64,000 nucleotides of DNA from a virus. Both the position numbers and the translations under genes were made by a program. The number at the start of each line of letters is the position of its first letter. Position 1 is the first letter of the stretch. The stretch is taken from the IMG/VR virus record IMGVR_UViG_3300044632_002025. One strand, given 5' to 3'. This document shows, in pieces, positions 1 to 64,000 of the stretch. The notes beneath the pieces are model-generated. The model ran no database searches. It was not told where the DNA came from and was given only the letters and a program-made list of their open reading frames with translations.

Positions 1-59
1 GGAGGTGTCCGCCCAAACTATATTGGACAAGATAATTATTCCTAGCTAGGATAGAAAAT

Positions 60-344
60 ATGGCTTTAACTTTTGCCCCCCCAGTCCCCGCAAGTGGACA
101 TTATCAACTAGACCCTTTATATGTTAACTCCGGTGTTGACATCGTTCGTGCTTCTTACGGTTATGATTTGAATGGTACTGCTGATGCTGACCAATTACTT
201 CAACGTCAAGCCATCATTGCTCTTTTAGAGTTTGCTATCGAAGATACCGCTTTCGTTAATGCTATTCAGGCAATTGCCGCTACTGCTGGTGTTACTACCC
301 CTGTTTCCTTCGTTTCGGCGTTGGTTACTAAATTAACTGCTTAA
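60..344 (+). CDS. hypothetical protein (94 aa)
   Basis: Intact ORF with no recognisable motif. Confidence 0.35.
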   Translation: MALTFAPPVPASGHYQLDPLYVNSGVDIVRASYGYDLNGTADADQLLQRQAIIALLEFAIEDTAFVNAIQAIAATAGVTTPVSFVSALVTKLTA

Positions 345-391
345 TCCGTCCTAATCTGGGTCTGATTCAGCCTTAACCAAGCCCCCCAGTC

Positions 392-631
392 ATGGGTGGG
401 TATTTTTTTGTACCTATTCCCCTTATTGCAAGCATATTATTATTAAGTCCCAAACCCCTTTCCATAATGGTTTTTTTATTGCTTTTAGCTTCTTTAATGG
501 TCTTTGCCATTACTATTGTAGCCATTGTTGGTTTACTGTTGGCTTACCGTCAACCTCCTGAACCTCAACGCTTTGATGATTTATCCGATTTCGATTTATT
601 AGACCCTAGGGAATTTGCTGACCGTAATTAA
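392..631 (+). CDS. small membrane protein (79 aa, two hydrophobic segments)
   Basis: Hydrophobic stretches IPLIASILLLS and VFLLLLASLMVFAITIVAIVGLLLA. Confidence 0.4.
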   Translation: MGGYFFVPIPLIASILLLSPKPLSIMVFLLLLASLMVFAITIVAIVGLLLAYRQPPEPQRFDDLSDFDLLDPREFADRN

Positions 632-742
632 ACCGTCAACAACCACACATTTTTGTTGTGTTCTAATGGGTGATAAGGGGTCATCCTTTTGGGTGATGGG
701 TGTGGATAACTTTAACCCCCTTGAACAGTACAAATGAACTAA

Positions 743-764
743 TATATAACTGTATAGTTATATA
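743..764. repeat. AT-rich perfect palindrome TATATAACT-gtat-AGTTATATA
   Basis: 9-bp inverted arms read directly from the sequence. Confidence 0.8.
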
Positions 765-921
765 ATTATATGGTCAAAAAGTGCTTTTTGTGTGGCTGAA
801 ATCAGCCCCTAACCCTAAACCTTCCTAATTTCGCCTCCAAAATGATGTATAATGATGTATATCAAACTCCTGGTCGGTATTGGTTTTCTCTGGTCAACCT
901 AAAGGATTGTGAGACAATTAT

Positions 922-1050
922 GAAAAAGAGTTATGGTGGATTTTACCATTATTTGGGGTTGAGGGGGAAAAAGAGTTATGGTGAATTTCACCATTATTAT
1001 CTTAGGTGGAAAAAGAGTTATGGTAATTTTTACCATTATTATCTTGGGTT
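922..1050. repeat. three tandem 42-45 bp units, each carrying a 17-bp palindrome (ATGGTGnAtTTnCACCAT type)
   Basis: GAAAAAGAGTTATGGTGGATTTTACCATTATT starts at 922, 967 and 1009. Track ORF 842-1072 is just its translation (repeated KKSYG.F.HYY). Confidence 0.85.
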
Positions 1051-1146
1051 GGGGGGGGTGGGGATTTGTTGAGAAATGTTTCTTCGGTTAAAGCTCTTTG
1101 AGTGTCTTATCATACCTAAGATTGGCTCAGGGTCAGCCTTTTAGAC

Positions 1147-1157
1147 TATACGCCCAA
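1147..1157 (+). promoter_or_regulatory. start-associated motif copy (TATACGCCCAA)
   Basis: 38 nt upstream of ATG 1195. Its 3' half forms a hairpin arm (AATCCA/TGGATT). Confidence 0.45.
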
Positions 1158-1194
1158 TCCAGAAATTGGATTCTAAAACTATTTATAGAGGGAT

Positions 1195-1686
1195 ATGAGA
1201 AAGAAAGACGTTAGAATGAGCAAAGAGGTCGTGGAACAAACCAAAAAATTGTTCCAAATCTATAAACTGGGAGGGGTGTCTGTTAGGACTTTAGCAGAAC
1301 GGTTCGATATTCCCTGGACTACTTTAAGAGATAGATTTCGTTCCCAATATGGAAAACAGTATACCAAACATAGAGCAGATGAAGGGACTGTCCATGCTGT
1401 GATTAAAGAACATTTAAGTCGTCTAGAAGGTATTCACTTACGCAGGGCGGCTGAATGGTATCGGAAGAATCAAGCAGAACTCCTAATGCAAGCTCTTGAA
1501 GACCAAATGAATCCAGGGCAACGACCTAAAGTATATACCGAACGTCGTATGGATTCTGATACCAAAGCTATGTGTCGTTTGAACCATGATATAGGGTCTT
1601 CTCCTTATTTATCCGATGGTAGGTATGAACCTAAAATCGATGGTGAAGATTCAGACGAACCTTTACCATCAGACTTTTGGGATTAA
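1195..1686 (+). CDS. putative helix-turn-helix DNA-binding protein
   Basis: GGVSVRTLAERFDIPWTTLRDRF looks like an HTH. It lies next to the palindromic iterons. Confidence 0.5.
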   Translation: MRKKDVRMSKEVVEQTKKLFQIYKLGGVSVRTLAERFDIPWTTLRDRFRSQYGKQYTKHRADEGTVHAVIKEHLSRLEGIHLRRAAEWYRKNQAELLMQALEDQMNPGQRPKVYTERRMDSDTKAMCRLNHDIGSSPYLSDGRYEPKIDGEDSDEPLPSDFWD

Positions 1687-1688
1687 TT

Positions 1689-1718
1689 GGGTCTAACGGG
1701 GTCTAACGGGGTCTGACC
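1689..1718. repeat. three tandem decamers GGGTCTAACG/GGGTCTGACC
   Basis: Direct reading of the sequence. Confidence 0.8.
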
Positions 1719-1747
1719 CATCCTCAACCCTACCTGACCCCTCCTGA

Positions 1748-1768
1748 CCCCTTTGGAAGGGGTTTTTT
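1748..1768 (+). terminator. rho-independent terminator CCCCTT-tgg-AAGGGG-TTTTTT
   Basis: Hairpin plus T6. A near-identical element lies at 59809-59829. Confidence 0.7.
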
Positions 1769-1804
1769 ATTGTCAACCCCCAGTCTGCCCCGGTTAAGCT
1801 GGGG

Positions 1805-1996
1805 GGTGGTTCAAATGTACTAGACAAAGATGAACTGGGGGGGGTAGGGGGGGGTTCTCTTTTTTCAGGGCGACCCTTCCTATTCCATCCCCCCCAAGTT
1901 TGACAGGGCTTAACTGGGTTTGACCCCTAGACCCCCTTTTACCTTGGGTATGAGTATTTATACCTATCCCTAAAGACATAGTACGGGGTTTGACCC
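1805..1996 (-). repeat. repeat module M copy 1 (TATAAATA block, G/C-run box, TAGTACATTTG block)
   Basis: Its reverse complement is colinear with 3128-3255 and 60837-60990. 1861-1996 is a ~135-bp direct repeat of 2200-2336. Confidence 0.75.
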
Positions 1997-2173
1997 GACC
2001 AGACCCCGTTTAACCACTTCCACCCAACCTGACCCAGTTAGCTAAGGGTGGAAGTGGGGGGGTTCTTGGGTTTTTTTATGGAGACCTCCTTGATTCCACT
2101 TGGTCGGATTGGGTTGAATCTGGTTTGACCCTGCCAGCCCCAGCCTAAGCCAACCAGCCCCAGCCATTCCTTA

Positions 2174-2336
2174 CTAAGGGGGTAGGGGGGTTAGGTTGGT
2201 TTTTCAGGGCGACCCCCCTTATTTCATCCCTCCCAAGTTTAACAGGGCTTAACTGGGTTTGACCCCCCAGACCCCCTTTTACCTTGGGTATGAGTATTTA
2301 TACCTATTTCTAAAGACATAGTACGGGGTTTGACCC
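2174..2336 (-). repeat. repeat module M copy 2
   Basis: Direct repeat of copy 1 at 340-bp spacing. It includes ACCTTGGGTATGAGTATTTATACCTAT. Confidence 0.75.
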
Positions 2337-2497
2337 TGCCAGACCAGTCTTAGCCAACCAGTCCCAACTATTCTATACTAGGGGGGTAGGGGGGGTTAGG
2401 TTGGTTTTTATAACGGACAGTTATAACTCCGCACCTGGTCTGACCTGTTTTAGCCCGGTTCAACCCCAGTTTAATACATTTGTACTATATAAATCCA

Positions 2498-2536
2498 CAA
2501 CTGGGGGGGTTCGAGGCATTTTTCACCCCCCTAGTT
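2498..2536. repeat. G-run/C-run hairpin CAACTGGGGGGG...CCCCCCTAGTT
   Basis: Inverted arms with a 16-nt T-rich loop. Confidence 0.7.
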
Positions 2537-2560
2537 TCCCCTTTAGACTCAGATGAAACC

Positions 2561-2630
2561 CAGTCTGGCCATGTTCAACCCAGTCTGGTCATGTTCAACC
2601 CCGTCTGGCCATGCTTAACCCAGTCTGGTA
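2561..2630. repeat. 3.5 tandem copies of the 20-mer CAGTCTGGCCATGTTCAACC
   Basis: Exact 20-bp period (2561, 2581, 2601, 2621). Confidence 0.85.
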
Positions 2631-2650
2631 CAAGTGTACTAAGGGTCTAA

Positions 2651-2701
2651 CAAGTAGGGGGGTTACTTGAATCTGAAATTCTCTCCGAACCCCCCCACTT
2701 G
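2651..2701. repeat. G-run/C-run hairpin CAAGTAGGGGGGTT...AACCCCCCCACTTG
   Basis: 14-nt inverted arms with a 23-nt loop. Confidence 0.7.
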
Positions 2702-2840
2702 CCCCCTTAGACCCAGGTGAAACCTAGACAGGACAAGGTTTCCAGGTTGCCCCCTGACTTCCCCTATTAGGACTTAATTGCCGTTGTTGATGATGGTTAG
2801 ACCAAGTTTAAAATCTGTCAAAAGTTCAGTGTTTTAAGGG

Positions 2841-2869
2841 TTGCAAAATATTCACGCCCAAGTTATAAT
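2841..2869 (+). promoter_or_regulatory. strong sigma70-type promoter TTGCAA-N17-TATAAT
   Basis: Near-consensus hexamers. The spacer contains ACGCCCAA. No protein gene follows for ~600 nt. Confidence 0.6.
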
Positions 2870-2883
2870 AGGGAAAGAGTCTT

Positions 2884-3127
2884 GAGGTCAAATTATACTC
2901 TAGGACAAACATTTAACCTAACCATTTTTAGGAAATGTATAAATGGATACATTTTGGGTCAAACTGGGGCTTAAGGGACACCAACATCGTCAAACCATTC
3001 CAGCATGGGGTTTGCGGGGGATTTGCCAAGTCGAAACTGGAGTAGATAGGGCTAACTGGGAAATTGATGCCCTGGACATAAAAAACCAAAGCAACCCCCC
3101 CACTTGATGGGTTAAAACAGGGCTATA
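2884..3127 (+). repeat. conserved blocks i-iv shared with 60587-60836
   Basis: GAGGTCAAATTA.ACTCTAG.ACAAACATTT.ACCT; AAATGTATAA..G.TACATTTTGGGT; GGACA.CAACATCG.CAAACCATTCCAGCA.GGG..TTGCGGGG. Confidence 0.8.
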
Positions 3128-3345
3128 TCTTTAGAGGTAGGTATAAATACTCATACCTTGTACATAACGGTTAGTCGAGGGCAGTGCGGGGAGAATTAGT
3201 CCTCCCCTGTAGAAAAAACTGACCTACCCCCCCCCACCCCCCCTAGGAGATGAGAGACTGGTTAGTCGAAGGCAGTGCGGGGGGAATTAGGTCTCCCCCG
3301 TAGAAAAAAACTTATCCACCCCCCTACCTACCCCGTTGACGGGTT
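3128..3345 (+). repeat. repeat module M copy 3 plus two ~92-bp tandem subunits (GGCAGTGCGGGG...AGAAAAAAC...CCCCCC)
   Basis: CTTTAGAGGTAGGTATAAATACTCATACC, then subunits at 3170-3258 and 3262-3345. Confidence 0.75.
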
Positions 3346-3380
3346 AACCTAGAAACTCTACGGGGTCGGGACTTCAGTAA

Positions 3381-3422
3381 CAACTAGGGGGGTTATTTTA
3401 GGATTCAGACCCCCCCTAGTTG
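3381..3422. repeat. perfect hairpin CAACTAGGGGGG-N18-CCCCCCTAGTTG
   Basis: 12-nt perfect inverted arms. Confidence 0.8.
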
Positions 3423-3504
3423 GGAATTTAATACCTAAAACAAATAGGGTTTTATCAACTCTAAACAGGTTAGACATTGATAAAACCTATTCGCTATGTT
3501 AGCC

Positions 3505-4242
3505 TTACTCTAAACCAATTTGTTTGATTTTGCCAATTTCACAAGCCTTTTTGACAGCTTCAAATGGTTCTAAACCATCTTCAACAATAAATCTGGAAGC
3601 TAATTCTTCTGCAAACTTTAGCTCTCTTAAGGCTTCAGTAGGAATATGGTCACGGATAGCTCCTGATTCCTTAAGTTGATAGTGGTCTTTGGCTTGTTTT
3701 GATTTAACGCCTAAGACTAGCCCATTGAGATAGTCTGTAGAATTAGGATAGATGAACTTTTTGTAATTAGAACTTAGTTCTGGGTTATTTTCCAAATAAT
3801 ATTTGAAAGAGTCAGTTAGGGTGCGACGGGCGATTTTGCTTTCAACTCTGGTTTGGAGACGGTCATTGCGTTCTTCTTCAGTACGTTGAATATTGAAAGC
3901 ATGGTCTAAGCGACGTTCTAAAGATTCTACCAAACAGGAAAAAGCTACGGCTTGGCATTTTTTGTTGCCCAGTTGAGCATAAGCACTTACTATAGTACAA
4001 AAGGTCTCCATACCCATAAGTCTAGCTAATGCGTTAGTACCCTCTACATGAACCTTCTCAACAGAAAGATTGTCCAGTGCCAGTAAGGGTTTGGCGTATT
4101 TTTTACCGGTTGAGTCACCTATAAGAATATCTAATGCTTTGCAACCATTTTGGGACATAGCATAGCTACCATCAGGTAATTGATACCCTTCAAGTTGGAT
4201 GCCGCCTAATTTAATTGTGGCTTTTTTGGCTTTGTTGTTCAT
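3505..4242 (-). CDS. hypothetical DNA-binding/antirepressor-like protein
   Basis: ORF 3505-4287. Met16 (MNNKAKK, nt 4242) is preferred because the upstream codons overlap a promoter-like TATAAT. The family is not recognised. Confidence 0.45.
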   Translation of the reverse strand: MNNKAKKATIKLGGIQLEGYQLPDGSYAMSQNGCKALDILIGDSTGKKYAKPLLALDNLSVEKVHVEGTNALARLMGMETFCTIVSAYAQLGNKKCQAVAFSCLVESLERRLDHAFNIQRTEEERNDRLQTRVESKIARRTLTDSFKYYLENNPELSSNYKKFIYPNSTDYLNGLVLGVKSKQAKDHYQLKESGAIRDHIPTEALRELKFAEELASRFIVEDGLEPFEAVKKACEIGKIKQIGLE

Positions 4243-4344
4243 AGCTAAATTCCAGTCTGTGAAAAAGAATAACAGACCATAAATCAATTATAGCAATTTG
4301 TCAATGTTCAGACAATGTGAAAAATACGGAAATCCTGACCCCTG

Positions 4345-4362
4345 TTAGACAATAACGCCCAA
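4345..4362 (+). promoter_or_regulatory. start-associated motif TTAGACAATAACGCCCAA
   Basis: Identical 18-mer to 19943, 29651 and 33218(-). 40 nt upstream of ATG 4402. Confidence 0.55.
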
Positions 4363-4401
4363 AGCAGAAAATGTAAACCCAAGTGTACAATTAAAAGAGA
4401 T

Positions 4402-5019
4402 ATGACACCGGAAGAAATTAAACTATTATTAGAGGAATCGCAACAGGCGTTTCTATCCCAACTACAAGGGGAATTGGGAACGCTAAAGGCAGGCATCTTA
4501 AGCGAGGTAGACCGAAAAAACAGTGGATTGGCGAGTAGTCTACAAAAATCCTGGGATAAAAAAACCACTAAAGCACCCGAACCTGAGCCAGAATTAGAAG
4601 TGGAAGTGGAGACACCCAAACAGAAACTAAGTCTTCAAGCCCTACAGAAACAGATTGAAGATTTGAAAAAACAGTCAGAGGAAAAAGACAGAAAAATAGT
4701 TGCCAAAGAATTAGAATCCACATTAAATGCAACAATCTCCAAATTTAAACCGCTAGACTTAGGAATTGCGACCAAAGCCTTTAAGCTACAGTACGAGGAT
4801 AACTTAGTTTACGAGGATGGTGTAGCCTTTGTCAAAAATGGGGATAATGTGGAAAGTCTGGATGAGGCGTTAGGAAAATTCCTAGAAACTGATTTCGGTA
4901 AAAGTCTATTACCCCCGACATCCAAAGCTCGTGGTGCTGGATTAAAACCCCAAAACAGTAGCCCTGCCCCCACAGAGGGGAAACGGGACATTCTGGAAGA
5001 TTTGTTTATTGAGGATTAA
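4402..5019 (+). CDS. putative scaffolding protein
   Basis: Acidic, coiled-coil-like 205-aa protein immediately upstream of the capsid gene. Confidence 0.4.
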   Translation: MTPEEIKLLLEESQQAFLSQLQGELGTLKAGILSEVDRKNSGLASSLQKSWDKKTTKAPEPEPELEVEVETPKQKLSLQALQKQIEDLKKQSEEKDRKIVAKELESTLNATISKFKPLDLGIATKAFKLQYEDNLVYEDGVAFVKNGDNVESLDEALGKFLETDFGKSLLPPTSKARGAGLKPQNSSPAPTEGKRDILEDLFIED

Positions 5020-5040
5020 GTTAAGGTTAAGAGGGTTCTA

Positions 5041-5063
5041 AAACAGAACCCTCCCCCCCTACC
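5041..5063. terminator. hairpin GAGGGTTCT-aaaac-AGAACCCTC between convergent genes
   Basis: 9-bp stem with no clear T-run. Confidence 0.35.
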
Positions 5064-5376
5064 CCAAATTACCCCAAACGAGTCCATCATGGGTAGTCAG
5101 GCAATATAGAGCCTCGACTACCTTAATTAGTTTTAAAGTCAGAAACGGGGTAAGTTCGGGTAGTTTAGAGAGGGCAAACAAATCACGAATGATACCATCA
5201 AAAGCATTACAACGGATAACAGAAAGACTAACACAGATAGGGTTGTTATAGTCAGAAGAACCTAGTAGGGCAAGGCGTTCAGCCAATTCATAGGGGGCGG
5301 AGTCGAGACCAGAGATAAGGAAAGAAATATTGCAATGGGTCTCAAACTTTTCCAATTCCAACTGAAATATACGCAT
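5059..5376 (-). CDS. hypothetical protein
   Basis: ORF on the opposite strand between scaffold and capsid genes. Start taken at MRIFQLE. Confidence 0.3.
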   Translation of the reverse strand: MRIFQLELEKFETHCNISFLISGLDSAPYELAERLALLGSSDYNNPICVSLSVIRCNAFDGIIRDLFALSKLPELTPFLTLKLIKVVEALYCLTTHDGLVWGNLG

Positions 5377-5533
5377 CTTAACACCTACCAATATTTAGAC
5401 TTAGATTGAGCGGAGTAAAAAGGGGTTCGCCCATTTCCTATTATAGAGGCGAACTACGGCCTATTGAACAGTAGAAACCCTGTGTGGGATAAAACACAAA
5501 AGAATCTACTGAAAATAATAGGAAAATTAGAAA

Positions 5534-6580
5534 ATGGCAAAGCTTAATTTAGCAGTAGTCAACACGATTTTTTCGGAATTGTTGACCAAAGAGGTAAACC
5601 GTGAAGCAACCTTCTTGTCGTTGCTGTCGAAGTTACCCGAACGTAAGTCCAATATCCAGTGGTCTGTAGGAGTTGGTGGAACGCAAGCAACGGGAGTAGC
5701 AATTACTGGTTCAGCACCTGCGGCCAGCCAAGACGTAACTATTCCGGCACAGTTACCCATCAATAGTTCTTCGTTACAATCTACTTTCACCTTGAACTTG
5801 AAAGAGATTGAGGAAGCTAAAGAAATGGTTTCCAATGCAGAATTACGTCAGTTGCTGTCTGCACAAATGCGTAATGCAGTAGACGAACAAGCTACTACTT
5901 TAAACCGTAAATTATACAATGGAACCGGTGCGATTTCTGATGGAGGAATCATCGGTCTATCCATTGCGGCTGGTACTGGAGATTATGCGGGTATTCCTTC
6001 AGCGACCTACCCTTTATGGCAAGGACAGGTCGTAGATTGCTGGGATGCCGCCGCCGCCGCCGCCGACAAACGCCAAGCCTTAAAAACCGACTTTATGCTG
6101 GAATTAGACCGTAAAATCCGCTACCGTCCTGGTCGGTATGACCTAATCCTAACTACCCCTAAAGTCGTTGAACAATACAAGAAAGTCTTTGAAGCCAATC
6201 GTAGCTTCCAAATCATGACTTTTGACGGCAACCGAGTTCCTTTGGTGGACTTAGGATTCAACGTGGCTGGTTACATGGGAACCCCAATCATCGATGATGT
6301 GTATTGTAACCGTACCCGTACTGCGGCTGAATCGGCCATTACCACTGCTCTCGGTACTGATGTTGACGAAGGTGTAATGTATTTCTTACGTCGTGAAGAC
6401 TTAACGTTCTATTCCGCACCCGTACAGAACTCGTTTTCGGCTAACGGTGTTTATACCTTAATGCGTCAACTGGCTCAAACTAGCTTGTATGTGGACAACT
6501 TCGTAGTTGGTTGTATTGCCCAGTTGCAATTAGCCACTCGGAAAAACGTTGGAGTTATCCGTAATATTAAAGTCGCCTAA
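5534..6580 (+). CDS. putative major capsid protein
   Basis: 348 aa, follows the scaffold-like gene and is followed by a strong terminator. No motif proof. Confidence 0.6.
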   Translation: MAKLNLAVVNTIFSELLTKEVNREATFLSLLSKLPERKSNIQWSVGVGGTQATGVAITGSAPAASQDVTIPAQLPINSSSLQSTFTLNLKEIEEAKEMVSNAELRQLLSAQMRNAVDEQATTLNRKLYNGTGAISDGGIIGLSIAAGTGDYAGIPSATYPLWQGQVVDCWDAAAAAADKRQALKTDFMLELDRKIRYRPGRYDLILTTPKVVEQYKKVFEANRSFQIMTFDGNRVPLVDLGFNVAGYMGTPIIDDVYCNRTRTAAESAITTALGTDVDEGVMYFLRREDLTFYSAPVQNSFSANGVYTLMRQLAQTSLYVDNFVVGCIAQLQLATRKNVGVIRNIKVA

Positions 6581-6599
6581 GACTTAATAAACCCTAAAT

Positions 6600-6626
6600 C
6601 ACCCCTTTAACGGGGGGTGGTTTTTT
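6600..6626 (+). terminator. rho-independent terminator CACCCC...GGGGTG-TTTTTT
   Basis: Hairpin plus T6 right after the capsid stop. Confidence 0.7.
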
Positions 6627-6701
6627 GTCCTTACCCCACGCCTAAGTGTACGGGAATCCCTACTGAAAGACCGTAGATAATGCTGGAAAAATTGGCATAT
6701 A

Positions 6702-7409
6702 ATGGAAGGGAACATACATTATAGGTCAAATATGGCTATCATTCCAAGCAATCAGACTGAATTACTCGCTTTCGTTTCCCAAGATGCCAGTGAACAAGGG
6801 AATTTGTCAATCCGTGGCGTGGCGAAAATGGTGGGAGTAGACGATATGTCTATCATCCGAGCCTGTAAATTTCTAGAGATATACATGGAGGATGAAACTA
6901 TAAAGCCGTCCGATACCGTTCTACTATTGGATTATTTATCTGAAACAGATAGTACATTATTATCCGAAAGTTTTGTTAGACGCTTTGGCTTACTGGGTAT
7001 TTATGCTTCGACAATCCATTTGTTTGATGGGGTGAGTTTAGGACAAGCTTATAAGACAGCCGCACTAAGTTCTGAGGATTGCCTCAAAGGATTATTTCAG
7101 CAAACTAACAAGGGGAAAAGTAAGGTTACAGGCTATATTTATTGGATACAGCAAGCTACAACAGGTTACACAAAGATAGGGGTTAGTGTAGACCCCTATA
7201 AAAGACTAAGTTCATTACAAGTGGCATCGCCTACCCGTTTAACCTTAATACATAAAAAGCGGTATAATAATTGTGATTTATATGAAATAGAGAAACGTAT
7301 TCACAGACAATATAAAGAATATCATGTCTTAGGCGAATGGTTTGCGCTACCTCAAGATGTGGTCACTAATTTAACTAAGTCCAATAGTAAGTCTAACGGA
7401 TTAGGCTAA
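6702..7409 (+). CDS. T5orf172/GIY-YIG-superfamily domain protein with N-terminal HTH-like region
   Basis: C-terminus GYIYWIQQ..GYTKIGVSVDPYKRLSSLQ...IEKRIHRQYK...GEWFALP matches the T5orf172 pattern. Confidence 0.6.
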   Translation: MEGNIHYRSNMAIIPSNQTELLAFVSQDASEQGNLSIRGVAKMVGVDDMSIIRACKFLEIYMEDETIKPSDTVLLLDYLSETDSTLLSESFVRRFGLLGIYASTIHLFDGVSLGQAYKTAALSSEDCLKGLFQQTNKGKSKVTGYIYWIQQATTGYTKIGVSVDPYKRLSSLQVASPTRLTLIHKKRYNNCDLYEIEKRIHRQYKEYHVLGEWFALPQDVVTNLTKSNSKSNGLG

Positions 7410-7424
7410 ACTAAACAAAATGGG

Positions 7425-7450
7425 GAGGGTCTAAAAGCCCTCTTTTTTTT
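7425..7450 (+). terminator. rho-independent terminator GAGGGTCTAAAAGCCCTC-T8
   Basis: Hairpin plus T8. Confidence 0.7.
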
Positions 7451-7490
7451 GTCCTTACCAGTCTTAACAAAACTTAACATGGGTAAAACC

Positions 7491-7501
7491 ACAACGCTCA
7501 A
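7491..7501 (+). promoter_or_regulatory. start-associated motif variant ACAACGCTCAA
   Basis: 31 nt upstream of ATG 7532. Confidence 0.4.
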
Positions 7502-7531
7502 ACTAAATAAAACACCTGCCAAGAGATAAAA

Positions 7532-7891
7532 ATGCTGTTCACACCAGATGAAATATCTAGAATTAAAATAGCACTTGGGTATGAAGAATTTCCTAAGTAT
7601 GAAGCTGATGTGCAGTTCATGCTAGAAGTGATTGAAGACGAAGTGCGCTATAACAGAATCTTATTTCTACTGGACAAAGTGGAAGAAATAGATAGTAAAA
7701 TACAACAATATGTAGAGAAACTCTATGTAGAACAGGTAGAGGGTATAACTTTGAACTATGAAAAAGTGGTACTGGGATTGAAAAAAGAAGGTCTGCGGAG
7801 ACTAAAAGAATTGTCTTGGCAGACCAACTTAGATATAAGAAACTCCCCGTTCAAAGGCGGGGAGTCAGGGTTTAGCTTTGTCGCCTATTGA
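7532..7891 (+). CDS. hypothetical protein
   Basis: Intact ORF of 119 aa. Confidence 0.4.
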   Translation: MLFTPDEISRIKIALGYEEFPKYEADVQFMLEVIEDEVRYNRILFLLDKVEEIDSKIQQYVEKLYVEQVEGITLNYEKVVLGLKKEGLRRLKELSWQTNLDIRNSPFKGGESGFSFVAY

Positions 7892-8334
7892 GAAAAGGGA
7901 GGTAGTTTACAGGTTTCTGTTGTTTTGATTAGGAACTGGAGTTGCTCGGCTTTCATCAAGACATCAGAGTAGTCTACCCCATCTTGAATATGCCAAGACC
8001 AATATTTTAGGTCATCCATGACTTCTTCCAATTCCAATCGGGTAGCGATTTCTGCTTGACGTGCCATGTCTTTGTCTTCTGGGGGTAGAAATTGTACAGT
8101 ACCGCCTTTGAAGGGGGGATTCTCGGTAATTAACCAAATTACTTGAGGTACGATACCTGTTTTTATTTTAGTCCAAGCAAGGTAATACTTTCCTCGGCAA
8201 AAAACAACTGCCATATCCCCATTTTGCTTTAACTCAGTCACTTCAAAAATCGCCCCCCCACAAGGTTCTCCCTCAAAACAATCTTGACCCCGTAGGATGA
8301 AGACATCGCCTAATTCGAGAAATCCCTTAGTCAT
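7885..8334 (-). CDS. hypothetical protein
   Basis: Intact ORF of 149 aa. Confidence 0.4.
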   Translation of the reverse strand: MTKGFLELGDVFILRGQDCFEGEPCGGAIFEVTELKQNGDMAVVFCRGKYYLAWTKIKTGIVPQVIWLITENPPFKGGTVQFLPPEDKDMARQAEIATRLELEEVMDDLKYWSWHIQDGVDYSDVLMKAEQLQFLIKTTETCKLPPFSQ

Positions 8335-8563
8335 ATAAACTCCTTGTTAGTTGTGTTCAGTTTAACAGATTACAATACCGTTGTCAACCCTGGGATGAGG
8401 TGAAAAGACAACCCCATCCTTCAGAATCTTTGATGTGCTGTTCTAACCAGTGGTCGAGCAAATCCTCTGCATCATCCGTTTCCGTCTCAGCCAGAGTAGT
8501 CAGGATGTCAAGGTTTTCAATGAAAGTCCTAGTTTTCCGTGGTCAAAGGGACGGGTTTTACTC

Positions 8564-9520
8564 CTAAAGATGAGAATCTTGGTCAGAATCAAAAAAGTCC
8601 TTTGCTTCTAAATCGGAGTTAAATGGCTTAACCCATTGGGTAATTTTTTGGCGGATTTCAGTCCCATTAAGAATCCTGGTATCTTTTTCCATAGCAGAGT
8701 CACCAGACTCACCTGTAAAAAATTTACGGGCAGGAACCCAACCAATAAACCCGCCACACATCACAGATGCGTCGATGGCTACGGCAGTATGCTCTAAAGC
8801 TGACCAATGCTTTGAGCTAACTAGACGTAAAAATAGTTTAACATCCTTTTCCACATCCATATTCCCTTCGTGGTTTAGGTAAGACACTCTCGCACAACGA
8901 GAGGCTGACAGAGCAATGAGTAAAAGAGTATTACCTTTGTACAGTTCTCTTTCCTCATGGGTTACATAGGGCAGATGCAAACCACCATCTGATAGGATAT
9001 AAGCAGAACATTTGTGGTAAGCCTCAAGCATTAAGCGGGCTACTTTTCTAATCTCTGGCTGGGCTTTTTCAGAAGTACGAAGTTCAAAAAAGTTGAACCA
9101 TTGAGTGCCGGTCAGCACCACATCCACCATTTGAAAAGGCTCAGTAAGTCGGTTCACAATTTCTTTATGAACCCCAAGCAGGTTCAATAAATTAGCCCAA
9201 AACCGTTGGGAGTGCATGGAGCAGAACCATACAAGGTCAGCTAATTTAGCCTTTAGACCCGTCAGGGGCTTACCAGCTTGCATTCCTGACTTATTCGTAC
9301 CCCATTGGTCAGGGTGATAGGGATTCTCTACTAATTTTCGGTCTTTTTTCTTAATCGGAACAGCCCGATTCGACTCGGTATTAGAGGACAAAATACGGTG
9401 TTTATTGAGTTGAGCTAAGACAAATCGGGGAATACGAATTTGAAAAGTGGTAATAGTGTCGCCTGTGATGGAATTGACACTTTGTTCGATGACCTTAGCG
9501 TGGTATTGGGTAGGTTTCAA
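8564..9520 (-). CDS. thyX: flavin-dependent thymidylate synthase (ThyX-like)
   Basis: KHRILSSNTESNR fits the ThyX signature (R/K)HRxxSxxxxSxR. Confidence 0.65.
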   Translation of the reverse strand: MKPTQYHAKVIEQSVNSITGDTITTFQIRIPRFVLAQLNKHRILSSNTESNRAVPIKKKDRKLVENPYHPDQWGTNKSGMQAGKPLTGLKAKLADLVWFCSMHSQRFWANLLNLLGVHKEIVNRLTEPFQMVDVVLTGTQWFNFFELRTSEKAQPEIRKVARLMLEAYHKCSAYILSDGGLHLPYVTHEERELYKGNTLLLIALSASRCARVSYLNHEGNMDVEKDVKLFLRLVSSKHWSALEHTAVAIDASVMCGGFIGWVPARKFFTGESGDSAMEKDTRILNGTEIRQKITQWVKPFNSDLEAKDFFDSDQDSHL

Positions 9521-10044
9521 GAATTTGCTCCTAATTTCTTAATTTTTCTGACTTCTGACTTATAAGTTCGCAGGGTAAGACCCAGAGTTTTAGCTATTAC
9601 CTCTTGGGTAAGACCCATTAGACGTTTGCGGACAATTTGCTTTTGGAGGGGGGTGAGTTTTGACCAGAAGAGGTTCAGGGTCATTTGGTATTCAGTGGAA
9701 TCGACTAGGGATGCCATATTGTCTAGGGGAAAATCTCGAAGTTGGCATTCCATGACATAGGTTTTGTGCCGAATAAGGCGGAACCTTTTGCGAATATCCA
9801 ACCAGCAATAGCTGGTGAGCGTTCCTTTGTTGGGGTTCCAAGTCTTAAGTTTTTCTAGAACCAGACAAAGACCTTCCTGAAAGTAATCCTCTCCTTTGAC
9901 TGACGTATCACGCATAGCACGACGGATAGCGGGGATTTGGGATTTAACCAAATTTAGTTTAGACGTTTCACAGGCTTGTTGTTCGATGGTTAGATGACAG
10001 TATTCCATGACAGAGGTTTTGAATTTTAGACGGCTTAACCCCAC
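9517..10044 (-). CDS. phage sigma-70 family (ECF-like) factor
   Basis: Region-2-like YFQEGLCLVLEKLKTWNPNKGTLTSYCWLDIRKRF and region-4 HTH LTQEVIAKTLGLTLRTYKSEVRKIKKL. GTG start. Confidence 0.6.
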   Translation of the reverse strand: MGLSRLKFKTSVMEYCHLTIEQQACETSKLNLVKSQIPAIRRAMRDTSVKGEDYFQEGLCLVLEKLKTWNPNKGTLTSYCWLDIRKRFRLIRHKTYVMECQLRDFPLDNMASLVDSTEYQMTLNLFWSKLTPLQKQIVRKRLMGLTQEVIAKTLGLTLRTYKSEVRKIKKLGANS

Positions 10045-10188
10045 TCCACAAGCTAACTGCTCGTTTTACCCTAGTTAAAGGGGGTTTTAACCCTGATTGA
10101 TTAAGCTTGGTTCTCACTTAACCAGTTTTTTGTTGGGTTAACCCCAGTATAACAGAGAGTAGATTAGGTGTCAAGGGGTTTGAGAAAA
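10028..10188 (-). repeat. promoter-leader cassette copy 1 (drives the sigma/thyX operon)
   Basis: Its reverse complement is near-identical to 46430-46549 and 60334-60492. Confidence 0.85.
10146..10174 (-). promoter_or_regulatory. TTGACA-N17-TATACT promoter
   Basis: Reverse complement reads CCCCTTGACACCTAATCTACTCTCTGTTATACTGGGG. Confidence 0.7.
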
Positions 10189-10190
10189 AA

Positions 10191-10198
10191 TCGCCCAA
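10191..10198 (+). promoter_or_regulatory. start-associated motif core TCGCCCAA
   Basis: 36 nt upstream of the tape-measure ATG 10234. Confidence 0.35.
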
Positions 10199-10233
10199 AG
10201 CTAAGTTAGACCCCGCTTGGAGTATAACTGAGG

Positions 10234-13200
10234 ATGCCAGAACAGCAAGGATACAATGTATCGTCACTATTTGTTTCGATAGGATTAGATACAAGTCCAG
10301 CAGAAAGAACTTTAAACCAATTTGAGAACTTATTGCAAAGTTCTGTAAATCGGTTAATCTTCACATTTACAGAAGACGTATCGCAAAGATTCGCCAGAAG
10401 TTTTGAAGGTCTAGGTCGTGGCATTGGTAACTCTGTCCAAAGAAGTCTGAACGAGGCTATGGGGCAAACCAAGAGAATTGAGAAAGAAGCCACAGAATCC
10501 TTAGCAAATATAAATAAAGCGGCTCAAACAGGTTTAAGTGAAGTATCAAGTGCCACAACTGGGGCTTTAAGTGAGGTCAACAAAGCCTTAAAAGATTTAG
10601 AAGCCAATTCCAAAAAAACCTTAGAAAACACTCAAAAAGAAGTAAAACGACAATTAGACGGTATAAGAAATTTAGCGGCATCCTCCAATCTAGACCAAGA
10701 TAAGGTAATAGGGGCGATGGCCGGTAGTCTTTCTAGGCAACTAAAAGCGATGGACTTTTCGCAAATAGAGGGGAGTTTACAAGCTATTCAAAGAAAAGCT
10801 TTAGATTTAGGGTCTACACTGGAAAAACAGGTAGGAGACATAAGAAATAGCCTAGCCCAACCTGCGGAAGAATTAGAAAAGGCATTAAATAACTCGTTAA
10901 AAAAGACCCAAGAAGCAGTAGGAATAGCTGACAAAGCCTTAGAAGAATCTGGGGTAAAATTTGCTGAAAAAGTAGGTTCAGCCTACAAACAAGCATCGGA
11001 AACTTTTGCTAAAGAAGGAGTAGGTTCAGCAGAGAAAGCGATAAATAGTCTATCAAAAGGTGTAGAATCCGCAATTAAAGAATATGAGAGAGCGGTAGAA
11101 AGTACAGCCAACGATTTGTCTAAAAAAGCGCAACAGTTTCAAGTCTTGGGTACAACTGTGGCCATGGCTGAAGCCGAAAGACTTTATGCTTTAGCCAATA
11201 GTGTTCGTTTAACGTCAGTGAACACCATAGCATCAGTGAGAGAAAGTGCTACCCAAGCAACCCAAAGCATATCCAAAGAAATGGGTAAAGCGGGGAGTGA
11301 AGCGGGGTCTGCATTCGGAGGTGGATTTGGAGCGGCTTTAGGGGGGGTCGTTGGTGGCCCGGTGGGAAGTCTTCTAGGTGCGGCAATAGCAGAAGCCCTG
11401 GCCAACGGACTTCAGTTAGCTTTAAACTCCAGAATGGAGGTCATTAAAGCTACTCTCGGCGGTTATATGAACACGGTAGCCCGTGGGATGATGAACTTTG
11501 CCGAAGAAGAAAGGCGTATAAACATGGGTTTATATGTTACGGGGAAAAGGGAAGGCTTTGGACAAGATAGTGAGGAATTTAACACAAAATCTAAGGACGT
11601 ACAGAGGGCAGTTACCTTGACTGCATCTGACCTGTCTTATGGACGGGTAGAAATTGCGGAACTATTCAAACAATTGGTAAAAGCCGGGTTTAATTATAAT
11701 GAGATTATAGGTGGAACAACCCCCGAAGAAATGAGACGGGGGGCATTGTATCAAACTGCTGGTTTAGGGGAAGCAGTAGAGTTACCAGGAGACCAATTAG
11801 ATGAAACCAGCATCTTAGTAAAACAATTTAAAATGGCATTCCCTGAAAATAGTATAAAAACTATTGTTAGAGAAATCGCCGCATTGGGACTGTCCACTCC
11901 TGCCCAATTTGATAGATTTAAATATGCAACTCAGGATTCGCTATCTGCGGCGGCCGTAGCTGGAATCCCGATGAGAGATGTGATGCAAGGGTTTGCAACG
12001 ATGTTTAACTTAAGTACCCCTGAAGTAGCGGGTACAATGTTAAAAACCATCTACAACGGTATAAGTGGGGGTAATGTAAACCGCCAGATGTACGGGGTAG
12101 TGTCCAAGTATTATCAGGGAGAGGATGGGCAAGGAGATTTACTAACAGCATTAAGAAATCCTGGAGACTTTGCCGCAGAATTTGCTAGATTAGACACTGT
12201 GATGGATTCAATCCTGAAAAAGGGTGAGGCAGTGGGAATTGCGGGGATGGAGAATGTAACAGGAGACTATTACAAAAGTCTAGGGTTACAAGAACAAGCA
12301 GATATGAGGGCTAGAGGGGTATCTAATCTGTTCGGTGGTGGAGACACCTTCCAAATTGGTTATAGAAACTTAACTCTTGAAGGACGTGAAAAAGCAGAAG
12401 AACAAAAACGAGAGTTTGCCAACTTTAATAATGAGAAAGACGGGGAATTACTACCCGACTTCATTCGACTGCGCCAAAAGGGATTAAAGGGGGCAATGGA
12501 GTTAATCGAATCCACCAAAGAAAACGTGGAATCGTTTGCCGCTAAATTGGCTCCTGGTTTTACTCAAATGGTGCTATTTTTCAACAAAGTAGCCAACGAG
12601 TTAACTGCTGGTATGGAGAAGTTTTCCGGGCCACTGGAGAGAATATCTGAAAAATTAGGCGAAGTATTTGGCAATCTATCAGAGAATAAACTCATTGATA
12701 AATTTGTGGATGGAATTTCCAGTACAATGGGTAATGTTGGTAGAATCTTTGAGAACTGGTTAAACTCAGCAATAGAATTTGTATCTAAAGGGGAAAACGT
12801 AGATACAGTATTTTTAAATCTTAACAATCTGTTATCGGATTTTGCGGGGTTAATGCAAAACCTAGCAGTAGCATTTAAGTCATTTCTACCTTTGATAAAC
12901 GAAGCCACTGGTGCATTATCTAAAGCGGGGGTAGAGTCCGAAGTAAGACAAGTTTCAGAAGAACTAAAAATCAGGGGAGTAGGAGAGGTTAGTGAAAGAG
13001 TATTTAACTATGGGAGTCAAGTAGGCAATGTAGAGGGAATTAAAATTACAAACTCCGAGGCACTAGGGACAGTATCGGAGGAAGAAGCTAAACAAATAGC
13101 AAAATCCATTAAGGGTAAAAGCTCTACTGCCACACAAAGTTATATAAGAACTGGGAGAGAACGGTCTCATGCTGGAATGTTTGGGGCAGTAACAGCCCCA

Positions 13201-16200
13201 GAAAGTTTTGCGGATGTGGATGAATCTACCAGTGTTGGGTTAATCCAACAAGGAATGAAAAGGGTAGAAGCTAACGGTAGAACCTACTATATAACCGGAG
13301 GTACAGGGGAGGGTCAGAGTCAGTTTTACGAATTAATAGATGGTGATTTTAGAAAGGCCACAGGAACAATCGACTCAGACCCTAAAACCCGTGAAAATCT
13401 GATAGAAACTCTAATGCCTAGGGAGGGGAATAATCCCCCCCCAATGGATTTATCAACGGCTGGTATGGGGTCATTCCTAAATCCTAAAATACTGGCAGAA
13501 ATCGCTAAGGAAAATGGGAATCTTAAAAACCGTCAAGCCGCCACATTAGAAGCCCAACAATCAAGAGTTCGGGACTTATTTGGTAATAATGCAGTTTTTG
13601 ATGAGAAAACAGGGAAAGTAAGAGAACAGGATAGTGAGGGTAACAGAGCAGATTTATCTTCTAGTAGTTTCGGTACAGAGGCATTATCCAAAACCCCTGA
13701 ACGTCTGAATGCCTTAATCCGTACTGGGGCAGGTCTAGAGGGAAGTTCTGCGGAGCAAGCCCTAAGAGAAACGGCAAGCAGAAGCAAAATCACCAATCTA
13801 CAAACAATTACTGGTCTATCTTCTGGTAAAACCAAAGGTAAAGAGGGGGAAGCCTTCTTATTAAGTCAAGCAGATGTCTTAGAAACGGTAAGGAGAAATG
13901 AGAAAGAAGGGGCGGACATAGCCAAAACTGCTTCGGAGTTAACACAAGACACAACCAAAGAATTAGAGGAAGCCCTACGGAAAAAGGGACAATTAAAACC
14001 TGCGTGGGATAGAATTAAGAAACAGATTGAGTCTGGAGAAATTGTAGGGGACAGCACAACGTTCCTAGAACAATTTATCACAAAAGCCCGTGAAAAGGTA
14101 AGCGACAATAAAACCCCGTTTGCCGAAAGAAATGCAATGAATGAGAATTTAATTGCATTGACTAAAGATTTAAACACGGATAAACCAAAACCTTTAGAAA
14201 AACCTGGGGCAGTTAAAGAAGGTGTTCCTGCTGACCTAGAAAAGTACCGTCGTCTTATTGACGATATGAACCGGAGCAGAATTGAGCAAGAAAACCAGAT
14301 TCTCCAACTAAGGCAAAAATCTTTAGAATTGGAGCGTCAATCTTTTGTGTTGGCTACGGCATTTAAAGGACAAGTAAATGCTAATTTGGAGCAATTCTTT
14401 GGTATCTTAAGTCAGGCAGAAAATACCCTGTTAGGGAATCAGACAAAACTAAGACAAATAGACCAATTCTTTGTTGACCGTCGGAACAATCTTGCTAATC
14501 AGTTTAAAGATGTAAACCCGCAGGTAGGTGGGGGCATCCAGGACAACTATGAGGGTACGGGGCAACCAGTATTTGTACCTAAAGCATCCCCTGATAAAAA
14601 TGTTAATGCACTATCTAAAGACTTGATAAAAGGGCAATTAGATGCTATCAAAGAGAAACAGAATGAAAGGGCTGAGATTGCTAAACAGAATGAGCTAATT
14701 CAGCGTAATCTTACCCAACAAATAAGAAATGCTGTAGCCCAAACGTTCCAACAAGCCACAAACACAGCAACTGGGTTAGCCTCATCTTTCGGGGGTAACA
14801 GTGAGTTTATGGTAAAAACCACTCAACTCTTTGATGGGGTAAGAACTCAAGGGGTACAATTAGCTCAACAAATACAAGCCTTAAAAGTTATTCAACAGAC
14901 AAATCCTAGTGGTTTTGGGGCGCAGGATGCTAAAGCCCTCTCAGGATTAGAAGGTGTATTTAAGCAAATTCCCAGGATGCTGAAGGAAGCGTTAGGAGAC
15001 GCACTTGCTTCCCTACTCCGTCAGGTAAATACTTTCTTCCAAGACCTATCAGAACGGTCTAGACAAAGAAGTAATGAATTGATGGGTATGGTGATGCCTG
15101 GTGGAGCTTCTTCGGGTTTATTGACGATTGTGGGGGACTTACAAAATAGTCTGTTCAAAAATCAACAAGAGAGTTTAGAACTACAACAAGAATCTTCACA
15201 GATAAGAAGACAAGTAGAGCTAAACCGTTCACTGGGGGCTGTGTTCCCTGACCAATTCTTTGCCCAAAAAGTATCGATGGGTGAGGCATCTATAGGTGTG
15301 AATGATGCAAAAAGAGGGGGGTTAGAGTTAGAAGCTAAAAATCTCCTAGAGACTTCCAAAATTAAAGCCAATATAACCTACTTCAACAGCTTTATTGAGT
15401 TATTTCAAGGAGCTAGAGGTCTTAGCAGAGGATTCAGTAGTGTCTCAGATGCTGTAACAGAAGTAGAGCAAAGACGAGAAGCAATTACTAAATCTATCTT
15501 CGACTTAGAAACTCAAATACAGCTAATGGAATCTCAACTTGAGACCATGAATAGTGTATTTGGTTCTCTGAGTTTAGTTGACCGTGAGAGACTAGAAGAA
15601 GGTAAGAAATATTTAGAGCAACAAAAACAAGCCACAATAGCCCTTCAAAAAATCAATGATGCACTAAGAGGGGAATTAGGGAAATTGGCAATAGCTAAAG
15701 TCCAAGAGGATGCTAGGGGTAATGCTCAAAGTGCATTGATGGAATCTAATTCTGCCCGGTCACAAATTCTCGGAATGTCAGATTCCCGGTCTACTCGTAG
15801 GGAAGCCGCTTCTATAGATTTAGAAAATTCCCGTATTGATGCAATAAAAAGAGTAACAGAAGCTACTCTCAAAAGTGCTGAAGAAAGAGCTAATATAGTT
15901 GCAGAATTAGCCAACATGGACTCAAATGCGGCTAAGGGTATGTATAACACACCTGAAGCTCAAGCGGAAATAGCTAGAAAATATGTTGAGTACCAATCTC
16001 GACTCATAGCAATAGACAATGAAGTTGGGAATGCCCGTGTGATGGCGTACAACAACTTAAAAGTCCAAGTTGAAAAATCTGCCTTAGAGTTGGATGAAGG
16101 CTATCGTGCAAACGTTCAAATAGCCAATACTGTTGATGGGGCTTTCTCCAATCTTTATGATATTCTCACCGACTCCAGTAAATCTTTTGCTGATAGAATG

Positions 16201-18072
16201 AGAGATTTTTCCCAGAGTTTAATCAAAGACTTTGGACGGATAGGTTGGGAACAATTGAGGGATGTGATTGTATCCCCCTTCAAGGATATGCTAACTAAAA
16301 GAGACACATCTGGGATATTAAACCCAAGTATGCCTGATTTTAGTAGGGTGGGGGCTAATTTAAACTTCCAGTCCGCCGCAATGTCCAACCCTGACGACCC
16401 GAAATCGAAGGAAAAACTCAGAGAGCAAATTTTAGCTGTAGATGCCCAACAACAAACAGCATTAAAAGAGTTAAACGAGAGAATGCGTCGTCAAATAGTT
16501 TCCTCTGCCAACATAGATGATGCGGGCAAAGCGGCTTCTACGATGTATTCAACTTTGGCCAAGGAAATTGCTAACAACACTAAGGACGCTGAATTATCTA
16601 AATTAATCTCAATAGGTTCTGCGAATGGTCAAGAAGGTATGGCAACAAATATTGCCTTACAAACTTCCATTCAAGAAAACATCAAAAACACGCTGTTGCA
16701 AAGTCAGACTACACTGAAAGAGATTTTAGTTAAGTTAAGCTCTAATACTGTACAAAACCCAACAGCTAATCCTCAATATTCTTCAACCGCTAACACCCAG
16801 TATCCTAGTAACTTTGGTGCTGAGATTCTACCCCCGCCTCCTAACGTAAAACCTGGTACAAAGCCCCAAACTGGCTCCCAGTCTAATGTTTTACCTGCTC
16901 CCCCCAGTGTTGGGCAAACTCCGGTTAAACCCCAACCTAAACCTAAACCAGTTGTCAATGAACAAGCAGTAGATTACCAATTGAATAACAACCCTGCCAA
17001 CGCAGAGTTTAATCGTTTGTTCAAAGAGAGAAAGAGACAAGGATTGACAGGGGGAACCCTAGAGAGAACTGGGAAACCAGAAGTACCACAACCGCTTAAG
17101 GATGAGGACACCCGGAGGATTCTGGATGACCAGTTAAGAAGGGGGATGTTTAAAAATGAGAAGAATCGCACTCGTAGAAATCTACAGAATCAGTTAAGAA
17201 GTTCTACCCCTAATGAAACTCTTGTTTCAGGGTTAATGGGGGATATGCCGGTAGATTGGTTTGGGGCTTCAACCCCCACTTCTAACTTCCAATCCCTAAC
17301 TAATCTCCAAATGGGTACAGGATTAGACCGACTTATCCTTGACAATCTTCAAACGGGTTCAGGATTAAACCCTGGCAATTTCTTAATGGGTTTAGGGCTA
17401 CAACAAGGGCAAGGGCAAGGATTTGGTGCTACCCCAGCTTTCTCATTGGAAAATTTAGATATGCTCAGTGTCGCCTCCCAACAAGGGGGTGGAGGTTGGT
17501 TATCTAAATTTCTAGGGGGAATGGGGGGTATGAACTGGATGAGCATGGGTATGATGGCATTACCCTTTATCATGTCCCTATTTAATTCTGGGAAGCGTAA
17601 AAGATACAACTCCGGAGGGGTTGTCCCCGGTGCTGGTACTACCGATACTGTACCTGCCATGTTAACTCCTGGTGAGGGGATTTTAACCAACGCTGGTATG
17701 TCCAGAATTGGTGGTGAGAAAAATCTTTATGCCTTGAACTCTGGCAGTCTGAAAATGGGGGCGATTCAACCCCCCAAAAACTTAGGGATGCCCAATCTAC
17801 CTACCGCAGAAGCCAACAAGAGTAAGAGTGCAATACCCGTTCCAGTTAAAACGGAGGCTGAAAAAACGATAGCCCAATATATGGGTGGTAATGAGGAATA
17901 CAGCTTACCACCAATTGAACTATCGTACACCAGCACTACCATAGCTGGTCAAAATTATGTTACCGAACAAATGTTCAAGTCGGCCATTGAGCAATCAGTG
18001 GAACGGGCTAAAATGGAAGTTTTCGGTACATTAAAAAATTCCCCCAACACTAGGCGTAAATTGGGGCTTTGA
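10234..18072 (+). CDS. tail tape measure protein (2612 aa)
   Basis: Very long coiled-coil/Ala-Gln-rich ORF with a Gly-rich hydrophobic segment. C-terminal GGVVPGAGTTDTVPAMLTPGEGILT motif is typical of tape-measure C-termini. Tail-tip genes follow. Confidence 0.85.
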   Translation: MPEQQGYNVSSLFVSIGLDTSPAERTLNQFENLLQSSVNRLIFTFTEDVSQRFARSFEGLGRGIGNSVQRSLNEAMGQTKRIEKEATESLANINKAAQTGLSEVSSATTGALSEVNKALKDLEANSKKTLENTQKEVKRQLDGIRNLAASSNLDQDKVIGAMAGSLSRQLKAMDFSQIEGSLQAIQRKALDLGSTLEKQVGDIRNSLAQPAEELEKALNNSLKKTQEAVGIADKALEESGVKFAEKVGSAYKQASETFAKEGVGSAEKAINSLSKGVESAIKEYERAVESTANDLSKKAQQFQVLGTTVAMAEAERLYALANSVRLTSVNTIASVRESATQATQSISKEMGKAGSEAGSAFGGGFGAALGGVVGGPVGSLLGAAIAEALANGLQLALNSRMEVIKATLGGYMNTVARGMMNFAEEERRINMGLYVTGKREGFGQDSEEFNTKSKDVQRAVTLTASDLSYGRVEIAELFKQLVKAGFNYNEIIGGTTPEEMRRGALYQTAGLGEAVELPGDQLDETSILVKQFKMAFPENSIKTIVREIAALGLSTPAQFDRFKYATQDSLSAAAVAGIPMRDVMQGFATMFNLSTPEVAGTMLKTIYNGISGGNVNRQMYGVVSKYYQGEDGQGDLLTALRNPGDFAAEFARLDTVMDSILKKGEAVGIAGMENVTGDYYKSLGLQEQADMRARGVSNLFGGGDTFQIGYRNLTLEGREKAEEQKREFANFNNEKDGELLPDFIRLRQKGLKGAMELIESTKENVESFAAKLAPGFTQMVLFFNKVANELTAGMEKFSGPLERISEKLGEVFGNLSENKLIDKFVDGISSTMGNVGRIFENWLNSAIEFVSKGENVDTVFLNLNNLLSDFAGLMQNLAVAFKSFLPLINEATGALSKAGVESEVRQVSEELKIRGVGEVSERVFNYGSQVGNVEGIKITNSEALGTVSEEEAKQIAKSIKGKSSTATQSYIRTGRERSHAGMFGAVTAPESFADVDESTSVGLIQQGMKRVEANGRTYYITGGTGEGQSQFYELIDGDFRKATGTIDSDPKTRENLIETLMPREGNNPPPMDLSTAGMGSFLNPKILAEIAKENGNLKNRQAATLEAQQSRVRDLFGNNAVFDEKTGKVREQDSEGNRADLSSSSFGTEALSKTPERLNALIRTGAGLEGSSAEQALRETASRSKITNLQTITGLSSGKTKGKEGEAFLLSQADVLETVRRNEKEGADIAKTASELTQDTTKELEEALRKKGQLKPAWDRIKKQIESGEIVGDSTTFLEQFITKAREKVSDNKTPFAERNAMNENLIALTKDLNTDKPKPLEKPGAVKEGVPADLEKYRRLIDDMNRSRIEQENQILQLRQKSLELERQSFVLATAFKGQVNANLEQFFGILSQAENTLLGNQTKLRQIDQFFVDRRNNLANQFKDVNPQVGGGIQDNYEGTGQPVFVPKASPDKNVNALSKDLIKGQLDAIKEKQNERAEIAKQNELIQRNLTQQIRNAVAQTFQQATNTATGLASSFGGNSEFMVKTTQLFDGVRTQGVQLAQQIQALKVIQQTNPSGFGAQDAKALSGLEGVFKQIPRMLKEALGDALASLLRQVNTFFQDLSERSRQRSNELMGMVMPGGASSGLLTIVGDLQNSLFKNQQESLELQQESSQIRRQVELNRSLGAVFPDQFFAQKVSMGEASIGVNDAKRGGLELEAKNLLETSKIKANITYFNSFIELFQGARGLSRGFSSVSDAVTEVEQRREAITKSIFDLETQIQLMESQLETMNSVFGSLSLVDRERLEEGKKYLEQQKQATIALQKINDALRGELGKLAIAKVQEDARGNAQSALMESNSARSQILGMSDSRSTRREAASIDLENSRIDAIKRVTEATLKSAEERANIVAELANMDSNAAKGMYNTPEAQAEIARKYVEYQSRLIAIDNEVGNARVMAYNNLKVQVEKSALELDEGYRANVQIANTVDGAFSNLYDILTDSSKSFADRMRDFSQSLIKDFGRIGWEQLRDVIVSPFKDMLTKRDTSGILNPSMPDFSRVGANLNFQSAAMSNPDDPKSKEKLREQILAVDAQQQTALKELNERMRRQIVSSANIDDAGKAASTMYSTLAKEIANNTKDAELSKLISIGSANGQEGMATNIALQTSIQENIKNTLLQSQTTLKEILVKLSSNTVQNPTANPQYSSTANTQYPSNFGAEILPPPPNVKPGTKPQTGSQSNVLPAPPSVGQTPVKPQPKPKPVVNEQAVDYQLNNNPANAEFNRLFKERKRQGLTGGTLERTGKPEVPQPLKDEDTRRILDDQLRRGMFKNEKNRTRRNLQNQLRSSTPNETLVSGLMGDMPVDWFGASTPTSNFQSLTNLQMGTGLDRLILDNLQTGSGLNPGNFLMGLGLQQGQGQGFGATPAFSLENLDMLSVASQQGGGGWLSKFLGGMGGMNWMSMGMMALPFIMSLFNSGKRKRYNSGGVVPGAGTTDTVPAMLTPGEGILTNAGMSRIGGEKNLYALNSGSLKMGAIQPPKNLGMPNLPTAEANKSKSAIPVPVKTEAEKTIAQYMGGNEEYSLPPIELSYTSTTIAGQNYVTEQMFKSAIEQSVERAKMEVFGTLKNSPNTRRKLGL

Positions 18073-18136
18073 CCAGGTTTAGGGGTTTAATTGAAATTCC
18101 CTAACAGAATCTTTCTTCGTCTCTTAAGTCAAACTG

Positions 18137-18146
18137 TATCGCTCAA
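18137..18146 (+). promoter_or_regulatory. start-associated motif variant TATCGCTCAA
   Basis: ~28 nt upstream of ATG 18174. Confidence 0.35.
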
Positions 18147-18173
18147 ACTAAAAGAAACCTGCCTTAATTTCGG

Positions 18174-19946
18174 ATGCCTTTAGAATTTCCGTCAAATCTA
18201 GCCCCCAACTTCTTTCATGTGGATAAACTACCCGATTACGGGCTAAAACTACATGAAAACGAATTAGGACGGGAAATTAGACGTTTTACAGAGACTACAG
18301 GGAATGAAACAGAGTTAAGAGTTCTTTATACGGGGATGAGGGCTACGGAGGTAAATACTCTTTTATCCTTTTTCAGGGATACAAAGGGGACATTTGAAGC
18401 TTTTACCCTGCCAACAAGTTTTTACTTAAGTCCTGATGAAATCACTAACTCTTTGGCAGGATTAGACGACACAGAAACTTGGCGTTTCCTAAGACAACCA
18501 ATAATAAAAACAATTATAAGTGATATTTACCAGACCGAAATAAACCTTATTTCGCTGAAAGAACCACCATCCCAAAGTTCAGGAAATGTAGTGGGGTTTG
18601 TGGAATCAGTGGTTTTAAGTTTAACACCTTCAAAAATAACACTAGCCCCCCTTCTTGTTAGTAGGGTTTTTGATTCAATCCAGTTGGATTTTAGCGAGGG
18701 GGGTTCAACAGTTATTCCTAGAACTACCGCCCTACTCACTAATTTAAACTTTAGTCTAGCTAGTCTGACTACTTTGGCTAATGCGGGGGCGGGGGCATCA
18801 TCTGGCAGTCTAAACTTTAGTCTACCCATAGTGATTCCCAGAATACCGGTGCTTATGGGTTTTGAATCTATAACACTAGAGTTAACACAAGGTAGTACAG
18901 GTTACTATGAATTAGCAGGATGGGATGAAATGCAAAGCATAATAGTTTCTGGGACTTTTACATCGACATTAAGAACAATCCATCTGGTGAATACAGGTAG
19001 TGGTGTGGCATCCACAACTTTACCCTCAAATGCCCCTGATAATTCAATAATCATCTACTCGGATTATGCCGGTACAAGTAGCCAAAGCCCCACGGGGTTT
19101 GGGTTAAATAGTTTTACCCTGAACGCTCCTGCGGGTCAAACAATTCAGGGGCAAAATAGTAGGGTTTTTAACGTTGAAAACACTTCTATTCAGTTGATAA
19201 AGAAAGGAACCCGTTGGAATATAGTAGGGACAGAATTGGCTACTGGAAATTCTAGTGGTGGTAATAATTTGCCAGTGGAGTCCCTTCAAACTCAGAACGG
19301 AGGTAACTTAGATTTAAATACTAATCAAGCTGGGAAAATTCTTGCAAATAGTGTCAACACCAGTAACTTTAATTTAACTTTAACTCAAAATACTTTATTT
19401 ATTAACGGTTGGTACTGCTATGTAAGAAATGATAGTAATTGTATCATCACTGTAAATCCCTCATCGGGTGTAACAATAAACCATAGTAACGGTTTAACAC
19501 TAGGTCAAAATGAGTTAGGATTACTAATATGTAATGGAAGTAACAATTGGTATTTCCAAAAGCTATCTAACTTTATAAAATCGATTGGGAACGGGCTTAA
19601 CTTATCTGGAGCGGGGGCATTAGCAACGACACCCCTTACAGAATCCATGGATGGGCAAATTGACTCCCCATCAAACAAAACATACACTTTAATAGCCAGT
19701 GCTAGATATGGTTTCACTATTGAAAACTTAACAGTCTTTACTACCAGTGGAACTTGTACTGTTGCCGTCCAAATTAATGGGGTAAATGTAGGGGCATTAA
19801 GTGGTATTAACGTGACTAGCTCTAGTCAAACTGTTAATAGTACGACGGCCAAGACAGTAACCACGGGACAACGAGTAACCTTCGTGGTATCTAGTAACAG
19901 TAGTGCTAGTGAATTGGTTTTCTCTCTAGGAACCCTGAGAACTTAG
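18174..19946 (+). CDS. tail fibre/tip protein with conserved ~130-aa N-terminal domain
   Basis: N-terminus is paralogous to 20415, 25244 and 25675 (LPDYGLK...W RF..PI). C-terminus is Ser/Thr/Asn-rich. Confidence 0.55.
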   Translation: MPLEFPSNLAPNFFHVDKLPDYGLKLHENELGREIRRFTETTGNETELRVLYTGMRATEVNTLLSFFRDTKGTFEAFTLPTSFYLSPDEITNSLAGLDDTETWRFLRQPIIKTIISDIYQTEINLISLKEPPSQSSGNVVGFVESVVLSLTPSKITLAPLLVSRVFDSIQLDFSEGGSTVIPRTTALLTNLNFSLASLTTLANAGAGASSGSLNFSLPIVIPRIPVLMGFESITLELTQGSTGYYELAGWDEMQSIIVSGTFTSTLRTIHLVNTGSGVASTTLPSNAPDNSIIIYSDYAGTSSQSPTGFGLNSFTLNAPAGQTIQGQNSRVFNVENTSIQLIKKGTRWNIVGTELATGNSSGGNNLPVESLQTQNGGNLDLNTNQAGKILANSVNTSNFNLTLTQNTLFINGWYCYVRNDSNCIITVNPSSGVTINHSNGLTLGQNELGLLICNGSNNWYFQKLSNFIKSIGNGLNLSGAGALATTPLTESMDGQIDSPSNKTYTLIASARYGFTIENLTVFTTSGTCTVAVQINGVNVGALSGINVTSSSQTVNSTTAKTVTTGQRVTFVVSSNSSASELVFSLGTLRT

Positions 19947-19960
19947 ACAATAACGCCCAA
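19943..19960 (+). promoter_or_regulatory. start-associated motif TTAGACAATAACGCCCAA
   Basis: 30 nt upstream of ATG 19990. Overlaps the TAG stop of the previous gene. Confidence 0.55.
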
Positions 19961-19989
19961 ACTAAGTCTAGTAAACCCGATAAAAACCT

Positions 19990-20412
19990 ATGCCATCATT
20001 TTTATTCAACGATGCTAAAACTAAAATTCTACAAGCGTTACTAGACCTTGATGGGGATACGTTTTATGCGTGTTTAGTAACAGCCAGTCCTGCGGCCACT
20101 GTAACCCAAAGAACCGGGTTGACCGAAGCTACAGGGGGTAATTATGCAATACAGGCTTTAACTGGAAGAATACTGGACAACCCGACGGCTTCGACTGTCA
20201 GATGGACATTCTCAAATCCTATTTGGAACAATTTGACTACTGCAAACTCCGCCCCAATAGTTGGGATGGTGATTGTGAAACAAGCTAGTGGAAGTCCTGC
20301 TACATCCGACCAACCAGTATGTTTTTTAGAGTTTAACACTGCTTTTACCCCAAGTGGAGCCACGTTCCAAGTGGATATTCCAGTTAACACCGGTATCCTA
20401 ACCGCAACCTAA
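19990..20412 (+). CDS. hypothetical tail-module protein
   Basis: Intact ORF inside the tail module. Confidence 0.4.
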   Translation: MPSFLFNDAKTKILQALLDLDGDTFYACLVTASPAATVTQRTGLTEATGGNYAIQALTGRILDNPTASTVRWTFSNPIWNNLTTANSAPIVGMVIVKQASGSPATSDQPVCFLEFNTAFTPSGATFQVDIPVNTGILTAT

Positions 20413-20414
20413 TC

Positions 20415-20807
20415 ATGTCTGGATTTACTTATCCCTCCCTAGTTCCCAACGTTATCGACAACTTAGAGTTGCCAGATTTCGGTGTAAAGATATACGACAA
20501 TGATGACGGGTCTGAGACTCGGAGATTCGTTCATCAAACAGGGAACCATACCAAAATATTGTTAAAATATGAGGGGAGAAGTGAAATTGAAGTTTCGTCT
20601 CTAATCAATTTTTGGGGTCTGGTTAAGGGTATGAAGGAGGCCTTCATACTCCCTGAAGGAATTAATCGTCACCCTAGTGCTTACCAATCCGGTATTAGCT
20701 TATTAGGGGATACAACTCTTTGGCGATTTGAAGCCCCCATTAAAATTGTTACAGTCTTTACAAAAATTTATAATTTTGATGTACCCCTAATTTCAGTAAT
20801 TCAGTAA
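20415..20807 (+). CDS. minor tail protein consisting only of the shared N-terminal domain
   Basis: 130 aa. Aligns over its full length with the N-termini of 18174, 25244 and 25675. Confidence 0.5.
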   Translation: MSGFTYPSLVPNVIDNLELPDFGVKIYDNDDGSETRRFVHQTGNHTKILLKYEGRSEIEVSSLINFWGLVKGMKEAFILPEGINRHPSAYQSGISLLGDTTLWRFEAPIKIVTVFTKIYNFDVPLISVIQ

Positions 20808-20820
20808 CGATAACGCCCAG
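20806..20820 (+). promoter_or_regulatory. start-associated motif variant AACGATAACGCCCAG
   Basis: 17-29 nt upstream of start 20837/20849. Confidence 0.4.
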
Positions 20821-20836
20821 ACTATAGAAAAGTTGA

Positions 20837-21337
20837 GTGATAAAACTGATGACAGCCCAAGCCCCACACTTATCACCTGAACATTTCTATGGAAGATTGG
20901 TGTATCTGAAAACAAAGGAAGGTACAGAATACTACTTTCAGAATTTTCAGACAGCCCCCTACAGCTTTGAAGGGGAGAATTATCTCTATCTTCCTTTCAG
21001 TATGTTATCTAGTAAAGAAGATTTGGAGATAAGTTCGTCTTCAGTGGAGATAATGTTGGCCAACACTGAAACACTCAGAAACTTATTAAGGGAGACTGAT
21101 ATTAGAGGGTGTAGGCTTAGAGTATACACAATCTTTCCCGAAGAAGAAGGGGCTATTTATGAAACACAAAATACCCGAATATCTTCCTACTCTTTTCAAA
21201 AGGGAGTAGTCAGTGTCAGTTGTCGTTCCCCTGTAGATGCCATTTCTAATCAAATACCCTCTAAAGTATTTGACCCAGAAGTGTTCCCAGAGCTACCGTA
21301 TGTGAACAGTGTAAAAACTAACTATAGACCCTTATAA
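20837..21337 (+). CDS. minor tail protein (position analogous to lambda gpL)
   Basis: Position immediately before the NlpC/P60 gene. No motif. Confidence 0.35.
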   Translation: MIKLMTAQAPHLSPEHFYGRLVYLKTKEGTEYYFQNFQTAPYSFEGENYLYLPFSMLSSKEDLEISSSSVEIMLANTETLRNLLRETDIRGCRLRVYTIFPEEEGAIYETQNTRISSYSFQKGVVSVSCRSPVDAISNQIPSKVFDPEVFPELPYVNSVKTNYRPL

Positions 21338-21340
21338 ATC

Positions 21341-21784
21341 ATGGAAACACCATATACACCCACTCCCTCAGTATTTGACTTTCAAGGTATCCCCTATGCT
21401 TGGGGTGGTAAATCCTATAAAGAAGGACTGGATTGTTTTGGATTAACGAACCAAGTCTATAGAAAATTTAATTGTGAGCAGATTAATGGTTATGATTGGG
21501 TCTATGGGGAGTATGGCTCTGATTCTGATTTACCTACTGGTAAATTGGCGGAACTTTGTGATACTCTGGAACGAGAAGAAAGCCAAGTAATATCAACTTT
21601 AGACCTGGTTCTTATTGATTGGTGGGGTAAACACGGTTTAGGAGTTATTGTAGAACACATGAACCAAAAATATGTGGTATATACAGGGAGTGCTGGTACT
21701 GGAACTAGCGCATTTATCCCCCTTAGAAGAATTAAACAACGAATAGTTAAATCTTGGAAATGTGTTAAGGGGGGCGGAAAGTGA
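21341..21784 (+). CDS. NlpC/P60-family tail tip protein (lambda gpK-like)
   Basis: GIPYAWGGKSYKEGLDCFGLTNQVY contains the catalytic Cys motif. A His lies downstream. Confidence 0.65.
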   Translation: METPYTPTPSVFDFQGIPYAWGGKSYKEGLDCFGLTNQVYRKFNCEQINGYDWVYGEYGSDSDLPTGKLAELCDTLEREESQVISTLDLVLIDWWGKHGLGVIVEHMNQKYVVYTGSAGTGTSAFIPLRRIKQRIVKSWKCVKGGGK

Positions 21785-23394
21785 TTAACCCTGAGAAAAA
21801 TTTTCAAGACTTCTTTTTTAGTCTAAGTTTAAAAACAGAGTCTAAACTTGCCAATGTTCCCGTGTCCGTGGTTAGTGAAGATTTAAAAATTTATAATGGG
21901 AGAATGGGTGGAGCAATTGCTCTGGGTATTGTAGGGGGGGCAATCGGGTTTTTCACGGGGGGTACAAGTTTCCTTTTCACCGGTTTAACTCTAGGATTTG
22001 CTCTGGGTTCTGCCTTATTTGGCTCAGAGCCTAAAAAGAAGAAAAAACCCCGTGCGCCTAGTTCTTCTTTTTCCTCCATGTCTGGGGATGATATAGCAAT
22101 ACAAGGCTCCGCTATTCCAATTATTTATGCTAGTAGAAGCAAAAACCCTAAAGGGGGAGTTAGGGCTACTGGGAAACTAATTGCTTGTAAAGTGGAAAAT
22201 CTTGGTGATTCAGCTTATCAGTACAATATTATTGCCCTTAGCTTAGGGGAAATAGGCACAATAGATTCCAGTCTAATGCTTATCGATGGCCAAACAATAG
22301 AGAGATTCTATGCTGAAGATTTAACCTTTAATTATTTAATTGGGACTCCTACTTACTATAATGATGCGGCACAGGGTAGTTTACCTACCGAATTTAACTT
22401 CTTTGGTCAGTGTATAACTCCTAACACCTATAATCTACTTGGTTCGTCCAGAAGGGCGCAATCTAAATCTACCTCCCAACAAGGGACAACGGTAGCAATT
22501 AATACTTGGCAAACCTCTAATTGTTATGTTTCTGGGCGCAATGGTAATTCAGTCCTAATAACAAAAAATGCGGGTTCAACAAGTAACCCCGATGCCTACG
22601 CCCAGTCTAATGAAAATGTTAGGGATGGGGGCGGTAGTATAGGTTGGAGTCTAACAAACAATCGTAGGGTAGCGGTAGGTTACGGTACTAGGGGTAGTAG
22701 CAATATTACTTATGGCATCCTTAACGACATTGTAGTTACCCCCCAGCCTGTCCCCCCGTCTCCCCCTCCCCCCGCCGAACCCCTTACTGTTACTACTTAT
22801 CCCGTCGTTTTAATCCATAACGGTTCACCAGTAGCTATCTCCGGTGCAACTTGGTCAGTAAATGACACCTTTCAAGTTGAGTTGGGTAATGACGGGGGTA
22901 ATAAAGTGGTTAAATATAGCCAAAATGGAAATCTCCTAGTGGCGTACTCCGGTGTGAATTGGGGTAGTCTTCCAGCTAAGGGGGTAATTTATGATATAGG
23001 GACATCCATAAACATAACTTCTTCTGTGGGTATAAGTTTCCCCACTGGTAATTTTGGGGTAGATGTTGTAAACTCTACTCAAGATACTGCCACACTGGTA
23101 GTCTATGAAGATGAGCAAGATTCTATTGAAAATTGGAGTCGCTTCACACCTGCTGAAATTTATGAGGTTAACTCTGCTAGATTTAGGGTACTAAAGAAAA
23201 ACGATGCAAGCCGTCAAATCACTATTACCCCCTCAGTCAATATATCAGAAGATGATGACATTTATTGTGTTTGGGAATCTTATTATCAAACCAGTAAAAA
23301 AGTGACCAATATTGTGATAAATTTTGAAGGTATGTTTTTCTCTCGTAGAAAACCGGTTAATGCTGATTCTGGGAAAGCAGGAGGTAAAAAGTAA
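21781..23394 (+). CDS. tail tip protein with N-terminal glycine-zipper membrane-like segment
   Basis: GGAIALGIVGGAIGFFTGGTSFLFTGLTLGFALGSALFG followed by KKKKKP. Overlaps its neighbours (GTGA/TAATG). Confidence 0.4.
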   Translation: MINPEKNFQDFFFSLSLKTESKLANVPVSVVSEDLKIYNGRMGGAIALGIVGGAIGFFTGGTSFLFTGLTLGFALGSALFGSEPKKKKKPRAPSSSFSSMSGDDIAIQGSAIPIIYASRSKNPKGGVRATGKLIACKVENLGDSAYQYNIIALSLGEIGTIDSSLMLIDGQTIERFYAEDLTFNYLIGTPTYYNDAAQGSLPTEFNFFGQCITPNTYNLLGSSRRAQSKSTSQQGTTVAINTWQTSNCYVSGRNGNSVLITKNAGSTSNPDAYAQSNENVRDGGGSIGWSLTNNRRVAVGYGTRGSSNITYGILNDIVVTPQPVPPSPPPPAEPLTVTTYPVVLIHNGSPVAISGATWSVNDTFQVELGNDGGNKVVKYSQNGNLLVAYSGVNWGSLPAKGVIYDIGTSINITSSVGISFPTGNFGVDVVNSTQDTATLVVYEDEQDSIENWSRFTPAEIYEVNSARFRVLKKNDASRQITITPSVNISEDDDIYCVWESYYQTSKKVTNIVINFEGMFFSRRKPVNADSGKAGGKK

Positions 23395-25247
23395 TGGGTG
23401 GTAAGACGCAAGCTGACGCATCCAATTTTGAAGATATTTATCCCTATGGGGTAGCCTTTGATGTATACATACAACCTCTGACTAATGAGGAAGGTGAACC
23501 AATAGCTTTTTCTGAGGGAAATTGGCAATTCTTAAAGACAATTTTTATTAGGGAGAAATCTGAGAATGCTAAACAGTTTAAGTTTGAGATTCGTAATCTC
23601 CCTTATGGTCGCTACTATGTTAAGTTAAAACCGTATACTACTGCCCCTAGTAGCACATCAAATACCATAAAATTAAGTTGTACGGGGGAAAATGCGGAAA
23701 TAACTACCCCTTACACTCTAAGAGGAAAAAATGTAGGCTTAAGGGGGGAGTTCTCATCGCAACCTTCTAACCAAGATATGGCAAAAACCATTAACTATGA
23801 TGAGGAAAAGAGAATAGTATCGTCAGAAAGTGGTGCGCCCATCCGAATTACCACTGTTTCAGAAGTTGTCATACCCTCTGAAATAAGTAAAATTGCTAAC
23901 TACAAGGGTGTAGCAATAGTGGGAGTGAAAATAAAGGCCTCTGACCGTATAAGTTCATCACCTGAAGTATCCTTCTTTGTCTCAGAAGGGAGAAAGATTC
24001 GTAATCATCTTCACTATGGGACTCAACAATCTCTGACCCCTTCAAATCAAATTACTGATACTACCGTAGACTATTCAGAAATCCCTGAGTTAACCATTGG
24101 TCAAACCAAAGTAAGAAACTTAGATACTAAACAAGAGGGTGGTGTTACAGCTTTATCTAATAACCGTATCACGGCGGGTATTACCCTAAACCCAAAAGAC
24201 CGCTATATTGTTTTTAATTATGCGGCTTCTAATTATTTCCCAGATATTTATGTGGATTGGCTAATTAACCCCGAAGGTGGTTTAGGTGCTGTTATTGATG
24301 GGGATGAGGACATTGATTACTCCTCAATTGTAGAGACTAGAAAATTTGTCCGAGAGAATGGATTCTTTTGGGACGGGGTTATCTCGGAAACAGAAAGTTT
24401 ATCTTCTAAAGTAACTCAAGAAGCTGGTCTATCCTTACTCTACCCTTATTCACCTAATGGGTTATTCGGATTGACTATGGAGAACGAGGATAGATTACCA
24501 ATAGCAGTTTTTAACTCATCTAACATCCTTAAAGATTCCTTTGAAGAAAGTGTTCTACCTTGGCAAGATACCAGCGTTAACCAAGTGATTGTGGTCTATA
24601 CGGATGGTACTGATAATCAACGCCCTGCTACCGCCGTTATAGCCCGTACACAAGAATTAGATAATGGCTGGGAAAAGTTAAACTCCATCACTATCCAAGC
24701 TCCTTCGATTACCAATCCTGAACAGGCTAAAACCGTGGCAGGGGTAACTCTTAACTCTAAACGATTACAAGACCGTAACATTCGATTTAGAACTGCCACT
24801 CAGGGTTTATTCTTATCCCCTGGTGAAGCCATTTTAGTTCAACATCAGACCACTGAATTTAGTTATGAACTGTCTGGTTATGTGACTGAGACGGAGGATT
24901 ATGATACCTTGGGGCAAACACAAAGAGTTCTTTTATCTCGTTACCCTTCACCATTTATAACTTCCGATTACCGTGCCACAATCCAACTCCAGACTACCGG
25001 TGAAGTTATCACTGATTTGCCATTTACTCTGGAACAAGTGGGTGGTAAAACTTATATGAATCTTAGTGAACTACCGTCGCCCGTATCCCTGTATGACCCT
25101 GTGGTTGTTGGTAGAGATATGATTGAAAATAAAGTTTATCGTATACAATCTCTTTCCATAAGTGAATCAGGAGAAATAAGTATCGATGCCGTAATTTGGT
25201 CGGATAAGCTTTTCGATTTCACTAATCTGGAGTTTATTTTCCAATGA
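23394..25247 (+). CDS. host-specificity (lambda J-like) central tail fibre protein, by position
   Basis: 617 aa, translationally coupled after the K/I-like genes. Confidence 0.45.
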   Translation: MGGKTQADASNFEDIYPYGVAFDVYIQPLTNEEGEPIAFSEGNWQFLKTIFIREKSENAKQFKFEIRNLPYGRYYVKLKPYTTAPSSTSNTIKLSCTGENAEITTPYTLRGKNVGLRGEFSSQPSNQDMAKTINYDEEKRIVSSESGAPIRITTVSEVVIPSEISKIANYKGVAIVGVKIKASDRISSSPEVSFFVSEGRKIRNHLHYGTQQSLTPSNQITDTTVDYSEIPELTIGQTKVRNLDTKQEGGVTALSNNRITAGITLNPKDRYIVFNYAASNYFPDIYVDWLINPEGGLGAVIDGDEDIDYSSIVETRKFVRENGFFWDGVISETESLSSKVTQEAGLSLLYPYSPNGLFGLTMENEDRLPIAVFNSSNILKDSFEESVLPWQDTSVNQVIVVYTDGTDNQRPATAVIARTQELDNGWEKLNSITIQAPSITNPEQAKTVAGVTLNSKRLQDRNIRFRTATQGLFLSPGEAILVQHQTTEFSYELSGYVTETEDYDTLGQTQRVLLSRYPSPFITSDYRATIQLQTTGEVITDLPFTLEQVGGKTYMNLSELPSPVSLYDPVVVGRDMIENKVYRIQSLSISESGEISIDAVIWSDKLFDFTNLEFIFQ

Positions 25248-25678
25248 GCAATCTTTCTTTTCCTGCTATAACTCCTGATTTTATGCGAGAGATTGAATTA
25301 CCTCCTTATGGTATCCATATAGTGACATTCCCTGATGGGGGGGAAGTTCGACAAGTCCTATCAGAGCAAAGCACAAAGTCCAAAGTCAAACTAGAGTTTA
25401 TTAACCGTAATGCTGTTGAAGTAGGAAATGTGTTAAACTTTTATAAGAATACCAGAGGTGTTTTTGGTAGTTTTACACTACCCCTATCTATTTGGCGACA
25501 CCCTCTAGTATTGACAAATGCCTATTCCAATCTCCTGAAAAATATTGTCTGGCGTTTTGACCGTCCAATTAGTATAAAAACCATTAGACAAGATGTATAC
25601 TCTTTTGATACCTACCTAATATCCGTATCGCCTGTAACACCGCCTAACCCCAATAGTTTCCCTGACCAAATTCTATGA
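25244..25678 (+). CDS. minor tail protein, shared N-terminal domain paralogue
   Basis: ATGA overlap. LPPYGIHI...VWRFDRPISIKT aligns with 20415. Confidence 0.5.
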   Translation: MSNLSFPAITPDFMREIELPPYGIHIVTFPDGGEVRQVLSEQSTKSKVKLEFINRNAVEVGNVLNFYKNTRGVFGSFTLPLSIWRHPLVLTNAYSNLLKNIVWRFDRPISIKTIRQDVYSFDTYLISVSPVTPPNPNSFPDQIL

Positions 25679-26985
25679 GTTTCCCTAACTTTCACCCTAC
25701 AAGAATTGAGGGCTTTACTCTCCCTGATTTCGGACTTCTAACCATTGAAGACCAAGCAGGGGAAGAGCGTAGAGCTATGCAATACACTGGTGGTAGGGAT
25801 GCTAAGTTGGACGTTTTTTTTGAAGGGCTTAATGAGTCTCAAATTCTTGAACTATTAGATTTCTATAAAAATATTTATAGCTCTGGGAGGGGGTTCGGTT
25901 TCCCCTCTAACTTTTTTGTCGGGCAAGAAATTTACTATGAGGCTTTGAAAAAATCTCTAGGTAAATTTTTACTTTATTTTACAAGCCCCCCCACTGTAAA
26001 AACTCTATACAGTGGTATCTACAGCATAAGAACACAACTAAAGGCCAGTAATGCCTTCATTTCTGCCCCCTCCAAAATATATGTCACGTTACAAACTCAA
26101 ACTTCTGTTAGTGCTATAGCCTCCACAACTTTTGTTGTTTGGAGTCAAGTGTCGGGTTCCCCTGTAACTTTCTCTGAACCTAACAGCTTAAACACTCTTG
26201 TGACTTCTCAAGGTGGTGTTTTTAACACTGTCAACGGACGGATTTTCTTAAAAATAGCATTGGTTGATAACCTTGATGTCTTCAGTCTTGTGGAGATAGT
26301 ACCTTCCCCAACCAGTTTCGATGTTTTAGGTGGTCTTAGCTTGTACCCCTCTGTCCCTGAACACCCCTCTAGCTTAAAGGTTTCCCCCCCTTTAATCTTT
26401 TCCCCCGCAGACTCCGAGGAAGCTTACTTCAAACGCAAAATAAATATTGACTCTGTTAGTTTTAGATGGTCTTTACCCGCTCAACCAGCTTTCTTAACCC
26501 ACTTTAATATTGAGGTTTATAACAAGCCTAATTGGGAATCTGTAGCTACTACCGAATCTAACTCTTATACTCTCCCCCCTAAAACTACTTTTCGTATAGT
26601 TTCTAGTTACAATATTGGCGGGCGTATCTTTTCCGTCCCCTCTGATATTTTCTATGTAGACCCCTTGATTCATCTTGATAGCTATGGTTATGGTTCAGAT
26701 ACAGTTAGCGAAATAAAAGTTATCCCTTCTTTCCTAGAGAGCCGAGTTTTAGATTTATTTAATACTCAAAAGTTTCCAGAGAGTTTTTGGGATACCACTA
26801 TAGGCTTTGTAGGCTCAAACCCTAATGAAAACCCTTTGCCTCTTTCCAACAGTTTCATCTTTGCTTATTCTCTTTCCAGTACCAACGACTCCCCCACTCA
26901 AAGTTCGTGGCACGCCCAAGTTTCTGTTATAGGCGGAATTAAATCTGTAACTGACTTAAATCTAGGTGGGGTAGTAATTGGCTAA
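25675..26985 (+). CDS. tail fibre protein with shared N-terminal domain
   Basis: ATGA overlap. The N-terminal 125 aa are paralogous to 18174, 20415 and 25244. Confidence 0.5.
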   Translation: MSFPNFHPTRIEGFTLPDFGLLTIEDQAGEERRAMQYTGGRDAKLDVFFEGLNESQILELLDFYKNIYSSGRGFGFPSNFFVGQEIYYEALKKSLGKFLLYFTSPPTVKTLYSGIYSIRTQLKASNAFISAPSKIYVTLQTQTSVSAIASTTFVVWSQVSGSPVTFSEPNSLNTLVTSQGGVFNTVNGRIFLKIALVDNLDVFSLVEIVPSPTSFDVLGGLSLYPSVPEHPSSLKVSPPLIFSPADSEEAYFKRKINIDSVSFRWSLPAQPAFLTHFNIEVYNKPNWESVATTESNSYTLPPKTTFRIVSSYNIGGRIFSVPSDIFYVDPLIHLDSYGYGSDTVSEIKVIPSFLESRVLDLFNTQKFPESFWDTTIGFVGSNPNENPLPLSNSFIFAYSLSSTNDSPTQSSWHAQVSVIGGIKSVTDLNLGGVVIG

Positions 26986-29654
26986 TGTTTAAAGCTATTG
27001 GTGAAGTAAGACTCGTTATTACAGACACTCAAACGGGTCAACAAAAAGAAATTATAAAGAATAATACCTTCACTGAACGAGGGTATCAGGCGGCCATGAA
27101 CTTGAATGGGTCTGTTTCAGGTCTAAAACAATCCCCATTTTCTAACCCCCAGAATATGGTAATTTCTACTTCCAGTGCTACCCCTAATCGGTATACTATT
27201 TCTGTTCCAGATATTATTGATGAGTGTCAAGACCCTTCTGGTGCTTCCGGGACAACCTGGGTAGAAGCTACAGAAGATACACCGATGTACGGTGAATTAA
27301 GGGGTAGATTAACCTTTACAGGGGCAAATCGTACTTTTCAAACTGTCGCTATAGTAGATAAGGGTTCGGGTGCGGCGGGTGTTGGTTTTACGACTGCCAA
27401 TGCCTACGCTTACGTTAGATTTGAGTCCCCAGTCACTCAAGCCTCCTTTGAAACCATCGACATTTTTTATCGGGTCTACTTTATTAACAGCCCTGGGTTT
27501 GGTCTACCACTAGGGGGAGACTTTGTAAGACATCTCGGACGGCGTTTATTCGGTTTTGAGTCTATTGCCGAATTGATTGGAAGTAGCTCAGGCTCAGAGG
27601 AAAAACCTGGTCAGTATCCTAGTCTTACTAGCGTCCCTAATCCTGATAGTTATAACTTTTTTGCCGTAAGAGATACACTAGAAACCAACGTCTCAGCACA
27701 ACCTATTAATAACGGTAGTTCTGGTTTGGCCACTTGGAGATATAATGAAAGCACTTCCCCTAGCCTTAGTTTTACCTTTGGTGGAACTTCCATAGGTCTA
27801 GATGCTTTCACTGGACGGGTTCTCAATTCTTTAGCTTTCGGGGTTATTCCTAGTAATAATAATCGGTGTATATCTGCTTTCCGCTTTGCTGACCCTAATC
27901 GAAGCCCTATTCAAACCTCTTGGGGTAAAAGAAATGGCGCACCTTCAGCTTTTTACGATGCTTCCTGGAGTGCCAACGGGACTGGTAGGGTTATCCCTTC
28001 TGGTTCTTGGACGGGTTTTTACCCAGATATGTACCGTGTTCGCATTGTGGATTCTGGTAATGTGGGTTCAGCAACTTATAAGTTAGAACGTCAAAGATTT
28101 ACTCACTACAACGGAAATTCTTGGGGACAAATTACTGACACCCCGCCCCATCTCTCACGGGGTAATACTGCTATCCCCTTTCCAGATTCACACGGACATC
28201 AAGATTTTCTTAATTACAAGGCTTTTTCAGAACGTAAGCTAATACGTTGGGATGCTACAGGTGTAGTCCTAATTGATATTTTCAATGGGGAATATAAGGT
28301 TTTTGATGCTGATAATGACCTGACAGTTTCCAACGCTAATTTGCCAGTTACAAATATCAAACAGGTAGAAGTTGTTAATGGTCTCATCTATGTTGCTTGC
28401 TCTAACACGGGACTTTGGAGAATTAACCCTGCTGGTGGTACAAATTCTATAACTTTACTATTGAATGAATCCGTCCACGGAGTTACCAGTATTTATTACC
28501 AAACTGGTTTAATTATTGTTGCTGTCACATCTAACGGATTTAGATGTTCCGATAATTGGTCTACTCTGTTCACCCCTTCTTCTACTTGGATTACTGATTT
28601 AGGTTTCTTTAGAGCTAAAGTAATTGTAGGTTGTAAGTCGGCTAATCGTCCTAATGGTGAATTGGCTCTCTACCTTACTAATGGTTCCGACCGTAGGATT
28701 GTTTGGTGGTCACGGACTATTGCTAATGGTAACGCTATTGACGCATTTTCTTCAGGGGGTTTATTTGATTTAGAAAATACTATTCAATGCTCTACTTTTG
28801 GTGATTTTTGGCTTGCATCTTCCGCTAATAACAATACCAGGACTATGACGTTTGGTTCTACCAATAATCCTGTACTAGGTGGAGTTAATATTCATTACAT
28901 GGACAATAATATCCCTGTTTTAGGGTTTTTTGATGAAAAAAATTCATATTATTTTTCTGCCCATTACAGTAATGCTTATGATGTTTTAATAAACGGTTCG
29001 GTTACGAGAGTTGAGGCTGTCAGTCCTTCCTACCCAAGCAATTCACCCCGTCCCCCTGGTACTCTTGTTTATCTGGGTAGAAATTTAGTATTTTCTTTTG
29101 GTAGTATTTATACTTGCTCGTATGGGTGGGAAGAATGGGGCTGGGACGGCTCTACCTGGGTTGAGGGTCATTCAGGCTCTAAACTTACCCATAGCGGCTC
29201 TCAAGCCATTTTAGATGGTCTTTCTGTTCGATTTGAGAATGGTTCGGCTGGTACTGCTTTTACCACCACTGATTTCTACACAGTTCCCGTTTGTTACGGG
29301 GTTTTAGGGGATAACGCCCGCTATGTGGACAGTTTCATCACAATTACTGCCTCTAATGTAACCTATCAGTCCAACATAGGAAGTTTAACTGTACCATCTT
29401 CCCCCCCATATAGTCTCCCTTTACCAGCCTCTACAAATTCAAATTTTGCTGGTTTAATCGGTTCTGATGTAAATTCCATTTCCGTTTCTCTTAATGGTAC
29501 ACCCGTTCCTAATTCTAACTTACTTTTTAATGGGGCTACCCCTCCTGAAGGCGGTTTAATCTCCTTCAACAACACCACTGGGACTGCCTTTTTCCATCCT
29601 TCCGATGCTGGAAAAACTTTCTCTGGTTATTACTCGTATTTGACCTCTGGTTAG
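26985..29654 (+). CDS. large tail fibre/receptor-binding protein (889 aa)
   Basis: Last large gene of the coupled tail block. Gly/Ser/Thr/Asn-rich. Confidence 0.45.
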   Translation: MFKAIGEVRLVITDTQTGQQKEIIKNNTFTERGYQAAMNLNGSVSGLKQSPFSNPQNMVISTSSATPNRYTISVPDIIDECQDPSGASGTTWVEATEDTPMYGELRGRLTFTGANRTFQTVAIVDKGSGAAGVGFTTANAYAYVRFESPVTQASFETIDIFYRVYFINSPGFGLPLGGDFVRHLGRRLFGFESIAELIGSSSGSEEKPGQYPSLTSVPNPDSYNFFAVRDTLETNVSAQPINNGSSGLATWRYNESTSPSLSFTFGGTSIGLDAFTGRVLNSLAFGVIPSNNNRCISAFRFADPNRSPIQTSWGKRNGAPSAFYDASWSANGTGRVIPSGSWTGFYPDMYRVRIVDSGNVGSATYKLERQRFTHYNGNSWGQITDTPPHLSRGNTAIPFPDSHGHQDFLNYKAFSERKLIRWDATGVVLIDIFNGEYKVFDADNDLTVSNANLPVTNIKQVEVVNGLIYVACSNTGLWRINPAGGTNSITLLLNESVHGVTSIYYQTGLIIVAVTSNGFRCSDNWSTLFTPSSTWITDLGFFRAKVIVGCKSANRPNGELALYLTNGSDRRIVWWSRTIANGNAIDAFSSGGLFDLENTIQCSTFGDFWLASSANNNTRTMTFGSTNNPVLGGVNIHYMDNNIPVLGFFDEKNSYYFSAHYSNAYDVLINGSVTRVEAVSPSYPSNSPRPPGTLVYLGRNLVFSFGSIYTCSYGWEEWGWDGSTWVEGHSGSKLTHSGSQAILDGLSVRFENGSAGTAFTTTDFYTVPVCYGVLGDNARYVDSFITITASNVTYQSNIGSLTVPSSPPYSLPLPASTNSNFAGLIGSDVNSISVSLNGTPVPNSNLLFNGATPPEGGLISFNNTTGTAFFHPSDAGKTFSGYYSYLTSG

Positions 29655-29668
29655 ACAATAACGCCCAA
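29651..29668 (+). promoter_or_regulatory. start-associated motif TTAGACAATAACGCCCAA
   Basis: 24 nt upstream of ATG 29692. Confidence 0.55.
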
Positions 29669-29691
29669 TCTGATGACAGCAGGAGGTTTTT

Positions 29692-30123
29692 ATGAGTTTA
29701 AATTTAAATGACTTAGGATTAGTTGATGTAGTTAGAGAAATTGTCGATAGTTTACAGGCGGGTGTGGTACACATTGTTCGTCCTTCGAGTATTGCCTCTA
29801 ACCCCTTTGAGAGTTCGGATAACACTCCCCTTTTAGTAGGGTCTTTCCCTTTAATATCTTTTAAGGATGGTACAATCCATGAAAGACTTCAATTTAGCTC
29901 CAATGCTTCTGGTATTTTCAGGTTTAAAATGGCTATTCCTAATGCAGAGGTCTTAGTTGGGGATTACGCATTTATTAATTGGTCTGAAGGTGTCCGTATT
30001 ATTCCTGCTGTTGTAAAAGAAGTTAATTACAATTTATCTGCATTATCTCCAGTTACGGTTAATTCTAATGAGGGTGTTCCTTATACTTGGACACAGGTTC
30101 AGGAGTTATTAGCCGATGATTAG
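29692..30123 (+). CDS. hypothetical structural-module protein
   Basis: Intact ORF. Confidence 0.4.
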   Translation: MSLNLNDLGLVDVVREIVDSLQAGVVHIVRPSSIASNPFESSDNTPLLVGSFPLISFKDGTIHERLQFSSNASGIFRFKMAIPNAEVLVGDYAFINWSEGVRIIPAVVKEVNYNLSALSPVTVNSNEGVPYTWTQVQELLADD

Positions 30124-30340
30124 AAGAAATAATTCAGAACTTAATAGGTTTAAACAAGATGTGCGTGTTAATCTCTTGGAAAAAGCCGAAATGGTTGCCC
30201 AAAGAACTGAGGGCGTTACTGTTTCTGTATCAAATGATACTATCTTTCTTTCTAGCGAGACTTCTATTCCGGAAGAAATTCTAGACCCAAAAATGCGCCC
30301 CCTTTCAGATGAACTTAAGAAGGAAATTGGAGGCTTTTAA
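30116..30340 (+). CDS. hypothetical protein
   Basis: Intact ORF overlapping its neighbours. Confidence 0.35.
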   Translation: MIRRNNSELNRFKQDVRVNLLEKAEMVAQRTEGVTVSVSNDTIFLSSETSIPEEILDPKMRPLSDELKKEIGGF

Positions 30341-30819
30341 TGTTAAGTATTGTTAAGCTAGAATCGGCTATTTTCACCCTATTAACCTCCAAATTTCCTC
30401 CTTCTTCAGGGATTACTTTTTCTAGTAATTATCCTCGAAGCCAAAAAGAACTCACACAAAATAAAACAATTGTCTGTATTAGTTCTATTTCCGATTCTGT
30501 GGAAGGTAAGATTATTACCAGAGAATTACTTCATCCTTTAGTTTCTTTAGCCATCTTTAGTATCGATTATTTCCGAAATAGACAAGTCCAAGAACTACTT
30601 ATTTCTACTTTAGACTCTAGTAGTCCTTTTGAACTTATAATGCCCAATCAACAGGCTTTTCACTGGTTTTGTGAGAGACGTTTACCCCCCACGTTTACTC
30701 CTTCCTTAGAAATTTACTCTGGGGCTGTAGATTATCGGATTTTGCTTAGAGACTCCCCACCCCTGAACCGTAATTTCCAACCGTTGAGCATTAATTTAAG
30801 CTTGCCAATCGTTCAATAA
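30340..30819 (+). CDS. hypothetical structural-module protein
   Basis: Intact ORF with TAATG coupling. Confidence 0.4.
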   Translation: MLSIVKLESAIFTLLTSKFPPSSGITFSSNYPRSQKELTQNKTIVCISSISDSVEGKIITRELLHPLVSLAIFSIDYFRNRQVQELLISTLDSSSPFELIMPNQQAFHWFCERRLPPTFTPSLEIYSGAVDYRILLRDSPPLNRNFQPLSINLSLPIVQ

Positions 30820-30825
30820 ATTCCC

Positions 30826-30835
30826 TAACGCCCAA
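30826..30835 (+). promoter_or_regulatory. start-associated motif core TAACGCCCAA
   Basis: 38 nt upstream of ATG 30873. Confidence 0.45.
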
Positions 30836-30872
30836 TTTCATACTTGAAATCTCTATATTTGAGGCTACTTTA

Positions 30873-31514
30873 ATGGCAAAACGTGCCGGCCCTGCGCTAA
30901 TCGAAATCGGTGAAGGTGCTTCCAAGATTACTTTGACTAATGATGACCAGCTTAATGATGCGGTTATCATGATTGAACGGGATGAGTTCCAACTTAAATC
31001 TCAAATTTCCTCCAAACCAGTTGGATACATTAAGGTGGGTATCGAAACAAAGCTAGAAATCTCGATTGCGGAGATTGATGCCGCTCAAATCGCTTTACTA
31101 TTCGGCACTCCCCTTGTTACTGCTACTGACACGGTTAACTCTGTTAACTACACTATGACCAAAACGGAAGTTACTGACCAAGCTGGTCAGCTTATCACCG
31201 GTCAAAAAGTAGTTATCAAACCCTACCCTATTGTAGCTGACCCTGGCACTACTGCTCCTACTACCACTACCTATAACGGTAAAACTTATGCGACGATTCA
31301 GTTAGCTGAAGACGCTTTTGATGCTGATGTTGCTCTTTTTAAAGCATGGGAAAATACAGTAATTACTTTCCCCAACGGTGCGCTCACATCTATTAATGGG
31401 TCTCGTTTATCGATGGGTTTACAGACGCAACAAGAATTAAAAATTACAATCACCGGACTCCCTGACCCATTAACAGGGGTGAGAATGATTTACGGTGACG
31501 CAAGTATCGTATAA
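30873..31514 (+). CDS. possible major tail (tube) protein
   Basis: 213 aa with its own motif and a strong terminator. No motif proof. Confidence 0.35.
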   Translation: MAKRAGPALIEIGEGASKITLTNDDQLNDAVIMIERDEFQLKSQISSKPVGYIKVGIETKLEISIAEIDAAQIALLFGTPLVTATDTVNSVNYTMTKTEVTDQAGQLITGQKVVIKPYPIVADPGTTAPTTTTYNGKTYATIQLAEDAFDADVALFKAWENTVITFPNGALTSINGSRLSMGLQTQQELKITITGLPDPLTGVRMIYGDASIV

Positions 31515-31545
31515 ATACTTAGCCGCTTAGAGCTAATTGCAACCA

Positions 31546-32694
31546 CTAAACCCCCTGCTCTGCGGGGGGTTTTTGTTTTGGCTGTTCCCCCACTGGAATA
31601 GTCAAAGCATCTTCCACACTCCAGCCTTTTTTAAGCCTGTGTCTTAATGTGTGCGGTTTCATACCTAACTCTCTCGCCCAGCAAGAAACAGTCTGAATCT
31701 TCCCATTAAATTCTACCATGTTTAGGTGGTCATTTACGGGGGTTTCAAAGGCTTTCTCTACTGACCAACCGTACTTGTTTAATCTAACACTGAGGGTTGA
31801 TGATTGCAAACCTAATTCTTTAGCCCATTCCCCTAAACTTTGACTTCTACCCTGATATTCAATCTGGGGGATATAATCACCAGACGGGGTAGTTAATGCT
31901 TTATCCACGCTCCAACCCAAGTCTATTATGCGTGAACGAACACAACCTTCATCGAGTCCCATTCGTTCTGCCCAATGTCTTAGCGGCAAAATCTCCCCCC
32001 TGAAAGTTAGTAGACGATTGTTTCTTTTGTTAGCGGCTTGTTCTTCTAGCGGAATCCATTTGCAATTTTCAGGACAATAATCACCGTTAACATCAATTCT
32101 TTCAATAGAGTATCCTTCAGGACATTCACCCATATCTTCTAGGAAGTTTTCAAAAGAATTTAACCAACGGTCACACACTTTAATCCCTCTTTTCACATAA
32201 CCCCCATTAGGGTCTTGATTAGAATTAGTGCATCTGGCTTTCATTGAACGCCATTTAATATATGTCGGGGACTCCCCAATTTTAGGACTATGCCCATGCT
32301 TGGTTTTAGTTTCTATAACTCTTTCTAAGTTGTAGCAACCGCAGGAAGTAGTTTGACCCTTTCTCAAGTTACTACCTCTAACTGTAGTTTTATTTCCACA
32401 ATCACAAACGCAATCCCACATAACCTGTCTGAAGTTATCTCTTTCCGGGTTCTCGCCCGTGACTGTTAATCTACCAAATTTCTGCCCTAACAAATCCTTT
32501 TTGCTAATTACTTCTTGTAGTTTGCACCCGCAGGAATTAGTGTGTCCACCTGTCAAACAGCTACTTACTGTAGTTTTGGTTCCGCCACAGTCACAAACAC
32601 AGTCCCATTGAATTTGACTATTTTTTCTAACTGGGTTTTCTCCCACTACCGTCAGTTTTCCAAATCTTTGTCCCAGTAAATCTCTCTTAGGCAT
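31546..32694 (-). CDS. HNH-type (homing-like) endonuclease with duplicated Cys-rich N-terminal units and three C-terminal DNA-binding repeats
   Basis: GYSIERIDVNGDYCPENCKWIPLEEQAANKRNN. Two LLGQ.FG.LTV.GENP...WDCVCDCG units. Three ...WA.E.G......R....GWS.E.A...P repeats. Confidence 0.55.
   Translation of the reverse strand: MPKRDLLGQRFGKLTVVGENPVRKNSQIQWDCVCDCGGTKTTVSSCLTGGHTNSCGCKLQEVISKKDLLGQKFGRLTVTGENPERDNFRQVMWDCVCDCGNKTTVRGSNLRKGQTTSCGCYNLERVIETKTKHGHSPKIGESPTYIKWRSMKARCTNSNQDPNGGYVKRGIKVCDRWLNSFENFLEDMGECPEGYSIERIDVNGDYCPENCKWIPLEEQAANKRNNRLLTFRGEILPLRHWAERMGLDEGCVRSRIIDLGWSVDKALTTPSGDYIPQIEYQGRSQSLGEWAKELGLQSSTLSVRLNKYGWSVEKAFETPVNDHLNMVEFNGKIQTVSCWARELGMKPHTLRHRLKKGWSVEDALTIPVGEQPKQKPPAEQGV
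31551..31575 (+). terminator. rho-independent terminator CCCCC-tgctctgc-GGGGGG-TTTTT
   Basis: Overlaps the 3' end of the convergent HNH gene. Confidence 0.65.
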
Positions 32695-32744
32695 AAAAGC
32701 TCCTTTAACTCTATTTCTACATCATAAACCCTTACCCGTCTTTT

Positions 32745-32759
32745 GTCAATAACGCTCAA
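32745..32759 (+). promoter_or_regulatory. start-associated motif variant GTCAATAACGCTCAA
   Basis: 35 nt upstream of a 23-codon ORF. Confidence 0.35.
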
Positions 32760-32793
32760 ACTAAAATAGGACACTTTTATATTTTAACTTGGC

Positions 32794-32865
32794 ATGAAAA
32801 AAAGTTCTGGCTGTAAGAAACCCAAAATGCCTAAGCCCAAACCCCTAAAACCTAAAAAGGCTTAG
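32794..32865 (+). CDS. possible 23-aa Lys/Pro-rich peptide (MKKSSGCKKPKMPKPKPLKPKKA)
   Basis: Motif upstream and a bidirectional terminator downstream. Too short to be sure. Confidence 0.2.
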   Translation: MKKSSGCKKPKMPKPKPLKPKKA

Positions 32866-32872
32866 TCTCCCC

Positions 32873-32898
32873 AAAAAAACCCCATTAACTGGGGTTTT
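32873..32898. terminator. bidirectional terminator AAAACCCC-attaact-GGGGTTTT
   Basis: 8-bp stem flanked by A-run and T-run. Confidence 0.6.
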
Positions 32899-32905
32899 GC
32901 AGTAT

Positions 32906-33169
32906 CTAGGCTTGGTCTCCCAATCTGCCAAATTTAATTGCTTTCCCTTTTGACTGGGGTTTACTGGTGTTTTCACTATACTTGGGGGTATAGGCTTTTG
33001 AGGCTCCTTTGTCTCTAAAAGTCCCGTCCTCGTTACGAAGGACTAACCATTCTTTAAACGTCCTCCAAACACTAAATTTCCCAAAGGCTTTTTGTTTATA
33101 CGCCCCCCCTACAGTTTTTACTTTGTCTTGAACTGCTGACCCCTTTCTTTTATTATTTCGTTTCTTCAT
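32906..33169 (-). CDS. hypothetical basic protein (87 aa)
   Basis: Intact ORF with the start-associated motif upstream. Confidence 0.4.
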   Translation of the reverse strand: MKKRNNKRKGSAVQDKVKTVGGAYKQKAFGKFSVWRTFKEWLVLRNEDGTFRDKGASKAYTPKYSENTSKPQSKGKAIKFGRLGDQA

Positions 33170-33200
33170 TAAAAGTTTTAACCCAAGCTCTAATTTGGGC

Positions 33201-33218
33201 TTGGGCGTTATTGTCTAA
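33201..33218 (-). promoter_or_regulatory. start-associated motif TTAGACAATAACGCCCAA (minus strand)
   Basis: 32 nt upstream of ATG 33169. Confidence 0.55.
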
Positions 33219-33246
33219 GTACATATTTGTTTAAAAACGCTCATAT

Positions 33247-33870
33247 TTGTTTATGAACACTGATAACTGGTTTATGCTCGTTCCTTCTAGAATAGCCTCC
33301 TCCAAATTAGGGCTTCACCCCCATACCCTTAGAAAATATTTTGATGACGGTTTGATTAAGGGGATTAAAAACCCCGCAGGTCAACGATATTACGATGTTG
33401 AATCCTATTTAGCCGACCCTCTTGACAAACCCTCAGTTATCTGTTATGCTAGGGTTAGTTCAAGAAAACAGTCTGCTGATTTGGCTAGACAGGTCGATTT
33501 CTTGAAATCAGTTTACCCCGATTCGGAGATTATTACAGATGTCGGTTCTGGACTTAACTTCAAAAGAAAAGGTATTCAAACCCTATTGGACAGATTACTC
33601 TCAGGAGATTAGTTCACTCTTGCTATCTCCCACCGAGATAGACTCTGCCGATTCGGATTTGAATTGTTCCAATACCTTTTCCTCAAGAACGGTGGAACAA
33701 TCGTGGTTCTCAACAATACTCAAACAAGTCCCGAACAAGAACTTACCCCCTACTTACTATCAATCCTCCATATTTTCAGTTGCAGAGTCTACGGACTTAG
33801 AAAAAACAACAAAAATATCGAGGAAGATAAGACTTTACCCCGACAAAACTCAACAAAATCTACTGAATGA
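33247..33870 (+). pseudogene. tnpA: IS607-type serine recombinase TnpA interrupted by one in-frame TAG (33610-33612)
   Basis: MerR-like HTH, catalytic YARVSSRKQ..DLARQ, then ...LLSGD*FTLAISHRDRLCRFGFE...SPEQEL...FSCRVYGLRK, all in a single frame. Confidence 0.8.
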
Positions 33871-34969
33871 GCTAATCTCTCAATATCGGTTTGTTTACAA
33901 TAAAACTGTAGATTTGCTGATAAACGGTAAAATTGGGGCTAATTGTGATTTAAAGACTAAGAAAGAAAGAAAAGGTTTGTCAAGCTATGACATCCGTGAC
34001 ACATTCTTTCAATTTTGGTTGGAGAAACACACTTGGTTAACCAATTGCATAAACATAAATACAGTAAAGGAGGCTATCACCGAAGCTATCAATGCCCAAC
34101 AAGTAGGGTTTGCCCAATTAAAAGCGGGGTTAGTTGAAAGGTTTGAGTTAAAATTCAAATCTAGAAAAAAGCCCCGACAAACTATCAACCTAAAAAAGGA
34201 AATACTCTCAGCTAAGGGAGTGTTAGCCCCCCGAAACCTAAAACTAGAAACCCCCCTAAAATCAGACACAAGGGGTAGTTTTGATGGTCTAACCCTCACA
34301 ACTACTGGGGGATTGTTCTACCTAATTTATACTGAAGATATTGCTAATAATCCAGAAGTCGAAAACCAAGACCTAAAGATTGTAGCATTAGACCCTGGTG
34401 TTAGAACTTTCCAAACTATTTTCTCGTCTAATGGGGTTTTCGGTAAATTTGGTCAAGAAGCCATTAAAAGATTGGCTAAACTATGCCATAAAGCAGACAA
34501 AATCCAATCTAAAATAGCTAAAACCAAAAACCAAAGTCGGATTAATTATCTAAGAATGTGGCAACAACGAACCACATTAAAGATAAGAAATCTGAGGAAA
34601 GAACTCCACCACAAAATTAGTAGATTTCTAGTAGATAACTTTGATGTAATCCTGCTACCCTGCTTTAACACCGGTGAAATGGTTAAAAAGAAGGACAGAA
34701 AAATCAATAAATCTACTACCCGTTCAATGTTAAATTTTGGACATTATGAGTTTAAGGAATTATTAAAGTTCAAAGCCAATAAATTTGGTAAAAAACTAAT
34801 AATAGTTTCTGAGGCTTATACCTCCAAAACCGTATCATGGACAGGGGAAATAATAGCTAATCTAGGTGGGAGGAAAGTAATCAAATCTCAGAGTAACGAA
34901 AGTTTAGACAGAGATTTAAATGGAGCCAGAGGAATCCTAATAAAATTCTTAACTGAGCTACCCCAATAG
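33539..34969 (+). CDS. tnpB: TnpB (OrfB) RuvC-like transposon-associated protein; true start uncertain (GTG 33692 possible)
   Basis: RKIRLYPDKTQQNLLNELISQYRFVYNK, ALDPGVRTF (RuvC-I Asp), AYTSKT, DRDLNGARGI (RuvC-III Asp). Confidence 0.8.
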   Translation: MSVLDLTSKEKVFKPYWTDYSQEISSLLLSPTEIDSADSDLNCSNTFSSRTVEQSWFSTILKQVPNKNLPPTYYQSSIFSVAESTDLEKTTKISRKIRLYPDKTQQNLLNELISQYRFVYNKTVDLLINGKIGANCDLKTKKERKGLSSYDIRDTFFQFWLEKHTWLTNCININTVKEAITEAINAQQVGFAQLKAGLVERFELKFKSRKKPRQTINLKKEILSAKGVLAPRNLKLETPLKSDTRGSFDGLTLTTTGGLFYLIYTEDIANNPEVENQDLKIVALDPGVRTFQTIFSSNGVFGKFGQEAIKRLAKLCHKADKIQSKIAKTKNQSRINYLRMWQQRTTLKIRNLRKELHHKISRFLVDNFDVILLPCFNTGEMVKKKDRKINKSTTRSMLNFGHYEFKELLKFKANKFGKKLIIVSEAYTSKTVSWTGEIIANLGGRKVIKSQSNESLDRDLNGARGILIKFLTELPQ

Positions 34970-35041
34970 GGAGTTACTACCCTTACATATTAACGAATGT
35001 TAATGTTTTAGTAACCGTGTTAATGGGCTAGACCCCAGATA

Positions 35042-35206
35042 CTAGAATAATATCTGAAATAGCCATATAATAGAAGCTACACAAATTAATGCCAAAACCC
35101 CATAGACTATATAATTAAGCAAAATTAGTCTGGAAATCACATTCAAGTTTTCCCAAACCAGCCAAGATACTACAAGGGTTAGTGCGATGAAACCTAAAGC
35201 CAACAT
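35042..35206 (-). CDS. 54-aa two-TM membrane protein (not in ORF track)
   Basis: ATG preceded by GAGG at -7. MLALGFIALTLVVSWLVWENLNVISRLILLNYIVYGVLALICVASIIWLFQILF. Confidence 0.4.
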   Translation of the reverse strand: MLALGFIALTLVVSWLVWENLNVISRLILLNYIVYGVLALICVASIIWLFQILF

Positions 35207-35300
35207 ATAGATAACCTCAAAGTCTAAATTGTTTAGGGGTTATTGCCCCTGTTTATAGGGTATACGGTTTATCAGAGTTTGTCAAGGGTTTTGCAAAACT

Positions 35301-37181
35301 TTATTCCATCCCCGAAACCATAGATTTAACTTCCTCTAGGGGGATTTCCAACTTCTGCGATAATTCAGCCATTAAGGTATCTAAAATCCCTTGTAGGTTA
35401 TCTCCTCCCTCAACATACCCTACACCGTTTAGAACCTCAACTACAGTAGCATCAGTAGCCATAGCTAAAGCACTTGCCACTTCCTGGATTTGCATATCAA
35501 GGTCAACTGCTACCGTGGCTCCTGTTTCACCTTCAGCTTCAGCTTCTGGTTCTGCTTCTGCCTGAATCTCTTGCATATTTCGCATTTGTTCAGATATGTT
35601 TTCCCATTCTGCTTCAGGGTCAAATCCTAACAATTCTTGTGCTGTCTTAACTGATACAATCTGATTCAGGACTAAAGAACTTAATTCCTCCATAGATAGT
35701 TCAAAATGTTCTTCTGGTTTGAAAGATTCCTTAGTTTCATTTTGAATAGTATTTTGTTCATCAATAGAAGCATTAGGAGTTAAAGCTCGTTGTAAATCTT
35801 CAGTTACCAATCTCATCGCAGTGTCAGCGATTGGTGTTTCTAGTTTCTCCAATCGGGCAAGGCGGTCTACCTTAGCATCAACAGAATCTAGAACGAACTC
35901 ATTCAACCCTGAAACTGAAATCATTTCGGCTTTATCAGGGGGTAAACCGTGGGCTAAGGCTACCAACTTATAACAGTTCTCTAGGAATCTTAACAATTCC
36001 TCACCATAGGCGGTCAAAGCTTGTTCTTGGCTGATAAAGTCCATACTTTTGGCCACACCCGACTCTTGCATTGGTCTATCAGTACCAGCAGAAATACCGT
36101 TACTAAATACTAAATCTTTGATTCTAGATTCAATACCTTGTAAATAGCCTGTAATAGTGGAAATCGCTGAACCAGTAGTCTCATTAAAGCTAAATCCTGA
36201 CCCAATCAAAACTCTATGATTACCAGTTTGTTGTTTGGCTTCTTCAATGTCCACCATTTTATCAACAGTTTCCGCCATCGGAGTAAATAGTCTTTGAATC
36301 TGTCCAGCCAAATTAGCAGTATAGGAAAGATTATTGTGAACTCGGATGTGTTCTAGAACCAAATAAATGGCTTCTTTGACTACCCATAGATTCTCTGGGG
36401 CTTGAATCTTAACTACCGGAATACTATCTCTACCATGTTCAATAGTTGATTTCTTACTGACCATGTATTCTTTAGTTTCTAAGTCTAAACCCATGACAGG
36501 ACTAGGTGTACCATCTTTTGCTAATTCTACTGGACACGAATAAATATTTATTTCTTTATCATCAATAAAAGTCCAGTTTAGGTATACTCTAGGAATACCC
36601 ACTGGGTCATATTCAGTCATTAACTCTCTAATTTTTATCCATTGTAACCGTCCATCCTTTTCGTCATAGTGGACTACTTTACAGGGGTCATATAGGGCAA
36701 TATAAGGCATTAAACCTTGTTCATCTTGTTCCTTACGGTTTTTAGGTAGGTTCTCAGTATATTCAATATCAATTACTGCATAAACTCGTTCATACTTCAA
36801 AAGTCTGTAAAATACTTCTTTAATAAAGTTCTTTTCTTTTTGGTTATTTCCATTTACGGATTCCCTAAATTTAGCCCAGAACTTCCCCTCGTCTCCCTGA
36901 GTTCCCAAACCATTAATAACATGATTTGAAGCAGTCATCCGATTCATTAATTGGGCTAAACATTGCCCTAAAATAGGTGTGTAGGTAAAAATCTTTTTGC
37001 GGTACTTATAGACTTCTGCATCCTCATCTGGCTTTTTGCAGAGGTATTTCTCCAGATTTTCCCTAATCTGATTACCCCCCGCTAACAAATCGTCAGCAGT
37101 CTCATAGATGTATTTTTTAGCCAGTACATCGGGGTGATAAGTTTCTAACTGATTAAACGGGACTTTCTCAGGGTATCGCAT
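35301..37181 (-). CDS. portal protein
   Basis: 626 aa immediately downstream of TerL, with an acidic C-terminus. Assigned by position and size. Confidence 0.6.
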   Translation of the reverse strand: MRYPEKVPFNQLETYHPDVLAKKYIYETADDLLAGGNQIRENLEKYLCKKPDEDAEVYKYRKKIFTYTPILGQCLAQLMNRMTASNHVINGLGTQGDEGKFWAKFRESVNGNNQKEKNFIKEVFYRLLKYERVYAVIDIEYTENLPKNRKEQDEQGLMPYIALYDPCKVVHYDEKDGRLQWIKIRELMTEYDPVGIPRVYLNWTFIDDKEINIYSCPVELAKDGTPSPVMGLDLETKEYMVSKKSTIEHGRDSIPVVKIQAPENLWVVKEAIYLVLEHIRVHNNLSYTANLAGQIQRLFTPMAETVDKMVDIEEAKQQTGNHRVLIGSGFSFNETTGSAISTITGYLQGIESRIKDLVFSNGISAGTDRPMQESGVAKSMDFISQEQALTAYGEELLRFLENCYKLVALAHGLPPDKAEMISVSGLNEFVLDSVDAKVDRLARLEKLETPIADTAMRLVTEDLQRALTPNASIDEQNTIQNETKESFKPEEHFELSMEELSSLVLNQIVSVKTAQELLGFDPEAEWENISEQMRNMQEIQAEAEPEAEAEGETGATVAVDLDMQIQEVASALAMATDATVVEVLNGVGYVEGGDNLQGILDTLMAELSQKLEIPLEEVKSMVSGME

Positions 37182-37237
37182 AGGGTGGGCGGGGTTAGGT
37201 CTTCTACTTAGGTCATGAGCGTCCCTACCCTCGCCCC

Positions 37238-39013
37238 TTAATAGCCAGAATTATAATTTCCGTAGAGACTATCATCTTGGGGGACACTGGGTATTAGGGT
37301 ATTTGCACCCATACTATCGATGATATTCTCAATATTCCGATGCTCCAAAGTAGCCAAAACGTAACGTAAAGCATCGCAAAAATGGTCTCTTTGCCCTTCA
37401 GCCACTTTCTCGGTAACATTCCCTTCTTTAGACTCTCGGTGATATGCAGTCATGTCCTCAAAAACCCTTTTACAGGATTTGGCAATAAAAAGTTTATCTT
37501 GGTGTAATAAAGTGTTAACCACCCCATTACCTTCTGATACCCTATTATAGCCCTCCATTAACTTGGGAACACCCGCTTTTCTCATGGTTAAAATTCTTCC
37601 CGGTTGTGACGGGTCAGCATATCCACGGTTGACACCATGCGTTCTGGCTAACTCAATGGCTTTCTCATTGTGGACTCGTTGTTCAATGGCCGCTTTAGGG
37701 TTGGGATTTTCCCAACAATCAATCACAAAATAAGCGGCTCCCCGTCTTCCCACCACTACTAGGGCAGGATTCACATCTCCCCAGTCCACTCCGATATATA
37801 CTTGGTCAAATTTTGTCGGTAAATCGTCATCATCCAGTAAGTGTCTCTTATCTAAATCTGAGAATATCTGACCATCAAAAGATTCCCAAGATGCTAAAAA
37901 TTCTTGTCTAAAGATTTTTTCGGGTAATGACTCTTTGGTTCTTTGGATTTCATCAAGGGGAATAAAGGGATTATCATAAACTGTTTTTAAAAAACTAGCC
38001 CAATTAGGAACTTCACCACCTTGTAGGTAAAGACTATGGAAAAATGTACCTGCCCCCTTGGGCGTACCAATAATTAGAGATGTACTATTTTTAGTATCAA
38101 CTAAAGCAGGGCGAATCACTTCCGTCCATACAATAGGTTTTATATCTTGCATCTCATCTAATCCAGCAAAATATATCTTCAACCCCCGCATATTGTCGCC
38201 GTTATCTTCATTGGCTCCTCTGAGGATGATGTCTGGTTTATTTCCTTTAAAAACGATTCTGCATTCAGACTTAAAAATTCTTTTAACTGCTGGGTGTCCA
38301 TCTAGAATATTTACAAGTGGTTCCCAGTGGATTTGTTTAGCCTGTTTTAAGCTAGGCATAACGAGCAAAACGACGGGGGGTGAAGCTTTATCATAGTTGC
38401 CGTTGTAATTAATAGCCCTTTCGATTAAAGTAGTTAATAGTAGCCTGGAATTATGGGTAGGGATGTTACTTTTACTACATAGGAAAATCCCTCCTTCTAC
38501 TTGAATACACTTAGTTCGATGTCTTCCAACAGGGATTACATCGGCTATAAAAAAGCTTTCCCACGGATGCAAAATTTTACGAGGAACAGATAAATTAAGT
38601 TTTTTACTTCCCTTTTGAATGTTTTGATGGTAATAGAATATTTCCTCAGTAGTCCATGTGTTAGACTCTAACTTACGGTTTAGCTCCAAAACCCACTCAT
38701 GGTTTTTCCCTGCTCTGATAACCTGTCCATTTTCAAAGACAATATCGTAGCAATCATCTTCAAATACCTCGGTAGCCGCTAAAACTTTTACAGGTAAACC
38801 CTGTTCATTATATACAGTGTCCCCAGTGAAAATTTTCTTAATCGGTTTATAACCATTTTTGGTCAAAATAGGGGTGTTTTCTTCTAAATTTTTCCCAAAT
38901 CTCCTCGATGAAACCAAAACCTTGAATCTGGCAGGGTCTCCGAATACTTCTTGTTGTCCCGGGTGTAAATATAATTTTAATTTTCCAGGTTTTGCCATTA
39001 TCTCTACGCTCAA
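37238..39013 (-). CDS. terL: terminase large subunit, intein-containing
   Basis: Walker A SSRRFGK|S is reconstituted after removing aa 42-188. Also Walker B IYFAGLDE and nuclease motifs IGVDWGD and DHFCDALRY. Confidence 0.85.
   Translation of the reverse strand: MSVEIMAKPGKLKLYLHPGQQEVFGDPARFKVLVSSRRFGKNLEENTPILTKNGYKPIKKIFTGDTVYNEQGLPVKVLAATEVFEDDCYDIVFENGQVIRAGKNHEWVLELNRKLESNTWTTEEIFYYHQNIQKGSKKLNLSVPRKILHPWESFFIADVIPVGRHRTKCIQVEGGIFLCSKSNIPTHNSRLLLTTLIERAINYNGNYDKASPPVVLLVMPSLKQAKQIHWEPLVNILDGHPAVKRIFKSECRIVFKGNKPDIILRGANEDNGDNMRGLKIYFAGLDEMQDIKPIVWTEVIRPALVDTKNSTSLIIGTPKGAGTFFHSLYLQGGEVPNWASFLKTVYDNPFIPLDEIQRTKESLPEKIFRQEFLASWESFDGQIFSDLDKRHLLDDDDLPTKFDQVYIGVDWGDVNPALVVVGRRGAAYFVIDCWENPNPKAAIEQRVHNEKAIELARTHGVNRGYADPSQPGRILTMRKAGVPKLMEGYNRVSEGNGVVNTLLHQDKLFIAKSCKRVFEDMTAYHRESKEGNVTEKVAEGQRDHFCDALRYVLATLEHRNIENIIDSMGANTLIPSVPQDDSLYGNYNSGY
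38450..38890 (-). other. 147-aa class-3 mini-intein inserted in the TerL P-loop
   Basis: NLEENTPILT...GKNHEW (block B His and Trp)...TKCIQVEGG (block F Cys)...IPTHN|S (block G Thr-His-Asn, +1 Ser). Confidence 0.75.
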
Positions 39014-39029
39014 TCGCTTCTGTCTTAGA

Positions 39030-39038
39030 TTGGGCGAT
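39030..39038 (-). promoter_or_regulatory. start-associated motif core (ATCGCCCAA on minus strand)
   Basis: 17 nt upstream of the terL ATG 39013. Confidence 0.35.
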
Positions 39039-39106
39039 GGGGGCTTACCCTAGCGATAAGATTTACTTATACTTCATTGATAGCTTTTTCTTACGGATAA
39101 AATATG

Positions 39107-39135
39107 TTGACAAACCAATAAGCGGTATGTTATGT
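39107..39135 (+). promoter_or_regulatory. sigma70-type promoter TTGACA-N17-TTATGT
   Basis: Upstream of the MazG-like gene. Confidence 0.45.
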
Positions 39136-39169
39136 TGGGAACATACAGACCTTAAAGACCTAAAAACCT

Positions 39170-39751
39170 ATGCGATTTGAATTAACACCAGAAAATTTGG
39201 CTTACCTAGACTCATATATGGAGTTTACGGACTCTACAGCAGTTTACCCCGATGAAGTAGCCCTGACTTATTCCATTCTGGGTTTGGTTAATGAGTTAGC
39301 TGAAACCATCGAGTGCTATAATGACCAAATAGCTCAAGATGACACTAACCTTAAGGCAATCGCCCTAGAACTGGGGGACGTAGTTTACTACTTGTGTCGA
39401 ATAGTTAAGCACCTGGGACTCCCCCCACTGTCCACCTTATTTTCACAATACTCTTTGGGCAAACCAGATTCGGTTTCTTCATTGAGATTGAGTAAAGTGT
39501 TTGAAAGAGCGGTAATTTTTGCTGGCTCCCTCGCTAGTATTCACAAAAAACAACTACGGGGTGATGAAGCATACCAATCCCCAGCTATCTTACAGTCTAA
39601 GATGCGGGTAATGCCCCTGTTCGTCATTCTTGATGAGTTATCCTGCCTGTTCGGGTTTAACAACCTTCTCAGTGTAATGAACATGAACATGGCAAAGCTA
39701 TCTGCCCGAAAATTGGCAGGTACTATTAAAGGGGATGGAGATTATCGCTAA
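39170..39751 (+). CDS. mazG: MazG-like nucleoside triphosphate pyrophosphohydrolase
   Basis: LGLVNELAETIE and ELGDVVYYL motifs. Confidence 0.6.
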   Translation: MRFELTPENLAYLDSYMEFTDSTAVYPDEVALTYSILGLVNELAETIECYNDQIAQDDTNLKAIALELGDVVYYLCRIVKHLGLPPLSTLFSQYSLGKPDSVSSLRLSKVFERAVIFAGSLASIHKKQLRGDEAYQSPAILQSKMRVMPLFVILDELSCLFGFNNLLSVMNMNMAKLSARKLAGTIKGDGDYR

Positions 39752-39774
39752 TTAAACTGACTCAACTTTAATAA

Positions 39775-39802
39775 CCCTAGCCTAGCTAGGGATTTTTTTT
39801 TT
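39775..39802 (+). terminator. rho-independent terminator CCCTAG-cctag-CTAGGG-A-T10
   Basis: Hairpin plus T10. Confidence 0.7.
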
Positions 39803-39810
39803 GTTGGGGG

Positions 39811-39840
39811 TTGACAAACCCATAAAGGCTAAGTTATACT
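39811..39840 (+). promoter_or_regulatory. promoter TTGACAAACCCATAAAGGCTAAGTTATACT
   Basis: -35/-10 with an 18-nt spacer. Duplicated at 40700-40729. Confidence 0.65.
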
Positions 39841-39874
39841 GTTAAAGTAATCAGAAAACACTAAAGAGGTAAAT

Positions 39875-40714
39875 ATGGAAATCGTAAAACCCACAACTGT
39901 TAAAGTCCCCGAATTAGATATGGAATTGCAATTTTTTGTCAGTGCAGACGGGAAAACCTGTGGCATGAGTCAGTCTGCGTTAGCCCGATTATGTGGAGTT
40001 CAACGTGGGAGTATGTTCTCAGAGGGTCGGGTTATCGCAAATCTTTCTCAAGAAACCCCCGAATCAAAAACAGTCCCAGAATGCTTGAAACCCTTCCAAG
40101 GTAAGGTTTTCTCCCAGACGCTGAAAGGGGATTGCGACAGTGTTAATCTTGCGAACATTGTCAACAGTAAAGCCGCCGCCGCTATCATTTCCTATTACGG
40201 TTTTGAATCAAAAGCCGCTAATCCAGTGGCTCGAAAAAGTCTTTTAGCTTTTGCTTCAATCGGAATCGACACATGGATTAAATCTGTCACTGGTTATGTC
40301 TCTGACTCAGACCGTCTGGCTAACATTGAAATGGTCATGACGGGTTTAGTTGGTGAAGTACGGGAAATGCGAGAAGAAATCCGTGACTTCAAAAAAGTAG
40401 TCACGGTCTATCCTAAAATCGATGGGTGGAAAAATGGACTAAAAGGTTTGCCCTTTTATCTGCCGGAAGATTTCTCCCTAAAAGATTACCTAGAAGCAAA
40501 GGCTTTAGACTTCACTAACACAGAGTTCCGCAAAATCCGCCTTCAAGTTGCTCAAGCATGGGAAACCTTAATGGGTGAAAAACCCCCAAAACGCCATGTC
40601 TACGGGTTAAAAAACGGCAAGAAAAAACGAATCAGCACTGAGTATTTCTACCGACGGGAAGACATCCCGATGATTGAGGAAATTCTTTTGGGTTTAGACT
40701 TGACAAACCCATAA
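39875..40714 (+). CDS. hypothetical DNA-binding-like protein
   Basis: Intact ORF. N-terminus GMSQSALARLCGV is HTH-like. Confidence 0.4.
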   Translation: MEIVKPTTVKVPELDMELQFFVSADGKTCGMSQSALARLCGVQRGSMFSEGRVIANLSQETPESKTVPECLKPFQGKVFSQTLKGDCDSVNLANIVNSKAAAAIISYYGFESKAANPVARKSLLAFASIGIDTWIKSVTGYVSDSDRLANIEMVMTGLVGEVREMREEIRDFKKVVTVYPKIDGWKNGLKGLPFYLPEDFSLKDYLEAKALDFTNTEFRKIRLQVAQAWETLMGEKPPKRHVYGLKNGKKKRISTEYFYRREDIPMIEEILLGLDLTNP

Positions 40715-40729
40715 CGGCTAAGTTATAAT
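40700..40729 (+). promoter_or_regulatory. promoter TTGACAAACCCATAACGGCTAAGTTATAAT (drives the tRNA)
   Basis: Copy of 39811-39840. Overlaps the last codons of the upstream ORF. Confidence 0.65.
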
Positions 40730-40754
40730 AAAGAGGTCTGGAGCAAAAGACCTT

Positions 40755-40826
40755 CTGGGTTTAGCTTATCGGATAAGCACCGTCCTCATAAGACGGCATA
40801 GGTGGGTTCGACTCCCACAACCCAGA
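40755..40826 (+). tRNA. tRNA with CAU anticodon (Met elongator or Ile2/lysidine type); no encoded CCA
   Basis: Hand fold: acceptor CTGGGTT/AACCCAG, D stem GCTT/AAGC, anticodon stem CCGTC/GACGG with loop CTCATAA, T arm GTGGG-TTCGACT-CCCAC. Confidence 0.85.
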
Positions 40827-40851
40827 TTTGTTCCTTGTTTGGTTTATTTAA

Positions 40852-40876
40852 CCCCCTAGAGTATAGGGGGTTTTTT
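40852..40876 (+). terminator. rho-independent terminator CCCCCTA-gagta-TAGGGGG-T6
   Basis: Hairpin plus T6 after the tRNA. Confidence 0.75.
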
Positions 40877-40884
40877 CTTGCCTG

Positions 40885-41727
40885 TTAATAGTTACTGAAC
40901 CATATATCCTTAAATTCTTCTAAAGCCTTTTCTAATTGTTCCCACACTCCTAAGACCGACTCTCCCCCTTGTTCCCACAGTTCTAAGACAGACTCTCCTC
41001 CTTGTTCTGGAATTACTCTAGACTTAAAGGGGGGGGTTTTCCGTCCGTTCCAGTTAACCCCTAGATTTCCATGTTCTGACTCTAAATGGATTCCTACAGC
41101 ATTAGCGATTAATTTGCGCTTCTGTCCTCCCCATCGCATAGCAAATAGCATATCGGCTCTAGCGGCATTTTGATGGACTGTAGGGTAGGAATTTTCACTA
41201 TTGGGAGCATACCAAGCTTGAAAGAATCCAATGGGGACATAATACCCATCCTTAAAGACACGGGGCATAATCGGGAAACGGTCTAATCTGAGCCAGACTT
41301 CCTGTTCATAAAATACGTTAGGGTCGCTAACATAATCTGTCCATTTATCAAAACCTACTGCACTAACTCGGTCAATACCGTAAATACAATCGGTTTCTAT
41401 AAGCTCTTTTCGGATATGATTCATTGAGCGAGGGGGTAGAACAATATCAGAGTCAAAGTGGACTAGCCAACCGCTTTTAGATAAAATATTAGACTTCAAA
41501 AATTCATCGATTGCCTGGGATTTACCGAAAGTTTGACCCTCAGCAAAAAAAGCTTCAGTAGCATAACACTGAACATGGTGAAAGGAACATACCTCTTGGG
41601 TCTTCAGGTCTTGGGGTGTAGTGAGGACTACCAGATTGTCGAACTGCGGACGATTGAAAAGTAAAGACCAAGACAAAAAATCCGAATAACCAACACAAGT
41701 GGTAAAAGCTTCAACGGGAGAGTACAT
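40885..41727 (-). CDS. putative GT-A-type glycosyltransferase-like protein
   Basis: VVLTTPQD...HFDSDIVLPP (DxD-like). Weak, from the motif only. Confidence 0.35.
   Translation of the reverse strand: MYSPVEAFTTCVGYSDFLSWSLLFNRPQFDNLVVLTTPQDLKTQEVCSFHHVQCYATEAFFAEGQTFGKSQAIDEFLKSNILSKSGWLVHFDSDIVLPPRSMNHIRKELIETDCIYGIDRVSAVGFDKWTDYVSDPNVFYEQEVWLRLDRFPIMPRVFKDGYYVPIGFFQAWYAPNSENSYPTVHQNAARADMLFAMRWGGQKRKLIANAVGIHLESEHGNLGVNWNGRKTPPFKSRVIPEQGGESVLELWEQGGESVLGVWEQLEKALEEFKDIWFSNY
40936..41010. repeat. 33-bp tandem duplication (2.3 copies) at the 3' end of the GT-like gene
   Basis: Encodes EQGGESVLELWEQGGESVLGVWEQ. Confidence 0.8.
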
Positions 41728-41761
41728 ATTTTCTCAGTGGGCAGGGGGATTCAAGAATATT

Positions 41762-41770
41762 TTGGGCGCA
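41762..41770 (-). promoter_or_regulatory. start-associated motif core (TGCGCCCAA on minus strand)
   Basis: 35 nt upstream of ATG 41727. Confidence 0.35.
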
Positions 41771-41783
41771 TACTTTTAGGCAC

Positions 41784-41808
41784 AAAAAAACCACCGGTTA
41801 AGGTGGTT
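41784..41808 (-). terminator. terminator AACCACC-ttaacc-GGTGGTT-T7 (minus strand)
   Basis: Variant of the 42198 and 43014 hairpins. Confidence 0.6.
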
Positions 41809-41831
41809 AAATTTACCGACATCCAAAATCA

Positions 41832-42158
41832 TTACCACACATCAAGCGGCAATCCAGGGTAACGTATTTGAATCCCTAGAGCGTCGCAAGTGAACTGCAA
41901 ACTATCAGATAATGGATGACTTTCTCCAAACAAATAAATGACTTTATGTGTCAGTGGGAAGTATATGTGCAAAATACTGATTAGTCTAATGGCTTTTTCG
42001 GCATTGTAATCTTCTGAGACTATTACCAATTCCTCATCTGTTAAAAAGTCAATAACACCCTCTGGAAGTTTGATAGTTCTTGGGGGAGTTATATACTCTA
42101 GTGCCAAAAAGTCGCAACAATCCTGCTTACTTTTAAACTGTGGGGGTTTGATATTCAT
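41832..42158 (-). CDS. hypothetical protein
   Basis: Intact ORF of 108 aa. Confidence 0.4.
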   Translation of the reverse strand: MNIKPPQFKSKQDCCDFLALEYITPPRTIKLPEGVIDFLTDEELVIVSEDYNAEKAIRLISILHIYFPLTHKVIYLFGESHPLSDSLQFTCDALGIQIRYPGLPLDVW

Positions 42159-42185
42159 GGCTACATGGGTTAAATGTACTTTCTT

Positions 42186-42222
42186 ATTATAGCAACAAAA
42201 AAACCACCCGTCAAGGTGGTTA
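42186..42222 (-). promoter_or_regulatory. fused terminator-promoter cassette (hairpin ACCACC/GGTGGT-T7 whose loop is the -35 TTGACG; -10 TATAAT)
   Basis: Reverse complement reads AACCACCTTGACGGGTGGTTTTTTTGTTGCTATAAT. Confidence 0.6.
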
Positions 42223-42240
42223 ATGTTTTATTTTGTATCG

Positions 42241-42972
42241 TTAACCGTTTATAGTGCTGAAAAATCCTTCTATTGCCTCTCTCACTTCTGGGTGATTTGC
42301 CGGATAAACTGCTATCTCTCGCATTGCCCCGTTGACTAACCGTTTCTCTTGTTGACTTAGTTGACGACAACTCTTTTTAACGTATTTTCCAAGTTGAGAC
42401 CGATTATCATGGGAAGGGTTAAATCCCATTTCTAGTGCAATCTCAACAACTCCTTGCAAGGAATCCCCAGTTAAAGTAGCCTGACTTGGCATTAAATCGG
42501 AAATAGCATGGTCAATTAGAAATTGGGCTAATCGGGGGTTATTTCGAGAAATCAATCCCTCAATTTCCACAACTGCCTTAGCTGTTTCAACAGCAACCTG
42601 ACGAGATGTTAATTTAGGCTGTTCTACATGGTGCAGACTAACTGTGCCAGTTGTGACTAGCGTTTTGATTTGCTGTAGCATCCAGATTTTGAACTTCACC
42701 GAACACCAACCAGCAAACTCTAAAGCGACTTCTTCAATTGCCCATGTTCCAGTAGTTGCAGGTAAGCCCCCAACGTTAGACACCATTACGGGAATCCCCG
42801 CAATGCCCTCAAACTCAGTCAGGAACTCGGTTGTAGCATTTAGTCGATTCCAATCATTAATCCGTTTCCCACTAGCCTTAGCCATATCGGTTAGACAAAC
42901 CCAGACCCGACCTTCACGATTTTCAAAGCGAATGTTGTTGGAGTTGAAATCAAAAACAGATAAATTAGACAT
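42241..42972 (-). CDS. KilA-N/Bro-N-type DNA-binding domain protein
   Basis: LSVFDFNSNNIRF...VWVCLTDMAKASGKRINDWNRLNATTEFLTEF. Confidence 0.6.
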   Translation of the reverse strand: MSNLSVFDFNSNNIRFENREGRVWVCLTDMAKASGKRINDWNRLNATTEFLTEFEGIAGIPVMVSNVGGLPATTGTWAIEEVALEFAGWCSVKFKIWMLQQIKTLVTTGTVSLHHVEQPKLTSRQVAVETAKAVVEIEGLISRNNPRLAQFLIDHAISDLMPSQATLTGDSLQGVVEIALEMGFNPSHDNRSQLGKYVKKSCRQLSQQEKRLVNGAMREIAVYPANHPEVREAIEGFFSTING

Positions 42973-43001
42973 AGTTTAGTCCAGAAATAGGTATCCCGTT
43001 T

Positions 43002-43038
43002 ATTATAGCAACAAAAAAACCACCCGTCAAGGTGGTTT
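43002..43038 (-). promoter_or_regulatory. fused terminator-promoter cassette, second identical copy
   Basis: Same 35-nt sequence as 42186-42222, between the phoH and KilA-N genes. Confidence 0.6.
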
Positions 43039-43065
43039 AATATTTAATTCAGAAGTAACTTTAGA

Positions 43066-43701
43066 TTAACCTAGTGCTTCTAAAATTTTGGCCAGAATTG
43101 GATGGCGAACCGACGTACCCTTCGGAAAGAAAGTTACCCCAACACCTTCCACATCATTCAACCGGTTTGCGGCAATTGGTAAATAGGCTTCAGTTTTCAA
43201 ACTACATTGGGTGGGGTCTCCGATAATACAGAGCTTTGAACCGTGTGCAATTCTAGTTACCACGGCTTTAAACAGACGTTCAGTAGCGTCCTCAGCCTCA
43301 TCAAAAATAATAAAGGTATTAGACAAACTAGCTCCTTTAATATTACCGATGTGGCTAATTTCTATAGTAGAACGGAGCTTCTGGAAATCTTTAGGGTGGG
43401 CAATTTCAGAAAGATTAGTCCATAGGGGAGTTCCCAATGAATCTACTTTTTCCCCATAATCACCTGGCATAGCCCCAATATCAACCTCATCCCTGTCTCT
43501 TACAAACGGTCTTACATATAAAACACTATTAATGGGGTCATCTGGATTATTAAGAGCTAAAAGGGCGGAATACATCGCAATCAGAGTCTTACCAGTACCA
43601 GCCTCACCAACACCAATAGAAATGGTATTTGTCCGTAAAGACCGTAGAAACTGTTCTTGATAGCGGTTCTTGGGTTTCAATCCGTGGGCAATATTGACCA
43701 T
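43066..43701 (-). CDS. phoH: PhoH-like ATPase
   Basis: Walker A GEAGTGKT, Walker B FIIFDEAED, 211 aa. Confidence 0.75.
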   Translation of the reverse strand: MVNIAHGLKPKNRYQEQFLRSLRTNTISIGVGEAGTGKTLIAMYSALLALNNPDDPINSVLYVRPFVRDRDEVDIGAMPGDYGEKVDSLGTPLWTNLSEIAHPKDFQKLRSTIEISHIGNIKGASLSNTFIIFDEAEDATERLFKAVVTRIAHGSKLCIIGDPTQCSLKTEAYLPIAANRLNDVEGVGVTFFPKGTSVRHPILAKILEALG

Positions 43702-43724
43702 GTTGTTTTTATGGTTGTTAGTGA

Positions 43725-44297
43725 CTAAATGTTTTCAACGGAATCGGGGGCTAATTCAGCACTAGCCTCAATCTGATTTGGGGCGGGTTCTAGGAATTGA
43801 GGGTAAACAGCGACATCAACATAGTCTTCTTCACTGACTACTTCAGTAGCACCCTCTACCATAAACATGATGGCAGTAAGTTGTTTATGTGCTTCCAAAG
43901 AGGCAGAAAGATTTTTAGAAACTAATTCGATAACATCACCCCGACCAGTAACTTTTTGGTCACTGTAGCCAGACTTACCCATATCCATTACCTCGGCCAA
44001 GAACTGAACCCGGGAATATAAAGTAGCATACTTTAACTCCTTTAATTCCATGCCCATTTTGACGGCTTCAGCCCCGCCCTTCCGGTATTTAGCAACCAAA
44101 TTAGGTTCAGCCTCAATAACTCTGACTACTAAATCCTCATTAATATCCAAAGGAGTTATCTTCCGATTTACCCTTCGACAGATTTCCGAGAATGAGTATT
44201 CAGGGTAGCAACCCTTATAGAAACAAATAGCCTCCTTTACTAAATCTGGTAGACTTCCCTCCGTATTTACCACAATATCTTTTTTAGACCTGGACAT
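43725..44297 (-). CDS. hypothetical protein (possible small terminase-like, unproven)
   Basis: Intact ORF of 190 aa. Confidence 0.35.
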   Translation of the reverse strand: MSRSKKDIVVNTEGSLPDLVKEAICFYKGCYPEYSFSEICRRVNRKITPLDINEDLVVRVIEAEPNLVAKYRKGGAEAVKMGMELKELKYATLYSRVQFLAEVMDMGKSGYSDQKVTGRGDVIELVSKNLSASLEAHKQLTAIMFMVEGATEVVSEEDYVDVAVYPQFLEPAPNQIEASAELAPDSVENI

Positions 44298-44599
44298 TAA
44301 ATAGCCCCCATTAAATCAGAAGTCCAAGATTTACCCGTAAATTTCTTGGGGACTTTGGTTTTAATCCGGGGGAAACCTGCTCTACCAGCAATCATATTGC
44401 GGAGATTTTCTTTTTCCTCTGGTTCACCAAATCCAGAACCTAACGCAACAGCATCGGTCATGTCAAGAATGTCCCTAGCCCGATGTTTATAATGACCAGC
44501 TAAAGCATTCATGACTTCCCAATGTGGCATAGATAGTAATTGTTTACGGCTAATTCCCATTTTGTAAAATACGGGTAAAACATCGATTAGAGTTTCCAC
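44297..44599 (-). CDS. hypothetical protein
   Basis: Intact ORF coupled to its neighbour. Confidence 0.4.
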   Translation of the reverse strand: METLIDVLPVFYKMGISRKQLLSMPHWEVMNALAGHYKHRARDILDMTDAVALGSGFGEPEEKENLRNMIAGRAGFPRIKTKVPKKFTGKSWTSDLMGAI

Positions 44600-44607
44600 A
44601 TAGAGAT

Positions 44608-45171
44608 TTACTCTTGCTCGATTTTGGAATCCAAAGGGACATCTAATTCCTCCTGTTGAACGGGGGTAACACCATCCTGTTCTGGTGTTTGCCCAATTTC
44701 ATCCAGTAGTGTTTGTAAATGGTTATAAATACCCATGATGGTTTTAGAGCGTAATCTTTTAAAGGTTCCTACTGGTTGGCCAAGCAGTGCCTCAATCATT
44801 TTTCGAGCGGGGGCTAACATCTGGGCTTCCAATTTAGCTTTCCGTACAGCATCTTTGGCATCTTTGGTCTGTACTAGCACCACAGTACCATTTTCATCTT
44901 CTTGTCCAAAAATATTAATGTAGGCATCCATAGCCTCGCTCCGTCCAGCAAAATAGGCAATATACTGTTCTTCTAAAAGATTCTCTGGGCTAGTTACCTG
45001 ATAGGTCTTACCATTTACAGTTACTTCACCCAAAGGCTCAGTGTCATCTAAGAACTGGGGGATAATCTTTTCGTCAATAAGGGTCATAAACTTTTTTATT
45101 TGTGTGACTACACTCTCAAATTGGGCGTATTTGTCTGGATAGACTGCGAGATTATGAAGATTAAGTTTCAT
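44608..45171 (-). CDS. hypothetical protein (alternative start at 45087)
   Basis: Intact ORF. A start-associated motif sits inside the first 17 codons. Confidence 0.4.
   Translation of the reverse strand: MKLNLHNLAVYPDKYAQFESVVTQIKKFMTLIDEKIIPQFLDDTEPLGEVTVNGKTYQVTSPENLLEEQYIAYFAGRSEAMDAYINIFGQEDENGTVVLVQTKDAKDAVRKAKLEAQMLAPARKMIEALLGQPVGTFKRLRSKTIMGIYNHLQTLLDEIGQTPEQDGVTPVQQEELDVPLDSKIEQE
45121..45135 (-). promoter_or_regulatory. start-associated motif variant (GACAAATACGCCCAA on minus strand)
   Basis: 34 nt upstream of internal Met codon 45087. Confidence 0.3.
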
Positions 45172-45278
45172 GAAGTTAACGAGAATTTAATCGTAAAACC
45201 CAGTGGTTGATTTTTTATTTGTACCTAAAGTCGGGATTGCAGGCATATTATATGTGAGACCTATAAGGACTAAAAACT

Positions 45279-46184
45279 ATGTCTGAATTTACCAACGCCC
45301 CTATTATTGTTAACGACTTTAGGGTAGCAGTGTACCAGATTTACCATCAGTACCAGTTTATTAAAGCCAATCTTCCTGCCGCTACTGCCTCAACTTGGTT
45401 AAAGGCTACATGGGCTATTACATTGAATCGGGGGTTTACTGGTCTTCCTTATTTCCCCCATACAGTGGTGGTAGTAGATGATAGTAGCCCTTACTGGAGA
45501 GAAGCCTACCTTAGAGAGAGAGGATTCCCAGAGTATAAAGGTGGTAGACCCTCTAAAACCGATGAATGGTATGAGGTCAACCAAGCTGGGTTAGATTATG
45601 TAACTGCCCCTAACAGCCCTATTCACTATTTAAGATTCCCCCAATTTGAGGCAGATGATATAGCCTCTGCCATTGTAAGAAGCAAAAGTAATAGACTGGT
45701 TTTTCTCCACACGATAGACTCTGACTGGATGGGTTTGGTTAACAATGGTGTCCTCAACAGTATGACCTTAGACCAAGCCCTATTGGAACCCTTTGTGGAA
45801 CCCACCTCTCTCTGGGTCAGTATGGCGCAATGGACTCCTCGGTTCCGTGATGAGGCGGGTGTATTTGCTCACACCTTAAAACGGGAAAAACGTAAAATTG
45901 ACTCTCCCCCCCAAATTTGGGATATAAAAGTTGAAAAAGGCGATAAGAGTGATAATCTCATCAAAGGTAGTCCTATCGAAGTGATTAATCTACTCAATCC
46001 CCCTCCTGAATTTGATATTTTACAAAGAGCTAACTACGCACCACAGGTACGTCAAGTGGTTAACTCCGGTGAACCCAATTCTAGTTTTAAGCACCTGAAG
46101 AAAGCCCACGACTGGTTTGTTGAATCTGGTCAAAGAGTAACAGTACATGGGTACTATGACTTTTTAAGTCCAGAGTTGACTTGA
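45279..46184 (+). CDS. 5'-3' exonuclease / flap endonuclease-like protein
   Basis: VVVDDSSPYWR...YKGGR...FEADDIASAIV resembles the PIN-like 5' nuclease motifs. Confidence 0.55.
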   Translation: MSEFTNAPIIVNDFRVAVYQIYHQYQFIKANLPAATASTWLKATWAITLNRGFTGLPYFPHTVVVVDDSSPYWREAYLRERGFPEYKGGRPSKTDEWYEVNQAGLDYVTAPNSPIHYLRFPQFEADDIASAIVRSKSNRLVFLHTIDSDWMGLVNNGVLNSMTLDQALLEPFVEPTSLWVSMAQWTPRFRDEAGVFAHTLKREKRKIDSPPQIWDIKVEKGDKSDNLIKGSPIEVINLLNPPPEFDILQRANYAPQVRQVVNSGEPNSSFKHLKKAHDWFVESGQRVTVHGYYDFLSPELT

Positions 46185-46209
46185 CAGACTTCGCTCAAAC
46201 TGTTATACT
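46181..46209 (+). promoter_or_regulatory. promoter TTGACA-N17-TATACT
   Basis: Overlaps the stop of the exonuclease gene. Confidence 0.6.
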
Positions 46210-46233
46210 GGAGTTAACCTTCAGGATTCAACC

Positions 46234-46497
46234 ATGTACATTATAATTACACCGTGCGAAACATATCAAACCCCAGTTTTGACAGAGGTTGAGCAACAAG
46301 GTCTGGAAAGTGGTGAGTACACCATACTCAAGGTAATCTTCGATGGCTCTGATGAAGTAGTCCATCTAGATTGGACGGTACTCCAGGATTGGATTGAACA
46401 GAAAAAACAGGAAAAAAGAAATAACCTAAACCCCTTGACATCTAATCTACTCTCTGTTATACTGGGGTTATTAACCCAACAAAAACTGGTTAAGTGA
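46234..46497 (+). CDS. hypothetical protein; its last ~25 codons are a translated promoter cassette
   Basis: Intact ORF. The 3' end coincides with cassette copy 2. Confidence 0.35.
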   Translation: MYIIITPCETYQTPVLTEVEQQGLESGEYTILKVIFDGSDEVVHLDWTVLQDWIEQKKQEKRNNLNPLTSNLLSVILGLLTQQKLVK

Positions 46498-46549
46498 GAA
46501 CCAAGCTTAATCAATCAGGGTTAAACCCCCTTTAACTAGGGTAAAGCGG
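46430..46549 (+). repeat. promoter-leader cassette copy 2 (promoter 46435-46463)
   Basis: CCCCTTGACATCTAATCTACTCTCTGTTATACTGGGGTTA..ACCCAACAAAAACTGGTTAAGTGAGAACCAAGCTTAATCAATCAGGGTTAAACCCCCTTTAACTAGGGTAAA. Confidence 0.85.
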
Positions 46550-46584
46550 CAGAGAAAAGCCTAAAAAGAATTTTCTCAAACCCC

Positions 46585-46613
46585 TTGACACCTAATATAC
46601 CTTCTGTTATACT
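46585..46613 (+). promoter_or_regulatory. promoter TTGACA-N17-TATACT
   Basis: CCCCTTGACACCTAATATACCTTCTGTTATACTAGGG. Confidence 0.65.
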
Positions 46614-46660
46614 AGGGTTAACCCAACAAAAACCAAATCTAAACAAAACCCAACAAATTT

Positions 46661-47575
46661 ATGACAACCTCAACTGCACAAGTACCCTCCGTAGTTTCCT
46701 TTGATGAAGTAATTTCCTTATACTCTGGTAAGCTTTGGGACAAGGTTTATACCAATGTTCCAAACTCTAAGATTGGACGTACCTTAACCACCCAACTCAG
46801 TTACATTTTAAACCAAGTTGGTGAAAAGTTCGACCCAGATGGCTCCATTCTGACAGTAAAAGCGGAAAATGGGGTGTTCAAAGCACTCTATAGCCCCACC
46901 CTTTATAAAGTTTCTAACACATTATTGCGGGGTTCGGCATACGCAAAAGCAAACCCCAGCTTGTTTGAAGACGAACCTGCTGAAAACGGTGAAACTGGTT
47001 ACAACCTAGGAGTTCGTTTCAGTCAAACCTTGTTCGTACCCTACATGGCTTTCGCCAATATCGAAGGCATCGCATCCATGCCTTCCGACAGTGGCATCAC
47101 CATTGTCCTTCCCGAAAGCGAAGCGTTCCCCGAAGGTTTGACCTTTGACTTGACCGCACGTTTTACTGAAGCCGACATGGAAAAACGTAAAAACGATTCC
47201 ATAAAAATGCGTCGGGCATTCACAAAAGGTACTTTCTTTACTTATTTGGCTGAACCCCCGACTGGTGGTGGTTCTGCTACACCCCTCCGTGATTTGGAAG
47301 ACGGTACAGAATACACTATCGTAGGGTATGAATTTAAAGAAAGTGACAATGGTGGATTTTTCACCCTCACCACTGAAGATGGTATGAAGATTATGTCCAA
47401 CAAAGCCATTGCCCGTACTCTTGAGGCTGGCCCGGTAGTCACCCCTACTAAAACCTGCTTACTCCGAGTAGTAAACAAAACAAAAATGGCAAATGGAAAT
47501 ACTAAGGTTAATGCGTCTCTAGTCGTACCCTCTGAGAATTTCCCCAGCCGTGGAGACATCGACCTAGATTGGTAG
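46661..47575 (+). CDS. hypothetical protein (304 aa)
   Basis: Intact ORF behind two tandem promoters. Confidence 0.45.
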   Translation: MTTSTAQVPSVVSFDEVISLYSGKLWDKVYTNVPNSKIGRTLTTQLSYILNQVGEKFDPDGSILTVKAENGVFKALYSPTLYKVSNTLLRGSAYAKANPSLFEDEPAENGETGYNLGVRFSQTLFVPYMAFANIEGIASMPSDSGITIVLPESEAFPEGLTFDLTARFTEADMEKRKNDSIKMRRAFTKGTFFTYLAEPPTGGGSATPLRDLEDGTEYTIVGYEFKESDNGGFFTLTTEDGMKIMSNKAIARTLEAGPVVTPTKTCLLRVVNKTKMANGNTKVNASLVVPSENFPSRGDIDLDW

Positions 47576-47628
47576 GCATTTTTACCTAATCCGAAGGGGG
47601 GTACAAAGCCCCCTTCACCATCTCTTTA

Positions 47629-47895
47629 ATGGAAATACTGGAGTCTAAAATGTCTGAGAATTTGATGCGGAAAGCTTTAGAAATTGTAAAGAGTTTCGAC
47701 ACGGAAGCCGAACGTTCCCAAGGGTTAGTGGCGTTAGCCCCTAATTTACCCCCAGAACTAATACCCGAAGCCATAGAACTTGCTGAGGGTATCAAAAAAG
47801 AGGACTTACGATTTCATGCTTTGGTAGCTTTAAGAGTCACTCTACCTTTGAAAGCATTAGCCCCTTACTTGGCTTTGGCTAAAGTAACCCCTTGA
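47629..47895 (+). CDS. hypothetical protein
   Basis: Intact ORF of 88 aa. Confidence 0.35.
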   Translation: MEILESKMSENLMRKALEIVKSFDTEAERSQGLVALAPNLPPELIPEAIELAEGIKKEDLRFHALVALRVTLPLKALAPYLALAKVTP

Positions 47896-47920
47896 CATCT
47901 AATCTACTCTCTGTCATACA
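47892..47920 (+). promoter_or_regulatory. promoter TTGACA-N17-CATACA (same spacer as the cassette promoters)
   Basis: CCCCTTGACATCTAATCTACTCTCTGTCATACAGGG. Confidence 0.5.
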
Positions 47921-47971
47921 GGGAGTAACCGTCCAACACAAAGTTGACCCGTTAAAACAAACACTTTACCC

Positions 47972-48259
47972 TTGGGGAACATTATGGTATCAGAAATGAA
48001 TGAACTCCTTCCCACCGATTGCGGTGACTGTGAGTGCGATGATTTGGGATGTGATTTTAAGGATGACGAAGAATCTGACTTCGAGTGTAAGTTTCCTACC
48101 GAGTTTGACCTAAATACAGGTCTGCTTTATGATAATGTTCAAAACACTATTGACTCATTAACCACCGTACTCCGTAATCATCAGCTAGAATATGAGGAGG
48201 TTGATGTATATTCTGAATTGTTACGTCAACTTTATGTAGTTTTCCAAACTTTAGGCTAG
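47972..48259 (+). CDS. hypothetical acidic Cys-containing protein
   Basis: Intact ORF. ATG 47984 is the likelier start. Confidence 0.35.
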   Translation: MGNIMVSEMNELLPTDCGDCECDDLGCDFKDDEESDFECKFPTEFDLNTGLLYDNVQNTIDSLTTVLRNHQLEYEEVDVYSELLRQLYVVFQTLG

Positions 48260-48271
48260 AACTCTAACCAC

Positions 48272-48282
48272 TTAACGCCCAA
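48272..48282 (+). promoter_or_regulatory. start-associated motif core TTAACGCCCAA
   Basis: 42 nt upstream of the endolysin ATG. Confidence 0.45.
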
Positions 48283-48323
48283 GTCCAGATTTAGACCCTT
48301 GTTTAATCTGGACTTGATTTTTT
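48281..48323 (+). terminator. terminator-like hairpin AAGTCCAGATT-N13-AATCTGGACTT-gaT6 abutting the endolysin ATG
   Basis: 11-bp perfect stem and a T-run ending at 48323. ATG at 48324. Confidence 0.6.
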
Positions 48324-49166
48324 ATGACCTTGAATCCTGCTAAAACCGTTACCTTTGACCAGCTAAAAGCTGATTCAGAGACTTTAAAAGACTTACAGAC
48401 AGAACTAGCCAGAATAGGCTTTTATAAATTAGAAATTGACGGTATTTGGGGGGAAGGGACAGAACTAGCCCTTAAACAAGCCTCTGAGAAATATAAACTT
48501 AATAATTTTGAAAAACAAGTTATCGGTAAGAGTTTCATCACAAAACTGTTGGCAGATACTGCTAAACCGGCGGATACCCTTAAATACGATTTGAGTCCAG
48601 TGGCGGAGGCAGATTTTCAAGCCTTGGCTAAAAGTCTTAATCTAGAGGTCGCCCTATTGAAAGCAGTTGCCGAAGTTGAATCTTCTGGTCGAGGACTTCA
48701 GGATGATGGCAGACCCGTCGTTAGATTTGAATCCCACGTTTTCTCTAGTATGACTAACCGTAAATTTGATTCTTCCCATCCTAAACTCTCTACTCGCAAA
48801 TACTCTCCCTTATTGAACTCCCGTAGTTCTGAGGGGGAATACCTACGCTTAGAGGCGGCTATGCTTTTAGACCGGGAAGCGGCATTACAATCAGCATCCT
48901 TTGGGGCTTTCCAGATTATGGGATTCAACTATGAAGTGGTTGGCTACCCTACAGTTGAAGAATTTTTCCAAGCCATGCACAGCCCTAAAGACCAGTTAAA
49001 AGCTTTAGGGCAGTTTTTAGTTCGTAATGCTTTGGTGGTTTCCCTAAGACGAAAAGATTTTAAAGGGTTTGCTCGTTCTTATAATGGCCCGGCTTACAAC
49101 CAACATCGCCCACCTTATGATGAGCGTATCCGTACTGCATACGAAAAACATTTGAAAAACATTTGA
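48324..49166 (+). CDS. endolysin: peptidoglycan-binding domain plus N-acetylmuramidase (DUF3380-like) domain
   Basis: LARIGFYKLEIDGIWGEGTELALKQ, then FGAFQIMGFNY...FARSYNGPAYNQHRPPYDERI. Confidence 0.75.
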   Translation: MTLNPAKTVTFDQLKADSETLKDLQTELARIGFYKLEIDGIWGEGTELALKQASEKYKLNNFEKQVIGKSFITKLLADTAKPADTLKYDLSPVAEADFQALAKSLNLEVALLKAVAEVESSGRGLQDDGRPVVRFESHVFSSMTNRKFDSSHPKLSTRKYSPLLNSRSSEGEYLRLEAAMLLDREAALQSASFGAFQIMGFNYEVVGYPTVEEFFQAMHSPKDQLKALGQFLVRNALVVSLRRKDFKGFARSYNGPAYNQHRPPYDERIRTAYEKHLKNI

Positions 49167-49197
49167 AAACTAAAGTAAAACCACTTTAAATCAGCCC

Positions 49198-49226
49198 TTG
49201 ACAATTCTGGGGGGGTCTGTTACACT
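49198..49226 (+). promoter_or_regulatory. promoter TTGACA-N17-TACACT
   Basis: Coincides with the track's TTG start, so the gene start was moved to ATG 49261. Confidence 0.55.
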
Positions 49227-49260
49227 GGGTTCAACAAGGACAAGTAATCTGCGGCCAGTG

Positions 49261-51243
49261 ATGACGAGAAAGTTAACTGCAAGAGAAAAAAATAGCGTGG
49301 ACAAATTCAACCATGAGGGTTGTGACCCCCATGAAAACCGATTTGAGAACCAGCAAGAACAAAAAACCCCTAGAGATTCTGATGATGAGGGTCAGTTTAT
49401 GGGGGATTTCACCCGTTATCGGGAGGGAATGCGAGTTCTGGCTCAACATGGGCTAGAGCTTATCCCCCATCCAAAGGGTGATTTAGCTGGACACAAAATT
49501 TATATTGACTGTCCCTACACGGTAGCTCCCACTGGGGATGGCTACAAACCACCTTCGGATTTCCATTGGAAAAAGAAAATTGTGCCAATGGAACACCAGG
49601 ACACCCTGGAGGACGCAGTAAACATGATTAAGTCCCATTGTAGCAAGCAAGTTTGGGAATACTGGAAACCTTTAGTGTTTCACAATGGGGACAATCGTAG
49701 ACCAGTTTTTAATACTGCTCTTTTAATGTTGGCTGGTGAGCAAACCAAACGATACAATTCTGGCATTAGTTTAAGGGGTGGTACTGGTGGGAAATATATA
49801 GTTCCCCAGAAATCTTGGTTTGACCCCCGCATTCAGGAGGTTACAGCCCAAGATTTGTTGTCCATCTTTCCCGAAGCAGAACGTCAAATGTTCCTCTTAT
49901 TAGTCGGGAGAATTGTGGTTGGAAGTGGTGATTCCACAACTGTTGAGGGAATCGACATTAACCATAAGTTTCGCTCTATGGGCATTGTCTTGGGTGAACC
50001 AGGCTTGGGTAAATCGGCTCTAATGACCTTTGTAATGGACGCTCTGAAAAATTGCGGCTATGACATCCAAACCATGGCTGATAACTTTGGCAGATTTGGT
50101 TGGGGGGAAATTGCTGTCTCCCATCTGGCTTATCTGGATGACCTCACCAAATCCACCCAACAAAAAATGTTACACTCCGGGCTGACTAAGCAATTGGTTA
50201 GTAACGGTGTACTACGCACCGAAAATAAAGGAGTTGACGCAATAAACGTTAAGTCTCGAACTGTCATAATTGCTTGTTCTAACGAGTGGAATGCTCGTGA
50301 CTTGTATAATGCTGATGACGGTATTAAGGACAGGGTAAATATGCTCTCTATTTACCAGGAGACAGAATTAAAGAAAATGGTGGGTACTGGGTTATCCTCT
50401 GGTAGCCCTGATTTCCGAACTTGGCATCATTGGAATTATCTGGCTAAAAAACTTAATACCACTACCGATGTTTTGGGGTTTTGGCTACTCCACTTGTCCT
50501 CCGAAGAGTTCCTCAAAGTGGCAGGTTACACTGAGTCCGTATTGCCCCGTGACCCCAAAAAATTTCCTTCGCTATCAGATGAAACTTATAATCAGATGCT
50601 GAGGATGACTGGGGCTACTATGGCTCAAACCAATCCTAACCGTCTGGAAGAAACCATTGTAGCCCTCCATAAAGAACTGAGAATCCGTACAGTTCAAAAT
50701 GCTACAAAGGATATGGTTCACTTCTGGAGATTCTGTATGGTTTTTTCGGGAATTGACTCCAAGAGTGGGATTGGTGAATACTACGAGTCTAGTGCTAACT
50801 TTGATGACCAACTCGCAGTGTTCTTTCTCGAAGCTCAAAGAGCCTTTATGGGAAATAAAGGTATTGATTTATGTCGCTATTTAAAGTCTGATTTTGAGAA
50901 AAGGGGGAAACCTAAAGGTCATCCCTACGCCATAGTAGAATCCGTGTCCGCTACAGGATTAAATAATGCAATACTAAAAGGCTTGGAGTTAGCTTCCCAA
51001 CACAATAGCCCCGCTAACATCATAGAAAATATGCTTAAGGGGTTAACCACTACTGGAGGTTACGAACTTCGTAGGGACTTATCCGTAATCGTGAGCTACT
51101 ACGAAGGCAGTAAAAGCTATGACCCCCTATATAACCAAATTATCTCAGATGTCCAAGACTTAGACGATGAGGACGTATATCTAGGGTTTCACAAAGTCCT
51201 AACTAACCTTGCTAAGGGGTTTTTAAAACTGATGGTGGATTAG
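49261..51243 (+). CDS. primase/helicase-like protein with SF3 (P4/D5-type) helicase domain
   Basis: Walker A GEPGLGKS, Walker B LAYLDDL, motif C IIACSNEW. Confidence 0.6.
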   Translation: MTRKLTAREKNSVDKFNHEGCDPHENRFENQQEQKTPRDSDDEGQFMGDFTRYREGMRVLAQHGLELIPHPKGDLAGHKIYIDCPYTVAPTGDGYKPPSDFHWKKKIVPMEHQDTLEDAVNMIKSHCSKQVWEYWKPLVFHNGDNRRPVFNTALLMLAGEQTKRYNSGISLRGGTGGKYIVPQKSWFDPRIQEVTAQDLLSIFPEAERQMFLLLVGRIVVGSGDSTTVEGIDINHKFRSMGIVLGEPGLGKSALMTFVMDALKNCGYDIQTMADNFGRFGWGEIAVSHLAYLDDLTKSTQQKMLHSGLTKQLVSNGVLRTENKGVDAINVKSRTVIIACSNEWNARDLYNADDGIKDRVNMLSIYQETELKKMVGTGLSSGSPDFRTWHHWNYLAKKLNTTTDVLGFWLLHLSSEEFLKVAGYTESVLPRDPKKFPSLSDETYNQMLRMTGATMAQTNPNRLEETIVALHKELRIRTVQNATKDMVHFWRFCMVFSGIDSKSGIGEYYESSANFDDQLAVFFLEAQRAFMGNKGIDLCRYLKSDFEKRGKPKGHPYAIVESVSATGLNNAILKGLELASQHNSPANIIENMLKGLTTTGGYELRRDLSVIVSYYEGSKSYDPLYNQIISDVQDLDDEDVYLGFHKVLTNLAKGFLKLMVD

Positions 51244-51293
51244 TTTTAGACCTACGGGGGTGGCTAAAACCTAAAAAATTTTTCTCAACCCCC

Positions 51294-51322
51294 TTGACAC
51301 CTGCCATACCCTCTGTTATACT
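51294..51322 (+). promoter_or_regulatory. promoter TTGACA-N17-TATACT
   Basis: CCCCTTGACACCTGCCATACCCTCTGTTATACTTT. Confidence 0.65.
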
Positions 51323-51349
51323 TTAGTTATTGCTACCCCAAAGACACCT

Positions 51350-52657
51350 ATGTTAGGAACAGCCAACAAAATATTAAAAACTTCCACAGTAGAAGTCGAA
51401 ATGGACTTCAGAGACTTTAATAACGTCTCTATCGAAGCTTTAGAGGCGGAAATTGTGGATACCGACACTTTTATCGCCGTTCACGAAGAATTTAAACTTT
51501 TTGTAGAGAAAGTTGTCACACCCACTGGCTATACCAGCCGTCATTTCGTGGACATCTATAAACTCCTAAAAAAACTTTTACCCGTTTATAACCCCCCGAA
51601 AACTAAGGCTACTTCCAATAAGGGTCTACAAGCCGCTTACAACGCCGCTATGGGTTCCGTATTAACCACTATGGTTAACACTCCCTTCAAAAAGAAAACA
51701 GAAGCCGTAAAACTAACTGGCTCTCAGACTGTTGCGGCGGGTAGTGCTGTCCTATTACAATTACAAATTGCAATGGATTTTACCCACGAAATTTTTCATG
51801 ATTTAGTTAGAAGTGTTGAGAAAGGAGAGCCTAGACTTAGACCTAAAGAGGTTCGTAGTGCGGATGATTTAATCCGTAATGAGGATTTTTTTGCTTACTC
51901 TTGCATCCCCCCTGAAGATGTAGATGGGAGAAAGGCCTATATTGACCAGACTATGGCTCACTGGCGTGAACACACCAACACCTATCTTGACTATATGTTC
52001 TCCATTCTAGAGTTCAGCGAAAATAAATTTAACCGCCCCTGTGGTGAACTTGCCGAGGCTCTCCATACGTTTAAGGCTGAACTTGATAAGAAGGGTATCT
52101 TTAGAGCTTGGGTTAATTTCTATGATAACGTAGGAGCCGTTAAAACCTACTCTAGTATGGGCATACCAATTGAACACGAGGGTTGTTGGGGCAATCAATT
52201 GGGGAGAGACCTTGATAACAATCCCCTTTCCATTACTATGCTTTTAGAAAAGATGTTCCCATGGCAAGTAGGAAAATCCTACAGTAGAAGGCAAATAAAT
52301 GCTTGGAACAAAGGCAAATGTGAGGTTCTTTTTTACGAGTGGGTTTCCCAATTCGTTTATTCTGACGACCCATTAAACTACGCTCCTTACTCTTTAAAGC
52401 TTAGAAAACCCCCCAAATCTGATAAGGATATTTTTAAAGCCGCTTGGCAGAATCTTTATAATATCCAGAGACAAGTCCTAAACAAGATGGAGCAAAAAGT
52501 AAAAGCCACTTACGTCCGTGTTTCTGCTGACTTCTCTAATCTCACTTCCTCAGTCAAAGAAGGGTTCGCTAAATTCTGCGGTGGTCAAGTGGTAAATTTC
52601 TCCGTCCTAGAAACAGAAGACTCAGGACTAGAACCAAACTTCACCATGTCAACGTGA
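51350..52657 (+). CDS. hypothetical protein (435 aa)
   Basis: Intact ORF. Confidence 0.45.
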   Translation: MLGTANKILKTSTVEVEMDFRDFNNVSIEALEAEIVDTDTFIAVHEEFKLFVEKVVTPTGYTSRHFVDIYKLLKKLLPVYNPPKTKATSNKGLQAAYNAAMGSVLTTMVNTPFKKKTEAVKLTGSQTVAAGSAVLLQLQIAMDFTHEIFHDLVRSVEKGEPRLRPKEVRSADDLIRNEDFFAYSCIPPEDVDGRKAYIDQTMAHWREHTNTYLDYMFSILEFSENKFNRPCGELAEALHTFKAELDKKGIFRAWVNFYDNVGAVKTYSSMGIPIEHEGCWGNQLGRDLDNNPLSITMLLEKMFPWQVGKSYSRRQINAWNKGKCEVLFYEWVSQFVYSDDPLNYAPYSLKLRKPPKSDKDIFKAAWQNLYNIQRQVLNKMEQKVKATYVRVSADFSNLTSSVKEGFAKFCGGQVVNFSVLETEDSGLEPNFTMST

Positions 52658-52682
52658 CATCTAATCTACTCTCTGTTATACT
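52654..52682 (+). promoter_or_regulatory. cassette-type promoter GTGACA-N17-TATACT with no downstream plus-strand gene
   Basis: ACGTGACATCTAATCTACTCTCTGTTATACTGGGTTTAACCCGACAAAAACTG. Faces the 3' end of the convergent ORF 52818-53216. Confidence 0.45.
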
Positions 52683-52817
52683 GGGTTTAACCCGACAAAA
52701 ACTGTTGTCACATAGAAGACATTATTTGTGGATGTTATTGTTTGAACTAAAGTCTCAGGGGTGGTAACTACATACACCCCGTTAGTCTCATTAGAAAATA
52801 ATATTTCTCCATTCAGT

Positions 52818-53216
52818 TCAATTGCCATCGGGAATTACCTCCGTAGTCACTTCCGGGCTTACATTAGCCAATCCTTCAAAAAATCTGTGTACAATTAGCC
52901 CATCGGGGGACTTCATTTCACAGTCATATACCCAAGCATCCCTCCCAACTATATTCCCCATTGCCGCCGGTAATAAGGTTGTGGTCTGATAAACCATAAT
53001 TGGAGTTATTAATGTGTGGTTCTCATAGGTAATATCCCCTATTACGAAATCATCATTAACTATTTCAAAGTCTCCTTCTGCCAATAGAGTTCCCTTATGT
53101 TTTCTCTTAATTTGCCAAGCGAACTCCCAGTCACTATAGTTACCCGCTAATAGTAAAGATTTACCCCTATAGCTGGCTCCTTGTCTTATTAATATGTTAA
53201 CTTTTATTGGTTCCAT
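52818..53216 (-). CDS. hypothetical protein
   Basis: Intact ORF of 132 aa with the motif upstream. Confidence 0.4.
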   Translation of the reverse strand: MEPIKVNILIRQGASYRGKSLLLAGNYSDWEFAWQIKRKHKGTLLAEGDFEIVNDDFVIGDITYENHTLITPIMVYQTTTLLPAAMGNIVGRDAWVYDCEMKSPDGLIVHRFFEGLANVSPEVTTEVIPDGN

Positions 53217-53247
53217 ACTGGTTTTCCCGCAATCCCTACCTTAATCT

Positions 53248-53256
53248 TTGGGCGCA
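53248..53256 (-). promoter_or_regulatory. start-associated motif core (TGCGCCCAA on minus strand)
   Basis: 32 nt upstream of ATG 53216. Confidence 0.35.
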
Positions 53257-53300
53257 TAGGATTTTATCAATCTTAAACAGGGTGGGTATTGAGAAAAATC

Positions 53301-53311
53301 TATACGCCCAA
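53301..53311 (+). promoter_or_regulatory. start-associated motif core TATACGCCCAA
   Basis: 36 nt upstream of ATG 53347. Confidence 0.45.
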
Positions 53312-53346
53312 TGTCCTGTACAGAAGCATCATTCCCCCAATTTATA

Positions 53347-56300
53347 ATGGCCAGACGCAAAGGTAGAAAATTATACTCCCCTAATTCCCCCCAAGACCCC
53401 AGGAAATCCCGTGGCGGTAATATTAAAGATGGTATGGGGGTTGTTAAAGGTACTAATGTTAAAGGGGAAGCTTTTTCCTTTGACCCGTCTAAGCACAAAC
53501 GAGACCCCTTGACTGGTAAATGGGCTACTAAACCTGATGTGGTTAAGCCCCAAAAAGATAAGAAAAAAGCCACTAAACCCACTTCTTCCGAGGCTAAAAA
53601 AACTAAACCATCCTCCCCCTTCGCCAAATTTAGACAAAGGGTTCGTGATGCTTTAAAACAACAATTAATTAATTACGCAAAAAATAAATCAGATAAGTCT
53701 AAATCCACACCGTCTAAACCTGATTCTGTGTCAACTGTGCCAGTTAATGCTAAACCTATTGAGAAAAAGAATTTTACCCTGGATGACTATACTCAAAGAG
53801 GACAAGAAATTAGCTCTAAATATGGGTTGAGTGATAATAAGTTCTTAGGCAGACTGGCGAAGTTAATAGACAAATTACTCAGTTTCCAAGAAAAACCGTC
53901 ATTAACGCCTTCTGACATGGAGGAACTAAAAAAAATTAATGACGATATATTGGAGACACAAAAGAAGGCCTATGAAGACTTTGAGAAAAAAGTTGAACAA
54001 CTTTTAGACGACTATAGAGAAAATGCTTCAGATTTAGACATGGATAAAGTAATTTTAAAGACTAGATTTGTAAGAAATGGTTTTCCAAGAGATTTAAATG
54101 AGGACGTTGATATGGTGAGGGAAGCCTATAAAGATTTTCACTATCTCACTAACGGCAATATTATAGGCTTTCCCAATTTGTTGGATGTTAACAATGAAGG
54201 TAATAGCTATGCCGTTTACCCTAATAAACCCGCACAAAGTTCAATAGTCAGCATTGGGACATCTGGACAGGGGGAAGTTCCTCTGAGGCAGGCGACCTTC
54301 CATGAATTGGCGCACCTAGTTGAGCTTCATGTTCCTGGTCTCAAAGAAGCGTCTCTAGAGTTCCTGAAAAAACATAGTTACACTGGAACTCTAGAGAATT
54401 TTGATTACCTGGGTGTACCTATCTCAGGATATAAGGGGGACTTTATAGATGAATATGTGGGTAGATTTTACGTCCAAAATTCAGCCACAGAGGTTTTATC
54501 TACGGGATTTGAACGTTTAAGTAATCCAGATAGCGCATTTAAACTTTTTGTAAATTCTAATCATCACTTTAATTATATTCTTGGTGCGCTTGACCGTGTT
54601 AACTCTACTAGAAATTCTGAATCTTACCGGCTACCAAATAAATCTGTTAGGAAAATACCAAATAAATCTGCTGAGGAAATACCAAATAAATCTGCTGAGG
54701 AAATACCAAATAAATCTGCTGAGGCAAAGAATTTGACCCTAGATAACTACACTCAAAGAGGACAAGAAATTAGCTCTAAATATGGGTTGAACGATACTAA
54801 AACACTAGGAAAACTCCAAGAACTAAGTGGTATACTAAGAGAATTTAACACTAAAATAATGGGTATGTATGACGACCCTACTTTAACCGACTCCGACAGA
54901 GAAGAAGTTATACGTCAATTTGACGAGGTTTTCAAAAAACACAAAAATCTTGAAAAGAAATTTAGGGCAAAATTCGAGAAAAATGTTCAAAATCTTCTAG
55001 AATCCTACAAAGAAGCTAGTAAAGATTTAGACTTAGAGAAACTTTTGGAAAATTCTAAATTCACATTGTATGGGCAAGAACTAGATAAATCAGATAGGAA
55101 CGTGGATTTAGTGAAAGAAAGTGTTAAAGATTTCCACTCTCTTACTAAGGGGTTTCTGGGAGAATTGGTTCCTATGATTGACGTAGACAGAAATGGTTCT
55201 AGTTACGTCCGCTACCATCCAGATAAGCCAGAAAAATTGACACATATTAGAATCGGGGCTATTGGACTCGGTGATGAAGTATTTAAACTTCAGACCTTCC
55301 ATCAAATGGCTCACATTCTGGAATCCCACATACCTGGACTCCTAAAAGCATCTATGGAGTTCCTGAAAAAACATAGTTATTCGGGGCAAGAGGAAGACAT
55401 CGAACACAGGGGTATGACCTACAGAGGGTATAAAGGTGATTTTATAAATAATTATGTGGGTAGAACATACAACAAAGGGGTATCAGCCACAGAGGTTATA
55501 TCTACAGGTTTTGAAAGACTTCGTAACCCTACAGACGCATTTACTCTCTACACAGAATCAAACCATCACTTTAATTTTATTCTTGGGGTTCTAGATAGTA
55601 TTAACCAGACTGAGCCGCCTAAAACAAAATTAATGAGTAGCTTAACTCAAAAAAACTTAGACCCTAAACCAGAACCCGCAGAGCCAAAACCAACTACTCC
55701 TAAACAGGTTTCCAAAGAGTACACTGATACTATTAATTCTGCAAAATCTAAAATCTCCCAGTATAAACTGGATAGACTTGTCAAAGTTTTTGAAACTCAA
55801 GATGCCCAAATCAATGCGGAGCTAAAATCTTTAGACCCTAAAAACCCTGAAGACGTTGAAAAAGCCCAAAAACTTTTTGCTAGAAAACGTAAACTGAAGC
55901 AGTCTCTTGATACTTACCTTGAGAAACAGATGAACTTATTGTATCAAGAACTGCTTGATAATAATAATTCTGTAAACTCTGACCTCCTAGTGGGACAAAC
56001 TAATTTTCAAATAGGTGAATACACTAAAAATCTTAAACCAGCCAATACTGAAGACCCTATCTATAAAACTCACACTCCTGTAATTAGTAAGGCTTTGGCT
56101 GAATTTCATAAACTTACAGGGGGGATTCTGAACAACTTAGTCCCCCGTATAGGACTCAGCGAAAAAAAAAGAAGTTGGGCTGGATTCGATGCAAAAGAAC
56201 CCCAAAAAAATAATTATCTTTCTATATCTGTAACCCGTTCCAATGATGTTAAACCCTCAGTTTTTCATGAAGCGGCACACCTGTTGGAAGGGTCTGACCC

Positions 56301-56610
56301 TAAATTTGCCAACTTAGCTAAGGAATTTTTAGCTAAAAATAGAACTTCAGATGAACTTAAGCAAATAAAGGGTTATCCTGCTGGCGAAGTGGCTTACCCT
56401 GGAAACTGGGTTCACCCCTATGTGGGTAAAAATTATGAAAATGCCCCCTCCACAGAAGTAATTTCAATGGGTATAGAACGATTTGCTAGTCCTAGAGATA
56501 TGGCGGAATTTTATTTTAAAGATAAGGAACATTTTGCTCTAACTTTGGGGATTATAGAATCCCTTAAAGTCCCTGAACATCTAAAACCAAAACCTGCTAC
56601 AATATATTAG
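53347..56610 (+). CDS. large basic-N-terminus protein with three ~320-aa internal repeats, each with an HExxH-type motif
   Basis: HELAH (54301-54315), HQMAH (55300-55314), HEAAH (56266-56280), each followed by ..GYKGDF..YVGR.Y....ATEV(L/I)S.G.ER. The first track Met overlaps the upstream motif. Confidence 0.6.
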   Translation: MARRKGRKLYSPNSPQDPRKSRGGNIKDGMGVVKGTNVKGEAFSFDPSKHKRDPLTGKWATKPDVVKPQKDKKKATKPTSSEAKKTKPSSPFAKFRQRVRDALKQQLINYAKNKSDKSKSTPSKPDSVSTVPVNAKPIEKKNFTLDDYTQRGQEISSKYGLSDNKFLGRLAKLIDKLLSFQEKPSLTPSDMEELKKINDDILETQKKAYEDFEKKVEQLLDDYRENASDLDMDKVILKTRFVRNGFPRDLNEDVDMVREAYKDFHYLTNGNIIGFPNLLDVNNEGNSYAVYPNKPAQSSIVSIGTSGQGEVPLRQATFHELAHLVELHVPGLKEASLEFLKKHSYTGTLENFDYLGVPISGYKGDFIDEYVGRFYVQNSATEVLSTGFERLSNPDSAFKLFVNSNHHFNYILGALDRVNSTRNSESYRLPNKSVRKIPNKSAEEIPNKSAEEIPNKSAEAKNLTLDNYTQRGQEISSKYGLNDTKTLGKLQELSGILREFNTKIMGMYDDPTLTDSDREEVIRQFDEVFKKHKNLEKKFRAKFEKNVQNLLESYKEASKDLDLEKLLENSKFTLYGQELDKSDRNVDLVKESVKDFHSLTKGFLGELVPMIDVDRNGSSYVRYHPDKPEKLTHIRIGAIGLGDEVFKLQTFHQMAHILESHIPGLLKASMEFLKKHSYSGQEEDIEHRGMTYRGYKGDFINNYVGRTYNKGVSATEVISTGFERLRNPTDAFTLYTESNHHFNFILGVLDSINQTEPPKTKLMSSLTQKNLDPKPEPAEPKPTTPKQVSKEYTDTINSAKSKISQYKLDRLVKVFETQDAQINAELKSLDPKNPEDVEKAQKLFARKRKLKQSLDTYLEKQMNLLYQELLDNNNSVNSDLLVGQTNFQIGEYTKNLKPANTEDPIYKTHTPVISKALAEFHKLTGGILNNLVPRIGLSEKKRSWAGFDAKEPQKNNYLSISVTRSNDVKPSVFHEAAHLLEGSDPKFANLAKEFLAKNRTSDELKQIKGYPAGEVAYPGNWVHPYVGKNYENAPSTEVISMGIERFASPRDMAEFYFKDKEHFALTLGIIESLKVPEHLKPKPATIY
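54634..54729 (+). repeat. four tandem 24-bp repeats (IPNKSAEE linker)
   Basis: CCAAATAAATCTGCTGAGGAAATA starts at 54634, 54658, 54682 and 54706. Confidence 0.9.
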
Positions 56611-56651
56611 TAGTCTCGAACGACCAAATTTTAATTCGGAGGATTAATTTC

Positions 56652-56978
56652 TTGAAAGCTACCCTATCCCATTTTTTAGGTACAGTGAGTATTTCTACCA
56701 ACGTGGACACACACCCTGACAAACCAGTTGTTGCTGAATATAAGGTGGATTCCACTGTCCCAGAGGCTATCCCTGTCCTAAAATCCATCTTTGTTCGTGA
56801 ACTAGACCGGGCTACTGGTCTTTATGGTCATATCGGCGTGTTTTACGACAAAGAGAATGATACCTTTGACTCCACTAATATGGATTTATACGTCGCTTTA
56901 CAAGGTCTTGACGGCTTTTCCGTAGATGAACTCACTGAAATTAAAGCCAGCAAAATGCCTGAAGGAGTTTTGACTTAG
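56652..56978 (+). CDS. hypothetical protein
   Basis: Intact ORF with a TTG start. Confidence 0.3.
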   Translation: MKATLSHFLGTVSISTNVDTHPDKPVVAEYKVDSTVPEAIPVLKSIFVRELDRATGLYGHIGVFYDKENDTFDSTNMDLYVALQGLDGFSVDELTEIKASKMPEGVLT

Positions 56979-56981
56979 GAC

Positions 56982-57010
56982 TTGACAAATCTTTTAAGGT
57001 TTGTTATATT
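56982..57010 (+). promoter_or_regulatory. promoter TTGACA-N17-TATATT
   Basis: No obvious ORF for ~370 nt downstream. Confidence 0.5.
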
Positions 57011-57107
57011 AGAGAAAAGGTTTCCTTGTTAGTTATTTTTTCTAGGTCGTCTACACTGTTCCGTGGGCGAATTTTTTTTTGTCCTAACTCATGTTGGTAG
57101 GGGGGGA

Positions 57108-57150
57108 GGTAGGTACATGGGTTTTTATAACGGCTACCCCTAACTTCACC
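57108..57150 (+). repeat. isolated copy of the G-box element (GGTAGGGGGGGAGGTAGG...GGGTTTTTATAACGG)
   Basis: Matches 2380-2420 (GGGGGGTAGGGGGGGTTAGGTTGGTTTTTATAACGG). Confidence 0.6.
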
Positions 57151-57202
57151 ACTTGTCCCCGCACTTCGCTTAGTTACCAGTAGTACACTTGTTCAAAAAA
57201 AG

Positions 57203-57245
57203 ATTCTCCCAGACAGTTGACATTTCTGGGAGAATATCATAGGAT
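57203..57245 (+). promoter_or_regulatory. promoter TTGACA-N17-TAGGAT bracketed by an 11-bp perfect inverted repeat ATTCTCCCAGA/TCTGGGAGAAT
   Basis: The inverted-repeat arms at 57203-57213 and 57225-57235 flank the -35. Confidence 0.6.
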
Positions 57246-57380
57246 AGAATCAAGCAAACAAACACGGAAAACAGGATGACGGGTAACGCTAAACAACCAA
57301 TCGAAACAACACAAATTCCTGTATCCGACGCTATAATTAGTTATCAGTTATCAACTATTTGGGACTAACAAAAAAAAAAA

Positions 57381-58340
57381 ATGAACCAATTTACCGAAAA
57401 ACTACCCAATCAAGTCACACTAGAGATGGTAAGCTTACCAGCAGGTGAGTTTCTCATGGGTTCTGCTGAAAGCGAGGATGAAAAGCCTCCACACCAAGTT
57501 AAAGTCAACAGTTTTGCTATTGGGAAATATCCCATTACTCAAGCACAATATCAAGCGGTAATGGGAACCAATCCCTCTTATTTTTATAATAATCCCCAAA
57601 ATCCGGTAGAAAGGATTAGTTGGAATGACGCTCAAGCCTTTTGTCAGAAATTGAGTCAAATAACCGGCAAAACCTATCGCCTACCCACAGAAGCGGAATG
57701 GGAATATGCTTGTCGTGCGGATACAACTACTCGCTATTATTTTGGTGATGTTGCCAATCAGTTAGGAAATTACGCTTGGTATGAAGGAAATTCTCAAAAT
57801 ACAACTCATCCTGTGGGTCAGAAAAAGCCCAATGCTTGGGGACTATATGACATGAGTGGTAATGTTTGGGAGTGGTGCGAGGACTATTGGCACGATAGCT
57901 ACGAAAATGCACCAAAGAATGGCAGTGCCTGGGTAACAAATGATAATGATTATCAGTTACTGCGGGGCGGTTCTTGGAGCGACCTTTTGGGTGACTGCCG
58001 TTCCGCTTACCGTTACTACGACAGCCGCCACAACTACGACGACACCGACGGTTTTCGGGTAGTCTGCGACAATCAAATGTTCTTTTACAACGCCTTTAAT
58101 TTCCCCCTTCTTACCTCTAGTGTAAAAGAATTTGCTGTAAAGCTCGAAAAAATGCTAGTAAAGTTAGGACATCGTTTAGCAATAAGCGAAGATGGTCTCT
58201 ACTGTAAAATATATTTCCACCAACCCTATTCCGGTGTTTATCCAGGTGTTTTTGATACTCAAAAAGTGTATCAAATGCTAAATAATTTTACCGAACATAA
58301 AGATTATTTATGGGCTTTTCTCCAAGATTGCAAAGCTTAA
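57381..58340 (+). CDS. FGE-sulfatase (SUMF1/DUF323)-domain protein with an 89-aa C-terminal extension
   Basis: LPAGEFLMGS...HQVKVNSFAIGKYPITQAQY...YRLPTEAEWEYACRA...GLYDMSGNVWEWCED...LRGGSW...GFRVV. Confidence 0.75.
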   Translation: MNQFTEKLPNQVTLEMVSLPAGEFLMGSAESEDEKPPHQVKVNSFAIGKYPITQAQYQAVMGTNPSYFYNNPQNPVERISWNDAQAFCQKLSQITGKTYRLPTEAEWEYACRADTTTRYYFGDVANQLGNYAWYEGNSQNTTHPVGQKKPNAWGLYDMSGNVWEWCEDYWHDSYENAPKNGSAWVTNDNDYQLLRGGSWSDLLGDCRSAYRYYDSRHNYDDTDGFRVVCDNQMFFYNAFNFPLLTSSVKEFAVKLEKMLVKLGHRLAISEDGLYCKIYFHQPYSGVYPGVFDTQKVYQMLNNFTEHKDYLWAFLQDCKA

Positions 58341-58373
58341 TTCATTAATTATTGGTTGCTAGTCTGCGACAAT
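58060..58373 (+). repeat. 300-bp segment flanked by a 14-bp direct repeat TAGTCTGCGACAAT (58060-58073 and 58360-58373)
   Basis: Exact repeats 300 bp apart. The second copy restores the ancestral ...GFRVVCDN-stop junction seen in the paralogue. Confidence 0.75.
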
Positions 58374-58423
58374 TAATCAGTTATCAGTAGTACACTTGTT
58401 CAAAAAAAGATTCTCTCATACAC

Positions 58424-58452
58424 TTGACATTTCTGGGAGAATCGCATAAGAT
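58424..58452 (+). promoter_or_regulatory. promoter TTGACA-N17-TAAGAT (paralogue of 57217-57245; left operator arm degenerate)
   Basis: ATTCTCTCATA replaces ATTCTCCCAGA. Confidence 0.55.
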
Positions 58453-58522
58453 AGCATCAGGCAAACAAACACGGAAAACAAGATTACGGGTAACGATAAA
58501 CAACCAGTCGAACGCTATAATC

Positions 58523-58550
58523 AGTTATCAGTTATCAGTTATCAGTTATC
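58523..58550. repeat. (AGTTATC)x4 heptamer repeat in the 5'UTR
   Basis: Also x2 at 57339-57352 and x3 at 59210-59230. Confidence 0.9.
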
Positions 58551-58580
58551 AACTATTTGGGACTAACAAAAAAAAAAAAA

Positions 58581-59207
58581 ATGAACCAATTTACCGAAAA
58601 ACTACCCAACGGAGTAACATTAGAAATGGTAAGCTTACCAGCAGGTCAATTTCTCATGGGTTCTTCTGAAAGTGATTCTAAAAAGCCTAAACACCAAGTT
58701 AAAGTAAACAGTTTTGCCATTGGCAAATATCCCATTACTCAGGCACAGTATCAAGCAGTAATGGGAACCAATCCCTCTTACTTTGAAAATAGTCCCCAAA
58801 ATCCAGTAGAACAAGTTAGTTGGGACGATGCTCAAGCCTTTTGCCTAAAATTAAGTGAAATCACAGGCAAAACCTATCGTCTTCCCACAGAAGCTGAATG
58901 GGAATATGCCTGTCGAGCAGGTACAACTACTCACTATTATTTTGGTGATGATGCTAATCAGTTAGGGGAGTACGCTTGGTATGACGAAAATTCTAATAAC
59001 AAAACTCATCCTGTAGGACAGAAAAAGCCCAATGGTTGGGGGCTTTATGACATGAGTGGTAATGTTTGGGAGTGGTGTGAGGATATTTGTCTGCGGGGCG
59101 GTTCTTGGCACATCTTCCCTTATTACTGTCGTTCTGCTAACCGCCTCCAGAACAACCCCGTCATCCACTACGACGACTTTGGTTTTCGGGTTGCGTGCGA
59201 CGATTAG
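58581..59207 (+). CDS. FGE-sulfatase-domain protein, shorter paralogue
   Basis: Same motifs as 57381. Start taken at MNQFTEKLPN after the A13 tract. Lacks ~23 aa before RGGSW. Confidence 0.7.
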   Translation: MNQFTEKLPNGVTLEMVSLPAGQFLMGSSESDSKKPKHQVKVNSFAIGKYPITQAQYQAVMGTNPSYFENSPQNPVEQVSWDDAQAFCLKLSEITGKTYRLPTEAEWEYACRAGTTTHYYFGDDANQLGEYAWYDENSNNKTHPVGQKKPNGWGLYDMSGNVWEWCEDICLRGGSWHIFPYYCRSANRLQNNPVIHYDDFGFRVACDD

Positions 59208-59232
59208 TTAGTTATCAGTTATCAGTTATCAG
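59206..59232. repeat. (AGTTATC)x3 heptamer repeat
   Basis: Direct reading of the sequence. Confidence 0.9.
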
Positions 59233-59257
59233 CAATTAGAGTTTTAGTGTGATTGTC

Positions 59258-59710
59258 ATGGATAACCGTCTAACGCAAGTGTTTGATTTTAACTCCATTC
59301 AGCCCATTGAAGGAATCCCTTTTCAGTCTCTTTCTCTTTATGGAGTAGATTTATACTTTCAGCCAGTATCTGGTTTAAAAGGTATCTCTGTATCTGGTTT
59401 GGCTAAATTGCTGGAATACGAGAAGGGCAGTCTGTATCAGGAGTTAAGTGAAATCCCCCCTGGATGCCATTTACCTGACAACGAGTTTTGGTCGTTTGAA
59501 AATTGCGTGAAAGAAGTAAAATCCTTATCAAATGGGGGTTTACAAAAGATTTTCCTAATCCCAGAGCATGGACTATTTTTCACTCTGGAAGCTATAAAGC
59601 TCTGGACTTACTCTCGTCGAATCAGAACCAATGCTTTGATTCTACAAGCTAAATTTGCTAAAGCAGGTTGCAAACTTACTACCATGCTTCATTCGATAAG
59701 GCTGGGGTAA
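59258..59710 (+). CDS. hypothetical protein (Bro/antirepressor-like N-terminus, unproven)
   Basis: Intact ORF. ATG 59258 is preferred over GTG 59249. Confidence 0.35.
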   Translation: MDNRLTQVFDFNSIQPIEGIPFQSLSLYGVDLYFQPVSGLKGISVSGLAKLLEYEKGSLYQELSEIPPGCHLPDNEFWSFENCVKEVKSLSNGGLQKIFLIPEHGLFFTLEAIKLWTYSRRIRTNALILQAKFAKAGCKLTTMLHSIRLG

Positions 59711-59808
59711 CAAGTGGGGGGGGTTCAAGGCTTTTTTCAAAATACCTAGACTACTACCAATACTTTTTAGCCCCAGCAATGGACATAACCAATAACTAAT
59801 TTGACCAG

Positions 59809-59829
59809 CCCCTTCCAAAGGGGTTTTTT
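59809..59829 (+). terminator. rho-independent terminator CCCCTT-cca-AAGGGG-T6
   Basis: Paralogue of 1748-1768. Confidence 0.7.
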
Positions 59830-59857
59830 ATTGTCCGTTATTTGACGGGGTTGGGAC

Positions 59858-59912
59858 ACAACTGGGGGGGGGTTCTGAGATTTTTCAAGAATGGGATAAC
59901 CCCCCTAGTTGT
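59858..59912. repeat. G-run/C-run hairpin ACAACTGGGGGGGGG...CCCCCCTAGTTGT
   Basis: Inverted arms with a 27-nt loop. Confidence 0.7.
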
Positions 59913-60072
59913 CCCCTAAACCTCTTTTTAACCTTAGTCTGACTAGGGTTTCCCACGTCTTATCCTGCCAACTAGGGGGGTGGGGGGGTTCATTCTTTTT
60001 TTCACGGGACACCCCCTAATTTCACCCCGTAGCCAATTTAAACTTATTTGACCAAACTCATCTGTTAGCCCC

Positions 60073-60101
60073 TTGACATCTTTTTTCAATTTTGCTAGAA
60101 T
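60073..60101 (+). promoter_or_regulatory. promoter TTGACA-N17-TAGAAT
   Basis: Followed by an ORF-free 220 nt and a terminator. Confidence 0.55.
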
Positions 60102-60107
60102 CAAATA

Positions 60108-60328
60108 GTAAACACATACACCAAGTTCGCCCATTCTACATGGGCAGACAGTCTTAATCGGGCAAGGTCGGAACCCTAGCCTTAAACAAGTTTTTGGGGT
60201 TCTGGACTTATCGCCCGATTCTTGACTGGTTTGCCTCCCTCCCCCTGTTAGCGAATGTTTAGCCCCTTACCTGAAACTCAGTGCTTAGACTTTTAGAATA
60301 AAGTTTTCCCGAAGTCTAAAAGTTTTTT
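60108..60328 (+). ncRNA. candidate ~220-nt small RNA
   Basis: Promoter 60073-60101. Internal stems GCCCAT/ATGGGC and AATCGGGC/GCCCGATT. Terminator TTAGACTT...AAGTCTAA-agT6 (60285-60328). No ORF. Confidence 0.35.
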
Positions 60329-60333
60329 CTCGA

Positions 60334-60492
60334 ACCCCTTGACATTTAATCTACTCTCTGTTATACTGGGGTTAACCCAACAAAAACTGGTTAAGTGAGA
60401 ACCAAGCTTAATCAATCAAGGTTAAACCCCCTTTAACTAGGGTAAAACGGGCAGTTAGCTCGTGTTAGCTTGTGGAGTGGGGTTAAGCCGTC
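60334..60492 (+). repeat. promoter-leader cassette copy 3 (promoter 60339-60367), including a copy of the first 5 codons of the sigma gene
   Basis: Near-identical to the reverse complement of 10028-10188, with a 9-10-nt internal duplication. Confidence 0.85.
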
Positions 60493-60506
60493 TTACCCCC
60501 CTGTGA
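60477..60506 (+). pseudogene. 9-codon remnant of the sigma-factor gene start (GTG GGG TTA AGC CGT ...TGA)
   Basis: MGLSR matches the first five codons of ORF 9517-10044, then diverges to a stop. Confidence 0.6.
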
Positions 60507-60586
60507 AACAGGAAATTAATGTTAATGAAAGTTAACATTTTTTATAACGGGAGAAAATCCCCAGTCAAGTTTGGTGCAAGAGTTCT

Positions 60587-60836
60587 GAGGTCAAATTAAA
60601 CTCTAGAACAAACATTTGACCTGCCAAGAAATAATAAATGTATAATTTGGTACATTTTGGGTTAATTGGTTTAAATTGGTTTAAAGGACATCAACATCGC
60701 CAAACCATTCCAGCACGGGCGTTGCGGGGATTCCCATAATGGAAACCATCTACGGCAGGGTCAAACCGGAGGGACAGGGTCAGACATAGAAAAACTGGGA
60801 TAACCCCCCCAGTTGATAGGTTTTCTTAGAGCTATG
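60587..60836 (+). repeat. conserved blocks i-iv, paralogue of 2884-3127
   Basis: Colinear at an offset of ~57.70-57.71 kb with substitutions and small indels. Confidence 0.8.
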
Positions 60837-61065
60837 CCTTTAGAAATAAGTATAAATACTCATACCCTGTTTGAACTTGGTTTAATGGGGGAAGTGAGGG
60901 GGTAGCCCAAGAAAAAACCAAGAACCCCCCCCTACCTACCCCCCTAATTGCTGGTGAAACTTTATGTCTAGTACATTTGTATTACACCCTATCTCGACTG
61001 GGGCAGTGCGGGGGAAAGCAAGGGTCAACCAAGAAAAAACCGACCTACCCCCTACCCACTTGACA
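60837..61065 (+). repeat. repeat module M copy 4 plus one GGCAGTGCGGGG subunit
   Basis: CTTTAGAAATAAGTATAAATACTCATACCC ... GAAAAAACCAAGAACCCCCCCCTACCTACCCCCC ... GTCTAGTACATTTG. Confidence 0.75.
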
Positions 61066-61089
61066 AAACCTATTAGCCCAAGATATAAT
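61060..61089 (+). promoter_or_regulatory. promoter TTGACA-N18-TATAAT
   Basis: Places the transcription start at about G61096, the first base of the tRNA-like terminal stem. Confidence 0.6.
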
Positions 61090-61095
61090 AAGAAT

Positions 61096-61291
61096 GCTAT
61101 TGTGGCTTGGTAGCCAGAGGTTTGAAACGGAAACCTCCAACCGAAAAGGAATACCCACATTAACTAACCTTTAGTTAGTGGTTCAACTGGAATTTGCGAA
61201 TCCACCAAATCTGTAAAAGCTATGGGTGAGGGAAGGGCGTTTCGCCAGAAGATTTAGGACTATTTTGCGGGTTCAATTCCCGTCAATAGCA
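61096..61291 (+). ncRNA. 196-nt tRNA-like non-coding RNA (acceptor-like terminal stem plus canonical T arm, no anticodon arm)
   Basis: GCTATTG (61096-61102) pairs with CAATAGC (61284-61290). T arm GCGGG-TTCAATT-CCCGT (61267-61283). Internal hairpins TGGC/GCCA, GAGGTTT/AAACCTC, TAACTAA/TTAGTTA. Confidence 0.45.
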
Positions 61292-61314
61292 CTTTAATTG
61301 GTTTTAATCCCCAC

Positions 61315-61343
61315 TTGACAACCAGAAACATAAAGTATATAAT
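61315..61343 (+). promoter_or_regulatory. promoter TTGACA-N17-TATAAT
   Basis: Consensus hexamers upstream of gene 61365. Confidence 0.7.
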
Positions 61344-61364
61344 GGAAAAAACGGAGAAATTTTA

Positions 61365-61904
61365 ATGACCCAAGTAAAAATCTATCTGGCTGGACGTATC
61401 CACGGGTTAACGTACCAACAAGCCACTGGTTGGCGTAATGAACTTAAAAGCTATGTTAAGGTTTGGCCAGTAGAAGTCTTAGACCCTATGGATAAATCCA
61501 AAACCCTCGAAGCCCTAGACCGCCCCATTAACAACTCTGAAACTGAATTAAACGGGTATAATCCTGGGCAAATCTACAACGATGACATTTCTGCGGTAGA
61601 AAAAGCAAATATCATTTATGCCTACCTACCTTGGGGAAGCGGGCATGGTACTTCCTTTGAAATTGGTTATGCCCAGGGTTTGAATAAAATCGTCTCTAGT
61701 ATCCCCTCCTTGAGTCATTTTTTCCCCTTTAAGACTATTATCGTGGTTGGAACTCCAGATATGGTGGGACATCCTTTCTGGTCTGAAGAGGCAGGAATAA
61801 ATTTCTTCACGCTAGACCAAATTCAGGAGGCTAAAGAGTTTTTAGCAAAAATAGTTTTTGGGGAGCGTGAAACCGAAAAAACTGGGTTAAACTCCAGAAG
61901 TTAG
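61365..61904 (+). CDS. nucleoside 2-deoxyribosyltransferase-like protein
   Basis: KIYLAGRIHG...W R......GTSFEIGYAQG pattern. Confidence 0.5.
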   Translation: MTQVKIYLAGRIHGLTYQQATGWRNELKSYVKVWPVEVLDPMDKSKTLEALDRPINNSETELNGYNPGQIYNDDISAVEKANIIYAYLPWGSGHGTSFEIGYAQGLNKIVSSIPSLSHFFPFKTIIVVGTPDMVGHPFWSEEAGINFFTLDQIQEAKEFLAKIVFGERETEKTGLNSRS

Positions 61905-61937
61905 AATCGGATAGTCAAACTGATTTAAGGCAGACCA

Positions 61938-62126
61938 ATGGAACTGATTTTAGATATTGATTGCGGTGGAAAAACTTGTGCCAGTAGCAAGGGGAATTTT
62001 TGCCAATTTTTCAAGTCAGATTTAAGAAACCAATGTAGCTGTCATATATTTGATGTAGTTTACCCTGATGAATCTGGGTGGGTTCAGAGACACCCAGATT
62101 GCCTCCAGAAGACTAAGAATAAATAA
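61938..62126 (+). CDS. small Cys-rich protein (62 aa)
   Basis: Intact ORF with seven Cys. Confidence 0.35.
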   Translation: MELILDIDCGGKTCASSKGNFCQFFKSDLRNQCSCHIFDVVYPDESGWVQRHPDCLQKTKNK

Positions 62127-62138
62127 TCGATAAACCCC

Positions 62139-62167
62139 TTGACATATTCTGAACCCTATGTCACATT
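62139..62167 (+). promoter_or_regulatory. promoter CCCCTTGACA-N17-CACATT (weak -10)
   Basis: Same CCCCTTGACA -35 context as the phage promoters. Confidence 0.4.
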
Positions 62168-62200
62168 AAATAAGTAAACCAAATCACCCCTGAAAAGCAA

Positions 62201-64000
62201 ATGAAAAAGCAAAGATTGTCATTTTCCGAAGACAGCCTGTTACCTGAAAAACTCCCGCAAATTCAGGAATTACGACCTTCTAACAATCTTTCCGCAGTTT
62301 TTGAAGAGTGCCATAATTATATTTACGCCAACGAAGGAATGCTCAAAGACAAGATTTTTCACGAGATGGTTAAACTAATCATCATCAAACTTCATGACGA
62401 AAAATCCGCCAAGCAATCTGTAAATTTTGGGGTTACGGCAAGTGAATATAAAGCCATCGGAGCCAATAAGTCCGATGAATTTATGTTGCGTCTCAGTCAA
62501 TTATTTACCTCCATCAAGAATCATTATCGGGGATTTTTCACCGATGACACATTCAAGTTAAAACCTTTGACTCTTGCTTATATTGTAGGAAAGTTGCAGT
62601 ACATCAATTTAACTAAAACATCTGGCGATATAAAAGGTAAAGCTTTTCAGACTTTTGTAAATAAACACCAGCGAGGAGATAGGGGAGAATTTTTTACCCC
62701 TCACCCAATTGTACGCCTTGCAGTTGAAATGATAGACCCCAAACCAAACGAAAAAATTATCGACCCTGCTTGCGGAAGTGGTGGGTTTTTAATTCAAGCA
62801 ATCAACCATGTTCGACAAAATAATCCAGAGTTCGATATAGCAAGTTTTGTGCAAGAAAGTATTACAGGAATTGAATTTAATCCTGATGTCGCCCTTTCGG
62901 GAATGATTCGTTTAGTTTTTGAAGGTGGCACAGGTTCAGAAATTATCTGCACTAATGCGCTTATTGAAGATGAAAAATTAAATAATTCCTTTGATGTTAT
63001 CTTGACCAATCCTCCTTTCGGAAATAAAGGCAAAGTAGAAGACCAGAAAATTCTTCAATCATATCTTCTCGCCAGGAAATGGCATAAATCAGCGTCCAAT
63101 AGTTGGCAAGTTTCCCCAACCGTTTTAGCGGGTCAGTCGCCCGATATTTTATTTATTGAGAAATCTATAAAATTATTGCGGGCAGGTGGGCGCATGGCAA
63201 TTGTTTTGCCCGATGGTCTATTACAAAATATTTCTAATGGACATATTCGCTATTGGTTGCGCTCCCAAGCAAAAATATTAGGTGTTGTTTCCATCCCCAC
63301 AGAAGCTTTTGAACCTTATGGCACAGGAATCAAGACATCACTTTTGGTGGTTCAAAAATTACCAGCAAACAATGATTCTTGTTTTATGGCACAAATCAAA
63401 AAAATAGGCTATGACGTTAAAGGACAAACAATATATAAGCGCAACGAGTCTGGAGTTATAGCCCAAACAAAATTAGGTTTGCCAATAGTTGACGATGATA
63501 TAGATGATATTTCTCAATCTTTTACGTCATTTATCAACGGCGAATTTGCACAAAATAGCGATTGTATTTATACAGTTAAGAATACCCTGCTCAATTCGAG
63601 ACTGGATGCCGAACATTATTTACCCAATGACCAAAAATTATTAGAATATCTAAAATCTATTGGGGCGAAACCTTTAGGTGAAATTGCCGATATTTTGAGA
63701 GATTCATCTGATTTTCGTTTAGCCAAAGATAGTGAAATTAGATATATCGCTATCTCCGATGTTGATTATCGTACAATGCAAGTTGTTTCTCAACAAATAA
63801 TCAAAGCACATGAAGCTCCATCTCGTGCAACTTATAGATTGTACAAAGGTAATATTATTACAGCAATTTCAGGAGCAAATACGGGAAGTCCACGCCAAGC
63901 AACAGCCCTAATCACGGAAGATGAAGACGGAGCAATTTGCTCAAATGGATTTTCAGTATTAAGAAATATTCAGGGAGTCGAGCCTTTGTTTTTATTAGTA
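62201..64000 (+). CDS. gamma-class N6-adenine DNA methyltransferase (HsdM-like) fused to a target-recognition-like domain; 3' end beyond the window
   Basis: Open frame from ATG 62201 to the window edge (600 codons; absent from the ORF track because no stop is reached). Motif I IDPACGSGGFL, motif IV LTNPPFG. Confidence 0.75.
   Translation, partial: MKKQRLSFSEDSLLPEKLPQIQELRPSNNLSAVFEECHNYIYANEGMLKDKIFHEMVKLIIIKLHDEKSAKQSVNFGVTASEYKAIGANKSDEFMLRLSQLFTSIKNHYRGFFTDDTFKLKPLTLAYIVGKLQYINLTKTSGDIKGKAFQTFVNKHQRGDRGEFFTPHPIVRLAVEMIDPKPNEKIIDPACGSGGFLIQAINHVRQNNPEFDIASFVQESITGIEFNPDVALSGMIRLVFEGGTGSEIICTNALIEDEKLNNSFDVILTNPPFGNKGKVEDQKILQSYLLARKWHKSASNSWQVSPTVLAGQSPDILFIEKSIKLLRAGGRMAIVLPDGLLQNISNGHIRYWLRSQAKILGVVSIPTEAFEPYGTGIKTSLLVVQKLPANNDSCFMAQIKKIGYDVKGQTIYKRNESGVIAQTKLGLPIVDDDIDDISQSFTSFINGEFAQNSDCIYTVKNTLLNSRLDAEHYLPNDQKLLEYLKSIGAKPLGEIADILRDSSDFRLAKDSEIRYIAISDVDYRTMQVVSQQIIKAHEAPSRATYRLYKGNIITAISGANTGSPRQATALITEDEDGAICSNGFSVLRNIQGVEPLFLLV

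Follow-up and report, generated by a model that had tools for sequence, protein, structure and literature searches.

Class II tRNAs with a core of the tRNA-Sec or allo-tRNA type have an extra arm, a closed D arm with a 4-nt YGGU loop and an anticodon-arm stem of at least 6 bp. Phage T4 makes two small stable RNAs with tRNA-like termini, species 1 and 2 (rnaC/rnaD), which are co-transcribed with and processed from a tRNA cluster. YrlA-type RNAs, whose tRNA-like module is internal and whose 5′ and 3′ termini pair into the Ro-binding stem, are present in some phages. In tmRNA the stop codon lies in the hairpin loop of helix 5. G3.U70, the alanine identity element, is conserved in all known ssrA sequences, pseudoknot PK1 of tmRNA is replaceable by a hairpin, and PK2–4 are dispensable (PMC3968760). 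Some plant virus valine tRNA-like structures tolerate large stem-loop insertions (PMC9976931). Mimicry of tRNA by phage RNAs is already known; the architecture presented here, with a predicted cloverleaf transcribed from the first nucleotide, a conserved multi-helix variable-arm domain and an apparently non-decoding loop matching an internal strand, was not described in Rfam, the GenBank annotation of the Ma-LMM01 group or the literature searched.

We analysed a 64-kb stretch of viral DNA (IMG/VR record IMGVR_UViG_3300044632_002025; 64,000 nt), hereafter the window. The best explanation of the locus, put forward tentatively and jointly with the effector-domain reading, is a real and independently transcribed non-coding RNA gene of phages of Microcystis, a bloom-forming cyanobacterium. 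Its product of about 196 nt would be a tRNA-shaped RNA, the long variable arm of which has possibly grown into a conserved 125-nt effector domain. A promoter-driven tRNA mimic of about this length, consisting of an acceptor/T-arm minihelix with a large insert, had been proposed in an earlier note on this DNA and is supported by promoter, terminal pairing, and T arm (Table 1). The claimed TTGACA-N18-TATAAT promoter was borne out as a 12/12 consensus match with a −10 element that ends 6 nt before G61096, the probable transcription start. Three perfect sites of this kind occur in the window against 0.04 expected, and one of the other two lies ahead of the window's tRNA-Met. The TTGACA −35 element and a −10 element (TAGAAT, TATAAT, or TAGGAT) located 6 nt before G1 are kept in nearly all full-length homologues of both clades, i.e. 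the window clade and the Ma-LMM01 clade; the −10 element is TAGCAT in one sub-lineage. CCA is not encoded after A61291, where the next letters are CUU. The locus is not mentioned in the Ma-LMM01 transcriptome paper (PMC5780444).

Table 1. Sequence and predicted structural features of the RNA locus, in window coordinates.
Feature	Position	Strand	Basis or remark
Sigma-70 type promoter	61060..61089	+	TTGACA 61060-61065, 18-nt spacer, TATAAT 61084-61089; consensus score 12/12
Acceptor-like stem, 5′ strand GCUAUUG	61096..61102	+	Covaries with 61284-61290
D-like hairpin, 5-bp stem UGGCU/AGCCA, UGGU tetraloop	61103..61116	+	Fold and covariation
Anticodon-position hairpin, 7-bp stem GAGGUUU/AAACCUC, loop GAAACGG (61124-61130)	61117..61137	+	Two compensatory pairs
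Conserved linker CAACCGAAAAGG	61138..61149	+	Same sequence in both clades
P2 5′ strand AAUACC, helix closing the 125-nt insert	61150..61155	+	Pairs with 61257-61264
H1 variable hairpin CAC-AUU-AACUAA CCU UUAGUU-A-GUG	61156..61180	+	Predicted fold
P3 5′ strand CUGG	61187..61190	+	Pairs with CCAG 61245-61248; two compensatory pairs
Candidate frame GCG AAU CCA CCA AAU CUG UAA (A N P P N L stop)	61196..61216	+	Silent-only changes
P5-like hairpin AUCUG (61209-13) / UGGGU (61223-27)	61209..61227	+	Covariation
Most conserved block GUGAGGGAAGGGCGUUUCGCCAG	61226..61248	+	Contains CGUUUC 61238-61243
AGAUUUA junction	61250..61256	+	Conserved
P2 3′ strand GG-ac-UAUU	61257..61264	+	Pairing and covariation
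Canonical T arm GCGGG-UUCAAUU-CCCGU	61267..61283	+	Sequence; matches tmRNA model positions 348-362
Acceptor-like stem, 3′ strand CAAUAGC, and discriminator A61291	61284..61291	+	Pairing, alignment, covariation

The tRNA hallmarks of the RNA comprise a 7-bp acceptor stem followed by a discriminator base, and a T stem of 5 bp that carries a UUCRANN loop. As previously claimed, the 7-nt terminal strands are fully complementary, and the sequence places a canonical T arm directly before the 3′ acceptor strand and its discriminator-like A. Two internal base pairs of the acceptor stem are UU..AA in the window and GA..UC in Ma-LMM01, and the first pair is G1:C, G1:U, or A1:U. The motif GGTTCRANTCC occurs only twice in the window, at this locus and in tRNA-Met. 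The description of the RNA as lacking an anticodon arm was wrong: a D-like and an anticodon-position hairpin adjoin the 5′ acceptor strand, so that the predicted structure is a full cloverleaf mimic with the acceptor stem stacked on the T arm and the insert in the variable-arm position. G:C at pair 9:20 of the D-like arm in the window corresponds to A:U in the Ma-LMM01 clade, with pairing in 100% of alignment cells, and the GG of the tetraloop resembles G18/G19. The anticodon-like stem has 6–7 bp, compared to 5 bp in canonical tRNA, and is closed by a loop (RAAACGN) whose GAAACG core is constant and whose position 33 is A, where the canonical 7-nt loop has U33 and a purine at 37. Loop length is 7 nt, 8 nt in L100, and 9 nt in L055, L059, L066, L103, and L106. 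Because loop length varies and U33 is absent, this loop is predicted to be unable to decode.

Automated tRNA detection depended on the insert. ARAGORN called a cloverleaf in both clades and in every construct at a relaxed threshold once the insert was deleted in silico; with the default threshold, calls were made for 16 of 30 Ma-LMM01 constructs and for none of the window constructs. These insert-deleted calls contain an AAC triplet in the anticodon-like loop, the length of which varies, together with A73. Nothing was called in the native sequence by ARAGORN in default, relaxed, and tmRNA modes, no Rfam family was called at the locus at gathering thresholds, and the sole match in an Rfam search by E-value was that of the T arm to the tmRNA model (13 bits). 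The earlier judgement that this is not a normal tRNA is thus supported by the putatively non-decoding loop, the variable region of about 129 nt between the anticodon-like stem and the T stem (61138–61266), and the failure of ARAGORN and Rfam to recognise the RNA with its insert present.

In the model, the insert of approximately 125 nt occupies the site of the long variable arm of class II tRNAs and shares with tmRNA helix 2 and its mRNA-like domain the topology only. Its closing helix P2 is ACUUAAU/AUUAAGU at the same position in Ma-LMM01, with three compensatory pairs in the aligned columns. The Ma-LMM01 counterpart of H1, GCAAAAAUA-CCUU-UAUUUUUGU, is unrelated in sequence and likewise a hairpin. 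A pseudoknot between the H1 loop and AAAGG of the linker was ruled out because the loop sequence is not conserved. The second T-loop-like motif, GGTTCAA, reported earlier for this region is present in the window (61180–61186), but it is not conserved and the other clade has GTTTCAAAA instead. P3 changes from G:C to A:U between clades and from U:A to C:G in L006, with an A.C exception in L003. RNAalifold offers an alternative helix of RAAUUU (61190–95) with AGAUUU (61250–55), which lacks covariation, and the modelled inner fold of the insert is ambiguous between the two. The P5-like hairpin shows one compensatory pair and two one-sided compatible changes and is paired in 100% of cells.

The insert holds the longest invariant stretches of the RNA: its blocks of 12, 22, and 23 nt show at most one difference between the clades, whereas the stems surrounding them have fully turned over. 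A 19-mer in the most conserved block is identical between clades and was found at 45 IMG/VR loci. CGUUUC in this block is complementary to GAAACG of the anticodon-like loop (61124–61129), and this 6-nt complement is invariant in both clades. The predicted kissing pair shows a double change in L069 (loop G→A and partner C→U) and A.C in L003 and L037. P3 and the kissing strand share bases with a small hairpin, GGCG-UUU-CGCC, which is mutually exclusive with them and was kept as an alternative.

Terminal pairing and T arm had been set beforehand as the features that homologues should maintain, and both are kept across 23 distinct sequences, with two compensatory pairs and additional wobble changes in the acceptor stem. 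The proposed structure is paired in 98.7% of alignment cells. Twelve pairs changed on both sides, compared to 1.1 in shuffles (0/500) and 0–2 in slid controls, with most of this covariation deriving from one deep split between only two clades. RNAalifold independently found P1, the D-like arm, the anticodon-like arm, P2, H1, P5, and the T arm, and compensatory changes support every cloverleaf helix except the invariant T stem. The z-scores of the minimum free energy are modest (−2.4 for the window, −1.6 for Ma-LMM01), and the structural case therefore rests on covariation and not on thermodynamics. Of 14 stem substitutions within the Ma-LMM01 clade, 10 preserve pairing, an outcome that by our estimate chance alone would give for about half of transitions; pairing retention within this clade is thus not clearly above expectation and no informative test of the structure.

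Homologues with 74% identity over the RNA and a likewise conserved promoter are located in unannotated regions of Ma-LMM01, MaMV-DC, and DH01. In the 24 kb of the window compared, the RNA was the sole non-coding element found to be common to the two Microcystis phage lineages, and the only other shared sequence between the window and Ma-LMM01 was 365 bp of a kinase gene. None of eight neighbouring Ma-LMM01 proteins had a homologue in the window, and the 1.25 kb upstream of the RNA matched no phage record. A third clade or a host copy was not found in viral, metagenome, and genome scans, among protein-anchored relatives, or by nhmmer over 161 sequences; beyond the two clades, scans yielded only false positives, i.e. 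tRNA arrays and unrelated genes. The T arm with the acceptor end was detected in only two contigs among 185,579 species genomes, and both are mis-binned phage. An attP copy of a host tRNA 3′ end was ruled out, as there was no host tRNA or tmRNA identity in these genomes. In one circulating Ma-LMM01-type sub-lineage (L008, L010, L028, L031, L047, and L098; six samples), the 3′ acceptor strand is lost and nothing close by replaces it, and therefore either the acceptor stem is dispensable or this allele is dead. L005-type contigs carry a truncated duplicate of the 5′ part of the RNA. Neither a TROVE domain nor tRNA-related enzymes were encoded among the 20 window ORFs scanned.

Our best reading of these data, held with some reserve, is that the RNA is a tRNA-scaffolded decoy or effector that engages the tRNA or translation machinery of the host and is not a protein template. 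Host RNA polymerase would start at G61096, the first nucleotide of the acceptor stem, and an RNase P step would therefore be unnecessary; host RNase Z and CCA-adding enzyme would complete the 3′ end at A61291. The tRNA shape would confer stability and access to tRNA-handling proteins, and docking of loop GAAACG on CGUUUC of the insert would compact the molecule. The working part would be the insert, through binding or titration of a component of the host's tRNA or translation apparatus such as the ribosome, a synthetase, or a nuclease that targets tRNA. Microcystis has the largest known defence-gene load (PMC5780444), and the RNA may have been exchanged among phages of this one defence-rich host. 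The decoy model alone does not explain the silent-only changes in an internal frame that begins with GCG or the tmRNA-like layout.

The statement in the earlier note that there is no tag ORF was too strong, given this candidate start-codon-less frame (Table 1). The corresponding Ma-LMM01 frame is GCG AAU CCA CCG AAC UUG GCA AAG AUU GAG UGA, without an in-frame ATG, GTG, or TTG upstream. Six codons long in the window clade and ten in Ma-LMM01, the frame has C-termini that are not conserved, and its UAA is located at the start of the P5-like hairpin loop. The 18 nt shared by the clades have undergone six substitution events, every one of them silent in the GCG frame, compared to one of six and none of six in the other frames (p about 0.0015). 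Three of the six are equally explained by P5 pairing, and the other three give p about 0.025 before frame correction. Descent from host tmRNA is not supported, as 28 cyanobacterial tmRNAs share only GCG-AAY and a UCAAAAC-like stretch with the RNA and their tRNA-like domains are unrelated.

The strongest alternative, which we nonetheless consider unlikely, is that the RNA is a miniature tmRNA analogue, which would be aminoacylated, enter stalled ribosomes, and let translation resume on GCG AAU CCA CCR AAY YUR, thereby rescuing ribosomes in an infected host rich in toxin-antitoxin systems. The silent-only substitution pattern fits this alternative, as does the layout: the insert sits in the variable-arm position like tmRNA helix 2 (PMC3968760) and is closed by P2, hairpin H1 is at the PK1 site 14–17 nt ahead of the frame, and the stop of the window clade lies within a hairpin loop, comparable to tmRNA helix 5. 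The frame has neither Shine-Dalgarno sequence nor start codon, opens with GCG-AAY like cyanobacterial tags (GCG AAC..., ANNIV...), and UCAA(AA)C is located upstream in both. A73 in combination with A35/C36-like nucleotides, or with the class II shape, would fit ValRS or LeuRS (PMC9976931). Against it, 22 of the 23 distinct sequences have U-A at position 3:70, the L008 allele has U-G, and G3.U70 never occurs, which also upholds the earlier conclusion that this is not a standard tmRNA. ARAGORN in tmRNA mode and the Rfam tmRNA models fail, the D-like and anticodon-like hairpins occupy the expected SmpB site, and no SmpB gene was found in Microcystis phages. Tags of six versus ten codons have no conserved or hydrophobic C-terminus, and that of the window is shorter than the known 8–35 residues. 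Half of the silent changes are equally explained by P5 pairing, and in three of the six codons not even the silent sites differ, which implies constraint at the RNA level. A G→A change that would convert stop to stop is also seen in the window clade, where it lies outside the frame.

An all-RNA version of such an analogue, which would need neither AlaRS nor SmpB and would restore ribosome capacity during infection, appears improbable. Charging would be by ValRS (A35/C36/A73) or LeuRS (A73 and class II shape), and the anticodon-like loop would pair in cis with CGUUUC, which holds a GUU valine codon. Ribosomes that Microcystis toxin or abortive-infection nucleases have stalled would be presented with the resulting codon–anticodon helix at their decoding centre, and translation would resume at GCG 61196.

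It is very unlikely that the locus has no RNA function and represents a decaying tRNA gene with a small mobile insertion or an attachment site copying a host tRNA 3′ end. P2 resembles short terminal inverted repeats, and the loss of the acceptor 3′ strand in one sub-lineage and the truncated 5′ duplicate in L005-type contigs are in line with decay. However, the ends of the insert covary and its interior is invariant, the reverse of a transposon, both clades keep the consensus promoter at a fixed distance, the gene is retained in two phage lineages with almost nothing else in common, and the T arm with the acceptor end is in no bacterial genome among the 185,579 species. A working, decoding tRNA is highly improbable, whether as tRNA-Val(AAC), as an intron-containing tRNA, or as one whose variable arm is exceptionally long. 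ARAGORN does give tRNA-Val(aac) after deletion of the insert, and its intron option calls a tRNA in the native sequence; the intron-mode calls were rejected, as the clades disagree, with Phe(gaa) versus Pro(ggg). A decoding function is opposed by A at loop position 33, by a loop length that varies between close relatives (7, 8, or 9 nt), by the 6–7 bp of the anticodon-like stem instead of 5 bp, and by the absence of a 3′ partner for a split anticodon stem. To our knowledge, A34 anticodons in bacteria are confined to tRNA-Arg, and conservation is higher in the insert than in the tRNA stems, contrary to what an intron or spacer would show. A YrlA or other bacterial Y-RNA-like partner of the Ro (Rsr) protein, a likeness that the earlier note had drawn and that a tRNA-like module within a phage RNA of roughly 200 nt might suggest, can hardly be credited: the topology is reversed, with the free ends forming the acceptor stem, Y-RNA and YrlA families had no match at E ≤ 10, and none of the 20 window ORFs scanned encodes a TROVE domain. 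Finally, a conventional small protein encoded on either strand can practically be dismissed, as none of the overlapping ORFs (minus strand 60936–61160, 74 aa; plus strand 61094–61174 and 61226–61297) is conserved in Ma-LMM01, GTG CTA GAG TAG stops at once, indels break the frames, stem substitutions are compensatory, a Shine-Dalgarno sequence is absent, and the frame AUG GGU GAG.. / UUG AGU GAG.. has several non-silent changes by hand translation.

The isolated sharing of the RNA between otherwise dissimilar phages suggests that an accessory function of use against Microcystis has been exchanged horizontally. If the insert of the tRNA-scaffolded effector titrates a tRNA-directed defence or translation factor, this would be a new RNA-based counter-defence. 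Translation of the frame, by contrast, would make this RNA the first tmRNA-like system that lacks alanine identity.

Among known systems, tmRNA (SsrA) shares with the phage RNA the acceptor/T-arm minihelix, the discriminator A, a helix-closed domain at the variable-arm site (H2 versus P2), a hairpin at the PK1 position and another around the stop codon, and a candidate frame without start codon in which an alanine codon is followed by asparagine, as in cyanobacterial tags. The phage RNA differs in its U-A pair at 3:70 in place of G.U, in the absence of pseudoknots, in its D-like and anticodon-like hairpins, where tmRNA has none and binds SmpB, and in its length of 196 nt, compared to roughly 385 nt for cyanobacterial tmRNA. 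Its frame of 6–10 codons lacks a conserved hydrophobic end, and it is missed by ARAGORN and Rfam. YrlA has a similar size of about 100–200 nt and a tRNA-like module; the termini of the phage RNA form an acceptor stem, it has no Rfam match, and there is no Ro gene in the 20 window ORFs scanned. T4 species 1 and 2 resemble it by description only, as small phage RNAs with tRNA-like termini. Valine tRNA-like structures of the TYMV type are likewise viral, non-decoding tRNA mimics with a discriminator A, and their A35-C36 loop may have a counterpart in the AAC triplet of the variable-length loop of the phage RNA, but they terminate an RNA genome at its 3′ side and their acceptor arm is pseudoknotted, whereas the phage RNA has a normal acceptor stem and is encoded by a promoter-driven gene of a DNA phage. 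Class II tRNAs also have an extra arm between anticodon and T arms, a closed D arm with a YGGU loop and an anticodon-arm stem of at least 6 bp, and tRNA-Leu and tRNA-Tyr share A73. In contrast to the tRNA-Sec/allo-tRNA core, acceptor and T stems of the phage RNA are 7/5 and not 8/5, and U33, a fixed loop length and a usable anticodon are absent; its extra arm comprises several helices over about 125 nt, compared to at most 25 nt in class II tRNAs.

Of the elements that the earlier note had reported for this RNA, the promoter, the G at 61096, the terminal 7-nt pairing, the T arm and the discriminator A are present in the sequence. G61096 lies 6 nt past the -10 element, and A61291 directly follows the acceptor 3' strand, with CCA not encoded. 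The same note had the RNA lacking an anticodon arm, which did not hold: a D-like hairpin and a hairpin in the anticodon position are both present, and the RNA is therefore a complete cloverleaf mimic and not a minihelix. The extra ~125 nt separate the anticodon-like arm from the T arm, where a tRNA has its variable arm. Perfect TTGACA-N18-TATAAT sites occur three times in the 64-kb window (0.04 expected from shuffles). One of the other two lies upstream of the only ARAGORN tRNA of the window, a tRNA-Met (CAT; 40754–40827), and ends 24 nt before it (window 40700–40827), a placement that contrasts with the leaderless layout of the tRNA-like RNA. The third, 25 nt downstream of this RNA, precedes and is the predicted promoter of a nucleoside 2-deoxyribosyltransferase-like gene (61365–61904).

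Features of the tRNA-like RNA gene in the window and of its duplicated form in L005-type phages
Feature	Coordinates	Strand	Sequence and remarks
Sigma-70-type promoter	61060–61065, 61084–61089	+	TTGACA, 18-nt spacer, TATAAT; 12/12 match
Acceptor-like stem P1	61096–61102, 61284–61290	+	GCUAUUG pairs perfectly with CAAUAGC
D-like hairpin	61103–61116	+	UGGCU-UGGU-AGCCA; directly after acceptor 5' strand
Hairpin in anticodon-arm position	61117–61137	+	GAGGUUU-GAAACGG-AAACCUC
Helix P2, closing the insert			AAUA-CC with GG-ac-UAUU (window); ACUUAAU with AUUAAGU (Ma-LMM01)
Start-codon-less frame (window)	61196–61216	+	GCG AAU CCA CCA AAU CUG UAA
T arm	61267–61283	+	GCGGG-UUCAAUU-CCCGU; directly 5' of acceptor 3' strand
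Truncated duplicate and intact copy (contig L005)	4770–4890, 6053–6249		Duplicate 1.2 kb upstream of intact copy; also L009, L017, L039, L095, L156–L159

Sensitive BLAST returned one match family, the Microcystis phages Ma-LMM01, MaMV-DC, MaMV-DH01 and MaMV-CH/DL (genus Fukuivirus), with 74% identity spanning exactly promoter to discriminator. The Fukuivirus copy lies in a gap without annotation, flanked by gp162 and by a tRNA-Tyr on the minus strand. The two phage types are otherwise nearly unrelated: only 365 bp (kinase gene) of 24 kb compared match between the window and the Ma-LMM01 type. The window encodes no homologue of any of the eight proteins that flank the Ma-LMM01 copy, and no phage record matches the 1.25 kb upstream of the RNA gene. 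Pattern scans of IMG/VR, JGI metagenomes and 185,579 species genomes, plus nhmmer over all retrieved sequences, recovered ~70 loci, all in two clades: a window type (L030, L040, L043, L076, L097, L140–143) and a Ma-LMM01 type (31 distinct mature sequences). The sole 'bacterial' matches were mis-binned phage contigs (L050, L138, L139). The RNA gene has apparently spread horizontally between unrelated phages of a defence-rich host, Microcystis having an exceptional defence arsenal (PMC5780444).

At the native locus, nothing was called by ARAGORN or by Rfam at curated thresholds; in a permissive Rfam search the T arm alone matched (tmRNA model positions 348–362, 13 bits). When the insert was deleted in silico with several linker lengths, ARAGORN at relaxed threshold returned a tRNA-Val(aac) cloverleaf for both clades, whatever the linker length; at default threshold it called 16/30 constructs of Ma-LMM01 and no window construct. 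Intron-mode ARAGORN calls on native sequences were discarded because the clades disagreed (Phe(gaa) vs Pro(ggg)). The anticodon-like stem has 6–7 pairs and its loop, RAAACGN with A at position 33, has no decoding role. Among close relatives this loop is 7, 8 (L100) or 9 nt long (L055, L059, L066, L103, L106) by insertions 5' of a constant GAAACG. This GAAACG (61124–61129) is exactly complementary to CGUUUC (61238–61243) of the insert, which lies in GUGAGGGAAGGGCGUUUCG, an invariant stretch longer than any other in the RNA and the same in both clades. In L069, G->A in the loop occurs together with C->U in the partner, while L003 and L037 have an A.C intermediate; the loop-to-insert pairing is likely, although a single event supports it.

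A structure model of P1, the D-like and anticodon-like arms, P2, the inner helices P3 and P5, the T arm and the loop-insert pairing was scored on 23 distinct sequences. Under this model 98.7% of cells were paired and 12 pairs changed on both sides, compared with 1.1 in shuffles (0/500 reached the observed number) and 0–2 with partners slid by 1–3 columns; the covariation derives mostly from one split, between the two clades. RNAalifold independently found P1, both arms, P2, the insert hairpin H1, P5 and the T arm. Within the Ma-LMM01 clade pairing was kept in 10/14 stem substitutions (our tally), which adds little because about half of transitions keep pairing by chance (our estimate), and MFE z-scores were only -2.4 and -1.6. 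H1 follows P2; its sequence is wholly different between clades and its loop freely variable, so a PK1-type pseudoknot is absent. For P3 (CUGG/CCAG), two pairs are compensatory and one sequence is an exception; RNAalifold favours a competing helix, RAAUUU/AGAUUU, itself without covariation, which makes the inner fold ambiguous. AAUUUGCGAA (61196–61205, spanning the candidate-frame start) can pair with UUUGCGGGUU (61263–61272; T stem, 5' side) at 10 positions including several G.U. Both are invariant, so that the pairing may represent another fold of the RNA or the remnant of a duplication; it shows no covariation.

Contigs of six samples (L008, L010, L028, L031, L047, L098) carry an allele with CTGGGGAC in place of the acceptor 3' strand CTCTAGTAC, and no alternative acceptor partner was found within 300 nt downstream. 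L005-type phages have, beside an apparently inserted four-gene cassette, a truncated duplicate consisting of a promoter (degenerate -35, TAGAAT -10) and the first ~37 nt, then a terminator (AACAGAGGG-ACAA-CCCTCTGTTTTTT). Between the copies lie four small ORFs on the minus strand (56, 76, 132 and 52 aa), and the arrangement suggests that a gene cassette entered by recombination at the RNA gene. Both the acceptor loss and the truncated duplicate limit claims of essentiality.

The ~1.6 kb at 59711–61364 contain no plausible ORF, four consensus-like plus-strand promoters (60073, 60339, 61060, 61315) and two G8/C7-rich repeats (ACWGGGGGGGGTTC...TTTTTCA at ~59712, 59861 and 59973; GGGATAACCCCCC at 59893 and 60798). 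More small RNAs or regulatory repeats may lie here; 59700–60950 match no phage record. Thirty-four bp at 58519–58552 are identical to Microcystis phage Mic1 (MN013189, 59827–59860; unannotated there). By its OrfB_IS605, Cas12f1-like TNB and HTH_OrfB domains, a 476-aa ORF (33539–34969) is a predicted TnpB-type transposon nuclease within the phage, next to which a guide (omega) RNA might be encoded. The adjacent ORFs 57381–58340 and 58557–59207 have FGE-sulfatase (formylglycine-generating enzyme-like) domains (E-values 4e-56 and 1e-49), unusual as phage cargo.

Promoter, cloverleaf, insert position and conservation, and the non-decoding loop are established; we tentatively favour a tRNA-scaffolded effector or decoy that would act on host tRNA or the translation machinery. 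Transcription would begin at G1 (G61096), so that no RNase P step would be needed, and RNase Z and CCA-adding enzyme would mature the 3' end at the discriminator A73. The tRNA shape would stabilise the molecule and let it reach tRNA-handling proteins, the anticodon-like loop would dock onto the insert, and the insert would be the effector part.

The main rival, a true tmRNA analogue, is unlikely. The overall layout is like that of tmRNA, as is a frame without SD and AUG that has Ala first. Its Ma-LMM01 counterpart (GCG AAU CCA CCG AAC UUG GCA AAG AUU GAG UGA) has no in-frame ATG, GTG or TTG after the preceding stop, as read directly from the sequence, and indels in H1 disrupt any longer frame. 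Over the shared 18 nt, 6/6 substitution events are silent in the GCG frame and 1/6 and 0/6 in the other two (p ~0.0015); three of the six also preserve pairs in P5, which leaves p ~0.025 before three-frame correction. Other points also speak against coding: half of the codons are invariant, silent sites included; the frames of the two clades have 6 and 10 codons, neither with a hydrophobic terminus; and the UGA-to-UAA change seen in the Ma-LMM01 clade recurs in the window clade, outside the frame there. In the cyanobacterial tmRNAs retrieved, which encode tags such as ANNIVPFARKAAPVAA and its relatives, translation resumes at GCG AAC AAC after ...CUCAAAACAAAAGUAACU; the phage RNA has UUUCAAAACUGAAAUUU ahead of GCG AAU. 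[quoted passage not shown] The third acceptor pair (3:70) of the phage RNA is U-A in 22/23 sequences and never G.U, hairpins fill the place of SmpB, pseudoknots are absent and tmRNA detectors (ARAGORN, Rfam) do not recognise it, in agreement with the earlier view that this is not a standard tmRNA. It may thus work like tmRNA but cannot be classified as one.

A decoding tRNA is a minor alternative: as 'not a normal tRNA' had implied, the RNA departs from canonical tRNA in anticodon arm, variable-region length and detection. A decayed gene or attP site is likewise a minor alternative; the T arm plus acceptor end occurs in no host genome among the 185,579 species genomes scanned, so that an attP copy derived from a host tRNA is ruled out. 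The suggested likeness to YrlA, equally minor, fails on topology, with no Rfam match at E<=10 and no TROVE domain in the 20 window ORFs scanned, and a small protein is a minor reading as well.

With its compact D arm (4-nt YGGU loop) and its long stem of anticodon type, the RNA presumably resembles a tRNA-Sec type core. Aminoacylation is conceivable by analogy: tRNA-Val and TYMV-type tRNA-like structures use A73 and A35-C36-like loop nucleotides as valine determinants, and for bacterial LeuRS A73 and D/T-loop tertiary contacts suffice, with long-arm changes tolerated and the anticodon unneeded (PMC9976931). The tRNA-like RNA is described neither by an Rfam family nor in GenBank annotation, nor in any paper of the literature searched. 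Its interest lies in the unusual architecture, the apparent horizontal spread across unrelated phages and a choice between decoy and ribosome-rescue RNA that experiment can directly distinguish. Viral tRNA mimicry and a tmRNA-like layout are known; this RNA is so far confined to Microcystis phages.
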